In this document: piece by piece, positions 1-64,000 of the stretch
Position numbering within the stretch: position 1 is the first letter of the stretch
Layout: every line of letters begins with the position of its first letter
Assembly (NCBI GenBank): GCA_012026655.1
Contig: JAAILG010001610.1
Coordinates: 1-64,000, forward strand
Source: Hydrolagus affinis
Lineage: Eukaryota
Direction of reading: 5' to 3'
DNA length: 64,000 nucleotides
Notes under the pieces: model-generated
The model's input: the letters and a program-made list of their open reading frames with translations, nothing else
What the model was told of the DNA's origin: nothing
The model's database searches: none
Translations under genes and position numbers: made by a program

Positions 1-99
1 TCTCCCCCCCCACCCCTTGCATACCTGTATATTATATTCGAGGATTATGAATACAATATGGCGGCTTTGCACCTCGGTCTGTGCATTGTGTATAGAGAT

Positions 100-244
100 G
101 AGCATTCTGGGTCTTGTAGTTCAGTGTGCGCGCATTCCAATTTTTTACCTCGATATATCGATATTTTTGAAATGCCCATATCGGCGTATCGATATGAAAA
201 TTATATTGGGTTTTAGCGATATATCGATATATCGCTGGACCCTA
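100..244. mobile_element. Terminal portion of a non-autonomous hAT-like DNA transposon (other end outside the window)
   Basis: Ends in ...CGATATATCGATATATCGCTGGACCCTA (reverse complement TAGGGTCCAGCGATATATCG) with repeated subterminal CGATAT/ATATCG motifs, the pattern of TAGGG-ended fish hAT non-autonomous elements. The left boundary is uncertain. Confidence 0.55.
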
Positions 245-1104
245 GTGTGCAGTAGTTGTTAGTTCATTGCACAGTTTGTTTTCCCTTTAAATTGCACCCC
301 CCAAACCCCCCCTACCCCCTTTCAGCAAAAATATGAAGATTTGCCTTTGGAGGCATCTATTAATCTTAGTCCATCTGTGCTTTTCGCTTGAATGCCTCGT
401 CACTGTTATTGCAACGCAATATTTGTTCATGACTTGATAAGTGATGTCCATCATTCAAAGCTGTGAGGTAGGGCTAGAAGGAGGAAATCTCCAGAGACAA
501 TGTCATGGCCTTGTAATCTTGTAGTTTCACTAGCCAAGTATTTTATATATCAGAGTTGTTCTGCCAGTAGATCTTGCTGTTTTGGGAACAATAGTTTGTT
601 CCATTGCACGGGCATTGTCCAAACAGTGCAGAGATGCTTTATTTTCTCCTTCTGTCAGGAGGAAGGGGTATTCTGGGGAGAAGAGATAGGGGATTCTATT
701 GGCATTTATATTGTGTGCTGGAATCCACAGGAATCACCTGGTCCCAGCTGTGGCTCAGAGCACAATCATACAATTACTGTAGAGGCTTGGCCGTTTGTGG
801 GACATTAATGTCTTCTTATGGTTGGCAAGTTTGCCTGCAAAATACAGTCACTACAATTTACAGTAAATCCTTTGAAGTGCTTTGAGATGTCCTGCCCAAC
901 ATGAAAGACAAATAAAAGAAAACATACAAAAAGAACTGCGCGTGCTAGAAATCTGAAAGTATCATAAATCCAAAGCATCTGAAAAAGATAATGGTTTTAG
1001 TCTGTTTTAGATGCAAATCCTATGTTCAATGCACACTGAATTAATAAATTTAGCAAAAGCAATTGGAATAGTTGTGAGATGTCCATTACTGTGAAATGAT
1101 GTCC

Positions 1105-1559
1105 CGCACTAGGCTCCGCGACCACATCACTCCCACCCTCGCCCGTTTCCACTGGTACCCCATCCTCCAGAGGATCCAATTCAAGATCCTCGTCCTCACT
1201 TTCAAGGCCATTCACAGCCTTGTTTCTACCTAACTCTCCAACCTGCTCCATGGCCCCCACCTGAACCGCCCTACCATCGGTGGCTGAGCTTTCAGCCTCT
1301 CTGTCCCCACACTCTGGAACTCCATCCTGCAATCCCTTAGCCTCGCTTCCTCCCTTCCCACTTTCAAGGCCGGTTTCAAGACCTTCCTCTTTGACCGTGC
1401 CTTCTGCTCCACTCCTAACTCTCCCCACTTTCCTACTCTCCTTCCCCCTGCCCCGACCCATCCCCCCTGCTCGGGTCCCGACCTAGCTGTTCAGCGCCTT
1501 GGGATGTCCTCCCGACGTGAAAGGTGCTCTATAAATGTAATTTTGTTGTTGTTGTTGCT
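1105..1559 (+). mobile_element. L2-clade LINE 3' fragment (family A, TTG tail)
   Basis: Degenerate ORF2 C-terminus (DHITPTL..HW.PI..RIQFKILVLTFKAIH), C-rich 3' UTR, 3' stem-loop and (TTG)n tail. Confidence 0.85.
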
Positions 1560-3544
1560 GCAATTTGAGATTGTTGCAGGACGTGGCACTGGTGGATGAT
1601 ATCGTTGTCTATGTGCTTATCCGTGAGTGTGTGTGTTCTTTGACATTCTCTTTAATACCATGTGTAAAAATAGCTTCATGAAATATTCATGATTCACACA
1701 ACAGAGTGAAGGCAGCATAGTCAGCATGAAAGTATTTTACTGCAATTTTGCTGGAAACTGGTTTCCACCATCAAACAAGAACCAAATGGATTGGTTAGTG
1801 AGCAGATTGCTCTCAAGATTTCAGGACTATATTTGTAATTTACCCAAAGAGGTTTTTATATAATACATATATAATCATTAGCGTTTTTCCCATGAATCTC
1901 TTGTATTCCTGGTGACTTTGATGGATGATGTTAATCTTTCACTGTGGAGCTGTTACTCCAGAATGAATATTCTTGTTGGAAGCTATGACCCTTTTCTATT
2001 GCAGGCGGAATAAATAGGATTGTTAACACATCTCCAGGGTGAAGGAATCTTGTACATGACCTTCCCCCTCTCCTTGTGTACCATGGATATTGTGTGAGGC
2101 GATCTCGTGTGAGACAGCGCAGTTTGTCAGAGCAGAAGCAATGATTAGGTATTATAAGGTGATGATTAAATTGCACAGTCTTTGGCTGTCATGGGACCCA
2201 GCAGAAACAAATTGCAAGGATTTGTCAATCTCCGTATGAATGAGCCACGCACACCAGTGCAGCCCGCATGGTTTGAGCCCAGTTCATTTCAATAAGATAA
2301 TTTTTAGGTTGAGCTTTGAGATGTCCTTCCAATGTAAAAGGGACTATGTGAATGTAATTTTGTTGTTGTTCAACATCGGACTTGACCATGTTAAGGGAGC
2401 ACCTTATTTGTTAATGGAAGACGGAGGGTTGAAGAGAAAGATATCAAACGGTCTGCATATGTTAAGAATAAAACGCTGAGCAGTCTAATTTGAAGGTCCA
2501 GAAGAATCTCTGTTGTACCATTGGAATTATAGGCAATTTTCATTCCTCAAAAGGAAATCAAAATCAAAACGCTATCATATCAAACCGCTAAATAAGTGCT
2601 TATCTTTCGATACTAATTACTGTATTTGAAAACTCTTCGGGTATTGTAATCTTACCAACTCTCCCTGATTCAGTTGGTAAACTGTTTTAGTCAACCAGCA
2701 TCATCTGATTGAAGCCTAATCTAATGTCTAGATATTAATATTTTGATTGCCTTTTATCTCAAAAATGTGATTCCCCAAAATACTGATTTAATCTTTAAAC
2801 ATTGACCATTAAACATTTTTTTTAAAAAGAAAGCAATTTCTGCAATAATCACATTTAAATGCATTTATTTGTTTGCTGTAACATTAATGGTGAAAGGGAT
2901 GTTGTTTTTCCAGACTGTTAAATTTCATGTAGTTCAAACTGAGCTTTATTAAAATAACCACGGTCTTTTGTAGCAGTTCAATGGTTAATACCGTACAAAC
3001 TGAAGGTTGTGGAGAGAGTACAGGCATAAAGCAAACTGTCCTCTGATCAGCCAAGTCTTTGCATTAGCAAATTTCATGGACCTGGGATCCAATGCAGTTT
3101 GGACTGCAGAGAAGACTGCTATAAAGAATCTTTGTAAAATCAGTTTTGTCAATTACTGCAAGTGTCAGTGATCTTGAGCTGCCTGCACTAATTGCCATTA
3201 AAATGCTCACCTCACTCAGAGTGGGTAGGTTTGGGAAATGGAAATGTCACAGTGGTGAGCATTAACAAGTGTTCTTTTTCAGCTTGGAGCTGAAGCATAC
3301 TTTTTGTTGCCGTGCCTGTGCTGCAATCCACCAGAGAGTGCTTTATACTGACAGTGAGCCATTTTCAAAGTTGGGCTCTTTCATAAACTTCACCAAATGT
3401 TCAGATTTTACCTGTGGATGAACGTGAACAGACAATTGGATTAGTAGAAATCTGGGGAAAAGCTGAAAGAATCGGAAAGCTTGTTAGAATTATAATAAAA
3501 TCATTATAAAGTGCTTCGCTATGAAGTGGGTTCCCTTGTAGTAT

Positions 3545-3665
3545 AAACGCAAAATACTGCAGATGCTGGAATTGTCTGAAACAAAAACAGTAACCGCTGG
3601 AAACACTCAGCAGGTCAGGCAGCATCTATGGAGAAAGGAAAAGTGTGTCAACGTTTTGGGTCCGT
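3545..3665 (-). mobile_element. Penelope-like element terminal-repeat fragment
   Basis: Reverse complement matches the 3' terminus of the PLE copies at 46613-46724 and 54002-54115; it stops within hammerhead stem II. Confidence 0.7.
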
Positions 3666-4923
3666 GGAATGTGGAATTACCGCCTGTAATCACTCTCCAG
3701 TTATAGTGGAATTTTATGACCCAACTATCGAATTATAACAGCTCAACTGTGTCTCGCTTTCTTTTCATAGTTATGCTCATAAATATACAGCCAATTCGCT
3801 TTACAGTATATTCTGTGAAATTCTTTGAGATGTCTTATGGATGTGATAAAGCGCTATATCAAATGCAAGGATTATTATTATAAATGTTGTTTCTGTCCCG
3901 CGGCCTCCTTGGCTGACCAGAAGACCTGAAAAGCGTTGTATCAAAGGCAATGATTATTATTATAGTCCAGATCTGAATTGTTCAAAATAGTAGCTTTCAA
4001 AGGACACCCAAATGAGGCAAGAGCTAGTCTGGAAATCTCCTTAATACTGTAGTATGTTTCATATTTTAATGTGGGACAGAAGTTATCAATATTCTTGATT
4101 TATCTTTCAAAGCAATGTCGCCAAAATGCCATGCTCGTGAATGTGAACATTGTCCCATCTCCAGTGCAATGTTTTTCTATTAAATTAGTCAGAACAATTA
4201 GGGCAGCATTAAAGCCTCTCATCAGCTCTGAGGTGGAAATCACTGCCATTAACTATTAACGCAATTAATGATCAAACCCCAACACTTATTTGCATGGAAG
4301 GCCAAATAAAAGATGCACTTGTGACATCCTTAACGTCCCTCAGTCCCTTAATGTGCCTTGTTGGATCCTTAGAAATCAGTGTGTTGATGCTGTGAATGGA
4401 ATGTATTTATATTAGAGGCCTTGTTAGAGGACATGTAAGACATTCAATACTCAGGTGTTTAGAAATACTGAACAGCAAACTCCTGAGGGTGACTTGACCC
4501 TGACATAACCTGTCACTGACACTTAAATCATCAAACTGTCAATATCCCAATTGCATTTATTTGTGTATTTATACATTGCCGAACTCTCCACTCCAGATAA
4601 CTGATCACTGAGCCCTTTTTCCTGAGTTACCAGGAGGTTAGTAGAATATTTTGTACAGCAAGCGGCATATTTTTGTTCAACGCTTTAAATAAACTGGTAA
4701 CCTGAATCTCTTTTTGATAGATCTGTTCTCTTTTATAATTTATCTGTGAGGTATTTTAATATCAGTATCAGCAAAACTACTCCATTGATTTAAAAGCCAA
4801 ATTGTGTGTCGTGTCAACAATTAACCTATTAACCTAATCACTAATTTGGGGCAGTTCTATTCACCAATTCAGATAGATTTTACACAGCAGGACAGTGAAA
4901 AAACTGCTAACTAAGTTACAGAC

Positions 4924-7140
4924 CAACAGCAACATCAAAATTACATTTGTATAACTTTCAAGTTATACAAATGCCTTTCAAGTTGGTAGGACATCCCAAG
5001 GCGCTGAACAGTCAGTGTTTTGGACCCAAGCTAGGGTCGAGATCGGGGGGTTGGAGGGGAGGGAAAGGTGGGTGACCGATGACATGGCCAAAGAGGAGGG
5101 TCTTGAGGTGTGACTTGAAGGAGGCTAGGGAGGGGGATAGGTGGAGGGATTGCGGAATGGAATTCCAAAGGTTGGGCGCAGAATGGCTGAAGGCTTGCCC
5201 TCTGATGGTGGGGCAGGTGGGTCGGGGACTTGGAGCAAGCCAGAGCCCACTGAGCAGTGGGAGCAGACAGTGTGGTAAGCGTTTAGGAGGTCGCAGAGGT
5301 AGAGTGGGGCAAAGCCATGGAGGGCTTTAAAGGTGAGAACCAAAATGTTGAATTGAATCCTCTGAGTGACAAGAAGCCAATGGAGTCAGGCAAGCATGGG
5401 GGTGATAGGGTCGCGGAGCTTGGAGTGATAGAGGATATGGCTGCAGAGTTCTGGATGATCTGCACCCCATGGAGGGAAGAGTTGGAGAGGCTGACAAGCA
5501 GGGCATTGAATTAGTCAAGCCTAGACATGATGAAGGTATGAATGAGAATTTCAGTGGCCTGAGAGGTGAGGTAGTGGCGCAGTCGAGCAATGTTGCAGAC
5601 GTGAGGGAAGCAGATCGGGTCATGGTATGTATGTGGGGGAGGAAAGATGGTTGAGGATCGAACAAGAACCCAGGTTCTTGACCAGCTTGGTGAGGTGGAG
5701 TGTGCAACCATGGAAGTTGATGCTGCCAGTGCCTGAGCTATGGAGGTGCTGGCTTGAACCAATCAGGGTGGGCCTCGGTCTTGTTGACATTCAACTGTTG
5801 AAAGTTAGCTCTCATCCATGACTTGATGTCCAACAGGCAGTCTGTCAGGACAGCAGTGGTCTTGGAATCATGGGTGGAAGCGGAAAGATAGAATTGGGTG
5901 TCGTCCGCATACATAAGGAAGTTTGTGAATGATGTCACCAAGCATTTAAATGTTAAAAAGAGAGCCCTCGGGGACGCCACATGCGACAATGCAGGGGCTC
6001 GAGAAGAAGCCATTAGTAGCGACAAAGTGGAGACAGTGGAATAGGTAAGATTCGAACCAGGCAAGGACAGGTCTGCGCAGTTTGAGCTGAGAGGAGAGGC
6101 AGTATAGGAAGGTGGAGTCATTGACAGTGTCGAAGGCAGCAGAGAGGTCAAGGAGGCAGAGAGAGACCTGGTCGCAGATGTTTAGAATGTCATTAGATAC
6201 TTTGATCCAGTCTGTTTCCCTGCTGTGGGCAAATGGAAGCCAGATTGGAGGGAATGGAGGGAAAGAAAAGAGTGAAGCTAGGAAGTAACGACTCATTCCA
6301 GGGCCTAGGAGAGGAATGGGAGGTTGGAGATGGGGTGGTAGCTAGACAGGGATGGGTCCAGCAAAGTTTTTCTCAGGTTGGGGGTGATGACAGCTGTTAT
6401 TAGGTGGTGGGTTCAGTGCTAGTGGATAAGGAGAGGTTGATTATGTTAGTTAGGAGAGGAGCCAGGATGTGGAGCTGGGAAGTGAGGAGAGAGGTGGGGA
6501 TGGTCGAGGGTGCACATGGTTAGCTTGATTTTGGAAATGTTGGAGGTGAGGGAGGTGGGAGAGATAGAGTTGGAGGGGTATAGGAGTGATAGGTGGGGGG
6601 AGTCATAGGGGAGAGGTAATGAGGGGGTCATAGTGGACACGGTAAAGGTGGCTGAATGGACCTCCTCAATTTTGGATTTGAGGAAGTCCAGCATTTCCTC
6701 GCAATTGGAGGAGAGGATGGGTGAGGCTTGGGAAGATGGATGGAGGAGGCAATTAGTAGTGGAGAAGGGGGCATGGGGTTGTCCTTGGCCTCCACCATTA
6801 TCTTGGAGTAGAAGGAAAATTTGGTACAGGCGAGGGCGGAGCAGTAGATCTTGGTGTGATCAAGCCAAATCTGCCAATGGACTGTTAGTTTGGATTTGGT
6901 CCAGGTGCATTTGGCGGCTCTCATGTGCCTTGAGGGATCGGAGATGGCTGGTGTGTTTAAGGGAATATGAAGCGGTTCAAGAAGTGAGGGGTCAAGGATA
7001 GAGGAGACAGAGTTGTGTAGAAAAGAGAGCGAAGTGGATAGGTCGGTCTGTGATGGCTAGAGGGGCAGGAGGTCAGATGACTCCAGGGCAGCGGAGAGGG
7101 TTCGAGTAGAGGAAAGGGGTACTGAGATGTTAAGGGAGAT
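4924..7140 (-). mobile_element. Long 5'-truncated degenerate L2-clade LINE (family A) including RT
   Basis: Minus-strand ORF fragments LLDLSAAFDTV, WFESYL, GVPEGS, MYADDTQFYL, WMRANFQQLNVNKTEA with frameshifts; (CAA)n tail at 4924. Confidence 0.9.
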
Positions 7141-10100
7141 GAATGCAGCACTGATTGCACTGCATCACTTATCCCTGGGATGTACAAATTATCTCCCTTC
7201 TCAAGACTTGTGTGGATTGAAGCGAAAGAGTGTTACAATGCTGGAATTAGTGGAACTGAGAGGAGGTGTTGATAAGCATCTGGCATGAAAAAAGCTGCAT
7301 TACTCAATGCGGTCCTGATTTCAAAAAGGACATGTTCCTTCATTGGCGTTTCATTGGCACTCCATGGCGCTACCCTGTGTGAAGAATGCAAATTTTTGGC
7401 ATGTTCACAGTATAAACAGAGAAACATTTTTATAGCAGCTTTTCATACTGAAATGTCAAAGTCCCTTCCAGAAATGATTGTCAATGATAAGCCATTTTTG
7501 TGCGCATAGGTAAGGATGGCAGCTGTTTAACCAAGTTCTCATAAAGATCCATGAAGTGAATTAAATCTATTTGGAGTTTGTTACTACACACTACGGATCA
7601 ATACTGAGTAGTAATTGCGGTGACTATGAGGAGACATTTAATCTTTTGTCCATTCTCTACGGTCTGTATTCTACAGACTGTTGTCTACAGGCTGTTGTTA
7701 AAGCAGTTTGCCGGTTACTTCACAACAACTTGCATTTAAATAACGCTCCTCAATCAGTGAAGCTTCTCAGAGAGTTTTAACATGTGGCTCAAAATTTGGA
7801 CTCGGATATTGGCAAATTTTAAGCATGTTTATTATGTATTTGTTGTTTACATTGGAGTACAAGATCACAAAAAACACTTGGGTGAAGTAATTCCTTCTGC
7901 CCATTCTTCCAGAATACTCACCCACGCAGCTAGAAATTGTTTTTTTTTAATTGAGTCCAATATCCTGGCCTCAATCCTCATTGCTGGCAACCCGCTTCAG
8001 TCATTAATTACCCGGTGGGTAAAAAAATACTTCCTGATGTCTCTCCCTTTTGCAGCTCTGAACCTGTTCTCCTCTTGTTCTGCTGGTGTAAACTAATATA
8101 AAACTGTTTTTGATAAGCTTGTAGTAGGTTCTGGAAGTGGCTAAATTTCACAAGAATCGTATAGTTCCCTGTCAATGGAATATTGTAGAAGGTTGATTGT
8201 TGCTCTAAGAGGAAATGGATTTTGTCCTCATTGCTCTGGCTGTTTTAAATGCTTGGCTGTTTCAGACTCAGACTGGTGGCAGTATGGCTACATGGGAGAA
8301 CACTTCCTATTTAACACTCTATTTAACACTCGATGCTCTCTAGCAATGCTAAGGAAGGGAAACAAGCTGAGCTTAACACATTCTTCTCATTACATTCCAG
8401 TTGACCTACTGTAGATTTTCAGCATTTTCTGATTTTATTCCATGTGCCACCATTCGCCACTGTTAACTCTATCGCCAGAAAATGAAAACTATTCAGTAAA
8501 AACCCTTGTGTTCTGCGATCTCATAGAAATATTGAACCAGAATTTTACTGCCCAGAAGAAAACCATTTGACCATCTGGCAGTATTTCCCTATCTCTGCTG
8601 AAAATTGAAGAGAGTTATGTTAATTTATTTCTGAATCCATCAACATGCATTATGGCCATTATTAATATCCCATCGTAAACATTCAAAATCATCTCCGGAC
8701 AGAACTGTGTTAATTTTTCCTTGATGAACTTTGATCCCTTTTAACTGCGTGTGTCCCTTCTAGCAACGAGCAGTGTCTGGCGTTGTAAGTAGAGAATGTC
8801 CTTTTGCCAACTGCAAAGCTTGCATGCTCTGTGACACTTGCAGAGCTTGTTTTCAGCAATATTCCTCCGCTAAACTTGATGAAGCTCAATTAAGGAATTC
8901 CATGAATATATTAAAATGGGAAAAATTATTATGGTTTTTGATTTCCTAATAAAGCTGCTGAACCTCTGAGAGAATTATTAACTGAATTAAAATGAGCTCC
9001 AGACTCCAGCAGAAGAATCATTCATTATGAAAAGATTTAATTGAGAACAATAACACATGTACAGAGTGCCTTAAAGAACTTAGCAATACAAACAGTGGAC
9101 ACACAGCATGCAGTAAGAGTTTAGAGGTGGCCAGAGCAAGGCACAGTCAAAGAGATGGGTCTTCAGTAGTGTTTTGAAAATGGGTTAGAGAAAATGTACG
9201 GAAAAATGTTTTTGGTGGTGAGTTTCAGACAGTGGGAACTGGCTCCCTGAAAGGACTCGGGATTTTCAGGTAAAATTAGGATTTGGCATAAAACTGAATT
9301 TAAAAACTTTGTCAGGCCTTAACCAAGAGGGTGGGAATTAGTTAGTGATTGGCTACCGCAGCTGACATTCATCGGGGAGGCTGGGCTGTAAGAGATTATT
9401 GGCCTGTCCAAGCTGTCACTCACCCAGATTTTGGGGTGATGGATATGGGGCCACTCAGCAGATTTCCCATACAGCCGGTTTACTCTGGGTTCAGAAGTAG
9501 AGCGGTGGCTTTGTTACTGAGGTGTTGGTTGGTATCTGGAGCTCTCTGGATGTGATCTGAGGAGCCTGGGGTAAACTCAGTCCTGACTGGAGGTCACATT
9601 GAGCCAAAATCTCATAAATCGGCCTGAGGTGAATTGAATTCCCTTAAATATCACACCTGGCTCTTTGTCCCGTGTGACCTTGTTTTTTATCCTAGGTGTG
9701 CATTTTCAGCCCAAACATGAAATAAAAAATAGCCGTCTTTCATGTTAAATGTTGTCTAGTCGTACTTTATTGTTCAGCCTTCTCTAAAGCATTTCCTGAC
9801 AATTTAGTATTAGGCAGTTGTCTGATGTGGGTTCAAGCCTAGTAGGAACTGTTTTCAAAATGCACCAAATTTATTTTACACAAAACCCTTAAAATTCGTA
9901 CAACAGCAAGTTGCACTTATATCGTGCCCTCCATTCAGAGTAGTGTCTCAGAGCGCTTGAAATTAACTCTTTGCTAATATAGTTAATTTCTAATAAATTT
10001 ATTTTTATAAAGCAATTCTAAGCATTACCCAAGTACTGTACAAATTAACTGCCCTGATTGATAATTCAGTTTATTTCTGAGGAATGTTTCTATGAAACAA

Positions 10101-10340
10101 TTCTAGGTACTGTATTTCCTGTACATCCAACCAAGAGAGAGGGGAGACTTTCATCCCTCCAATTCTGGACTGTATTTGAGCCCAGATCCCAGTGATCACA
10201 CGGACCATTATTTAATTTTGTCCTGTTTAATTTTACAATTCTATTGCTAATAAATTTTGAAACACAATTATCGACGGTTGTAGAATTGCCAAATGTTTTC
10301 TCATCAATAACTTACCATTTTTCCATTTTGTGCTGTGTAG

Positions 10341-10510
10341 TTTTTGAAGAGCCCGAGGACCCCAGTAATCGATCGTTCTTCTCCGAGATCATCTCCTCGA
10401 TATCGGACGTGAAGTTCAGCCACAGTGGCCGCTACATGATGACGAGAGATTACCTCACTGTCAAAGTCTGGGACTTAAATATGGAGAACAGGCCCATAGA
10501 AACATACCAG
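10341..10510 (+). CDS. PPP2R2B: PP2A regulatory subunit B55-beta, antepenultimate coding exon (170 bp)
   Basis: tgtgtag| acceptor and CAG|gtacgt donor; encodes [56 protein letters not shown], recognisable B55 WD40 sequence. Confidence 0.96.
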
Positions 10511-11274
10511 GTACGTGTCTCAATGCACGTCAGGGGAAGATTTACAGCTGGCAGGTTGGTAGGTATCGGGAGCCAATCAGGGCACTTGGGAAATTTCCCA
10601 TGTAGCCAGTCTGCCTCTGGCCAGTCATCTATCCAATATTTCAGCCAACTTTCTAAGCTATGAGAATGAACATTCAGTCCGTTTCCCTCTGGGCAACAAA
10701 GAAATCCTGCACTTAAAGTACCTTGTGCGGTCCTGGTCACTGCAAAATAAGGCAGCCACTGAGGTTTTGCAGATAATACAGGAGGCAGAGGTGAGTTGGA
10801 TCCATCATCTCTGTGATGAGCCATGGGCATAATCGAGGGTTCGTCAGCCTGGAATAGAGACACCTGAGAGAAGATCTTGTGCAAATGTTTATTGGGATCA
10901 ACAAAACATACCTAGAAAAATACTGTCAGATACAGTACACCAAAACAGTATGAAATGAGTGCACAGGTTCATTGTTGTGAGGGACAAATTTAGCACAGGA
11001 AGTAATTGTTAACGCAGAAGGTAGAATGCTGCTGAAGGGAAATTGTATAATAAAAGTGCTGGAGACCAACCGGTGTGTTGCTGGAAAGGAGATAAAGGAA
11101 AACTATATAAATCATCATAATAATAATAGATCATGTCTGACCCTATTTACCTGTGGGCCTGAAATGGTAGTGCACCAAATCTCAAATAGTGGGCAAAGGG
11201 AGTGAAGGAGGCCGCTGCACATGACCAAGATAAATTGGGTTTAGTATCTCACTTTGTGCTTTAAGATGGTGTAT

Positions 11275-11810
11275 CATAGAACTACGCAGCACAGAAGGAG
11301 GCCATTCTGTCCATCCCGTTTGTTCTGGCTCTTTGGAAAGAGTTGTCCAAATCAATCCCAATTCCCCACTCTCTCCCCATAGTCCTGCAAACTTGTCCTC
11401 CCCAAATAATTATCTACTTCTCACTTAAAAGAAGTTATCAAATCAGTTTCCCTTTCATGCGATTCATTCCAGATTCAAACAAGTCACTGTATGGAAATAT
11501 TCTCCTCATTTACCTATTTTAAATCGGTGCCCTCGGTTACCCACCCATTCACCAGTGGAAACAGCTTCTCCTTGTTCACCCTATCAAATCCCCTCATTGT
11601 TTTGAAAACGTCTATAAAGTTTCCTCTTAACTTTCTCTGCTCCAAGGAGAATAATCCTAGCTTCACTTTCACTCCTGATAACTGAAGCCCTCATTCCTGG
11701 TACCATCCTGGTAAATCTCCTTTGCACCCTCTCCAATGCCTTGACATCCTTCCTAAAGTGTGGAGCCCAGAACTGAACCCAGTACTCTGGCTGAGGTCTA
11801 ACCAATTCAA
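11275..11810 (-). mobile_element. CR1 LINE 3' fragment
   Basis: Minus [36 protein letters not shown] is a CR1 ORF2 C-terminal motif; the 3' UTR ends GAATGGCCTCCTTCTGTGCTG...TTCTATG. Confidence 0.85.
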
Positions 11811-14206
11811 CTGAACCCATCACACCCCAATAACCTGTTCTATTATGTATCTGCAGACAGATTCCGCAGACAATCTTTCGGCTGGTGGAACTATGTGATC
11901 TCTGTATGTGATGCCAAGTCGCTTGTAAAGTGATATCTGTAGATCACTTTGTAAATCTGTAGATACATTTACTTATGGTTAATTTACAGTCAATTCAATC
12001 AAAAGATAAAATTGTTGAAACAGGCAATATTGAATGCAATGAATACACCACAATTCAATCATTTTTGCAGAGTTATTAATTTGAATTTCTCGCTTTCTTT
12101 CCTGATCTCCGCATTCTCTCTCTTTTTGCTTCTGAAGAATAACGATACCCTTGTGGTCATACACCATGGTTTGCGGAGCAAGCCTAAGGTTCACTTGTGG
12201 GTTAGAACCTGCCAATACATTTCATAAATCAGTCATTAGTACATTTGCTAATTATTTGATTTGCCTCTGAAGTTGAATTAACATAGCTCTTTGCTTCAAA
12301 GCATTGGACTCCATTCCTGGTTTAGTGGGATAAGCGGAGTTAGTCACCCTACAATTCCTCACACTCCAGTCACTCAACCAAATGGCCAACCTTGAGACGT
12401 GAGCCTTGACATTAAATAGATTCAACTCCACATGCGGAGGTAGGGGGGAGGGGCTCTAATGGTATCTGATATACCATAGAAAGAAAGAAGGAAAGTAATT
12501 CAAGGATAAGGTTGGCCAAAAAATTGTATTTTTATGTGAAAAAATGGGGCAGAAGTTTCAAATGCAAGGTTATTATATGTTGAAGCACAGATGTAAGTAA
12601 CTTCTTTGATTTGGGCAGTAAAAATCCCTGACTGGCCAGGGCTTTGGGATGTTCTCCTGACATGAAAGGTGCTTTACAAATATAATTGGTTGTTGGTGTT
12701 AATGTAAGCTCGGTACTGGAATATAGAGATTCCAATTTAACCAGCCTCAAATCAGACTAGAGAACCAAGGAATTAAAATAGTGTTGTGGCAATATCAACG
12801 TTCATCTAAACAGGCGGATGGGACATTGGATTAATGTGTCATCTGAAAGATTTCACGTCTGACAATTTATTCCCCAAAGTTGCACTGGAGTTCAAAGTCT
12901 CTGACACAGGACTTGATCCCACCACCTTATTAAAATATTAAAGGACTATTATAATCCTTCCATTTGAAATAATGCCTTTCACGGTGGGAAGGGCTTCACG
13001 GAGTAAACAATAAAGTGCGTACTTTGAAAATGAACATGTCAGCCAACCTCTGCACAGTGAGTCCCACACACTGCCCTGAAGTGAATGATCAATAGTATTG
13101 GAGGATTTTTAGCGAAGACTTTAGAGGAAACTCCCTTTGCTAACCAGAGGGGACAGTTCTACCAACTGAACCAGGCTGACATATTTGGACAGCTTTTAAA
13201 CAACTTTAATGTTTGCCCTCCATTCTGCTCAACGCAAACTGGTTCCCCTCTGTAGCATTCATGACAAGCAGTCCTTTCAATCTATGACACCCTCATGAGG
13301 GAAAATAAACCTCACAACGTGAAGCTGTTTGGATGAAAAATGAAACGGATCAAAAAGCGCATCCGAGGCAAATCAAATCACAATGGTTTGTTCATTCATC
13401 CTTCAGATTAAGGGTCAGTGGATAACCCTTCAACAAACTCCAGTAATTCTAACAATATGTCCTGTCTGATTGATTGCTGGTCACTCACCATCACCTCCTA
13501 TTTATGAAAGATAAATGAAATAAGGCCAGATTTTTCATATTACCAGCAGTCTTTCAGAAAAGCTTGTTGATGGTATTAATACAATGATATCTTTGTGAAA
13601 AACCATTGTGTTATAGGGTGAGGTAGGGTGAAAGGCACTGTGGTTGGCCTAGTGGTGTCACCAGTTGGCAAGCAACCACATTATGTACTAATGACTCTCG
13701 AGATGAATGATTTCCAACCAGAAGATGTGGGTTGTGAACGAGCATGAGAAGGATATCTGATACATTACTGATAAACTTTCACAGTATACACAGGGTGTTA
13801 GCTTTCTTGTTTTCCCACCAGATTTTGCTTATTTATAATAATCCTAATTACCATGCAGCTCCTGCGTGTAGCTGATTCAGCTCCTGAAACATCTCAAAGC
13901 GAGTCACAAGGAATTGTCGTCACGTGGTTAGTGATGGGTTTATTCGTGGGCAAACGCAGCAACCACTTTGTGCACAGCTATAGTGTGTATTATCAATTAA
14001 ACTGGGCATCTATTGGCCAACACAGTGTGAAAAAACTCCCTGCTCTTTACATAGTGTCCTGAGATCTTTGCAACATTCATCTAAAGGATGACACCTCCAA
14101 AAAGTCAGCATCCCGCAGTCTAGCCACACCAACCCCGACATGTGGCTTGAACCAACAATCTTCTAACTCGAATAGGTGACTGCTACCAGTTGAGTCTGCT
14201 TAAGGC

Positions 14207-15042
14207 AACAATAACGACAACTTGGATTTATATAGCGCCCTCCACGCCAGATGGCATCTCAGAGCGCTTCACAATAGCAGAGCCCGAGGCCGAGCCAGGG
14301 GGAGGGGGAAGCTGACCGTAGGCGCGGTCGAACAGAAAGGTCTTCAGACACGACCTGAAAATGGAAAAGGAAGTGGTGAGGTGGAGGGATTGAGGGAGGG
14401 AGTTCCAGAGTTTCGGGGCGTAGTGACTGAAAGCACAGCCGCTGATGGTGGAGTGGAGGATTCGGGGGACAGGAAGAGGCCAAATCCAGTAGAGCGGAGT
14501 CAGCGGGTACTGCTGTGAGGAGAGAGGAGGTTAGAGAAGTAGGGGGATGCAGAGGAATGGAGGGATTTAAATATAAGAGTGAGGCTCTTGAAGTCAATCC
14601 TCTCTGTGACAGAGCCAGTGAAGTGTGGTGAGGACCAGGGTAATCAGAGAGTGAAGTTTGGTTCAGGTGAGAATGCAGGTGGCGGACTTCTGTATGAGCT
14701 GGAATTTGCTATGGTGGTGGAGGGGAGACCGTGAGGAGGCTGTTGGAATTGTACAGCCAAGGATGGCTGTACAGGATGTAGATAAGGAAGAGTAGGGGGC
14801 CAAAGATGGCTCCTTGGGGTACACCGCTGGTGACCGGGCGAAAGCAAGAGGAAAAGCTGCTGGCAGACATGTACTGCTGGCAGTTTGTGAGGTAGGACTT
14901 GAACCAAGCGAGTGCGATCCCACTGAGGTGGACAGGCGGTGGAGGAGGATGGTGTGATCGACTGTCTCGAAGGCAGCGGGGAGGTCCAGGAGGACAAGGA
15001 GGCAGAGGGAGCCCTGGTCACAGATAGAGAGGACATCATCCT
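14207..15042 (-). mobile_element. L2-clade LINE fragment (family B), internally deleted
   Basis: Minus strand has LVLLDLPAAFETVDH and GVPQGAIFGPLLF-like RT segments; its 3' end GCGCTCTGAGATGCCATCTGGCGTGGAGGGCGC...GTTG matches the copy ending at 50569. Confidence 0.85.
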
Positions 15043-15178
15043 CTGAAGTACAAGTGCTACCAACTGAGTCAAGCTCAAATAATCACTGCATATAACAATA
15101 ATTACCAGTGAGAAATGCTTTGAGAGTGGCATTCTAGGCAATGTAAAAATACATGTCCATTCTTTATTTACTGAAGTT

Positions 15179-15393
15179 CAATAAAAGCTTGTTTATCCGG
15201 CACCCTCGGGACCTGGCCAATGCCAGTCAAAGCACCTGCCGGATATTCGGCCGAAAACGAAAAAAAAACATTATTTTTTTTCAATGCATTTTTCCAGATA
15301 AATTCCGGTTAATTGAATGCGGACCTTTTCTTTGCAATGCCGGTTATACGGAAGTTATGTTTGATCGGGTGCCGGATAAACACGCTTTTACTG
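15179..15393. mobile_element. Tc1/mariner (Tigger/pogo-like) MITE
   Basis: 27-bp terminal inverted repeats CAATAAAAGCTTGTTTATCCGGCACCC / GGGTGCCGGATAAACACGCTTTTACTG (25/27 match), TA on the right flank, no coding capacity. Confidence 0.85.
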
Positions 15394-15490
15394 TACTGAA
15401 CATCTTCTGTGTCACTACTAGTTAGACTGGTCCAGCCTGTCAGTCTCACCAGCCCAGGCACTCATTTGTCTTCTGTTGGTCTTATTTCAG

Positions 15491-15582
15491 GTTCATGAGT
15501 ACCTAAGAAGCAAGCTGTGTTCCCTATATGAAAACGACTGCATCTTTGACAAGTTTGAATGTGTTTGGAATGGCTCTGACAG
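15491..15582 (+). CDS. PPP2R2B: PPP2R2B penultimate coding exon (92 bp)
   Basis: tatttcag| acceptor and AG|gtgggt donor; encodes [30 protein letters not shown](S), in frame with both flanking exons. Too short for the ORF track. Confidence 0.96.
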
Positions 15583-16139
15583 GTGGGTGATGCTTTTCAT
15601 CTCTTCTTCCCTTCAAATTCGTAAGCATTAGACTAGTAAACCCATTATCAATTTTTGTCTGTGAACGCTTCATTAATTTATCTTTCAGCAGCTGTAGCAT
15701 ACAACTCTGTGAAGATCCGTGTAGAGTTAATTTATTTATTTATTTATTTAAATGTTAGAACTTACTGGTTTATTCTGAAATGCTGTGAACAGGAGCTTGT
15801 ATTTTAGAATCACCCTCAGGATGTGAAAAGGCTGCTTGTACTCTCGGTGGCATAGATAATAGGATTCTGGAAACTGGTTGCTACAAATTCAGGTCTGATA
15901 TATTAGACATGTAGGGATGTGATGTCAGTGTTAGCTGTGCATGGATCATTCTCTCACAACTCCCATCATGTAGGTTTACTGTGCAGTGTGTGTAAACTCA
16001 AGTGTACAGAGTTCATTTACATTTAGGTGCTCATAATTGAGTTATTAGTCAATGAAAATAGATACACAATTAATAAATCCTTAATTGTTATCACTCAATA
16101 TCTGATAATAATAATAATAATAAAGCTTGCTTTTTAATG

Positions 16140-16451
16140 TAGTACACACCTTTGTTATCCGGAACCCGGGAGTGCCGATTAATCAAATATGCCAGATATT
16201 TGAGTGGCAAGTTGCCAAAAATCCAACAACATTTTTTAAACTTATTTTAAAATATACCATATTAATAATAGATTAAATAATACTTACCAATAAAGCATTC
16301 CAGCGTTCGGTAAGTTTAATAAGTGCACATGCGCAAAGTGAGCATACCGCGAGTGTCTCGGATGGCTACGGTGTGAGATCCGGTTGCTGGAATGGTGAAT
16401 TGCATTGGGAGAAACCGGTTGGTTGGGTACCGGATAAATAAGGTTTTACTG
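16140..16451. mobile_element. Tigger/pogo-like MITE related to the 15179 element
   Basis: Imperfect TIRs TAGTACACACCTTTGTTATCCGGAACCC / GGGTACCGGATAAATAAGGTTTTACTG followed by TA; shares the TTATCCGG.ACCC core. Confidence 0.75.
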
Positions 16452-17157
16452 TAGCAGTAATGTTGAAATTTGTCAAAGTGCTTCACAGGAAATTGCTGAC
16501 CAGCCTGCGTCACACCCACTGCCCCAATATCAGCAATTTCAGCATTTTGCCCACAAATATACAGTATATTCTGTAAAGCACTTTGAAATATCATGAAGAT
16601 GTGAAAAGCACCATATCAAACGCAATGATGATTTATTATTATTATGTGCCCCCAAACGCTGGACTCCATCCTTTGACTCTTTGACTTGCTTCTTCCCTTG
16701 ACTCCTTCAAGGTCTGTCTCAAGACGTTCCAGGCTTTGAGCCATCTTTCCCCTTTCGCCTTCTACCTCTCAGTTCTCATTAATTTATCATTCAGCAGCTA
16801 TAGTTTGTAACAACACTTTGAAGATCCGTGTATGAGTGCATGGGTACTCACCCCGGGCAATCCAGCAACTCCCACAATATATCAGTGTAAATTTGTACTG
16901 TATTGTTAGAAAATATAAGCAAGAACCGACTTCCAAATTAAGACAGAATTCAAGATTTTTTTGAAAATTCTGCACAATCCTAGGTTATCGTTCCAAAATA
17001 AACATCATGAGGAATTTGGGGTTGAGCCCTTCAATTCAATCACTGTCACTGACTACAGTGTTTTGTTCAGGCACTGCCTGCTGCCACCCATCATCTGTTT
17101 ATTCACTGCACAGACACTGTGTGCTAAACACTCACCCTGTGTGTATCTGCTTTCCAG

Positions 17158-17437
17158 TGTGATCATGACGGGCTCTTACAACAACTTCTTTCGAATGTTT
17201 GACCGTAACACAAAGAGGGATGTGACTCTGGAAGCCTCCCGGGAGAACAGCAAACCCCGAGCCATCCTGAAGCCTCGCAAAGTGTGCATGGGCGGGAAGA
17301 GGAAGAAAGACGAGATCAGTGTCGACAGTTTGGACTTCAGTAAGAAGATTCTGCACACGGCCTGGCATCCCTCAGAGAACATCATTGCAGTGGCAGCCAC
17401 CAACAACCTTTATATATTCCAGGACAAAGTGAACTAG
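17158..17437 (+). CDS. PPP2R2B: PPP2R2B last coding exon
   Basis: tttccag| acceptor; [42 protein letters not shown]...[13 protein letters not shown]. The sequence is beta-paralog-like and synteny with GPR151/TCERG1 supports PPP2R2B. Confidence 0.95.
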
Positions 17438-20400
17438 GACACTCGGATGGCTGGTCATTGCATACAACTAAATTATTATTATTTTTAACAAATACACTTG
17501 CCCCTCTGGAATTAAAACTAAAAGGTTGTTTGGTTCTCCTATTTTCTCTGTCTTAATGAAGATGTGATGCCTTTAGGATTTCTTTGATCTTTAGCTCCCA
17601 CAATGCATCCTAACCAGACCAAAATGGCTTCCCTCTCCAAGGCACCATCTTTATCTTATCCTTGCATTCTGGCTTCGAAAGCTGTAAATATTCCTGTATT
17701 GTCTTTACATGGGACTTTTCTCTTTGTTTTCCTTTCCTTTTAGTAATGGAGAGAACCTCTGTGTTTAAAAGAAAAAGTTTTGTTCTTCGATTTGTTAATG
17801 CCTTTCACATTTTGCTCCCCTCAGAATAATTATATTTGCACCAATTGTCTCACTCCAGTGCGTGACATATTAGAGCCTCTGTTTATATTTTTACTTTATT
17901 TTTTATTTTCATGAAACTTCCTGTTTTTGTGGACACCAGGGATTGGAAACGCATTTGTGCATTCGTCAGCATAAAGATAACGAATGGTGTTTATTGAATC
18001 AGGAAATTTTCAACACAATTCCACTAACAAAACTTCTCACTTGTGAAATGATACGAGCAGTTTTGTAGCTCAGTGTATTAACGAATTAATTACTTGCATT
18101 GTTGAACAAGCAAACTAGAAATATTTAAGTTGACTATAACTAATGCCAATTTAAAAATGTAATGTAGATTTTTAAAGCCCCAAGACTGTTGGGCTTGTGT
18201 AGGTAGCTTTTTCAAGTTTTTTCATCTAATATTGGAGTAATTGAAGGTAATAATGGAACAATTCTTAGGCTTAATTATACCCTATTTCTGTCAGACTTCA
18301 AAATTGTCTTTTTTTTGGATAGAAAGTGACATTGCGGTATGTGGTGTGAATGATTTCTTTGATCCGTCTTGACACTTCCAGAAGATTCATTGAGTTTGGT
18401 CCTTGATAGTATTTTGAAGAGTTAAGTGTAAAGATGGGTACTTTGCATTTCTGGTATAACAGAACCACTGCCCACGATATTAACTTAGATTGCTGCCCAC
18501 AGGGCACGCCAGCCTGTCCATATTGACGTTAAGCTCAGTTGGAGGAGTTAAAGACACAGTATGATCACTTACTGCCCTTAGTCTTGAAAACAGTCCATCA
18601 TGAACCTTGATCTTTCACTTGACCCACAAATTCCTGTAAAATTCTTGTTATTTAAATAGATTTTAGCCAATTAGAGAATTATGTCTTCTGATATTTTCAT
18701 TATTTTTTTTAGAAGAAAAACTTTTTTTAAAACATAAAGCTGCTAATATTTTTAAGGTTTTAGGTATGTTTACAGGTATGTTGCATCAAGAAAAAAAAAC
18801 TCCTCCATGGCAACAGACTTTAACATGAAGGAGATTTTTAGGAAAAAGATTCAAGAATTTTTCCATAAGCCATTTAGTAAATTTGGTAAATTATAAAAAG
18901 TCTGAAAGTTAATATTTAGGCAGGACATTTGCCTGGCTACAGTATGAAGCTACATTTTATTCCCCAAAGAATTGAACCAACACTGGTGGCATGTCCAATT
19001 AATGTGTTCAGATAGCATTACTGCTAAAGATAAAACGAATACATCATTTTTTTAATCAATTAACAGCACAAACAAATATTAATGGCTTGTGCGATGGGGA
19101 TTTGCATCTCTTTCAAATTAATTTGCTGTTCTACATTTTTCAATGTGTCCACGGAAAGTGGTCTTGCCAGTCATCCGAAGACGCTGTAAAAAGCTCCACA
19201 TGGTACCAATGGCTCAATTCATCTGGTGTGACGTGTGCACCCATCCACAGGGTTCATTTGCATAAAAAGCATTTTCGGTAACTGTCACAAATAAGCTTAA
19301 CACTTTGAGGATTGGCAGCACCCAAAACAACACCCAATGCAAGGTTCAATCTGTGACTTTGATAATTTAATAAATATCCAAAAGGTTCTGTGCGTTTTAT
19401 CTACTGATTGGTGTTTACACACACCGTTGAGCTCATCAACAAACATTGGATTGCATTTAAAACTAAGCACTTTCTACCATACTGAGAGTAATGCCTTTCC
19501 GTTAGTTAGCGAGCTGAGCGCTGGCTCAAGCTGATGCGCGGTCATTTCAAGTTGAAGCGTTACTCAAAAATATTGCATTTGCTGTAAAAGAGGATGCATG
19601 ATTTTTAAAAAAATGTCAGATCCCATAATCTTTCAACCAGGTGTAATTGTAGCAATGAGACAGGTACTACTATGGTGAGCTGTTGGGTTCTGTCCGGTGC
19701 CCACACCGTCTTTGGCATGGCTTTTAAAGAAAGTACCTCTACTTGTAAACCTCCTTGTCCATTATTGTTTAACAGTCAATATAAAATAGCTGTATTTAAG
19801 TGCTATTTTAAAGGAGGATTTCACATATAATTCTCAATCCATAGAAGATGAATTATGTTTGCTTAAGATAAATGTAAATATAGTTCAGAGTGGACCAGAG
19901 TAGAATGTATATTTTAATAAGGCTTTAGTGAATGATGCCCCCAATATTATGATGCAATTGGAGATCTCGTGCTCTAATGACTCTATTCTCCTCTGGAACT
20001 TTGTTGGCTTTTTCTTCTGCTATTCCCAGGATAAAACATGTGTGATCATTCACTAATGCTTTATTCGGGGGAAAAAAAAACAGCCATTTGATACAACAGA
20101 TGTGTATTTATCAGTTGAAAAACGTCTTTCAATGGTTAATGAATCTGCCTGTCAAATGCTCCCTGATCTGATTAATTATTGGTTGAACAAATTACTTAAC
20201 AAAAGTGTAACTATTATTTTAATTGAATTGTTCGAAATGACATGGAACATTGTGCAATGTTGATTTCTAAGATACGCAGCCCAGAGTGGTTGGCAGAGAG
20301 TAATTGAATACCAAATACAGTGAAGGTCAAGAGGTGATTTTGAGCTTGTTTAGCAATCCCTGCATAATGACAGCCTCTATTATTTGGACACTGGATCCTG

Positions 20401-21075
20401 CGAAAGGGCATTAAGTGTAACCTGAGTCTGGTCAGCCCAGAAATAAAAGGGTTAATGTTGCGGTATTTCTTCATGGTATTTCTTGATGGATTTCTTTAAA
20501 TAAGAAATGAAATGTTAGTTGAAGCAATGTTCTTACAAGCCGGCCTCACTGACTTCAAAATTTCTTAATAAACCTACTGAATACCGCAAAAATCAACCTC
20601 AAGGTCCCTGTCTTAACTACCCACGGTCTAATTATTGGGTTAGAAATCAGTGTTTGTTTTTAATGCCATAGTTGTTTTATAAATGTATGACAAAAGAGGG
20701 TGAGGGTAGGGAAATCTATGTCAGTATTTTTCTCTTTTTTTAAAAAAGTGAAATTGGAGTAAATATTCTGTAATGTACCACAACATTTTTATTGCATGTA
20801 TCTATCTGCCAGGCCTTGGGAAGGGAGAATGGGAAGGATCCAGAGTAAGGTACCACCCAGAGCTGTAGGATACGCTGCAGCTGTTTTGTGTTGGGGGCTT
20901 AACTGACTGGTTCAAAGTGCTTTCGATAAAGGGGAGTGGGAGGGGGGGGGGGGAATGGGAGGATGGGCTGGTGCTTTGTTGTAATGGGTCGAACGATTTG
21001 ACTGGTGTACCTTCGTCTCTGTTAATGTCTGCTTTTTTTTCTTAAAGAATAAACTGTTTGCAGTCAAGGCTGCTT
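17438..21075 (+). other. PPP2R2B: Putative long PPP2R2B 3' UTR
   Basis: About 3.6 kb, AT-rich and free of recognisable transposons, unlike the flanks. AATAAA at 19369, 20442, 20567 and 21048; PUM-type TGTAAATA at 17683 and 19873. The end point is inferred. Confidence 0.5.
21048..21053 (+). terminator. Candidate distal polyadenylation signal of PPP2R2B
   Basis: AATAAA preceded by a U-rich tract and followed by GT/T-rich sequence, just before transposon remnants resume. Confidence 0.45.
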
Positions 21076-21254
21076 CATGAAACCTGAGAGTCCAGAATGT
21101 TCCTTTGTTTACATTCAGTGTAACACGCAAAAGACTTTACAGTTTGGTATAAGCATCTGTCAGGTCAGGAGGAAAGCACAAGCACTTGACAGGATTTACT
21201 GTGATAGTGTGTCTTGTGGGTTAATATGGCAGCGAATTAATGCACAGCCATGAA

Positions 21255-21530
21255 GTGAATGACAAATTATATTTGGGGATTGTTGGCCAGGACACCAGCA
21301 GGGGCTCCTTTCGCTTTGAACAGCATTGGGATCTTTAATGTCCACCTCAACAGGTAGACCGCAGTTTAACGTCTCTGAAGGATGGCACCACAAACAATGC
21401 AGCACATTCCCAGCACTGTATTGGAGTGTTAGCTTAAACTACCTTAAAGTTCCGAGTCCCGGTATGGGGCTTGAACCTACAATAAATGATTCAGAGGTAA
21501 GAAAAATACCGAGTCAGGCAGACGCATCAT
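21255..21530 (-). mobile_element. Old DeuSINE (SacSINE1/AmnSINE1-like) remnant
   Basis: GGGATCTTTAATGTCCACCT...GTTTAACGTCTC..GAAGGATGGCACC...TGCAGCAC matches the reverse Deu-domain consensus as I recall it; it recurs at 22820 and 37240. Confidence 0.65.
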
Positions 21531-22589
21531 TTAGGTCAGCAGGTGAAGGGGCCATATCAAAAAAATATTGTCAATTGTGAATTTTACAAACATATTTAGA
21601 TTTCAAATTGATATACGTTTTAAGTGACTTTGTCTTAGAGAGGAATCAAATCTTTCTTTTCAAAAATGTACTTTTACCAGGATTAAACAGTGAATTCCAG
21701 TTTACTGGTACATTTGTCCTAGAAGAAGCAAGGTTCAGGGCATCCCTAACTCTGATTTGACACAATTAAAGATCCCTGCAGAGTTAACAAAGGTGACAAA
21801 TCCCTTTGAAACAAAGACTAATTTAAGGTTCAGGAATCTGACCTTTTCAGAGTATTGCAACACAGAACCAAGTAAACCATTCCATCCAATAAAACAAAGT
21901 CAAAACTGGTCAAATTATCACAGTCTGTTTTCTATCCCAGCATAGTTGTCATGCAGAATAATAGCTGCTCAAGTTGGTACAGTCTAAAAGCCATTCACGC
22001 CAGGACAACATTCACAAGATGTGGCTAAATTTGATTAAATGGATTATTACAACAACAAACAACAACAAAATTACATTTGTATCGAGCCTTTCACGTCAGG
22101 AGGCCGTCCCAAGCCGTTGAATTACAAGAAGCATTTTCAAGAAAAATGCTCCAAATGCACTTTTGAGCATTAACTCATACATATTCATAAACAAGTCAAC
22201 TAATTACACACCGCGTTTCAATTTATGTAAAGGACAGTTGCACAAATCAAAGCAAGTATGAGCTAATGTCAAGGTAGTGAGAGCTTTCCAGAAAATTATT
22301 CCAAGTTGCAAACACTTGTCTTTTGAGTGCTACCAATTAACCTGAAGGCTGCGAGACTCTATATTCAATTTTAAACAGAAAGCCTTTGTTTTACACAGAT
22401 TAATGGAAGCAGACTTAAGTATGTCAGTGGTGCCATCCTTCAGATGAGACATTAAAACCAAGGTCCTGATATAGGGTCAGGCAAACATCTCAAATAAATT
22501 TGGCGGTAGAGTCAAAAACTAGTGTCAGTAAATTAAAGCGGGAATTGGATAATTATCTGCTGATTAATTCATTTCAGGAGTTACAAAAT

Positions 22590-23030
22590 AATAATAATAA
22601 TCCTTGCATTTAGTTAATTTAAGCGCCTTATCAGGTTGGAAAGATGTCTCGAAGCGCTTCACAAAACTTACTGTGAAATGGAGTGACTGTATATTTATAG
22701 GAAAATGTAGCAGCACAATTATACACAGCAATGTCACACAAAATGAACACGAATGACCAATTTTATTTAGGAAACTGTTTGCCAGGAAACTGGAAGAAAT
22801 TCCCTTCTCTATTCGAAGAATGCCATGGAATCTTTAATGTCCACCTGAGCAGAGAGCCAGGACCTCGGTTGTAACATCTCACCTGAAGGATGTCACCTCT
22901 GGCAATGCAGCACACACCTAGCTCTGGGTTGGAGTGTCAGCTTAGATGATGCGAGTTCAAATTGCAACGTGGGATTTGACTCCACAGCCTTCAAACTCAA
23001 GATAGTTCTACACTGAGCCAAACTGATACA
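22590..23030 (-). mobile_element. Near full-length DeuSINE-like element with (ATT)n tail
   Basis: (AAT)n tail at 22590, Deu-like domain at 22820-22920 (GGAATCTTTAATGTCCACCTGAGCAGAG...GGACCTCGGTT), tRNA-like head ending near 23025. Confidence 0.7.
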
Positions 23031-24179
23031 CGATAGAGCAGTATAGGGTTTCATAAAACATCTCCCTCCTGAGAAATCATTCCAAAAATAATTCAAAACA
23101 TTCAGTCGTCTACAAACTACAGCTCAGATTTCCCAGGCCTGATTTGTCTGAGCGAAATAAATGGCTTAATTATTGATTTGGGAGCTTTATGTAGGTACAG
23201 TGATCAATACAAGACTATGTATTTGTCTGTGTGCTCAACAGAACCAGATGAAAATAAGAAACTAAATTTTTTTTCTATCCTTGGTCAAATAATACTGCGC
23301 ATTTTCAGAGTAAGTACAGCCCATGTTATTTGCAAAGTTGACTTCATTGTTTGTTGTCCTGACAACTCCAACCTCCCACGAGTAATTTTTACAGCACATT
23401 TTGCTCCATCTCACACATGCTATCCTGATGATACCTTAGAGCGAGACTGCCTAGTGGTGCTGAAATGAGGATGATGATCTTGACCATATAAACATCATTT
23501 CACGTCCCTTAACATTCATCACAAGAAGGAAGAACTTGCATTTGAAAAGCTTTTAGCCCACATCCTCTCCAACATGTTAGATGTGTGCCAAGATCCCAGA
23601 GAAGTGCTTGTACTATGCTACAATATAGCACAGTACAATATTTTTTACTCAATATTTACTGAAGCAAAAATTAATACTTAGTGAATCAAATCCAGGTCCT
23701 CTCGCTTGCGAGGTGAATTCTCTAACTACTAAGCTTCAGGACTCTATTATGTTACGTATTATATGTTACATATAAAAATAATAAATACATGATATAGAGG
23801 ATGTCTCACAACACAAACCTCCCAAGCATATATGATGTATAATGGCTATATATTTTGTAGGTGAATGTGGCAGCAATTTTGACCACAACAATGTCACACA
23901 GACAGTCGTGAAGTTATTTGAGGGATTGTTCGCTAGGCTACCGAGAGAATTAAATGCTACTTTATTCTACAGCAAAATATGTAAAACAAGTTGTTTTTTA
24001 AGACCACTTATGGATATATTTCTACATTTAGCCCCTTTGATAGAGGTTTTAGTTTTATCTGTTCGAATGAGCTTTATATACGAAAAGTAGCATTTCCATT
24101 CTTGCAGTTAGAGTTGCATTTAGTCTACAGAGTAGTGGAGTTTAACGATGAAACATCCATTAAAAAAACACTCAATTGA

Positions 24180-24540
24180 CTGGATATTCATAAAGTAACA
24201 GGACCAGATGGAACCTCTCCAAGAGTACTTAATCAAATGAGGGCAGGAGATGGGAAGTGTGGCTAAAATATATTGCAGCTCATTAAATACAGGAAGAGTA
24301 GCAGATGATTGGAAAATAGTCAAAATTGTTCCAAATTCAGATTGATTCACTGAATGTCTTCAGTAGCAAATAAAAACGCTGAGTCTTGTATAAAGCAAGC
24401 AGTTTAAAACATTTAAATATTATAGTACCTGGCCTTCGACAGGCAGACAAACACTTTGCAATTATTGAAGATGCAACAGAGATGGATAAGGCAATATGAT
24501 GCACATTGGATATTTAGACTTTCAGAAAGCATCAGAAAAA
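24180..24540 (+). mobile_element. Degenerate CR1 RT fragment
   Basis: GPDG..PRVL, SLNTGRVADDWKIVKIVP and downstream DFQKA-like remnants. Confidence 0.6.
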
Positions 24541-24616
24541 GCAGTTCACTAGAGCCATGTATAGGAACAAGAGAGAGTTGTTCAGGTTTGACACTGAATA
24601 CTGTGGAGGGCAATAG

Positions 24617-24690
24617 CAACAACAACAACAACAACAAATTACATTTATAGAGCGCCTTTCACGTCGGGAGGACGTCCCAAGGCGCTGAAC
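24617..24690 (-). mobile_element. Tail-only L2 family A insertion (stem-loop plus TTG tail)
   Basis: Near-identical to the last ~70 bp of the copies at 1490-1559 and 47169-47240, with nothing further upstream. Confidence 0.85.
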
Positions 24691-26237
24691 CTCATGCTAT
24701 TCTAACTCAACATTCACATACATGCACTTTCCAACCAACCTAGCACATTGGAAATCTGTCTGAAACCTTCCTCTCTCTCACCCAAGGTTACTGCGTTACC
24801 CCACCACTGCCAGGAGGAGGGTGATTTGAGGCCAAGATGCTGGACTAGTTTAACCACAGCTTGATGCTGGAAAGCAATATGATAGTGTGGGAATGAATAT
24901 GAAATACATCTCCAAATGCTGCCTACCTGACAGCAATGAAGACAGTACAGACCAGGACTGAACCATTCCAGTTCTGTAAGGGTCAGCGACTCAGTAAATA
25001 AACTTACTGAGCTGTGAGAGCAGCCGGTCCCTACAGTTTATTTGAGGATTTCTTTAACTAACTCACTAATGACGGATTTAAAGTTACTAATGCTTTTATT
25101 TGTTATTTATACAGCAGTAAAGAATATTGGTGTGCTCCACATCAGATAACTGGTTTGGATAAATGTGAGTCATTGTAACCTTGGTGAGTATATCTTTCTA
25201 ACACTAGATATAGAGGTATCGCTAATGAGCACTGAGATAGCTGGACTACTGATTAACGTTAACAATAGAGATATTGTGAATAAGTGTTAAAAATAGAGTG
25301 TGTTGATGAGCGAGCGCTCTGTTTAGAGATATAACAATTTACAATCATTTGTGCAGTGCTTTCAGATGTTACCTTGACTGGATTCTATCAAATACAAGGA
25401 TTATTACTATTATATGCTGCTGATGAGAGCTTTTTATCCAGGAGTAACAATTCCTTTTTTAAAAAACTTAAATGGCCACTCAATCAATTTGCAGTATTGC
25501 TGCATGGAATTGGCTGCTGCAATATTCTCCCACAAAATATCCTGTAAAGCGCTTTGAGAAGTCTCAAAGACGTGATCAGGCACAATATGAAACGCAAGGA
25601 CTATTATGTATAGAGCTATTGCTGGTGATTGGCGTTTCATTCATTCCCTCCAATCCTGTATGCTGGGTCTCCTTGGAGCTGAACTGACTCCAAGGTAACA
25701 TGCCTAGCGAAGGAAGGTTGGAATCGAGCCAGCCCTCTCCAGTGGTCTCTGTAGTCCGTTACTGAGCCACAATATTCCAGGGCATTGCTGCTGATTGCAC
25801 AGCCAGCTTGACTCATTGGCAGGATCTGGAAGGGCAGACATGTCACTGGGGATCAGGAGTCTTCTCACTCAGCTCCTGTGAACCTTGCCAGCCCTAGCTG
25901 GACAAGCAGTGGGAAGCTTGCCAGACTGCAATATCAATGGCAAGCTATGCGATTTTAGCTGGTTAGACTCCAGTAGTTACCCCAACGCACACTCTGGGGT
26001 CCCAATGCCTTGTCACTTGCCAACCTGAGCCTGATACTTGCTGGAATTAGGGAAGGAGGATGCGTCTCTCCAGGGAGAGAGTGCGCATTCTATTCCAACA
26101 GTCTCTCTCTGGGATTTCCATGTGTAGATGGGAGGCGTGGAAAGTGACAAGAATATTCATTCCCTCTTAGTCTCGCCCCCTCCCATCAATGCTTCCAATA
26201 ATCATTTTCTCTTCTGGTGATCATAAAATGTTCACAC

Positions 26238-26510
26238 ATCACGCCTTAGACGCGAGAGACCTGGGTTCAATTCCAGGCAGGGTCAAACCTTCGGCAAGTT
26301 TCCTTACTCCACGTGCCTAATAATAATCCCCCACCAAAAAAAAATAATACAAATCACGACTGTTTGGGGACACTACTGTGCACAGTTGGCTGCCAAGTTT
26401 CGCCCACATATACAGTCAATTCACTTTACAGTATATTCTGTGAAGCACTTTGAAACATCTGGAAGACATGAGAAGTGCTATATCAAATGCAAGGATTATT
26501 ATTATTATTA
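26238..26510 (+). mobile_element. tRNA-derived SINE with (ATT)n tail, slightly 5'-truncated
   Basis: B box GGTTCAATTCC, body shared with the 34566 copy, AAATGCAAGG(ATT)n end. Confidence 0.9.
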
Positions 26511-29500
26511 TCATAGGAGGCCTGTATTATTGTGTATCCAATTCCCTTATAAATGTTGTTATGGACTTGGAAAGAACAGTTAGTTGCAGTGAGTTATTCC
26601 AAATTGGAATTACCCCTCTGTATGTGTTTAACAAACCGTCAGTGTGTGTGCGTGTGCGCATGTGTGTAAAATCTAAGGTCATCTGACATCCCCTTTTTTT
26701 CTTCTGGGAATAATGCCAGGTAATGATCATTTGTAATTAAAAAAAAGTGAAATATCGTATCAGCTCAATGAATCAGGGTGGCTTCACACAGAAGGTCACC
26801 GCAAATGATTTTCCTTTTCAATACAAATGATAAAACCCTATCACAGAATCTTTTCAGGACAACGTAGTGCAGTGCGCTCGTGGCTGATGTGTAGACGATT
26901 AGGACGATTTTAATCATTCCAAATAATATAAAACTTCAGTGAGCTTTGCGGTAATGTCTGGTGGCTGCTTTGCCTAAAAGGATATCGTGACTCGCAGTGA
27001 CCGGATCCCAAGGGACAAAGTGAGATTATTCCATCTGTGATCTTTACTAGCGTGGTTTGTCACAGTCAGTAAATTACATCGGCCAGTGATCTGTAGCAAT
27101 AAACCTCTTATGGTAAAATCTTCAGAGCAATTTAGTTTAGGGCAGCATGTAAAGGTGCTTAAACTAGGCTTGAGTCTGTGACCGTCTTCAAATATAAAGC
27201 AAGATAGATCAAATTTGTTCTCTTTCTGCCTAAGGAACGATCGGGAGCCCAATCAAAAATATTCAAGCATCGTTGCACTATAATATGGCGAAATGCAATG
27301 AAATGTTATCGTTTTAAACCAGAAATACTAGGAGCGTAAGAACGCAATCTTCAGTGAATGAAAGAGTCACACTTCAGAGACGTTATCGTCTCGTTCACTT
27401 TCAGCAGCTGACCGGCTGCTCTGGATAATCAGCGAAAAACAACCACAACAAAATTATTCTGCGTTTTAGTTTTTTAAGTCAATTTAGTTGTCGTTTCCCT
27501 CAGCCAAAACCATGATTTTATGAGTTTCCATGAGGCATTCGGAACCAAGATTGAACAAAGCTTTTACAAGGTAGAAATTAAACCTCAACACCAGCGTTTA
27601 TCAATGAAATGATTTTCTAGATTACTGGTGAAATATATATCCATTGATTTTCCTTCCACAAAACAAATTGTATACCAGTAGTTCGCTTTGACCATAAAGA
27701 GAAAATTAACATTGTGTCAGAGTAGAATCAACAGCACAGAAACAAGCCATTTGCTCCTTCGTGGTGATTTATTTTACAACCGTACGCTCGCTTGCTCATT
27801 CATTAACTACTCGCTTTGCTCCTGTATATTTCCCTCCTCTCCTGAATGTATTGACTGGTGGCTGGAAATGATTACACGAGGTGACAAGTTCCCTCTGGTA
27901 GCTGCTGAGTGGCCATTCCTCATGTGTGAGGCTGAACAAGAAATGCAGGTGAGATGTTTGGCCACAGAAGGAATCACGGCTAACCTTGAATCGTTCATCA
28001 GATACAAATCGCAGTCTTTATTTTGGGGGATGTTGCGAGGATGTCTCAAAGCACTTGTCGCTATATAGAGTCAAATGTGTCTTCAACAACTACTCAGGGG
28101 ACTGGGCCAGAGTGGACTATCTTTGCTGTTCCAGGGGGATTGTTATCAGGGTTGTCAACAGATTTGACTGTACGTATTCTAAAATGTAGTGACTGTGTGT
28201 TTTGTGGATGAGCACCGTAGCAGTTGTTTACAAGCGGCAACGTCCCACAAACATCCATGGAGTGAATAAGCAATGTTTTCTGGGGGTTTGTTGGCCAGAA
28301 CACCAAGAGAAACTCCCTTTTTTATTATCAAATAATGTTGTGGTATTGTTAATATCCACCTGAATAAGTAGATTAAGGGAGATCAAGTCGGCCCCAATAT
28401 TTAGTAATGTCGGAGGTATAATGAATGCTAGTGGTGGTGTATAACACCAAGGGTATTGTAAAATACAGCTGTTCAAATTGAACCCGGCTGTTCTTTTTGT
28501 TGCCCTTCGGTTATTAATCCCTCAGCCACTTTGATCTATAAATTTATATGATTGGCTTTACTGCTCCCTAAAACACAGCCACCAATACACTACTCTAATA
28601 CCATTAACATAATGAAATTAAGAATCCTGGGGTAACGTGCTGCACTTTGCTATATTGCTTTGATTGTAATGGGAAATTGCTTCGGAATCACCACATACTC
28701 CGTTTGTAAATAGGACTTCTGCTTGTGTAATCCAGCATTGATTTGTCGGCCCAGGTCAATTCATCAGGATAATGGAATTTCATTTTGCAAATGGCAGTTG
28801 TCATTTTAAAACCTTGGGATTAACAGATGCTTTTCTGTGACATAAAAATTACTGTTTTTCAAGAGACACAAACTTAATTACACTCCCAAAAAGTGCCACA
28901 AATAATATTTATGCCTTGAACATATTGAAGTTCTTCCTGAAAACTCTGCACTCCAACTGTGCAGATGATACACAAAAGTTACAGAACCGGTTACATTTTG
29001 CCCACAAATATCCAGTCCATTCACTTTACAGTATGTTCGTGAAGCACTTTGAGACGTCTGGAAGACGTGAAAAGCGCAATATTAAATATTCACCTTATGA
29101 CTGTGACAGTTGGTGTTTAGCTGCAGCGTGTTGTATAAAGTAGCAACTTCCCTCGCAGTCATTGGTAAGTCCATTGTGATTTTGAAATAACTTAATGCTA
29201 GTAATAGTCACCCTTCCATTTGCTACAGCACCTTATCACTGATAATCACTTCTCACAGAAATATCCATTGTCCAGCGTCTTGGGACAACCCTCCCAACGC
29301 CTAAGGCTCTATACAAATGTAATGTTGTTTGTTTTTGTTGTTGTCACATCATTGAGATGTCACAAAGCGCGACACAGAATATTTTGTAAAGTGGATTAAC
29401 TTCGTAAAGTGTAAAGTGGATTGTGGGCGAATATAAATATTATGTAAACTATAACATAATGTATATATAATGTAGGTCGTAAAACAAACAGAATACTACA

Positions 29501-32500
29501 TGCCTGGTCACAATGTGATTTTGAGCAATGGTAGGAATAGTGCTCTGAGACACTAACCTGCGTGAGGAAGGAGAACTATATAAATTCACTTTACAGCCTA
29601 TTGTGTGAAGTGTTTGGAGATGTCTAGAAGATGTGACAAGGCACAGTATCAAATGCAAGGATTATTATTATCATCGTTGGGTAGGGCAAAATACTGGACA
29701 ATTGGTATTATGGAACTAGATCGGGTTTTTCGATTGGATATTTAAATTTTAGTTTCATTAATAAATAAATTGAACCAAATCAAAATGTATTTGAAGTGTG
29801 AGAAGTGCAAAATCCTTCCTAATAGGAAATCGCTCATAAAATGTGTGTGGAATCATGGCCAGAATAACAATTTAATCAAAATGAGTTTTCATCTTCCCAG
29901 ACAACATGGATGAGAAGAGAAGGGTGTAATTTACAGCATGGTTGTATTAAGTTAAAATACAGCATGTGCATTAAAATGTTGCCACCCTGTACTTAAACTA
30001 TGGAGTAGGCTGTAACCTGCCATGCAGGAATAGGCACAAACAGAAGAAACAAAACAGCAGACAAGCAACAATAATTATACACAGACAGAATTTCCCCAAA
30101 ATTGTAAGTGAATAATATGCACTTTTTAAAAAAAAATAATAAGAGTTTCCTCATTGGCTTAGTGCCTGACTCATCACTAAGCGATAACACATCAGAAGTT
30201 TACAGGTTCAAATACCATTCTGTGCAATTAACTAATAATAATCCTTGAATTTGATATAGCTCTTTTCGGGTCTTCTCGATATCTGAAAGTGCTTCACCGA
30301 ACGCATTGCAAAGTAAATCGACTGTATTTTTGTTGGCGAAACACAGCAGCCGATTGCACACAGCAGTGTCCCACAAACAGTCGTGGAGAAGCTCAGATAG
30401 GGCAGTTGTACAGTCTCTGGGTTACTGAAGGGAAAAGGTCAGCCAATGTTCCTCCTCTTGTTGGAAGATGTATAAGTATGCTAATGTCAAGCTGAGATAG
30501 GATCAGGCTTGGCAGCTAGAGCTGAAGTGAAGCAACTGTTTCCTCGTTGAATGCTGTGCGCAAAATGGCTGCCGTGTTTCGCCCATATATATACAGGCAA
30601 TTAACAGTATATTTTGTGAAGCACTTTGAGGTGTCTAGAAGATGTGAAAAGCACTAGATCAAATGCAAGGATTATTATTATTATTAACGTCCAGCAAGAT
30701 CCTATAATAGAGTCTTCTCCAACACTGTTTTATTGGGTTGAGATTATTGGAGTTGGTCTGTCTACTGGTGCACAGCTGTTGCCTCCCCGGGACAAGCACC
30801 ACTCTGGGATGCAGTACAACCTTTGACCAGGTTAGTCATGAAAGAAACGATCCTTGTGTTTGATATTGCACCGAAGAATCACAATGTCTCAAATTCTGTA
30901 GTAGGATTGGCTATAAAGTGTGGCCACCACTCTGCACACGAGCCGTGTCCCACAAAGTATTGTAGGTCAGGACATTGGGAGAAACTCCCTTCTCTTTCGC
31001 AATACTGTGCAAGACCATCTTTTTTCCCGTATCCTACCCAGGTTGCAAACGGAACACCAAGTGAGACACAGTCATAACTTGCTCTGCTCCGGAGAACATT
31101 ACTTCATAATTGTAAACAGTTGTACCTCTCCAGCCTGTGCACCTTCTCTTTAATCAAATACATGGGCTCCAGATGGCTTGGGTTACACTGGCATTAGCTT
31201 CAGTTGAATGGTTTAACTCTCAAAGCTCTTAAAATCTATTTCTGATGGCACAGTAACAAATGCGCCGAAATGATCTTTTTGACACCCAAGGTACGCTTTT
31301 GATAAGCAGGCAAATTGATGCGAAAGTATTTAATTAGAAATTAATCTGTCGATTTTCATAAGAGTGAAGCCACTTTTAGCGAAGGGGTAATTAATAATTA
31401 GGCTTTGGAGTCAAAAGAATATACTTATATTACAAAGTCAATCTTTTTCAGAATTACCTAATTACAGTGTAGATACTAAGATAAAATGCATCCTTTTTAA
31501 AGTCTAATATCTATTGCGATATTAATTCCTTGCGATGCCAAAAGATTTCAGAGCCTGAGTCATAAGATTTTTCTGAATAATTATGGATTAGTATTTAGAA
31601 TTTGCCATGCTATGTAATTCATATACATATACACAGAAGCCTTCAGTAATGGACCTCAAATAGTTTCAGCAATTTCACTGATTTTTTTTCCCCTGATGTT
31701 CCCCCACAGCTGTTTGAGTTGTGATACAAGATCTGTTTTAGATTTTTTTTAAAAAACACAAAGTCAATGTTTTAGTAAATTTTCATGTTTGCCAGTTACA
31801 ATGTCAGTGTGAGGAATGTATATTTCTTCTACATATGACACTTGGTGTTGTCAGTGAACATTCCTGCCTTCAATGCAGCCTGGCCAGATGCATGAAGAGA
31901 CACTAAACATCCACTGAGGATTTGCTAAACTCATTTTGTACACAGCTGTCAGAGACAGAGTGGTGGGGGAGACCTTTGATCAGGTCAGTGAGGGCTAGAT
32001 TAGAGGGTGGATCCCAGAGGTGAATGACTAATGTACTGTTCAATTACTCACCCAGACCACACAATTCTCCTCCTCGCCTCCCTCTGTGGATCACCTACTC
32101 TGAGCCACATTTGCAGCTGCATTTCTCGCATAAAACATAAAATTCACTGTTAATAAAATGTTTTCATTCCTCAAACTAGTTATATACGATCTCCAATACA
32201 CAAGCTCACACACAGGCATGTTCCCAATGTTGAAAGTGAACAATTGCAAAGGTTAAAAAATAATAATAATAATCTTTGCATTTGATATAGCGTCTCAAAG
32301 CGCTTCACAGAGTATACTGTAAAGTGAATTGACTGTATATTTGCAGGTGAAACGCAGCAGCCAATTGCACACTGTGGTATTCCACAAACAGTCATGGATT
32401 GAGTGACCAAATTATTATCAAATAAAATATCCATACAAGTTTGCCCTGTAAAGTGTGCAATATCTGATTTTCTATGGGGTGAAATTTGTGATGTTCAACA

Positions 32501-33599
32501 GCAAACTATGTGTTATGCTTTCCATATTGTACTTTAATCTGTTAAATATTCTGTGATACATTGCAGTTTAATGAACGGAAATATAAATCTAGCTCTTTAA
32601 TAGGCTCTAGACTGTCCTATCCTTGTAGATCTGATAAAGTTACGACAAAAATACAGGTTGATATCTAAATTTTAACAAATTAAAGTACAATATAGAATAC
32701 GTAACACATATGTTTGCTGTTGAACACTGCTGTGCACAATTTGACTGCTGCGTTTCTCCCACAAATATAGTCAATTTTCCTACTTTCCTTCCTCTAACCA
32801 CAACCTCTCCCCCGAATGATAGCGACCTGGCCTCATTTCCATGTTTGCAACTAAGTGGTGAAAAACATTTTTTCTGGTAATGTATAAGGAAGTATTTCTT
32901 GGGGTAAATTTATATCTTTAGTTAATTTAACTTTATTTTCTTATTTAAACTTAAATATTCTGCTCTTTTGTAGTATCTAGTTTCCTCTGGACTTGTAGCT
33001 GAAGGGTGGAAGGCAGAGCTGCTCTGAAGGTCTGCTACATTAATATTAGAATTTGGGGGAAAGGATTATGAGATGAGGGGAAATTACATATTCCCTTGGC
33101 TTCAGATATTCAAAATAAGAATAAAAAGTGAGTATGTTGGGAGGTTTTTTTCATATAAAGGTGAACGCAATGTGGAAAGAATTACCTGCACAGTTCATAT
33201 AACAAGGAACAAGTTGAAAAGGTTTCATTAAGTAACCCGTCTCTCTTAGGCACCACCTTTCCCTCTCTACTCATTTTATCTTCACTTTCTACTTTTGTCC
33301 ATTCATTTCTAATGAATAAATTTGAGTCCCTGCAACGGATCTTTGGGGAGTTGAAACTGCAATTATGGCCATTATTGGGATACTATGTAGATCACTGTCA
33401 AAGTGAAGTACAAATGGCAGAAACATCATACAACGAATACATAAATAAATAAATATTATTAGTAACTAAAATTATTCAATACTAGACATGCTTAACTAGT
33501 AAGTGATTTTTGAAATAAAGCATTAAGATGCTTACATGTGGAAATTTTATTACTGTAGATATACTGAACACAAATTTGATGTTTGTAATTATTAGTCAA

Positions 33600-33825
33600 C
33601 AATCCGTCTGAAAAAAATCCGGCCAAAAAGAACCACAATAATAAAAAAAATTGGTCATTTTCAATCCACGACTGTTTGTGGGACACTGTTGTGTGCAATT
33701 AGCTGCCGTATTTTGCCCACAACTATACAGTCATTCACTTTACAGTATATTCTGTGAAGCGCTTTGAGATGTCGATAAGATGTGAAAAGCGCTAAATCAG
33801 ATGCAAAGATTATTATTATTATTAT
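33600..33825 (+). mobile_element. 5'-truncated SINE (ATT-tail family)
   Basis: 3' two-thirds of the family consensus with (ATT)n tail. Confidence 0.85.
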
Positions 33826-34093
33826 GTGCTGGAGCTGCGGAATTGCTGGATCATTGTGTTATTTGTTCTGTACGAATGTTTGCCAAAAATAAGCAATATC
33901 AAGAGAGAATTCATGTGCATTATTATTTCAGCAAAAACAAACGTTTAAAACATCTGATGGTGTAAGAGCATCTTTTGAGATGAGTACTGTATTATGGAAC
34001 TAGAATGTGAAGAATGTCGCCCGTCGATTGTGAAAGCAGTGCTAGAGATATCCTAGGTCTACAGTACAGGTGCAAATTTAGAGATGGGCGGTT

Positions 34094-34409
34094 TAATAAT
34101 AATAATAATCCTTGAATTTGATATAACACTTTTCACATCTTCTAGACATCTCAAAGTGCTTCACAGAATATACTGTAAAGTGAATTGACTGTATATGTGT
34201 GCGAAACGCAGCAGTCAATTTTGCACCGAGGTGTCCCACAAATAGTTGTGGATTGAAGTGACCAATTTATTATCGGCTTTTTTTTCTTGAGGGATTATTA
34301 ATGGGAGTGTGGAGTAAGGAAACTTGCCCAAGGTTTCACCCTACCAGGAATTGAACCCAGGTCGCTAGCTTGCGAGGTGAGTGCTCTAACCACTGAGCTA
34401 CAGAACTCC
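34094..34409 (-). mobile_element. Full-length tRNA-derived SINE
   Basis: On the minus strand: A box TAGCTCAGTGG, B box GGTTCAATTCC, family body, (ATT)n tail. Confidence 0.92.
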
Positions 34410-34565
34410 ATGGAGTATTGGTGAGGATGGCATTAAGAGAGGTTGTGCAAATAGACAGCATTAATGGAAAATGTGCAGATGGGTGGTATTGGTGAGGAGT
34501 GTGCAGATGAATGCCACTGATGGAAAGTGCAGACAGCCAGTGTTGGTGGAAGGTTGTGTTAACGT

Positions 34566-34878
34566 GGAGCTCCTGTGGTTCAGTGGTTAGAGCTCTTGCC
34601 TTACAAGCGTGAGACCTGTGTTCGAATCCAGGCAGGTCAGGGCGAAACCTTGGGCAAGTTTCCTTACTCCACACGCCTAATAATAATCCCTCCAAAAAAC
34701 GCATAATAATAAAATCGGTCACTTCAACCCACGACTGTGTGTGGGACACAGCTGTGCACAATTGGCTGCTGTGTTTCGCCCACAAATATACAGTCAATTC
34801 AATTTAAAGTGAAGCGCTTTGAGACGTTGATAAGATGTGGAAAGCCGCTATATCAAATGCAAGGATTATTATTATTAT
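34566..34878 (+). mobile_element. Full-length tRNA-derived SINE
   Basis: A box TGGTTCAGTGG, anticodon-like arm GCCTTACAAGC, B box GTTCGAATCC, family body, (ATT)n tail. Confidence 0.92.
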
Positions 34879-35124
34879 AACTTGGGTTAACTTCACTCAG
34901 AGAAGCAGCTGTGTCCCATGATTCTGCAATTAAAACAGCTAGATTTCAAATTTCTGTGAAATTTGCCCCCGCTCCCCAAACAAACACACGACATATAAAC
35001 CTGTAAAGGAGGCAGATGAAGTGCTTTAAATCTCAACTTTTCTGAGTAAAGAAAAACTTCCTGGTATCTGTGCTGAAATTGGCAAATCAGGGCATAGACT
35101 TCAGGAGAGGATAGCAAGGGAAGG

Positions 35125-35490
35125 TTGAAGGGTGACACGATTGAGGCCTGATATGATTGAGGTGTTTAAGACAATTAAAGCCTTTGAGAGAATTCATCTT
35201 GAAAAGCTCTTTGTGCTGGTGGAGGATTGGAGATTAAAAGGGAATGAATTTAAGATTGTGACGAGGGGAGTAAAAGGAGATTTTCAGAAGAACTCTGGTC
35301 TCAGAGGGTTTGTCAGGGTATGGAATGTTTTATCAAAGTGGTTATTCAATCAGAGTCAACTGGGACATCAGAGGGTAGAGGGAAAATGCAGAAAATTAAG
35401 ATTAGGATAGACAGCTTCTTGGGGGAATAAACGTTGACATGAAAAAAAAACACAAATTGCTTCTGACTGTGTCATGCATTTCTATGGTTC
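35125..35490 (+). mobile_element. Degenerate CR1 3' fragment
   Basis: RLR.DMIEVFK.IK.F...LF...G...FKI...FVRVWN.L motif of the CR1 ORF2 end, and TTCTATGGTTC tail remnant. Confidence 0.7.
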
Positions 35491-38400
35491 CGTAGTTAGC
35501 TCAGGGCCAAGATACAAAACAAGAATATATTTTCCTTTTGGATAATGAAACCCACAAACGTATCGATTAACACAGTCCAGGAATTATTGCTTCAAAGAGT
35601 GCAACTTAATAGAATAATAAAACTCAAGTGACAAAAAGAGAAAAACGTTAATGGTTTAAGGGGGTTCAGCCCAGTGGCTGCCCTGAACAGCAATAACCTT
35701 GACCCAGGTAATCAAACTCACATCATTAGAGTTTTACTTTCACTGCTGTTTGGGGAAATATTTGTCAGGTAACTTTGACCGAACGGGCAGAGTATAAAAT
35801 TAAATTTGTGTTTGATATAGACAGGGCTTTCCTTAGAGTGCCTAGATCTGATACAATCAATCGGCAGTGTCCTACTGTCAGGCTGGTGATGGGATGAAGA
35901 ATAAAACGGGTTCAAGAGGAAGCTGAGTGATTGGCCAAATGGTTAAACTGCTGTTAAAACCAGATGCTACGTTCCCTCAGGGTGTCGTGGGTAATAGCTG
36001 AAACGCCTCATAAAAGCCATGAAATGTACAAATTGTGCTGATTTAAACAACCGAACATCAATTCAGCTAGTCTTGCAACATCTGGCATTTAGCTTCCATA
36101 GCATACCATAGGAAAGCAGCCTTGAGGCAGAGAGCCGTATATCAGTTGCTGTACAGTCGCTCTCAGTAAAAAAAAGTGATGCCTTTGTAATTCAGTGCGG
36201 AGTCCATTTCTAGATGACAAGAAACTAAACATTATTCACACAAGTCCATATAACGCACTGTGGCGATCTCTGCTCAATGCTTCAATGAATCCTCCTGTGC
36301 AGTGCTGAGATTTAAATGCCCTAAATGCATAATGATAATTTATATTGCAACACTACTTGGTACAACGATAGAGAACCCATTTACAAGAAATATGCAACTC
36401 GGGACATCTCACCTTACCTATACCTGTTTCCCAAATGGTCCCAATACATCACAAAATAGTCAATTAATTTTACAGTGTATTCTGTGAAGTGCTTTGAAAT
36501 GTCTCAACCACATTAGGCGCTGCATCAAATCTAAGGATTATCAACATCATCACCATCCTACGTTTTTCAAACAAAATGTACATGTGCTGGCAAACTGGCT
36601 GTCATTGCTTTTATATCAAGTGTCTCTTTGTTCTCTTCACCTCTACTTAATGTTTCCTGTTGATTAGCATCTTCTAAGCAGTTTACTTGACAAAATTCAA
36701 CCAAAAATCTGTAAATTGAAAGAAAAAAGCAGCCACAGGTGGTCGGCTAGACAGTGTCTGAAAAGGTTGTGAGGAGATAGATAATAATAATCCTTAATAA
36801 TTATTGAATATGGTGCAGCACCTTTCATGTTGGGAGGAAACCACAAAGTGCCTCACAGAATTTACTATAAAATGCAGTGACTGTTTGGTATATGAACACT
36901 GAAGCCAATATTCATACAGAGATGTCCCACAAATAGCTATGGAGTGAATGATCAATTTTATTGTGGGGGGTGGCGGGGTGGGGGGTTGGGGGATGGGTGG
37001 ATGGGGTATGTTAGCCAGGCCACCGGGAGAAACTTGACTTCACAGTTGGGTAGACTTTACACATGTAGGTTTCCCGGAACTCAAAGAGACCAAAGTCTCC
37101 CAAATCTTGTACTTCCTGCACAAAATAAGCATCAGCTTTGCGTCCATTGCCCTAATCATCTTCTTACATCTTCTCAGATCGAATTCTCTATAGACCCAAC
37201 TCTCAACCACTTTGCTTCACCTACACTCTAATTAATGCTGTAGGATCTTTAATGTCCACCTAAACAGGCAGGCAGGACCTTGGTTTAATGTCTCATCCAA
37301 AGGAAGCACCACCAAAGTAGTCCCACCATCACATGTTTGGAATGTCAACCTAGATTCTTGGCCCCTGACTGTTCAGCAACTTGGGTAGTCCTCTTGACGT
37401 GAAAGGCTCTCTACAAATTTAACTTTGTTGTTTGTTGTTGCATTGTGTAGCTAGGAAACGATAGTAAAATTATTTGGAAGAATTGGCTTCAAGGGAGGTA
37501 TAAGAAAAGCATTATCACTGGAAGGGGAAAATAGGAAAAATGTGTTTAGGCAGAAGCTTAACGGTTTGCCACAAGTGGTAATTGAGGCTGATACCATCAC
37601 ATTTGAAAGGGAATTGGATAAAACATCTGAATGATAAATGTGTGTGACATCAACAAGGAGATTTTATCATTAATTTCATGAAAACAGGTTTTGAGCTGGA
37701 GCTGTTTAGCCTGGAGGGTTTTCTGACTTCTGTGAAATAAGTGGGCAGCTGCTGCGTTACATTCTTGTGAACTCTACCTTTACAGTCAGATGGTTACACT
37801 TCGAGTGACTCATTATTAATCAGATTTACCCTGCCTTGTATCTGCAAAAGTCAGTGGGGACAGGAATTACAATAATTCCAGTCACTATTTCAAACTGTTC
37901 AGTTTCAAAAGGCATTAAAGACCGATTGCTCTCTGCAATCTGATTCAAATAATAAGGATCAGTCAGACTAGATACTCGTCTCTGTTTAATTGACAGGCTT
38001 CAGAATCACAAGGCAATATTGTTCCTAGGAACAGATTCTTCAAAGGCATCAGTCTTGACAGCACTTGTGTTCTGTCCCCCTTTTGCTGGTGTCACAAAGC
38101 AACAGACTCTACACTTAAGTTAACAGTGGGAGGAAATCACCAGATTCACTCAGAACAGCAGGAACAGTGTAAACTAGATTACAGGAACATTGTGGAGGTC
38201 ATATTCACTGCAGACAACACATTACAGCTTGGGAATACTGTAAAAATTTAGTTCCTTTTCGTAACCATTTCTGACTTTAGCAGATTGAAATGTTTATAAA
38301 CATTACTTTTGATCCTAACTTGCTGAGCAGTAGCTTTGAAAATAATAAGACACAAGGTAAGGAGGAAATTGCCTTGAAATTCACTGAAATAGATCCATGT

Positions 38401-40068
38401 AAAAAAAGCATATTTTTGTTACATGTCGCAGGAATCTTTTGCTTGTCTGTCACACATTATATTTGTAATCAGATCATGGGAATTTCCGAGACAACATAGA
38501 TCTCTACGGTCAACAAAACCAGACAATTGTTTTGAAAAATATCACTTTCCATCATTCGTATACTCTCCCCCATCTTCCCCCGCCATCATTAGACTATCAG
38601 ATTGCTTTTCAAAGCTTCCCTCCTCGCCCTTCAAACTGCATTTCAAACAGCATTCACCACCCTCTGCATGAAACAGTGTTTAACTGTCTGTTCACTCCCA
38701 GATTGTGCTGTTCAGACCATGACACATTTCTGTGACATTTTGTGATTATATTGAACTGGCGACAGCTGATTTATACCTTTTAAGAACTGGAAAATATTAA
38801 TACCATCAACCCCTCAATCTTCCTTTCTCGGATGTAAATATTCCCAATTTCCACAATCTCTCCTCTTGGCTCAGATGCTTAATCCCATAGAGTCGTTAGA
38901 TTTCCTCTTGTTAATATCAAGATATTACTACTAAAGTAAGGACCCCAGAAAGACAGACAATATGTGCAGTCAGAGCAATGCTTGAGCAAGCCAGGTTATT
39001 GTGTCCTTTGACCTCTTGCTCAACATCTTAATACCAGACCTACCTACAAGTGCCCCAGATCCTTCTCCTGGGATGTGTCCTGTATAAATGTGAAAAGCAT
39101 TCCACCATATATATTATATATTATTATGTGTACTGTATATATATTTTAAAAATTGATTAGAAGTGAAATGAAAATTGGCATATAATGGCATTCGCCCATA
39201 AAAATACAGTCACTACAGTTTACAATGTATCCTGTGAATCGTTTGGGGACATCCTGTTGTGAAAGATACCAAATGCAAGGATTATTAAATAATTATAATC
39301 CGCATCAGCAAAATAAACATCCTATTACAGTAATTTGAAAATTTGGTTTAAGAGGGGAACTTAAACTAGATTCACTGAGAGAAAGACTCCATTGTTTGGA
39401 AATAGCGATGGCAAGGCTCTTTATGGCTTCCTAAACAAATCAAAGATGGAATCTAAAATTAAAGAAGAGGAAACTGGAAATAAAACTGTATACAATATAG
39501 ACTGTTGTGTAGGCAGCATCTAATCTGCACCAGCAAGATTACACATTGGAATAAATCTAACATCAGAAATCTATTGTTCAATTTAGATTCCCAATACTTA
39601 AATCCTGAGATCAGCCTCATCACTGTGTATGTATCAATACTAGAGAAAGAATAAACACAGAAAGAATTACAAATGTTTTTTGGAATTTGGTTCTACCCAA
39701 GTTGTGCCTTGTCCACTGGGTCACTGGGTGAAGAAGTACTTTCGATTTGGGAGATGTGACACAGCTGGCATCTACAATGGGCCTTTCCACAGAAAGGCAA
39801 GATGCCAATCACAGTCGAGTCATTAAGTACAATTGTGACTGGTAAGGTGGTAAGCAGATGGGAAGGTGTTTGTTAATGAGAAATGCTCCAAACTACCACA
39901 TGGAAACAGACTTATCAAAGCTGAGGGGCCTGGAACCTCAGGCTGGTTGTTGCTATTCCAGTCTCAGTAATAAGGGCACGGAGCTGGAGTCATCCAAGCT
40001 TTTCAATCGGCACCAATCCTGTTAATGGGACTGAGTGCAAAGCTGAGTTAAACACTCCTGGCGGTTAC

Positions 40069-40392
40069 ATAATAATAATAATCCTTGCATTTGATATAAT
40101 GTTTTTCACATCTTATCGATGTCCCAAAGCGCTTCACAGAATATACTGTAAAGTGAATTGACTGTATATTTGTGGTTGAATCGCAGCAGCCAATTGCGCA
40201 CAGCAGTGCCCCACCAACAGTCGTGGATTTAAATGACCAATTTTATTATTGTGTTTTTTTTTTTGACGGATTATTATTAGGCGTGTGGAGTAAGGAAACT
40301 TGCCCAAGGCTTCGCCCTGACCTGCCTGGATTCGAACACAGGTCTCCCCAGCTTGCAAGACAAGTGCTCTAACCACTGAGCCACAGGAGCTC
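40069..40392 (-). mobile_element. Full-length tRNA-derived SINE
   Basis: Reverse complement closely matches 34566-34878. Confidence 0.92.
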
Positions 40393-41689
40393 TACATACA
40401 TTGTCAATTGAGGCAGATGTCTCTAGTCCTTTACAAATTTTGGCACAGAAACTGAATTGTATGCTTGGTTTGGAAGGAGACAGTTCGTTCGGAATATTTA
40501 TAGGGGAAACTCAGCAGGCATTAGAGGAAAATTAGACAAAAGATTTTAGTATCAAGGTTTGGGGGTTTCTCATTACAAACATATCTTTGATTTATTAATT
40601 TTTACATTACTGTAACCATTTCAACCCAGTTCCCAGTTTGAGGGAGGGAACAGGCAACTCGATTCCTAATTTCAGCAAGTATAGTACAGGAAATTAGATT
40701 AAAACATCTCAATTGCAGAATTTTATCAAATGTGTCAAACAACAAATATTCAGCCACAAAATACCCACAGTCAACACCACTTTACAGTATCTGTGAGGCG
40801 CTTTGAGATACTTTGACCATGTGATAAGACAATGTATCAAATGCCAGTATTATTATTATATTATAATCCCATCTGAAATTCCAATAATGATATCCACTCA
40901 ATATCCTAAATCCCTTGTGTAGTTACTTGCTTAAAGATTCTTGTAGATTTGTGAGAGATGGTCTATTGCTTCTATGTCTATATTGGCCATTCCTCGGAGA
41001 TCAGTGCATTTAAACAAACACTGGTACCATCCCATAAAATACTTCAAGCATGTTCTCCTCTATTAGGATAGTTGGTCTATAATCTCCAAGTCTTACTTGT
41101 CTATCAGATATAAATATAACATTGGTTTCCAAACAGAAACATAACGTTAGTTGATGAGATTGGTTTTGAATTAATTCTTGCCGATAACAACTGCTATGAC
41201 CACCTCATGTAATATTATATCTACTGAACATTTTTGCTATTTAGAGGCGTTGTGCTGTGTACACCTCAATTCTAGAATATATATATAGTTCTACCAATAT
41301 AGGTACGATTTATCCACAACAAAAATTAACAAGCCGCAAAAGTGATTCCAATTCCCTTTAACCCAAGTAAGGAAGCCTTTAGTCCGAATCTCTAACTGAT
41401 CAATTTGGATTTGAAGAATAAACAGCTACAATCTAGATTAATGGTGATATTGCCTGGTCAGAGCAAGGAACAGCCGACGGTGACAGCTTGTAAGTATACA
41501 GTGCGATTGCTTTAATACTGAGGATTTGTCACAGTAAATCTGAGCCTCAACAACATGGCAGATAGCAATTCTGATTACAGCCAAGAACCCTCAGTTCGTG
41601 GTGCATGCAGTTTTGGAGCAGATGAAATCATCAAAGGACTGTCGAGAACGTACGTCTCAGATTAATGAAAATAATCCTCCATCCAGAAG

Positions 41690-42015
41690 GTATCAGGTTC
41701 ATTTCTAGTCTGCGCTGATTTAGCAGAAGTCTTATTTCTGATTTGGCTTCAGTGCCTCTGGGCTGGGGTTGGGAGGTGCTTGGGCGGGGGTTATAAATGC
41801 TGTTTCTTTACCTGATCCCTATCCAGAAACCCTATGTTTCGGACATCGAGTTAGGACAATGACAATTGTAATGCTCAGCAGAGTTACAAAACCTGCCAAT
41901 GCGCATTGTCACACATACTGCCCGATCACCTAGCTATAGGTCCATGGAACTGGATCCATGGCTACAGGTCCATGGAACTGTCAATCGTTAATCAATCCCT
42001 TGAAGAAAGAAAATA
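41690..42015 (+). mobile_element. Old SINE-like repeat of a separate family (related reverse copies near 24700-25020, 27810-27940, 48935-49060)
   Basis: TTGGCTTCAGTGCCTCTGGGCTGGGG here resembles the reverse complement of 48938-48963 (TTGGCCTCAGCACCTTGTGTTAGAGAG); the copies are highly diverged and the family is not named. Confidence 0.4.
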
Positions 42016-42289
42016 ATGAATCAGATTCCATTGCCTTCACCGCACATTTCAATTTGATATCCATTTTTCCTTTCATTTAAAGAAATTATGTAACAGCCGA
42101 TTTTTGTTTCAGGCGTGCCAGATAAGGCAGAGCTTACTGTACTGTGTACTGTGATTGATAGGAGCTTTGCAAAATATTTAGCTGGTTGAGTGGTTAGTAT
42201 TGATCTTTGCCATCTCTGCAGAAAAGAGGCAGACTGTCAACCAGAGAAAGAACGGGCGGGTGGAATGATGAGAAAATAAGAAATAGGAT

Positions 42290-42456
42290 GTGTGTGAGAG
42301 AATGAGAAAGAGAGAGAGAGAGAGATGACACAGATGACAACATTGAAATTGATAAACTGGTTGGAAGAGAACAGATATGAAAACCTAGAAGGAGGGAAAG
42401 AAAAGGCAAATGTATAAATTATATAGAGAGAGAGAGACACACACACACATACACAC
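42290..42456. repeat. (GA)n and (GA)n(CA)n microsatellites
   Basis: Visible dinucleotide runs at about 42290-42325 and 42425-42456. Confidence 0.85.
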
Positions 42457-42691
42457 CAACAAAATGCAAGCAAGTGAGATGGAACACAACCACGTGAACA
42501 CCTATAGTAGGAAGGGCAGTAATATTCTAGGATTACTTGTCTAAATCCTTTAAGATTTTATATATTTCAGCATAATTCCCACCAAACATTCTGCACTGGA
42601 GACTGCATATATAATAATAATCATTGCATTTGATACAGACAGTGCTTGATCAGGTGAAAATGTTTCATATAATTTTTTTGTAAAGTGTAGC

Positions 42692-43720
42692 ATCAACAAA
42701 ATTACACTTGTATAGTGTCTTTCACGTCGGGAGGACATCCTATGCGCTGGACAGTCAGTGTTTCAGATCCAAGCTGGGGTCGGGATTGGGATGGGTGAAG
42801 GGAAAGGATGGGATTTGGGGTGACCGATGGGACCATCGAAGAGGAGGGTCTTGAGGTGGGACTTGAAGGAAGCCAGGGAGGGGGCAAGGCGGAAGGACTG
42901 TGGGATAAAATTCCAGAGGTTGGTGATGGGTTAGGCAGCTGCAGAGGTAGGGTGGGGCAAGGCCATGGAGGGCTTTGAAGGTGAGGACCAGGATCTTTAA
43001 TTGAATCCTCTGGGTGATGGGGAGCCAATGGGGTTGGGTGAGAATGGGGGAAGATGGGGTCACGGGGCTTGGAGCAGTAGATGATACATGCCGCATAGTT
43101 CTGCATTATCAGCAGCCTATGGAGGGAGGAAATGGGAAGACTGACAAGCAGGCCATTGGCGTAGTCAAGCCTGGATGTGTTGAAGGTATGAATGGGAATA
43201 TCAGTGGCCTGAGGGGTGAAGTATTGATGGAGTCGGGAAATATTGCGGAGTTGAGTGAAGGCAGAGTGGGTCATGGCTTGGATGTAGGGGAGGAAAGACA
43301 GTTGAGGATTGAACAAGACATCTAGGTTCCTGACTGGCTTGGTGAGGTGGAGAGTGCAATCGTGGAGGTTGATGCTGCCAGTGTTTGATGTGTGAATGCT
43401 CTGGTACAAGCCGATCCAGAGGGCCTCTGCCTTGTTGACTTTCAACTGTAGAAAGTTAGCTCTCATCCAGGCCTTGATGTCTGACAGGCAGTCTGTCCAG
43501 TGATCCTGGAATCGAGTGTAGAGGCAGAAAGATTGAGTTGGGTGTCATCCGCTTACATATGGAACTTGACCCTGTGTCTGCAGATGATATCACCAAGGGG
43601 GAGCACGTAGATATTGAAAAGTGGGGGGCCAAGGACAGAGCCCTGGGGGACGCCACAGGTGACAATCTGGCAGCTGGAGGGAAGCCATTGGTGGCGACAA
43701 AGTGGAGACAGTGAGAAAGG
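42692..43720 (-). mobile_element. L2-clade LINE 3' 1 kb (family A)
   Basis: [13 protein letters not shown], (M)*ADDTQ, WMRANFLQLKVNKAEAL, SRLDYANGLL, RIQLKILVLTFKALHGLAPPYL; tail at 42692. Confidence 0.9.
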
Positions 43721-43845
43721 TGAGAAGGAGCACCCTCTCCAACACTTGAAGGAGCACAGTCAGTTCAACAGAGTGTCAGATATTTCTATACCTTGATAGT
43801 GTAGTATAGTCACAATGCCTTTTTTAAAATAAAAAGTAGAGGAAG

Positions 43846-44156
43846 TAATAATAATAATAATCCTTGCATTTGATATAGCGCTTTTCACATCTAATCGACG
43901 GCCCAAAGTGCTTCACAGAATATACTGTAAAGTGAATTGACTGTATATTTGTGGGCAAAATTCAGCAGCCATTTGCGCACAGCAGTGTCCCACAAACAGT
44001 TGTGAATTGAGTGACCAAATTATTATTTTAATTTTTTTTGGAGGGATTATTATTAGGCGTGTGGAGTAAGGAAACTAGGTTTCGCCTTGCCTGGAATTGA
44101 ACCCAGCTCTCTCGCTTGTAAGTGAGAGTGCTCTATCCACTGAACTACAGGACTCC
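43846..44156 (-). mobile_element. Full-length tRNA-derived SINE
   Basis: Family consensus on the minus strand with (ATT)n tail. Confidence 0.92.
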
Positions 44157-44185
44157 AAGAACAACATACATAACATTAGTTTAAC

Positions 44186-44247
44186 CAACAACAAAATTAC
44201 ATTTATAGAGCGCCTTTCACGTCGGGAGGACGTCCCAAGACGCTGAA
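44186..44247 (-). mobile_element. Tail-only L2 family A insertion
   Basis: CAACAACAAAATTACATTTATAGAGCGCCTTTCACGTCGGGAGGACGTCCCAAGACGCTGAA. Confidence 0.85.
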
Positions 44248-45164
44248 GTCCCAATAAGTCTCATGGTTTAAGTTCCATGTAAGAGTCTGACCTAAAATAA
44301 ATCTGCACAGCCTCAACCCAACTCAACAACAATAGACTTGCAGCTCAATACTGCCCTTTGTACTGAATAATACTCAAACAGGAGGAGTGTTCGAAATAGA
44401 AACATCTTACACTGGGCAGTAAAGTAAAGAGATTGGCAAAGTAGAGAGAGAGCTTCATTCACATTGTAACTGACCAAACTCTGAAGCACTCAGTGCAGCC
44501 ACCAGGTGCTTGAAATGGGAAATGCTTTTACGTTCCTTATAACTGTTCCACATGATCCCTCACTACTGGAATGAGACCAACAAAATGTAAGATTTATTCT
44601 TACCTGTAATCCATTGTTTACCATCTCTTTGTACAGAACTAATCATAGTTAACACCAGCTTGAAGATGATCACTGGAAAGCAATTAGCCGATGATCAATT
44701 GGTGCTGATAAATGGAGATCAATGCTAACTCCTTCTTGTATCCTTCAGGGAAATCTCTGTGAATCAGGAATGTGTCCATTTATTTTTTCAATGTTTTAAC
44801 TAAGTCTGCATCGACCCAGTCACAAGTCCCCAATTTATCTCACTGTCTGAAACAGCTTCAACCCTGAAACAATTATCCATTTTCTTAAGGTTCCTTTTAT
44901 TTTACAAACAAGTCCAACTGCTTGCTCCTGATGAATGCAACAACCTCCACATATCAATTAACATCATCCGTTTGAAATATGAACCAGAATTGCTAGTCCA
45001 CCCCTCACAATCAGATCAGCTCCTTTTAGTTGATCATCACAGATTATTGAAATACAAATGTTGTATTGCTTTTTTCAAACAGTTTTTTTTCAGAAGTACT
45101 GTACAAGGATCAAAGTTGAACTCCTATTTCAATTTATCAAAACTGTTTTTAGATAAATAATGAT

Positions 45165-45388
45165 GATACCGGAAATCTGAGACAAAAACAGAAGTAGCTG
45201 GGCACACTCGGCAAGTCGGGCAGCATCTATGGAGAAAGGAAAGTGAATCAACATTTCAGGTCCACAACCCTTCATCAAAATGTTAACTCACTTTCCTTTC
45301 TCCATAGATGTTGCTTGACCTATCAAGTGTTCCCAGTGATTTCTGCTTTTGTCTCAGATTTCCAGTATCTGCAGTATGTTGCATTTCA
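45165..45388. mobile_element. Palindromic mini-Penelope (two inverted terminal fragments)
   Basis: 45165-45260 and 45278-45370 are imperfect reverse complements, each matching the PLE 3' terminus. Confidence 0.8.
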
Positions 45389-45943
45389 TTAGTACTTAAG
45401 TGGAAGTCTGTCTGTATGACTGCGAAACCAATTTTTTACATTCCCCTGGAGGTATGTTAACTAGCTTGGTTTTGTGTTAGATTAGCGCATACCTTTACTA
45501 GTTCACTTGTAAAATTGGTTACAAATTCAATTTCATCTGAGATTAGACCCAATTGGCCATTTCCTCAACTTTATTATTTAGTCATAGGGGAAAACTCCCA
45601 GATTCTTCCAAATTGTCATATTGATCAGTGAGTAAAATGTTTCTTGATACTACAATTCAGTTTTGGAATGTGTGTTCACTTGGGCTGGAAAAAGGCAGAT
45701 TTTGCCTCTGGTATAGAATCTTGTTAGGGTTAGAAACTAACACTCACTGAGGGTATGTGTTGGTCCAATTGTGGAAGCATTCACCCCCAAACTCTGGGGT
45801 CCCCAAGTCTTGGTTCTTGCTAATCTGCGTCTAACACCTTCCAAATTTAGGTAATAATATTAAGAATGCTTGCATTTGATACAATGCCTTATCATGTCTT
45901 TGAGACGTCTCAAAGCGCTTCGCAGAATATACTGTAAAGTGAA

Positions 45944-46726
45944 ACAAAAACAGAAGTTGCTGGGGAAACTCAGCAGGTCATGCAGCATCCATGGAGAAAG
46001 GAAAATGAGTCAACGTTTCAGGTCAGAACTGGGGCTTATTTGGAGGGAGGGGCTTTTAAGGATGTTAGAGGGGGAGAGGCAGGACATGGAAGACAAAGGA
46101 GACAAAGAAGACAAAGACAAAGGAAAAAGAAAACAGAGTGTGTTAACTGATGGGTTGAAAATGTGATAACGATATAAGGGGGAGAAACAACAGGGAATGG
46201 GTTTAAATGAAACTGGGGAGAAGAGGTGTTTAGTGGTGATAGAACAAACAAAACACCAGAGAGGCAAGGGGTATCTGGAGTTATGATTGTGATGGGGGAG
46301 AGGGTGGGGAAGGGGAAGCCCTTATGGCCTGAAATGGCTGAAATCAATATTGAGGCCAGATGGCTGAAGGGTGTCCACTAGATAGATGAGGTGCTGTTCC
46401 TCAAGCTTTTGCTGTGGGTCACTGGAACAGCGCAGGAGACCATGGATCGAAAGATCAGCCTCTGAATGTGAGCGCAAGTTGAAATGTACGGAAGGTCAAC
46501 CTTGATCTTCAGTCTCCCTCCATTCCATGTCCTGCCTCTCCCCCTCTATTCCATGTTCTTAAAAACCTCTCCCACCAAACAAGCCCCAGTTCTGACGAAG
46601 GGTTGTAGACCTGAAACATTGACTCGCTTTCCTTTCTCCATGGATGCTGCCTGACCTGCTGAGTTTCCCCAGCAACTTCTGTTTTTGTTTCAGATTCCCA
46701 GCAACTGTAGTATTTTGTGTTTTGAA
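45944..46726. mobile_element. Penelope-like element, 5'-truncated with inverted terminal repeat
   Basis: Minus strand 46490-46322 reads VHFNLRSHSEADLSIHGLLRCSSDPQQKLEEQHLIYLVDTLQPSGLNIDFSHFRP*, a PLE GIY-YIG endonuclease C-terminus. 46511-46726 is an inverted copy of the 3' end. Direct repeat ACTGTAAAGTGAA flanks it at 45931-45943 and 46727-46739. Confidence 0.88.
46588..46624 (+). ncRNA. Minimal type I hammerhead ribozyme motif in PLE terminal repeat
   Basis: AGTT-CTGACGA-A-GGGTT-GTA-GACCT-GAAA-CATT-GACT: conserved core, stem II, stem I AGUU/GACU. Stem III carries CA instead of CG. Confidence 0.7.
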
Positions 46727-47131
46727 ACTGTAAAGTGAATTCACTACATTTTGTGGGCGAAATGCGGCAGGGAAATGTAAATCTACCTCTGGAAGTTCCA
46801 TGTGTAGTTGGGATGCATGGAATTCTGAGTTTGGTTTGGATATTCTTAATCATAGAGATGGATTTCCGCATGTGTCAAAGACCCCTCTGAGCAAAGAAAG
46901 CATTGTATAATTGTAAGGAGCCTTTTTGTTTTGGTCAGCTAGGTGTTTGACATGCAGCAACTGATACTTAACAGTATCCAAACTGAGAGTATCCAAAACA
47001 AAACTCCCATAACTAAGGACATATGGGATAGTGGCTTTCATTGAGACATACCTGGGCATGAATTGACATCTTCAGGGGAGAACAGGAACAATTTCAAAAA
47101 TTCTAGATGGTCAGAGTTAGCTAAGATTTAT

Positions 47132-47856
47132 GGATTTGTGTAGCTCAGTGGTTAGATTCCTCGCCTTACAACAACAACAACAACAAATTGCACTTATATA
47201 GCGCCTTTCACGTCGGGAGGACATCCCAAAGCGCTGAACAGTCTGGTCGGGACCCGAGCGGGGGGGTGGAGGGTGGGGGAGGGTCGGAGTAGGGGGAAGG
47301 AGAAGGAGAGGGGGAGAGGGGGAAGAGTTAGTGGGGCAGCCGAAGGCGCGGTTGAAGAGGAAGGTCTTGAGACCGGCCTTGAAGGAGGAAAGGGAGGAAG
47401 CGAGGCGGAGGGGCTGCAGGATGGAGTTCCACAGTGTGGGAACAGAGAGGCTGAAAGCCCAGCCGCCGATGGTTGGGCGGTTAGGGCAATGGACACGGAG
47501 CAGGCCTGAGTCTGCTGAACGGAGGATGCGGGCAGGCTGATAGGGAGACAGTAGGTCAGAGAGATAGGAGGGGGCAAGGCTGTGAATGGCCTTGAAAGTG
47601 AGGGACCTGTGTTCAATTTCAGGCAGGGCGAAACCTTGGGCAAGTTTCCTTACTCCACATGCCTGATAATAATCCCTCAAGAGAAAAAACAATAATAAAT
47701 TGGTCATTTCAATTCACGACTGTTTGTGGGACATAATTGGCTGCCTTGTTTTGCCCACAAAACATAGTCAGTTGATTGTACAGTATATTCTGTGAGCACT
47801 TTGAGACAACTAGAAGATGTGAAAAGTGCTACATCAAATGCAAGGATTATTATTAT
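47132..47856 (+). mobile_element. tRNA-derived SINE split by an antisense L2 insertion
   Basis: Head at 47132-47170 (TAGCTCAGTGGTTAG...GCCTTACAA); resumes near 47597 (AAGTGAGGGACCTGTGTTCAATTTC) and runs to the (ATT)n tail. Confidence 0.88.
47169..47602 (-). mobile_element. Young L2 family A 3' fragment
   Basis: LTFKAIHSLAPSYLSDLLSPYQPARILRSADSGLL...GGWAFS...LWNS...FKAGLKTFLFNRAF; (CAA)n tail; CpG-rich. Confidence 0.92.
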
Positions 47857-49157
47857 ATAACAGATATGTTCTAAAGTATTAAAATTGACAAACCACAGAC
47901 ATTGTTAAAAATTGGATGTGATAACCTCTGACTTCCTTTGGCTCACATCACTATGGCCCTCCATAAACATGGCAGCTTCTGTAGCAAAGAGTAAAACCAA
48001 CTTTTTGCCCAAATATGACTAAGCATCTCAAATTAGAAATAGTTTGGGACAAATATGTAATTCTCTTCCGACTGTCAACTTCGCTTCCATACACAGTGAA
48101 GATGATTGAATCGCGGAGACTGCAATTATTTGATTGATTGATGTCTTTAGGTTTCATTCTTCCTTGAACTTGTCAAATCTTCTATCAATAATTCTCTCCT
48201 GAATTATCAGCAGAACATAATTTCCCACCAAGGAAGAGATTAAATTACTTTAAATTCTCTTGCTCCAATGGGTAACATACAACTTCAAATCTGATAGCTT
48301 TATTTTGTGTTGCAGACCGACTGTACTCGGCTAGTGCTGAATCTTACATCTGATGCCTTCAACCAGAAGTTGCTGGTTTCAATCCAGCTTTAGGGAACTC
48401 TTCATTGCCAACACTCTTGATCAAGTTGACAACAGTTCTAATCAACCTTATGGAGCACGCAGAAGAAGTGTCTTAAAGAGAAAGCTTCTCGATTCACATC
48501 TGGCCTCGGGAACTCTTTTCTTTCCAGCACAGTGGATCGAGAGGACAGTGCTACAAATCAATGTGATGGAGCAGGCAAGTGCAACAGCTCAGGAGTGAGA
48601 GGTCTGGTTTCAGACTGAAAGATGCAAGATTTCAGTGCAAAACATCCCGATTTGTGAATGATTTTTTCATTTCAACATTTTAGTTTTCAGAAGATAGCAG
48701 CCCCCACTGAAAACCTGCCTTAGAACTGATGAAAACGGGAATCATTTGCATTGAATTTTACTTTGCGTTTTCTGCACCGTTAAAGTTGATCATGAATTTT
48801 ATTCATTGCGCTCGCTGCATTGTATTGATCGGGTTGAAAGGGTAACTGTGTGATTCACGTTTAACCTTGATTATTCTCCAGCAAAATCACTCGTAACATT
48901 AGGAGTTTCATTTTTCATTTGGGTGTTTGATTTTTCCTCTCTAACACAAGGTGCTGAGGCCAATTATAGAGTTCAATCTTAGATCAGCTGACATAGAACA
49001 GACAAGTGATCAAACCTTGGACGTTTCTGTGGCTCGGAGATTATTCAGTGAGCATCTCAAGATTCCTATTCCTGGTCACTATGAGTCACTGCATAATGTG
49101 CTTATACAAGCAATAGGATCAAGATCAGCTGTGATGGCTCCCCAACCGAATAACATG

Positions 49158-50569
49158 CTGGATCTATCCACCGCTTTTGACACAGTTGATCAGGCGTTCC
49201 TCTTCCACCACCTGTCCTCTGTCATCCACCTCAATGGGATCACACTCTCCTGGTTCAAGTCCTACCTCACAAACCGCCAGCAGTACATCTCCGCAAACGG
49301 CTTTTCCTCCCGCTCTCACCCAGTTACCTGTGGGGTACCCCAGGGATCCATCCTTGGTCCCCTTCTCTTCCTTATCTACATGCTCCCTCTTGGGGATGTC
49401 TTCCGCAGACATGGGCTACACTTCCACATGTATGCGGATGACACCCAACTCTATTTCTCCACCTCACTTTGCGACCCCCCAGTCCCACCGGCCTGTCAGA
49501 CATCAGGAGCTGGATGAGCGCGAATTTCCTTCAGCTAAATGTTGACAAGATGGAAGCCATACTCTTTGGCTCTCGTCATCATATTCAATCCCACAGCTCT
49601 CACCTACTCTATCTACCAGACTTGTTCCTAAAACTCTCCGAACCCCTAAGCATCAGGTTTGATCCCCAATTATCCTTCCTCTCCCACATCTGGTCCTTAA
49701 CCAGCATCACTTTCTTCCATTCCGACGCATTGCCCATCTCTGCCAATATCCCACCTCAATCCCGCAGAAACTGTGATCCATGCATGCTCTACCATTCATA
49801 AAATCTAGGTTATCCAAAATTCTGCCACCCGCATTCGCACCCAAACCAAATTCTCTCACCGATTAATCCAGTCCTTGCTAGACTGCACTGGCTCCCTGTG
49901 TCGGAGACGATCGATTTCAAGATCTTCACTCTTGTTTTCAAATCCCTCCACTCCTCTGCACCCCCCTACCTTTTCCTCCTCTCTCCTCACAAACCGCCAG
50001 CAGTACTATCTGTTGCCTTCACTCTACTGGGTCTGGCCTCTTCCTTGTTCCCCAAATTCACCACTCCACCATCGGCAGCCGTGCCTTCAGCCACTACAAC
50101 AACAACAACAAAATTACATTTATAGAGCGCCTTTCACGTCAGGAGGACTTCCCAAGTCGCTGAACAGTCAGGTCGGGACCCGAGCAGGGAGGTAAGGGGT
50201 CGGGGTAGGGGGAAGGAGAGTAGGAGAGGGGGAAGAGTTAGGATGGGGGCAGAAGGCACGGTTGAAGAGGAAGGTCTTGAGACCGGCCTTGAAGGAGGAA
50301 AGGAAGGAAGAAGCGAGGCGAAGGGATTGCGGGATGGAGTTCCAGAGTGTGGGGGCAGACGCCCTGAGGCTCTGGAACTCCCTTCCTCACTCCCTTCGCC
50401 TCACCCCCACTCTTCCTATTTTCAGGTCTCGGCTAAAGACCTTTCTTTTCAACCGCGCTTTTGGTCACCTTTTTCTCCCTCCCCCTGGCTTCGCCCTGAG
50501 ATCCGTTAATGCGCTCTGAGACGCCGTTCGGCATGGAGGGCGCTATATAAATCAAAGTTGTTGTTGTTG
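49158..50569 (+). mobile_element. L2 family B 3' fragment with RT, interrupted at 50097-50358
   Basis: LDLSTAFDTVD, WFKSYL, GVPQGSILGPLLFLIYMLPLG, MYADDTQLY; ends with stem-loop and (TTG)n. Confidence 0.92.
50097..50358 (-). mobile_element. L2 family A 3' fragment nested in family B copy
   Basis: (CAA)n tail and 3' UTR matching 47169-47440; the host sequence resumes at GCCCTGAGGCTCTGGAACTCC. Confidence 0.9.
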
Positions 50570-50819
50570 CAATTTGCTAACAAGACTCACATTAATAATG
50601 TCATTTGGTGAAATAGTAATAGTTGTGTGGAACAATGGAAGTATAAGCAGAGAAAGCCAGGTAGGTAATTATTGAGCAGAGTCTCACCTATTTATATTAA
50701 CAATATAATTCTTGCAATAAAAACGGAAATCACTGGTAACTCGCAACAGGTCAGGCAGAATCTATGGAGAGACAAAACTTAATTAAGATTTCAGATTGAT
50801 GACAATTTGCCAGAACTGC

Positions 50820-51174
50820 AATAATAATTCTTGCATTTGATATAATGACTTATCATGTTGTTGAGATGAATCAAAACTCTTCCCAGAATATACTCTGAAG
50901 TAAATTGACTGTATGTTTTGTGGGCGAAGCGTGATGGCCTATTGCACACAGCAGCACAAACAGTCATGGATTGAATGACCCAATTATTATTTTATTTGGA
51001 AGGGATTATTACCCCGGTAAAGTGACCCACCAATTGACTGCCAACTGTGTTACTACTTACTGATAGGTGAACAGAAGTGTGTGGAATAAGGAAACTTGCT
51101 TAAGATTCATCCCGTCCAATAATCAAATTTAGGTTCTCTCACTTGCGAGGTGAGCACACTAACCACAGGATTCC
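50820..51174 (-). mobile_element. tRNA-derived SINE, long (older) subfamily
   Basis: Family head and tail plus an extra central segment at about 51012-51078 that is absent from short copies. Confidence 0.8.
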
Positions 51175-51639
51175 TATTTCCTCTTGTGTGATTCTTTGAA
51201 TTGATTCATTATGTTTGGATATATATCCATGATCTGAATGATATTGATCTGCACTTTATCAGCAATCCTTATCTCTTGGGCATTTGATAACCGATCGAAA
51301 CTGATTATTTCAACCTTGAGTAAATCAATTGCAATACAACACTTTGAAAGTGTTTCCTTATTATTTTTCATATGTACAAATAAGTCATGCTGAATCTTAT
51401 AAGACTTTTAGAAAAGTCCAATTTTAAAGAGGTGCATGATTGAGCATGTTAGGTTGTTAGCAGTTTAAATTTTACACTGAAGATCAGTATTTTCACTGAT
51501 GGAACTCCATCCTAGAATCCCTTCGCCTCGCTTCCTCCCTCGCCTCCTTCAAATCCGATCTCAAGACCCTCATCTTCGACCGTGCCTTCAGTAACCATCC
51601 TACCTCTTCACCCTCCCTTACCACAACCCTGTTGTTGTT

Positions 51640-52092
51640 TCAAAAGCCACATGTTAGCCTGCCTCAATTAGTAACATTCATACCTCTGGGTCAGAAGTTG
51701 TGAGTCCAAACCTCATGTTAGGAGTTTAAATTCAGCAGCTGACACTGCAGGGAAGTCCAGGTTGGGTGGGGGTGTTGGGGGGAGTTATGTATCGGTGAAG
51801 ATACTGTCTTTTGGATGGGATGCTTAACAACAGTTCCATTTGCTGTTCAGGTGAACGTTAAGGATCCCATGACACTATCTGAAGAGAGAAGAGAGTTTCT
51901 CCTGGTATCCTGGCCAACAATCCCCCAGTTAAAATTGGTCATTCACTTCATGAATATTTGTGGGACATTTCTGTAGCTAAATTGGCTACCATATTTGCCT
52001 ACAAAATATACAGTCACTGCGCTTTACAGTAACTCATGTGATATGCTTTGAAACATCCCCCTGATACGAAAAGCAACTTAGTAAATGCAAGA
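51640..52092 (+). mobile_element. Near full-length DeuSINE-like element
   Basis: tRNA-like head (CCTCTGGGTCAGAAGTTGTGAGTCC), Deu-like domain (CAGGTGAACGTTAAGGATCCCATGACACT...TCCTGGCCAACA), L2-type 3' end. Confidence 0.7.
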
Positions 52093-52357
52093 ACTTTTTT
52101 AGTTGTAAGGAAATGTAACACATCTGTAACACATCTGTGTACCTCCCACAGGGAAGGGGGAGTCAATGATGGAATGAGTGCGAGGACCTCAGCTAGAATA
52201 TTTAGTGAAGATATAGTACATTATAGTTACATTGCAATTCCTGTTGTTCCCACACTCACCGTACATTAACAATGAATCATAAAACACTGTATGTGCAAAA
52301 CTAAATAGAATCTGCAGATCTGCACTGATCATCCTTTCGTCAATGAGACATCATATT

Positions 52358-52371
52358 GCACCACCTTGTGG
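52358..52371 (-). promoter_or_regulatory. CTCF-like motif (reverse)
   Basis: Reverse complement CCACAAGGTGGTGC versus core CCASYAGRKGGCRS. Confidence 0.4.
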
Positions 52372-53127
52372 TGGCTTTCTGCCTTTAATGGTAAAGACTT
52401 GCTTTGCTCTAAGAACTGAGATCGAGATCAAACGACTTTTCATAAAATCTGATCCTTAATTACAGTATGAATAGATCCATCTATTTGGTACAAGATGCCT
52501 GATTGTTTTAACTAGTTCTTCACCAACTCTAACAGTTTGGCCAAACACGTAGCTGGTTCCAGAATTGAATGAAGCACAGGAGTTACGTTTAGGTCAATGC
52601 GTAAATAATAATATATTTGATATGGTGTCTTATATAGTGTCTTATCACGACATCTCCAAACTCTTCACTGGATATGCTGTAAAGTGAACTGACTGTATAT
52701 TTTGTGGGTGAAATGTGGCGTACATGTTTGCATCATTAAGAGATGTCATTTTTCTTTCGTTGACATTTGCTTCAAATGCAACATAGTTATGGAGGAGTTA
52801 TTGTGAATCTGGATCAACCTGGCACACTGACCATTTGTTGCCACCAATTTCCTTCATCATCTCTCTACGTTCACTCCATGACGTCACACAGTTCCACAAA
52901 TCCCAGTACATACTGCTCTGTTGTTGTTGTTGTACTGGGTTTTAGAAGCAACCTGGGTGAAGCTGGTGGATATTGTCTGCTTAAAATGGGAAACAGCTAC
53001 TGGGGGCGTATGATCATGTGGAGGCAGACACACAACTAGTGACTGTCGCCTTTGAGCTTCTCAGTTAAGTATTCACCATGAGTAAGCCCTGGCAATGAGC
53101 TCAGCAGGTGCTTGATCCTGTAATCAC

Positions 53128-53172
53128 ATGTGTGTGTGTGTGTGTGTGTGTGTGCATGTGTGTTTGTGTGTG
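53128..53172. repeat. (TG)n microsatellite
   Basis: Visible TG run. Confidence 0.9.
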
Positions 53173-53595
53173 CGGGTGTGCATAATTTAGGCCTAGGCGC
53201 TGGTATCTACATTGCTTGGCACTAAATTTAAAGAGTTGACAAACGTAAGCAGGAGAGCACAAGACCAATCGTGGACATAGATGGTTTGGGGAGTGGGCAC
53301 GTTCAATGTAGAATGTCACAAAATAGTACATTTTTTGAGGAAAAATTAAGGAATTGCCGCTATGGTAATATTCCTTTTAAAGTCTCTCTATGCTACGTTG
53401 TTAGTATGCATTACAGTACAGCAAATCATCTTTAATGTGCAAAATAGGTTGTCCACAGTTGGTTCCAGTGAATAAATCTAAGGAATTGATCTCTTAGTTG
53501 TATCTTACTGTAAGAAAGATTTGATGTAGACATTTATTTGGGGAGGACGGGTTTGCGAGGTTATGGGGAGAGAGCTGGGGAGTGGGATTAAACTG

Positions 53596-54116
53596 GGGAC
53601 ACTACTGGGGACACTACAGCCGTCTGGACTCAACATCGATTTCAGCCATTTCAGGCCATAGGAGCTTTCCCCACCTTAACCCCCACCACCTTCCCCCCAC
53701 CCCCCACTTTTTTGCCCCATCACAATCATAACTCCAGACACCCCCTGCCTCTCTGGTGTTTTGTTTTGTTCTATCACCATTAAACACCTCTTTCCCCAGT
53801 TTCGTTTAAACCCACCCCCTTCTGTTTCTCCCCCTGAAGTCGTTAACACATATTCAACCCATCAGTTAACACACTTTTTTTTTCCTTTTCCTTTGTTTTC
53901 TTTGTCTCCTTTGTCTCCATGTCCTGCCTCTTCCCCTTTAACATCCTTAAGAAACCTCTCCCTCCAAACAAGCCCCAGTTCTGATGAAGGATTGTAGACC
54001 CGAAACGTTGACTCCTTTTCCTTTCTCATGGATGCTGCCTGACCTGCTGAGTTTCCCCAGAAACTTCTGTTTTTGTTTCAGATTCCCAGCCTCTGTAGTA
54101 TTTTGTGTTTTGTTTT
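53596..54116 (+). mobile_element. Penelope-like element 3' fragment
   Basis: LGTLQPSGLNIDFSHFRP* (53605-53661) followed by a pyrimidine-rich pLTR closely matching the reverse complement of 45944-46375; imperfect TSD AGTGGGATTAAA / AGTGGGGTTAAA. Confidence 0.88.
53977..54013 (+). ncRNA. Minimal type I hammerhead ribozyme motif in PLE terminal repeat
   Basis: AGTT-CTGATGA-A-GGATT-GTA-GACCC-GAAA-CGTT-GACT; palindromic ACGU stem III; predicted cleavage after 54009; one mismatch in stem II. Confidence 0.75.
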
Positions 54117-54300
54117 AGTGGGGTTAAATTGCTCTTTTTAAAGAGCCGGCACAGACTCGATGGGCCGAATGGCCTCCTTTTGTGCCGTAAGCTTCTATGC
54201 TTCTATGTGAATATTCAGACTAGAATATATTGATTAAAAAAATTATCTTCCTCAAAGACAATTCTATTACATTTGAATCATAAAACCTCTGTTGAACAGG

Positions 54301-54314
54301 CCACTAGATGGCTC
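54301..54314 (+). promoter_or_regulatory. CTCF-like motif (forward)
   Basis: CCACTAGATGGCTC, 13/14 match to CCASYAGRKGGCRS. Confidence 0.5.
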
Positions 54315-54694
54315 CATTGTAAGCGTGTGATGATCACGTGCCTTAAATGTACGGTTTAAAATCCAATGAAATCAGCTTGAAAAATATAGAAAAATTTCAA
54401 TCGTGTTCACTCGGCTTCAATTTATACGTTTGAATGAAGTATTGCCTCAGTCCATTCTTGTTGTTTGAACAATACATAATTGTTATTCTAATTCAATGCA
54501 CTCATCTTCTCAGCAGACTTGTAAATATCTCATTGTAATTGGATTAATAGGCATTTATATTCAGCTCTGCATTTATAACAGAGCTTCTGTGATACACTTG
54601 TTTTAGAATAGGTGCGTGTACTGCAAAAATGGATTCTATTGATCTAATGTAATTCTGTCAGAATTTCATGTACCTGGCATAGAGTCCATTATAT

Positions 54695-55003
54695 TAGTAA
54701 TAATAATAATCCTTGCATTTGATATAGAGCTTTTCACGTCTTCTAGATGTCTCAAAGCGCTTCACAGAATATATGGTAAAGTGAATCGATTGTATATTTG
54801 TTGGCAAAACACGGCAGCCAATTGCGCACAGCAGTGTCCTACAAATATTTTGGGATTGAAATGACCAATTTTTTTTTTTTTTTAATGGATTATTAAAGGC
54901 GTGTGGAGTAAGGAAACTCGGCCAAGGTTTTGCCCTGCCGAGAATTGAACCCAGGTCTGTCACTTGTAAGGTGATTGTTCTAACCACTGAGCTACAGGAC
55001 TCC
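54695..55003 (-). mobile_element. Full-length tRNA-derived SINE
   Basis: Family consensus on the minus strand with (ATT)n tail. Confidence 0.92.
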
Positions 55004-55214
55004 ATATTGTCAATAAAGTGACCAATTAATTTGATTAAATGGAAAAATATATATTCTACAAAAGATGTAAAAGAAGCATTCAAAATCTATAACACAATGG
55101 GGCGGTCAGGGCATACAGTGTAACTACTAACTTTCCCTTCTAAAGGATTGTAAATAGCCATGTTTTCTCTCAGTGCAAAAATAGGAAAAATAATATTCAG
55201 GTTTAATATGAAGG

Positions 55215-55842
55215 TAGACCCTACAATCCTCCTCCACCGCCTCTCCTTCCTCCTCAACCTTCAACGCTCTGTCCTTGACTGGCTCCAGTCATATCTTTCT
55301 CACCGTCTTCACTTCATCTCTTCCAACGGCTTCTCCTCCAGCCCTCACAAGTTACATGCGGAGTTCCCCAGGGCTCTGTCCTTGGCCCCCTGCTCTTCAC
55401 CCTCTACACTCTCCCTCTGGGTGACATCATCGGCAGACATGGGGTAAATTTCCACATGTATGTGGATGACACCCAACTCTACCTTTCTGCATCCACCCTC
55501 GACTCCAGGACTATGTCTGTCCGACATTGAATCCTGGATGAGGGCCAACTTCCTCCAACTCAATGGAGGCCCACCTGATTGGCTCACGTCAGCTCCTCCG
55601 CACCTCAGGCGCTGACAACACCAGCATTCAAGGCTGCTCTCTCCACCTCTCAAAGCCAGTCAGGAATCTGGGTGTCTTGTTTGACCCCAAACTGTCCTTC
55701 CTCCCTTATATCTGCTCCAAGCCTTCCACCACCTCTGCAATATTGCCAGACTCCGCCACTGCCTCAACTGCCATGACACAGAAACACTTATACATGCCTT
55801 TGTCACATCTAGGCTCAACTCTCCTCATCGGCCTTCCAATTT
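55215..55842 (+). mobile_element. Internal L2 family A RT fragment
   Basis: [50 protein letters not shown] across frameshifts. Confidence 0.88.
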
Positions 55843-56344
55843 CTCTGTTTCTGATATTCTCAGTTGAATTAAATAAGTGCAACATCTAATATCTCTGGAA
55901 ATCAAGTGTAAGCAATAACTTTAATTGCAATGTCTTTATGTTTGCAAATGACAGTGGAAGAGACAACACTGAATTACAAAGCAGAACGAGTTTGTTCTGG
56001 TGGAGAATTGCCTTTAGAATATGATGTGATATATTTCTTCTACTCACCAGTGTGCGGGGAAATAAAAACTTGGTTTCCACCTTGGTCATTTGAACAAATT
56101 AACTTCATCGACTGTGACCTGTCATGTTCTTTGATCCAAACATCACGTTTTCTTGATCAGATGGTAATTGCTTAAGAATTAATGTCCAAATTATGTTTTG
56201 GTTCTGAAGAGTCATATTGGTTTGCTTTTCAGTGATTTCCTAAGGGTTAAAATGATGAAATATTTATGTATAAATAACGCAGAATGAGATTGTTCCTATA
56301 CCTCCAAGTATTCATTCATTTTTGACTTATGTAGGTTTTATAAA

Positions 56345-56590
56345 TGAAGTCAGTTTAGCTCCGTTGGTGATGCATTTGAATCCGGGTCAGAAGGTTATGT
56401 GTGCAAGACCCACATGGGGACTTGAACTCACAGTCTAGACTGACACGCTGGTGCAGTTCTGGGAGACTTGTGTTGTTCTTGCTTTGAGACCTTTTGGCTG
56501 CCACAGTCACTTACAAAATACACAGAAACTCCAATGTATCTTCTTTGAGACATGGTCCTGATGTGAAAGGTGCTATATCAAATGTATTTT
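56345..56590 (+). mobile_element. Internally deleted DeuSINE-like element
   Basis: Head TTAGCTCCGTTGG...GGGTCAGAAGGTTATGTGTGCAAGACCCAC...CTAGACTGACAC and L2-type end. Confidence 0.6.
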
Positions 56591-57219
56591 TAGCTTATTA
56601 CAATACACAATTAAATTTGTTTAGTGCCTTTCACGTCAGAAGGAGATTGCAAGCCACTGGATGGTCAGGGATTTGGACGTGGACTTGGGGGTGGGAATAG
56701 GGGAGGGTGGAGAGTGGCAGAAGGCTCAGTGGAAAAGGAGGGTTTTGAGATGCGCCTTGAAAATTATGAGAAGATTACTCCCATTCTGACTACTATTATA
56801 ATAAAAACCTCCCTGAGTCTAAAATTCAATTACAGTACTTCTATTGGACTTGAAGATTGTCTCTGCCTATTCAGTCTATTTTCAGTCTAATTCAGCATCT
56901 TAATTTTAACTCTTTCTGAGATTCTGCACATTTAAGTATGTAAAAATTCTAACATGTGATCTCAGTGTAGTCGGTCATGTCAGTAGCCTCATCCCACAAG
57001 TTTGTCTGCAGTGAGAACGAGGTGCCCAGGTTCAGGTCAATTTCTTGCTCAATCCTTTCTCGAATGCAGTCTCTGCCACAATTCGAGTGGAGGAAGAGAG
57101 AATGCTACTTTTGCTGTCTTGAGTGCAGGGAAACAGCCCACCAGTGGGTCTCGCAGTGAGTCAGTAGAAAGAAAAGTTAGCATTACAAACCCCCAACTAA
57201 TACAAACAAATTTGTTTAT

Positions 57220-57563
57220 GAAGTCCTGCAGCTGGTGGTTAGCGTTCTCACTTTGCATCAAGAGGCCCTGGGTTTGACCTCCAACTGGGGCAAAACCTAA
57301 GGCAGGTTCCTTACTCCACACACCCAGGTAAATAGGAATCTGGTTAGTGGATTCGCAAATCGCTTTCCGGGGATAATAATCCCTTCAACAAATAATGAGA
57401 AGGATGTGGTCAGTCAGTCCACGAATGTGTGTGGGACACTGCTGTGTGTATAGACTGCCTATAAAATATACAGTCAATTCACTTTATAGTATATTCTGTG
57501 AAGCACTTTGAGACATCTGAACAACAATAAAGCACTATATCTTAATGCTAAATTATTATTATT
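57220..57563 (+). mobile_element. tRNA-derived SINE, long subfamily, about 400 bp upstream of GPR151
   Basis: Degenerate head, GTAAATAGGAATC...GGGGATAATAATCCC central segment, (ATT)n tail. Confidence 0.8.
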
Positions 57564-57792
57564 ACAAACTTCATTCAGACTAGAAGGGACTGGAAACTTG
57601 AAATAACACATGTGGAACTTCAGATCTTAAATACTGATGTCGTAAAAAGGTTCTGATCAAATTAAGGGTGAGTTTCGTTTAAAGAAAACCTTCTCTGGAA
57701 ATCCATGCATGATTTATAAAGTAGGCAGTGGCTTAAATAGGGTTTAATTGGCCCCCTGCTTGTTACAGCGTAAGCATTAGACTTGCAAATTG

Positions 57793-57813
57793 ACCGTTAT
57801 CCATGGTGCTGAA
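57793..57813 (-). promoter_or_regulatory. RE1/NRSE (REST) element candidate
   Basis: Reverse complement TTCAGCACCATGGATAACGGT versus consensus TTCAGCACCnnGGACAGCGCC: perfect left half-site, canonical 2-nt spacer, partial right half-site. Confidence 0.6.
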
Positions 57814-57969
57814 AGCTGCTGTTTGCCTGGCTTCAAATTGCTACATTCTTGTTGTCCAGTAGCCAGAGTTCAGACGGCAAATCTCAGTTTATGAAGGGAT
57901 ATTGAACACAGGAGCGAGCGCCAGCCAGAACAGAGAATCGTTTTGCTTGTGTGGTTTTAAAGTAACGCA

Positions 57970-59250
57970 ATGGAAAAGCTTCCTCTTCAGGTCTATCATC
58001 ACCTGTACATCCCCAACAGCACCAATGATTTCATCCTCTTCGCTGGAGGGACCCAAGATATCGATTCGAGGCAGCTGAGAATTGTGATCCTAATGACTTT
58101 AGGAGTGATCTGTGTGGTAGGTTTCTCTGGGAATCTCCTGGTGCTAACCGTTCTGATTAACAACGCCAGAAAGGGCAAAACTTCGATGATAAACTCACTG
58201 ATTTTGAACCTGAGTGTGGCAGACTTGCTGATCATGCTGTTCTGTGTCCCGTTCAGAGCTGTCGCCTATTCCAAGTCCACCTGGGCTCTCGGCTGGTTTA
58301 TTTGCAAAACGGCAGATTGGTTTCTGCAATGCTGCTTGGCTGTGAAGAGTTTTACAGCGGCTGTGTTGGCCAAAGCTTGCTTCATGTACGTGACACATCC
58401 ATCCAAACAAGTGCAAATTAAGCATCACAGAATCGTGGGTCTCATCACTTCCATATGGGGAATAGCGTTCGTTCTCCCCATCCCTGACTGGCTCTACGCT
58501 ACCATGAAATATGAGACAGATAAGGTTCTGTGTGTTTTTGAAATCCCAGCGCATGCATCTGATGTTATGGCAATTTTTGCAAAGCTCTACCCCGGCTTGG
58601 TTTACTGCCTCCCCATGAGCTTTGCATTTGTTTATCACTGGAAGGCTTTCTGGAGATGCAAACGTCGAGGGACCAAGACCCAAACCTTACGGAATCAGAT
58701 CAGGGGCAGACGCTTGACTGTGATGCTGTTCAGCGTCAGTCTGACCTTAGCTGCCCTGTGGGCTCCAGAGTGGGTCACTTGGCTTTGGATGAGACACGTT
58801 CAGAAGAACGGCCCAGCGCCTCCTCCCTCCTTCACCCTGATGGCTCAAATGCTGGTCTTTACAATTTCTTCAGTCAACCCTCTCATCTTTGTCGCTGTAT
58901 CCGAGGAGTTCCGGGAAGGTTTCAAGGGCCTGTGGAAGAGAATGATTTCCAGGAAGTCTCAAAGAGCACCAGATGTTCCAGGTGCCCAATCCCAGACTAA
59001 CCCTGAAAGTGTCCCCCCTGACCCTGCCCTGCCCCAGGAGGTACAACCTGTCTGGGTTCGGGACCAAGAGGCTCCGACGAAGGAAGCATCAGACAGCCCA
59101 TCAAGTAAAACCGGTAATATCGTCCTGTCAGACATGGAACAATTTTGGCACGATAGACAGAACACACCAGGCTGCACAGAGGATGACCCAACCCCTTGGG
59201 AACATCAGAAAGATTCAGAATTGCTCCAGCCCACGGAGGCACTGGAATGA
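57970..59250 (+). CDS. GPR151: G protein-coupled receptor 151 (single-exon class A orphan GPCR, galanin-receptor-related), 426 aa
   Basis: Seven hydrophobic segments with GN, LSVADL and NPLIF; diagnostic stretches RGTKTQTLRNQIR, SEEFREG, EQFWHDR, DPTPWEH; located between PPP2R2B and TCERG1. Confidence 0.97.
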   Translation: MEKLPLQVYHHLYIPNSTNDFILFAGGTQDIDSRQLRIVILMTLGVICVVGFSGNLLVLTVLINNARKGKTSMINSLILNLSVADLLIMLFCVPFRAVAYSKSTWALGWFICKTADWFLQCCLAVKSFTAAVLAKACFMYVTHPSKQVQIKHHRIVGLITSIWGIAFVLPIPDWLYATMKYETDKVLCVFEIPAHASDVMAIFAKLYPGLVYCLPMSFAFVYHWKAFWRCKRRGTKTQTLRNQIRGRRLTVMLFSVSLTLAALWAPEWVTWLWMRHVQKNGPAPPPSFTLMAQMLVFTISSVNPLIFVAVSEEFREGFKGLWKRMISRKSQRAPDVPGAQSQTNPESVPPDPALPQEVQPVWVRDQEAPTKEASDSPSSKTGNIVLSDMEQFWHDRQNTPGCTEDDPTPWEHQKDSELLQPTEALE

Positions 59251-59404
59251 TCTAACCACCGAAGAAGGGTCAGTAACTATTGGGAGAAAAAATAAAAATA
59301 ATCGATCAATAATATCAGAGAGATTCTCCTGAAATACGTCTGAATGGGAATTTAACGTAAAAGCAGTTTTGACCATATTCAAGTTTGGGACCAAATTTTA
59401 ACAT

Positions 59405-59520
59405 GTAATAATAATAATAATCCTTGCATTTGAAGTAGCGCCTTATCATGTTCAAAGCACTTCGCAGGATATACACTGAAGTGCAGTGACTATATGTTTT
59501 GTGAGTGAAACTGTAATTAA
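59405..59520 (-). mobile_element. SINE 3' fragment in the probable GPR151 3' UTR
   Basis: (AAT)nCCTTGCATTTGA...GCACTTCGCAGGATATACACTGAAGTG. Confidence 0.75.
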
Positions 59521-60295
59521 TTCTTGGATCCATTGAGTTAACATTACATTTGACAATTTAGCTCACAATAATGATATTTAGCTGTCTAGCATTTGTTTGT
59601 AATGTATACAAAATATTAACATAGAAAAAAAAGCCTTACAAAAATGTATACTGACAAATGAGAAAACAATTAAATGTCTGCATCCGTTAAGATTCTGATA
59701 TAGTGTAGTCTTTGCTGTGTAGTATATATTCCTCTGCTGGCTTTTCACGTTTGTCAATTTTAATTTCTCTTCAAGATTGCCTTGATTGACAACTCTTCAC
59801 TTTTAAGATTGAACGTAAAGTGGATAATGACAAAATCTTTAGATGGCAACTGCCAAGATTGTAAAGTAAACTGTGTGCCTGTAGTACATTTGGAACAGAT
59901 CTGTTTTGGCAGATAAAATAGTTAAAATACCTTGACCATTGTGGCTTTTCGTGCGTATCGGTAAATAGTTTATATTGTGGGGTTTTTTCTAAGTATCCAA
60001 TTTGAATACAATAAATTTGTCCTTTGGTCAATGCCTAGAAAAATCTATCAATCTAGTCTTTCCCTTATACCTTAGGCATTTTAACGTATTTTGTGGAAGT
60101 GGAATGTGTAATCTAGTAAAACGGGGACTTGTGACAGCAGTGAGACTGAATTCCAAGGTTGTCTGTGCATTGTCAATCCACAAGTGCTGGCTTGTCGAGA
60201 CTTAATGTGACTGAATATATTAAGTGATGTTTAACTGATCTGTGTCTGTTTATGACAGTATTATCAAACGTTGCTTGTTGATGTCCTGGTTCGAA

Positions 60296-60301
60296 AATAA
60301 A
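60296..60301 (+). terminator. Candidate GPR151 polyadenylation signal
   Basis: AATAAA about 1 kb after the stop; a proximal AATAAA also lies at 59291. Confidence 0.4.
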
Positions 60302-60823
60302 ATATTATAAACCATTGTCTATGGAGAATAATGCTTCTTTGAAAACCTCAAGCTACTTTCTCAAATATAAAATATCAGCAAGTACTGCACACACCTAAAA
60401 TATTAATGTTCTGGGTGTGAACATTACTGAATTTGATGAGCAATTGTTACATTGTCCCTCACTTGAAAGGAATTAAACTTTTCCCAATGATGAAGTTCAA
60501 TGTCTCAAAGTTATGGATCACATTATTAGTCAGCGTAATTGTTTGAATAATTATGATGGAATCGTTTATCTGAATGTGTGAACCTCACCAAGTTTTAAGT
60601 AGCATGGCTTTATGGTTTTATCAGTGAAAAAATTAGAATTTTACAACATTTCATGTAAAAATTATCATATGGAACGTATTAGCAAACGGCACTAATTTCA
60701 GCCCACTATTCGTCTATAAAAAGAGGTTAATTTACTTTACGGTAAAGGAAGAGCTTTGAGACGTCCTCCCACGAAAAGGCACACTATCAAATAGAAGTAT
60801 TAAGTATTTAGGAAGAAGAATGT

Positions 60824-61410
60824 GGAGTCCAGTAGCACTCACCTCGCAAGCGAGAGTACCTGGCTTTGATTCCTGGGCAGGGTGAAATGTTGGGCAAGTT
60901 TCCTTACTCCACACTTCTACAATATAATAATCCTTGCATTTGATATAGTGCTTTTCACTTCTTCCAGATGTCTCAGAGCGCTTCACAAAATATACTGTAA
61001 AGTGGTTTGACTGTATACTTGTGGACAAATGTGGCAGCCAATTGTGCACAGCAGTGTCTCACAAACAGTCGTAGATTGAAATAACCAACTTTATTATTGT
61101 GGGGGGTTTTTGTGGGGGGTGGGGGGGAGGGGGGATTATTATTAGGCGTGTGGAGTAAGGAAACTTGCCCAAGGTTTCGCCCTGACCTGCCTGGATTTGA
61201 ACACAGGACTCACGCTTTTAAGGCGAGTACTCTAACCACTGAGCTACAGGGGCTCCACAGGACTACAGGAGCTTCTGTTCACGTAATAAATAGGAATCCA
61301 GTTGTTAGTCAGTTGGCAGATTACTTTTCTGGGGATAATAATCACTTCAAACTAAATAATAATTTGGTCACTCAATCCACAATTGTTTATGGGACCCTGC
61401 TGTGCGCAGC
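60824..61410 (+). mobile_element. Long-subfamily SINE split by an antisense short-subfamily SINE
   Basis: Head 60824-60918 ends ...CTCCACACTTCT; the body resumes at 61272 with CTTCTGTTCACGTAATAAATAGGAATCC...GGGGATAATAATC. Confidence 0.75.
60921..61256 (-). mobile_element. Full-length tRNA-derived SINE (short subfamily)
   Basis: Matches 40069-40392. Confidence 0.92.
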
Positions 61411-62114
61411 AGAAGTGTTTAAAGGCACCTCCAACAATAAAGCATATCCTTAGTGCAGCATTGGAGTGTCAGCTCAGACAATTCCTGCAGTCAGTTGTAT
61501 GAAGTTCCTTGAGCTATCCTCCTGACTTGAAAGGTATCAATGTAAATAGTCATCAACTGTGACTGCCTCAAAAATATCCACTAATTAAACTTCACCGAAG
61601 CTTTACACGTCCATATTGAATCTGATTTTAAAAATGTAATTTGCTATATAAATGCAAGTTGTTGTTGTTGTATGTGTTCGGTTACTCCTTGCCTGTTGAT
61701 ACAGCAGAGGTTTAGGTCATCACAGGGAAAAAATAACTCAAGTACTTTAAATGGAACAATTTTTTTCCCTGAAATTCAAAAATAGTAGGAAAAAGATAGG
61801 AGGAAAATATCAACAAATGCTTGTACATACCGCTGAACAAAGAAACTCTTTGTAAGTTAATGGAATAAGTTGTTTAAGGGGAAGTGTGGTATAGGACCGG
61901 GTGCAGGATTTATTAATAAACAACTTAAATCTGTAAATATATCAAGGGTTGTTGGTATTTCTGGAAAGATGAGATCAGATAGAGTCAATTTCTTATGACA
62001 TTTTCTCAAACATTTAGAACTTGCCCCAGGATGGTCACGTTTAAGACATTGGAGTGAAGATCTACTGTGAAGAGTTTGCATGGGTTTGAATTACATCTGG
62101 TAACAAAGATTTAA

Positions 62115-62375
62115 AGTGTCAGCTAGGCTTAGTAGGTAGCATTCTCTCCTCTGCTTCAAACCTGATCTCAGGACTTTGATCTCATAGTCTAGGCTGACAC
62201 TCTACTACACACAGCCGATGGAGCATTAACTTTTGGTGTGCATTAAACCAAAGTCCTTTGGTACAATTCAAAAGAGACGGTGGTGTCCTGGTCACACAGA
62301 AAAAAATGGTCATTCACTTCAAGGCTGTTTGTGAGACTTTACAGGCAGAACTATATATCGAAAGCAAGGATTATG
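62115..62375 (+). mobile_element. Degenerate DeuSINE-like element
   Basis: GGCTTAGTAGGTAGCATTCTCTCCTCTG...CTAGGCTGACACTC...TTAAACCAAAG...GTCCTGGTCA...GCTGTTTGTGAG. Confidence 0.55.
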
Positions 62376-62493
62376 ATAACCTCCTACCCAAAAGATTAAG
62401 TGGAAAACTTTCTCAAAGCAACTGCACAGAAAGCTATAACAATGTCATCTGAAATGAAAAATGCACATGTACAATGTATAGAAAAAAAATGGG

Positions 62494-62499
62494 TTTATT
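62494..62499 (-). terminator. TCERG1 polyadenylation signal
   Basis: AATAAA on the minus strand about 450 nt after the stop, followed by U-rich sequence; transposon remnants begin just beyond. Confidence 0.7.
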
Positions 62500-62945
62500 G
62501 CAGTAAACATTTCACCTAGGCAACATTTCCAACATCTTATTTAATAAAGTCACTTTGGAAACTTACATTTAAACACAAGTAAAAGTTTAAATGTTACAAA
62601 CAACCCCCTTTCTGGGTTCAGTGACTGACTTGGAAAATTATTGGTAACTAAACACTAAGATTTTTTTTTTACAGAGTTGCTGTTGCACAGCCATTGGACT
62701 GTACTAATGACCAAACCACACTTACTACATCAGCTGTACTTCCGTACTTCTGTACTTTTACACAACTGAATGATGAGTCAAAGCTTCCACTTCAACAGGA
62801 CAACAAGCTGGTACAAATGTGTCCATATTATATACAAAACTGGACAAAGCAGACACATTAATACTGCACACGTTGATAAGTCTGGCAGATGCTCATGCAC
62901 TAGTCTCAGTTGAAGGGCAGGCTGCTCATGCTCTACGTGTCGATG

Positions 62946-63147
62946 TTACTTGAGTGAGCGCCTGGTGGGCTCCGATGCTGTGGGAGGTGGAGGTGGGCCT
63001 CTCCGATCCAGATCATCAATGTAGGCCATAATGAGTTTACGTCTCTCCTCAGGCACACACTCCAACACCAGGTAACGCTTGTCGTTCTGCAGGATCCTTT
63101 CTATGTCTTTCAGGTGCTGATCTGACTCATGCAGTAACTTTTTTGAT
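62946..63147 (-). CDS. TCERG1: Transcription elongation regulator 1, last coding exon (end of final FF domain)
   Basis: ttttttcccag| acceptor; SKKLLHESDQHLKDIERILQNDKRYLVLECVPEERRKLIMAYIDDLDRRGPPPPPTASEPTRRSLK* matches the TCERG1 C-terminus. Confidence 0.96.
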
Positions 63148-63991
63148 CTGGGAAAAAATATATACATTTTGAGTTAACGCAAAGAATTTATCTCTTTAGA
63201 TATGTAGGCACAATTAATCTCATTTTCTTTTTCCATTTCACCACAACTATTCTCTCAAACTGAATCTTTAGAAAGTAGCCAAGTCTATACTGAAGCAAGC
63301 AGTTATTAAAAAAAAGTATACATGTGCACACACACACACACGCGCGTAAATGCCAAATAACTGAACTTGGCAGATAATCTTGCAGCTTGTTGTTCTTGCA
63401 GTAACTGGACAGTAACACCCAGAACGTGGGAATGAGGCACCTCAATTCTGAACTACAGTAGAATTCTATAATAAGGTGATGTTCAACCACCGTAACAGGG
63501 CAATGGTTGGTCAGACAGAGTTCCTGTATTCACTGTATTCACTAAGCATTCACAGAAAGCAAGTTGGCTGCCTCTGCATTGAATGGTTTCCGGCACTAAA
63601 AAAAAACAAGGTTTGGGTCATCCGATCAACACCAAAGTATCCTCCTGCGTGCTGGGGGAACTGGGTTCTAATGAACAATTTATTTTGCATGTAAAAAAAA
63701 TTATGTCCGAATACTTAACAAAGGGTAACAGAATTAAGTTGCAGACTTATAATGGCACTCACTCGCCCCCAATCCATAACTCAAAATACCAATTCATAAA
63801 AGACTCTAGAAATGTATTCAAACCAAGAGATACACATGCAAATTTGGCAAGCTTTACTGAAGTTGAATGCTACTTCTAATGCCACTTCTGTCAGTCAGTG
63901 GATTAAATTCATCTAACACGGGTGGTTATTCAATAGGAACCTGACAAATGATTAGTTGTCATGACAGTGGGTGGCAGCAAATGCTACTTAC

Positions 63992-64000
63992 CTGTAAGTG
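63992..64000 (-). CDS. TCERG1: 3' end of TCERG1 penultimate exon (cut by window edge)
   Basis: Minus strand C ACT TAC AG|gtaagt gives T-Y-R in phase with the last exon (…ITYR-SKKL…). Confidence 0.85.

Follow-up and report, generated by a model that had tools for sequence, protein, structure and literature searches.

The window analysed here, a 64,000-nucleotide stretch of Hydrolagus affinis DNA, carries a hammerhead-like sequence at 53977–54013 on the plus strand, raising the question of whether such a ribozyme routinely cuts the RNA of its own family and, through dispersed copies, host transcripts, as an earlier note on this DNA had proposed. By direct reading, the sequence runs AGTT/CTGATGA/A/GGATT GTA GACCC/GAAA/CG/TT/GACT, letter for letter as claimed in that note. 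It comprises the helix I 5′ strand AGUU (53977–53980), which lies within an initiator-like CCAGTTC and is the start point of most family copies; the core C3–A9 (CUGAUGA) with an extra A (53981–53988); stem II (53989–54001); G12–A15.1, the palindromic ACGU (dimer helix III), U16.1 and H17 = U (54002–54009; numbering per PMC4209133); and the helix I 3′ strand GACU (54010–54013). With the first C of CUGA numbered 0, the A of AGUU stands at −4 and the predicted cut falls between +28 and +29, after 54009, i.e., after GAAACGUU. The CUGANGA...GAAA...UH core is present in type I order and, judged by its sequence, the motif is a genuine minimal hammerhead of type I; its site is GUU and it lies in the terminal repeat of a Penelope-like element, with reverse transcriptase (RT) and GIY-YIG domains upstream in longer copies, in agreement with the earlier note.

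The insertion at 53593–54116 and other copies in the window

Stem II of this copy reads GGAUU-GUA-GACCC and forms four of its five pairs, pair 10.3–11.3 being an A-C mismatch that comparison with family copies found in this copy alone; the family has G-C at this position (G at 10.3 in 64 of 69 arms). The consensus GGGUU/GACCC offered earlier was right, the stem II of the family being GGGU(U/C)/GACCC. The predicted pairing probability of stem II was at most 0.1 in this copy versus 0.8–1.0 in a typical copy, and the 37-nt fold was not more stable than shuffled sequences (z = 0.70; typical copy, z = −1.29, not significant). Comparison with Rfam, a check suggested with the original claim, matched no hammerhead model in the whole window at E ≤ 5 or in 121-nt stretches of this and a typical copy at E ≤ 10. 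The ACGU palindrome is intact in this copy and kept by the majority sequence of each of the three subfamilies, and no intact partner ribozyme for this copy occurs in the 64-kb window. These predictions suggest that the ribozyme of this copy is likely inactive.

A 5′-truncated, 524-bp insertion of a Neptune-type Penelope-like element (PLE; 53593–54116, plus strand) carries the hammerhead 100 nt short of its 3′ end and is flanked by a 12-bp target-site duplication (TSD; 53581–53592 on the left and, with one mismatch, 54117–54128 on the right). Its host is another repeat, the empty form of which is seen in reads and other copies of which give empty-site joints skipping 536 bases. The insertion opens with a 12-nt tandem duplication (53593–53616); similar short 5′-end repeats occur at five other loci. 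The final 18 codons and stop of the endonuclease (LGTLQPSGLNIDFSHFRP*; 53605–53661) recur as the end of long ORFs with GIY-YIG (PF01541) and RT, and a Pfam search with the 55-aa endonuclease end gave no match. A pyrimidine-rich 3′ UTR or upstream part of the pseudo-LTR (pLTR) spans 53662–53976, and the downstream repeat part with an optional tail of ~34 nt occupies 54014–54116 (first 3′ end at ~54080; tail, 54081–54116). Judged by the splice-signal consensus, acceptor-like signals lie at 53936–53978 (branch-point-like CTTTAAC at 53936–53942, CAG at 53976–53978), at the first tail end (TTTCAG, 54075–54081) and, at one other locus, right before the ORF ATG; no splice donor matching these signals was identified. 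The insertion lies between the last exon (16919–17437) of a PP2A B55-type gene (exons 10196–17437, plus strand) and an intronless 7TM gene consisting of a single exon (57961–59250, plus strand), an order that we take to be that of PPP2R2B and GPR151. This copy lies outside both coding genes recognised in the 64 kb, and the suggestion that dispersed copies cut host transcripts is not borne out.

The two further hammerhead copies reported earlier are both present and both damaged. The second insertion (45944–46726; 13-bp TSD, 45931–45943/46727–46739), which is nested in a SINE of an abundant family, is a head-to-head pair with an endonuclease end and a deleted ribozyme core in its minus arm (~45990–46040) and a hammerhead at 46588–46624 in its plus arm, the helix III palindrome of which is lost (ACAT). 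The third (45165–45381) is a small fold-back of two decayed arms, with a minus-strand hammerhead at ~45245–45282 that carries C3→T and ATGT for the palindrome. Copies in the 64-kb window are solo or head-to-head, and none forms a tandem array in which every unit has an intact hammerhead. Two further decayed family arms, lacking a complete core, lie at 3545–3662 and 50713–50830 (minus). The SINE family is also represented by tRNA-like heads at 34336–34407, 34572–34636, 40321–40387, 44082–44154, 54930–55001 and 61186–61250, and two inverted LINE-like 3′ fragments form a long hairpin at 50252–50462, which drew spurious miRNA-family matches far below gathering scores.

Size, layout and decay of the family

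A genome-wide search for the core pattern including the extra A (CTGANGAAN{11,19}GAAACGTT) gave 4,307 exact matches versus 37 for the reversed pattern used as the control, and a 26-nt anchor downstream of the core gave 6,306 versus 0. The extra A was correctly pointed out, being present in 68 of 69 aligned arms, but its standing as a special variant or a novelty is rejected, since it is a consensus feature of metazoan PLE hammerheads in the available part of PMC4209133 and forms without it lie near background (379 matches genome-wide versus 308 in the control). A separate GUC/GUA family was not seen in the genome, for which 230 matches were obtained (87 in the control), those listed being mostly point mutants.

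Longer copies encode RT (DKG, YIDD), then a CX4CXXC linker, then GIY-YIG; the order from RT to GIY-YIG is visible in three broken copies, and a profile scan matched two of three proteins (RVT_1, E = 3e-6, below the gathering score; GIY-YIG, E = 2e-5). No intact ORF occurs among the copies examined, all of which are broken. The linker CQRRRCNTC of several copies fits the CX2-5CxxC feature of Neptune, which is common to Nematis too (PMC8557442, available part), and the clade, read from the linker alone, points to a Neptune-type EN+ PLE. In two copies the tail runs straight into the ORF start; the tail is non-coding, and ~170 nt separate the core from the first plausible ATG downstream. The unit thus consists, in this order, of hammerhead, tail, ORF (RT, CxxxxCxxC linker, GIY-YIG), 3′ UTR and hammerhead. 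The 3′ ends of 98 arms, 47 of which have an inverted partner, cluster near +99 and +133, fitting the PLE tail as described in the accessible text of PMC11167929 and PMC8557442, and the pLTR, optional 30–40-bp tail, inverted 5′-truncated arm and TSD were all found in the family. Seven mini-elements with an internal deletion (L248, L250, L252, L256, L258, L261 and L267) consist of a ribozyme, tail and 130–990 nt of ORF start, with a second ribozyme joined at AGTT; their two same-strand ribozymes, 0.3–1.1 kb apart, resemble retrozyme precursors. Four loci (L253, L254, L256 and L274) have in common a 5′ flank from outside the element and an ORF piece of ~990 nt and, judging from these shared parts, go back to a single chimeric insertion through amplification or duplication.

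Stem II defines three subfamilies, GGGUU-GUA-GACCC, GGGUC-GUG-GACCC and the older AGGUC-AUC-GACCU; the last, collected with a 28-nt pattern fixing both 10.1/11.1 bases, has helix I AGUU/AACU and 15 exact matches, 14 of them with a linked A1.1. The majorities of the three subfamilies differ at none of the 15 core positions and at 20 of the 92 others (p = 0.035). Among the 69 aligned copies, 91.8% of stem cells are paired, a double-sided change from G-C to A-U at 10.1/11.1 in seven rows represents a single evolutionary event, and two single-sided stem changes occur between subfamilies, with helix I U-G to U-A in nine rows. The stem covariation score was reached by six of 500 shuffles, and relatedness of copies can give such a score. 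A core unchanged across three subfamilies, together with the G-C to A-U change in stem II, suggests that the motif is likely selected in active elements, modest support coming from these few events. In a metagenome scan, approximately 18 of 80 loci, from unrelated organisms, had a stem II of at least three pairs and shared the extra A and ACGU, with 12 unrelated hammerheads differing in stem II. None of the 80 loci was a member of this PLE family, and they therefore offer no cross-species covariation.

Individual genomic copies decay neutrally, their cores no better kept than the flanks. The core and palindrome are kept in 17 of 69 copies, and stem II as well in 15; losses concentrate at CpG, with G8, G12 and the palindrome decaying at CpG rates and the core unprotected. 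The proposal that dispersed copies cut host transcripts is not supported: lone copies lack a dimer partner, their cores decay like flanks, and 15 of 69 are intact. Deletions at microhomology recur within the ribozyme (GAC to GAC, TGAC to TGAC), in 13 of 100 among the matches listed and likewise at 45990–46040 (minus) in the window.

Where genomic copies begin

The 5′ limits were mapped for all exact tail-anchor matches on contigs 1–114, comprising 99 loci and 98 distinct arms. Sixty arms start at −7 to +1, 16 further upstream and 21 at +4 to +37, not counting a single arm at +30; no arm among the 98 starts at +28 or +29. The end rate per base is 13.4% within −7 to +1 versus 0.66% downstream and 1.3% upstream, the 5′ edge being a 9-nt band rather than a single base. 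Solo arms start in this band in 35 of 51 cases, and a TSD was found for 12 of 35 short solo copies versus 0 of 105 shifted controls, the rest possibly having been missed through mis-set ends or decay. All 15 copies of the older subfamily were scored at 0 to −6, one of them (L436) visibly extending further upstream. Nine of 30 ORF-start loci reach the upstream ribozyme, seven of which start at −2 to −6 (four with a common flank), and none of the 30 starts at +29. Most genomic copies begin at the front edge of the hammerhead rather than at the predicted cut, suggesting that the element is likely copied from uncut RNA. Starts at +26/+27, the axis of the AACGTT palindrome, were seen in five of 98 arms, four of them in fold-backs.

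Dimeric cleavage at the GUU site as the normal processing of family RNA, with dispersed copies also cutting host transcripts, would fit the preservation of the core across subfamilies, and a weak excess of arms does begin at +29. Scored by eye among the genome-wide matches listed, 19–20 of 100 were starts at +29 (132 matches in all), five of 100 at +30 (249 in all) and 11–15 of 100 at +28 (138 in all), which scales to approximately 25 arms at +29 versus 12 at +30 and 15–21 at +28 (p = 0.04–0.12), an excess at the cut that is weak and at most roughly twofold. However, approximately 16 of the 19 candidate +29 starts among the matches listed are fold-back junctions, often with 1–4 nt of microhomology, and at most ~1% of arms would derive from cut RNA. 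Same-strand ribozyme pairs 0.3–1.1 kb apart, in line with such processing, occur at six of 30 ORF-linked loci, but both ribozymes are intact today in none of the six, and the available text of PMC4209133 describes uncleaved min-HHR monomers and low cleavage of dimers. The RNA data, polyA single-cell runs of one sample from an organism that may not be Hydrolagus affinis, show no peak of molecule begins or ends; they show a depth step at the same 5′ edge and loose host-like ends at −4/−3, reflecting embedded copies and not a mapped start. With no arm of 98 at the cut and 60 at the 5′ edge of the ribozyme, the routine processing proposed earlier appears improbable.

A barrier to copying is a somewhat stronger contender, albeit an unlikely one: RT, or second-strand resolution by the endonuclease, would halt past a folded, protein-bound ribozyme within a longer RNA. 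The spread of the 5′ boundary over ~9 nt, junctions with microhomology and short templated repeats, and the protein-dependent folding of the PAc ribozyme (PMC11167929, available part) are in keeping with such a halt, and the 16 of 98 arms that extend further upstream show that longer RNAs exist. RT reaches the structure from its 3′ side, however, so a stall would be expected at +20 to +33, where ends are rare (0.66% per nt), and chimeras restart cleanly at AGTT. All seven readable ORF-to-ribozyme chimeras do so; their joints show microhomology or a small number of extra bases, and a GT donor is missing from each; among other chimeras, four lack a readable core and four restart further upstream.

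The chimeras also bear on splicing, by which the 5′ boundary would be a 3′ splice site, an intron ending at the CAG before helix I and the spliced RNA being copied. Support comes from the 115 long-copy matches (redundant loci), 98 of which carry a branch-point-like heptamer and 113 the AG, and from the D. virilis Penelope intron, which ends at helix I (PMC4209133, available part), but the short copies have no common first exon upstream, TSDs often abut the 5′ boundary, and GT follows the joint in none of the seven chimeras, all of which keep AGTT. The chimeras lend no support to splicing, a very improbable cause of the 5′ boundary.

Proposed scenario and comparison with known systems

We propose, as the rather probable explanation, that the motif is the minimal hammerhead of an abundant PLE terminal repeat, that this 5′-truncated copy is predicted to be inactive, and that the RNA of the family probably starts with the first base of helix I and is probably copied into cDNA without having been cut. 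The 7-nt CCAGTTC at helix I, where the RNA would start, matches the initiator consensus. As in Anolis PAc, for which this has been shown (PMC11167929, available part), the RT-endonuclease would prime at a site in the tail. Priming at the first tail would leave ~100–140 nt to the RNA 5′ end and yield the dominant short ‘ribozyme + tail’ inserts, or would be followed by a jump to another template, and priming at the second tail would give variably truncated copies such as the 53593–54116 insertion. Self-cleavage, if any, would involve two ribozymes paired via ACGU, probably with protein assistance, and would take RNA out of the copying pool or act rarely. An RNA start at helix I with uncut copying from either tail would explain the short inserts, the chimeras and the longer 53593–54116 copy, and agrees with PAc, in which ribozyme mutants insert normally and no reads lie at the cut, and with the internal pLTR promoter of D. 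virilis. Counting against a helix I start, however, are the lack of a molecule-start peak in polyA reads and an initiator match of just 7 nt.

More tentatively, and with the odds slightly against it in our view, a fuller version may hold: the transcript would start at helix I nt 1 with the ribozyme 5′-terminal and overlapping the promoter, the short copies (tens of thousands) would be full-length run-off cDNAs that were primed at the first tail and reach the cap, template jumps would build head-to-head and chimeric forms, and the hammerhead would be a mostly uncut, protein-gated switch, the cutting of which (~1% of arms) diverts RNA from insertion. If true, the helix I start makes it possible to test by mapping why PLEs retain hammerheads, thousands of copies forming a record of the RNA ends copied, in which the template would have begun at helix I and seldom been cut. 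Confirmation by 5′-end mapping would rule out routine cleavage followed by copying for this family and would locate the promoter and the fold-back origin. The 5′-edge pattern is a testable side result, and the ribozyme itself is of known class. No published description of PLE 5′ ends at helix I was found in a search that did not cover Lunse et al., and Fig. S2 of PMC11167929, on insertion ends, may show it.

In Anolis Poseidon PAc, according to the available text (Frangieh et al., 2024; PMC11167929), the substrate is mainly RNA that has not been cut, and the hammerhead is dispensable for in vitro insertion. Uncut RNA as the template and the lack of reads at the cut site are listed as common to both systems, as are two 3′ ends approximately one tail apart downstream of the ribozyme, whereas the PAc ORF starts inside stem II and the first plausible ATG here lies well downstream of the core. 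Neptune-type EN+ PLEs (Craig et al., 2021; PMC8557442, available part), for which hammerhead function is called unclear, share with the present family a single ORF that holds RT (DKG, YIDD), the CX4CXXC linker and, at its C-terminus, GIY-YIG, as well as partial tandems, inverted 5′-truncated arms, a 30–40-bp tail and a 10–15-bp TSD; unlike theirs, the ORF is broken in all copies examined here. Non-LTR retrozymes (Li et al., 2026; bioRxiv 10.64898/2026.07.22.740005), reported, in the part available, in one chondrichthyan, likewise have a type I hammerhead derived from PLE pLTRs, but they are tandem arrays with a ribozyme per unit, whereas here copies occur singly or head-to-head and have TSDs of their own. 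The D. virilis Penelope transcript, in the description available, has its start ~120 nt before helix I, a distance made up of 46 nt and a 75-nt intron, and so further upstream than the start proposed for the present family.

The closest likeness is to the metazoan PLE min-HHR (Cervera & De la Pena, 2014; PMC4209133), for which the available text gives an extra A, a palindromic ACGU and cleavage as dimers as consensus and counts ~4,000 solo copies in coelacanth and ~9,000 in Xenopus; dimer cleavage was also addressed by Lunse et al., as cited in the available part of the review PMC6765202. Type I topology, a 4-bp helix I, G10.1-C11.1, an unpaired nucleotide between 9 and 10.1, palindromic 15.2–16.2, pLTR location, thousands of solo copies and opposite-strand pairs are common to both. 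Stem II here has 5 bp and a 3-nt loop versus 7–8 bp in Schistosoma families, the older subfamily has A10.1-U11.1 versus G10.1-C11.1, and the part of PMC4209133 available names no cartilaginous fish and describes no 5′-end pile-up at helix I. The extra nucleotide, palindrome, dimer dependence and mass dispersal are published in that paper, as far as its available text goes, so the headline observation was already known, and the ribozyme adds one more family to the class described in 2014.
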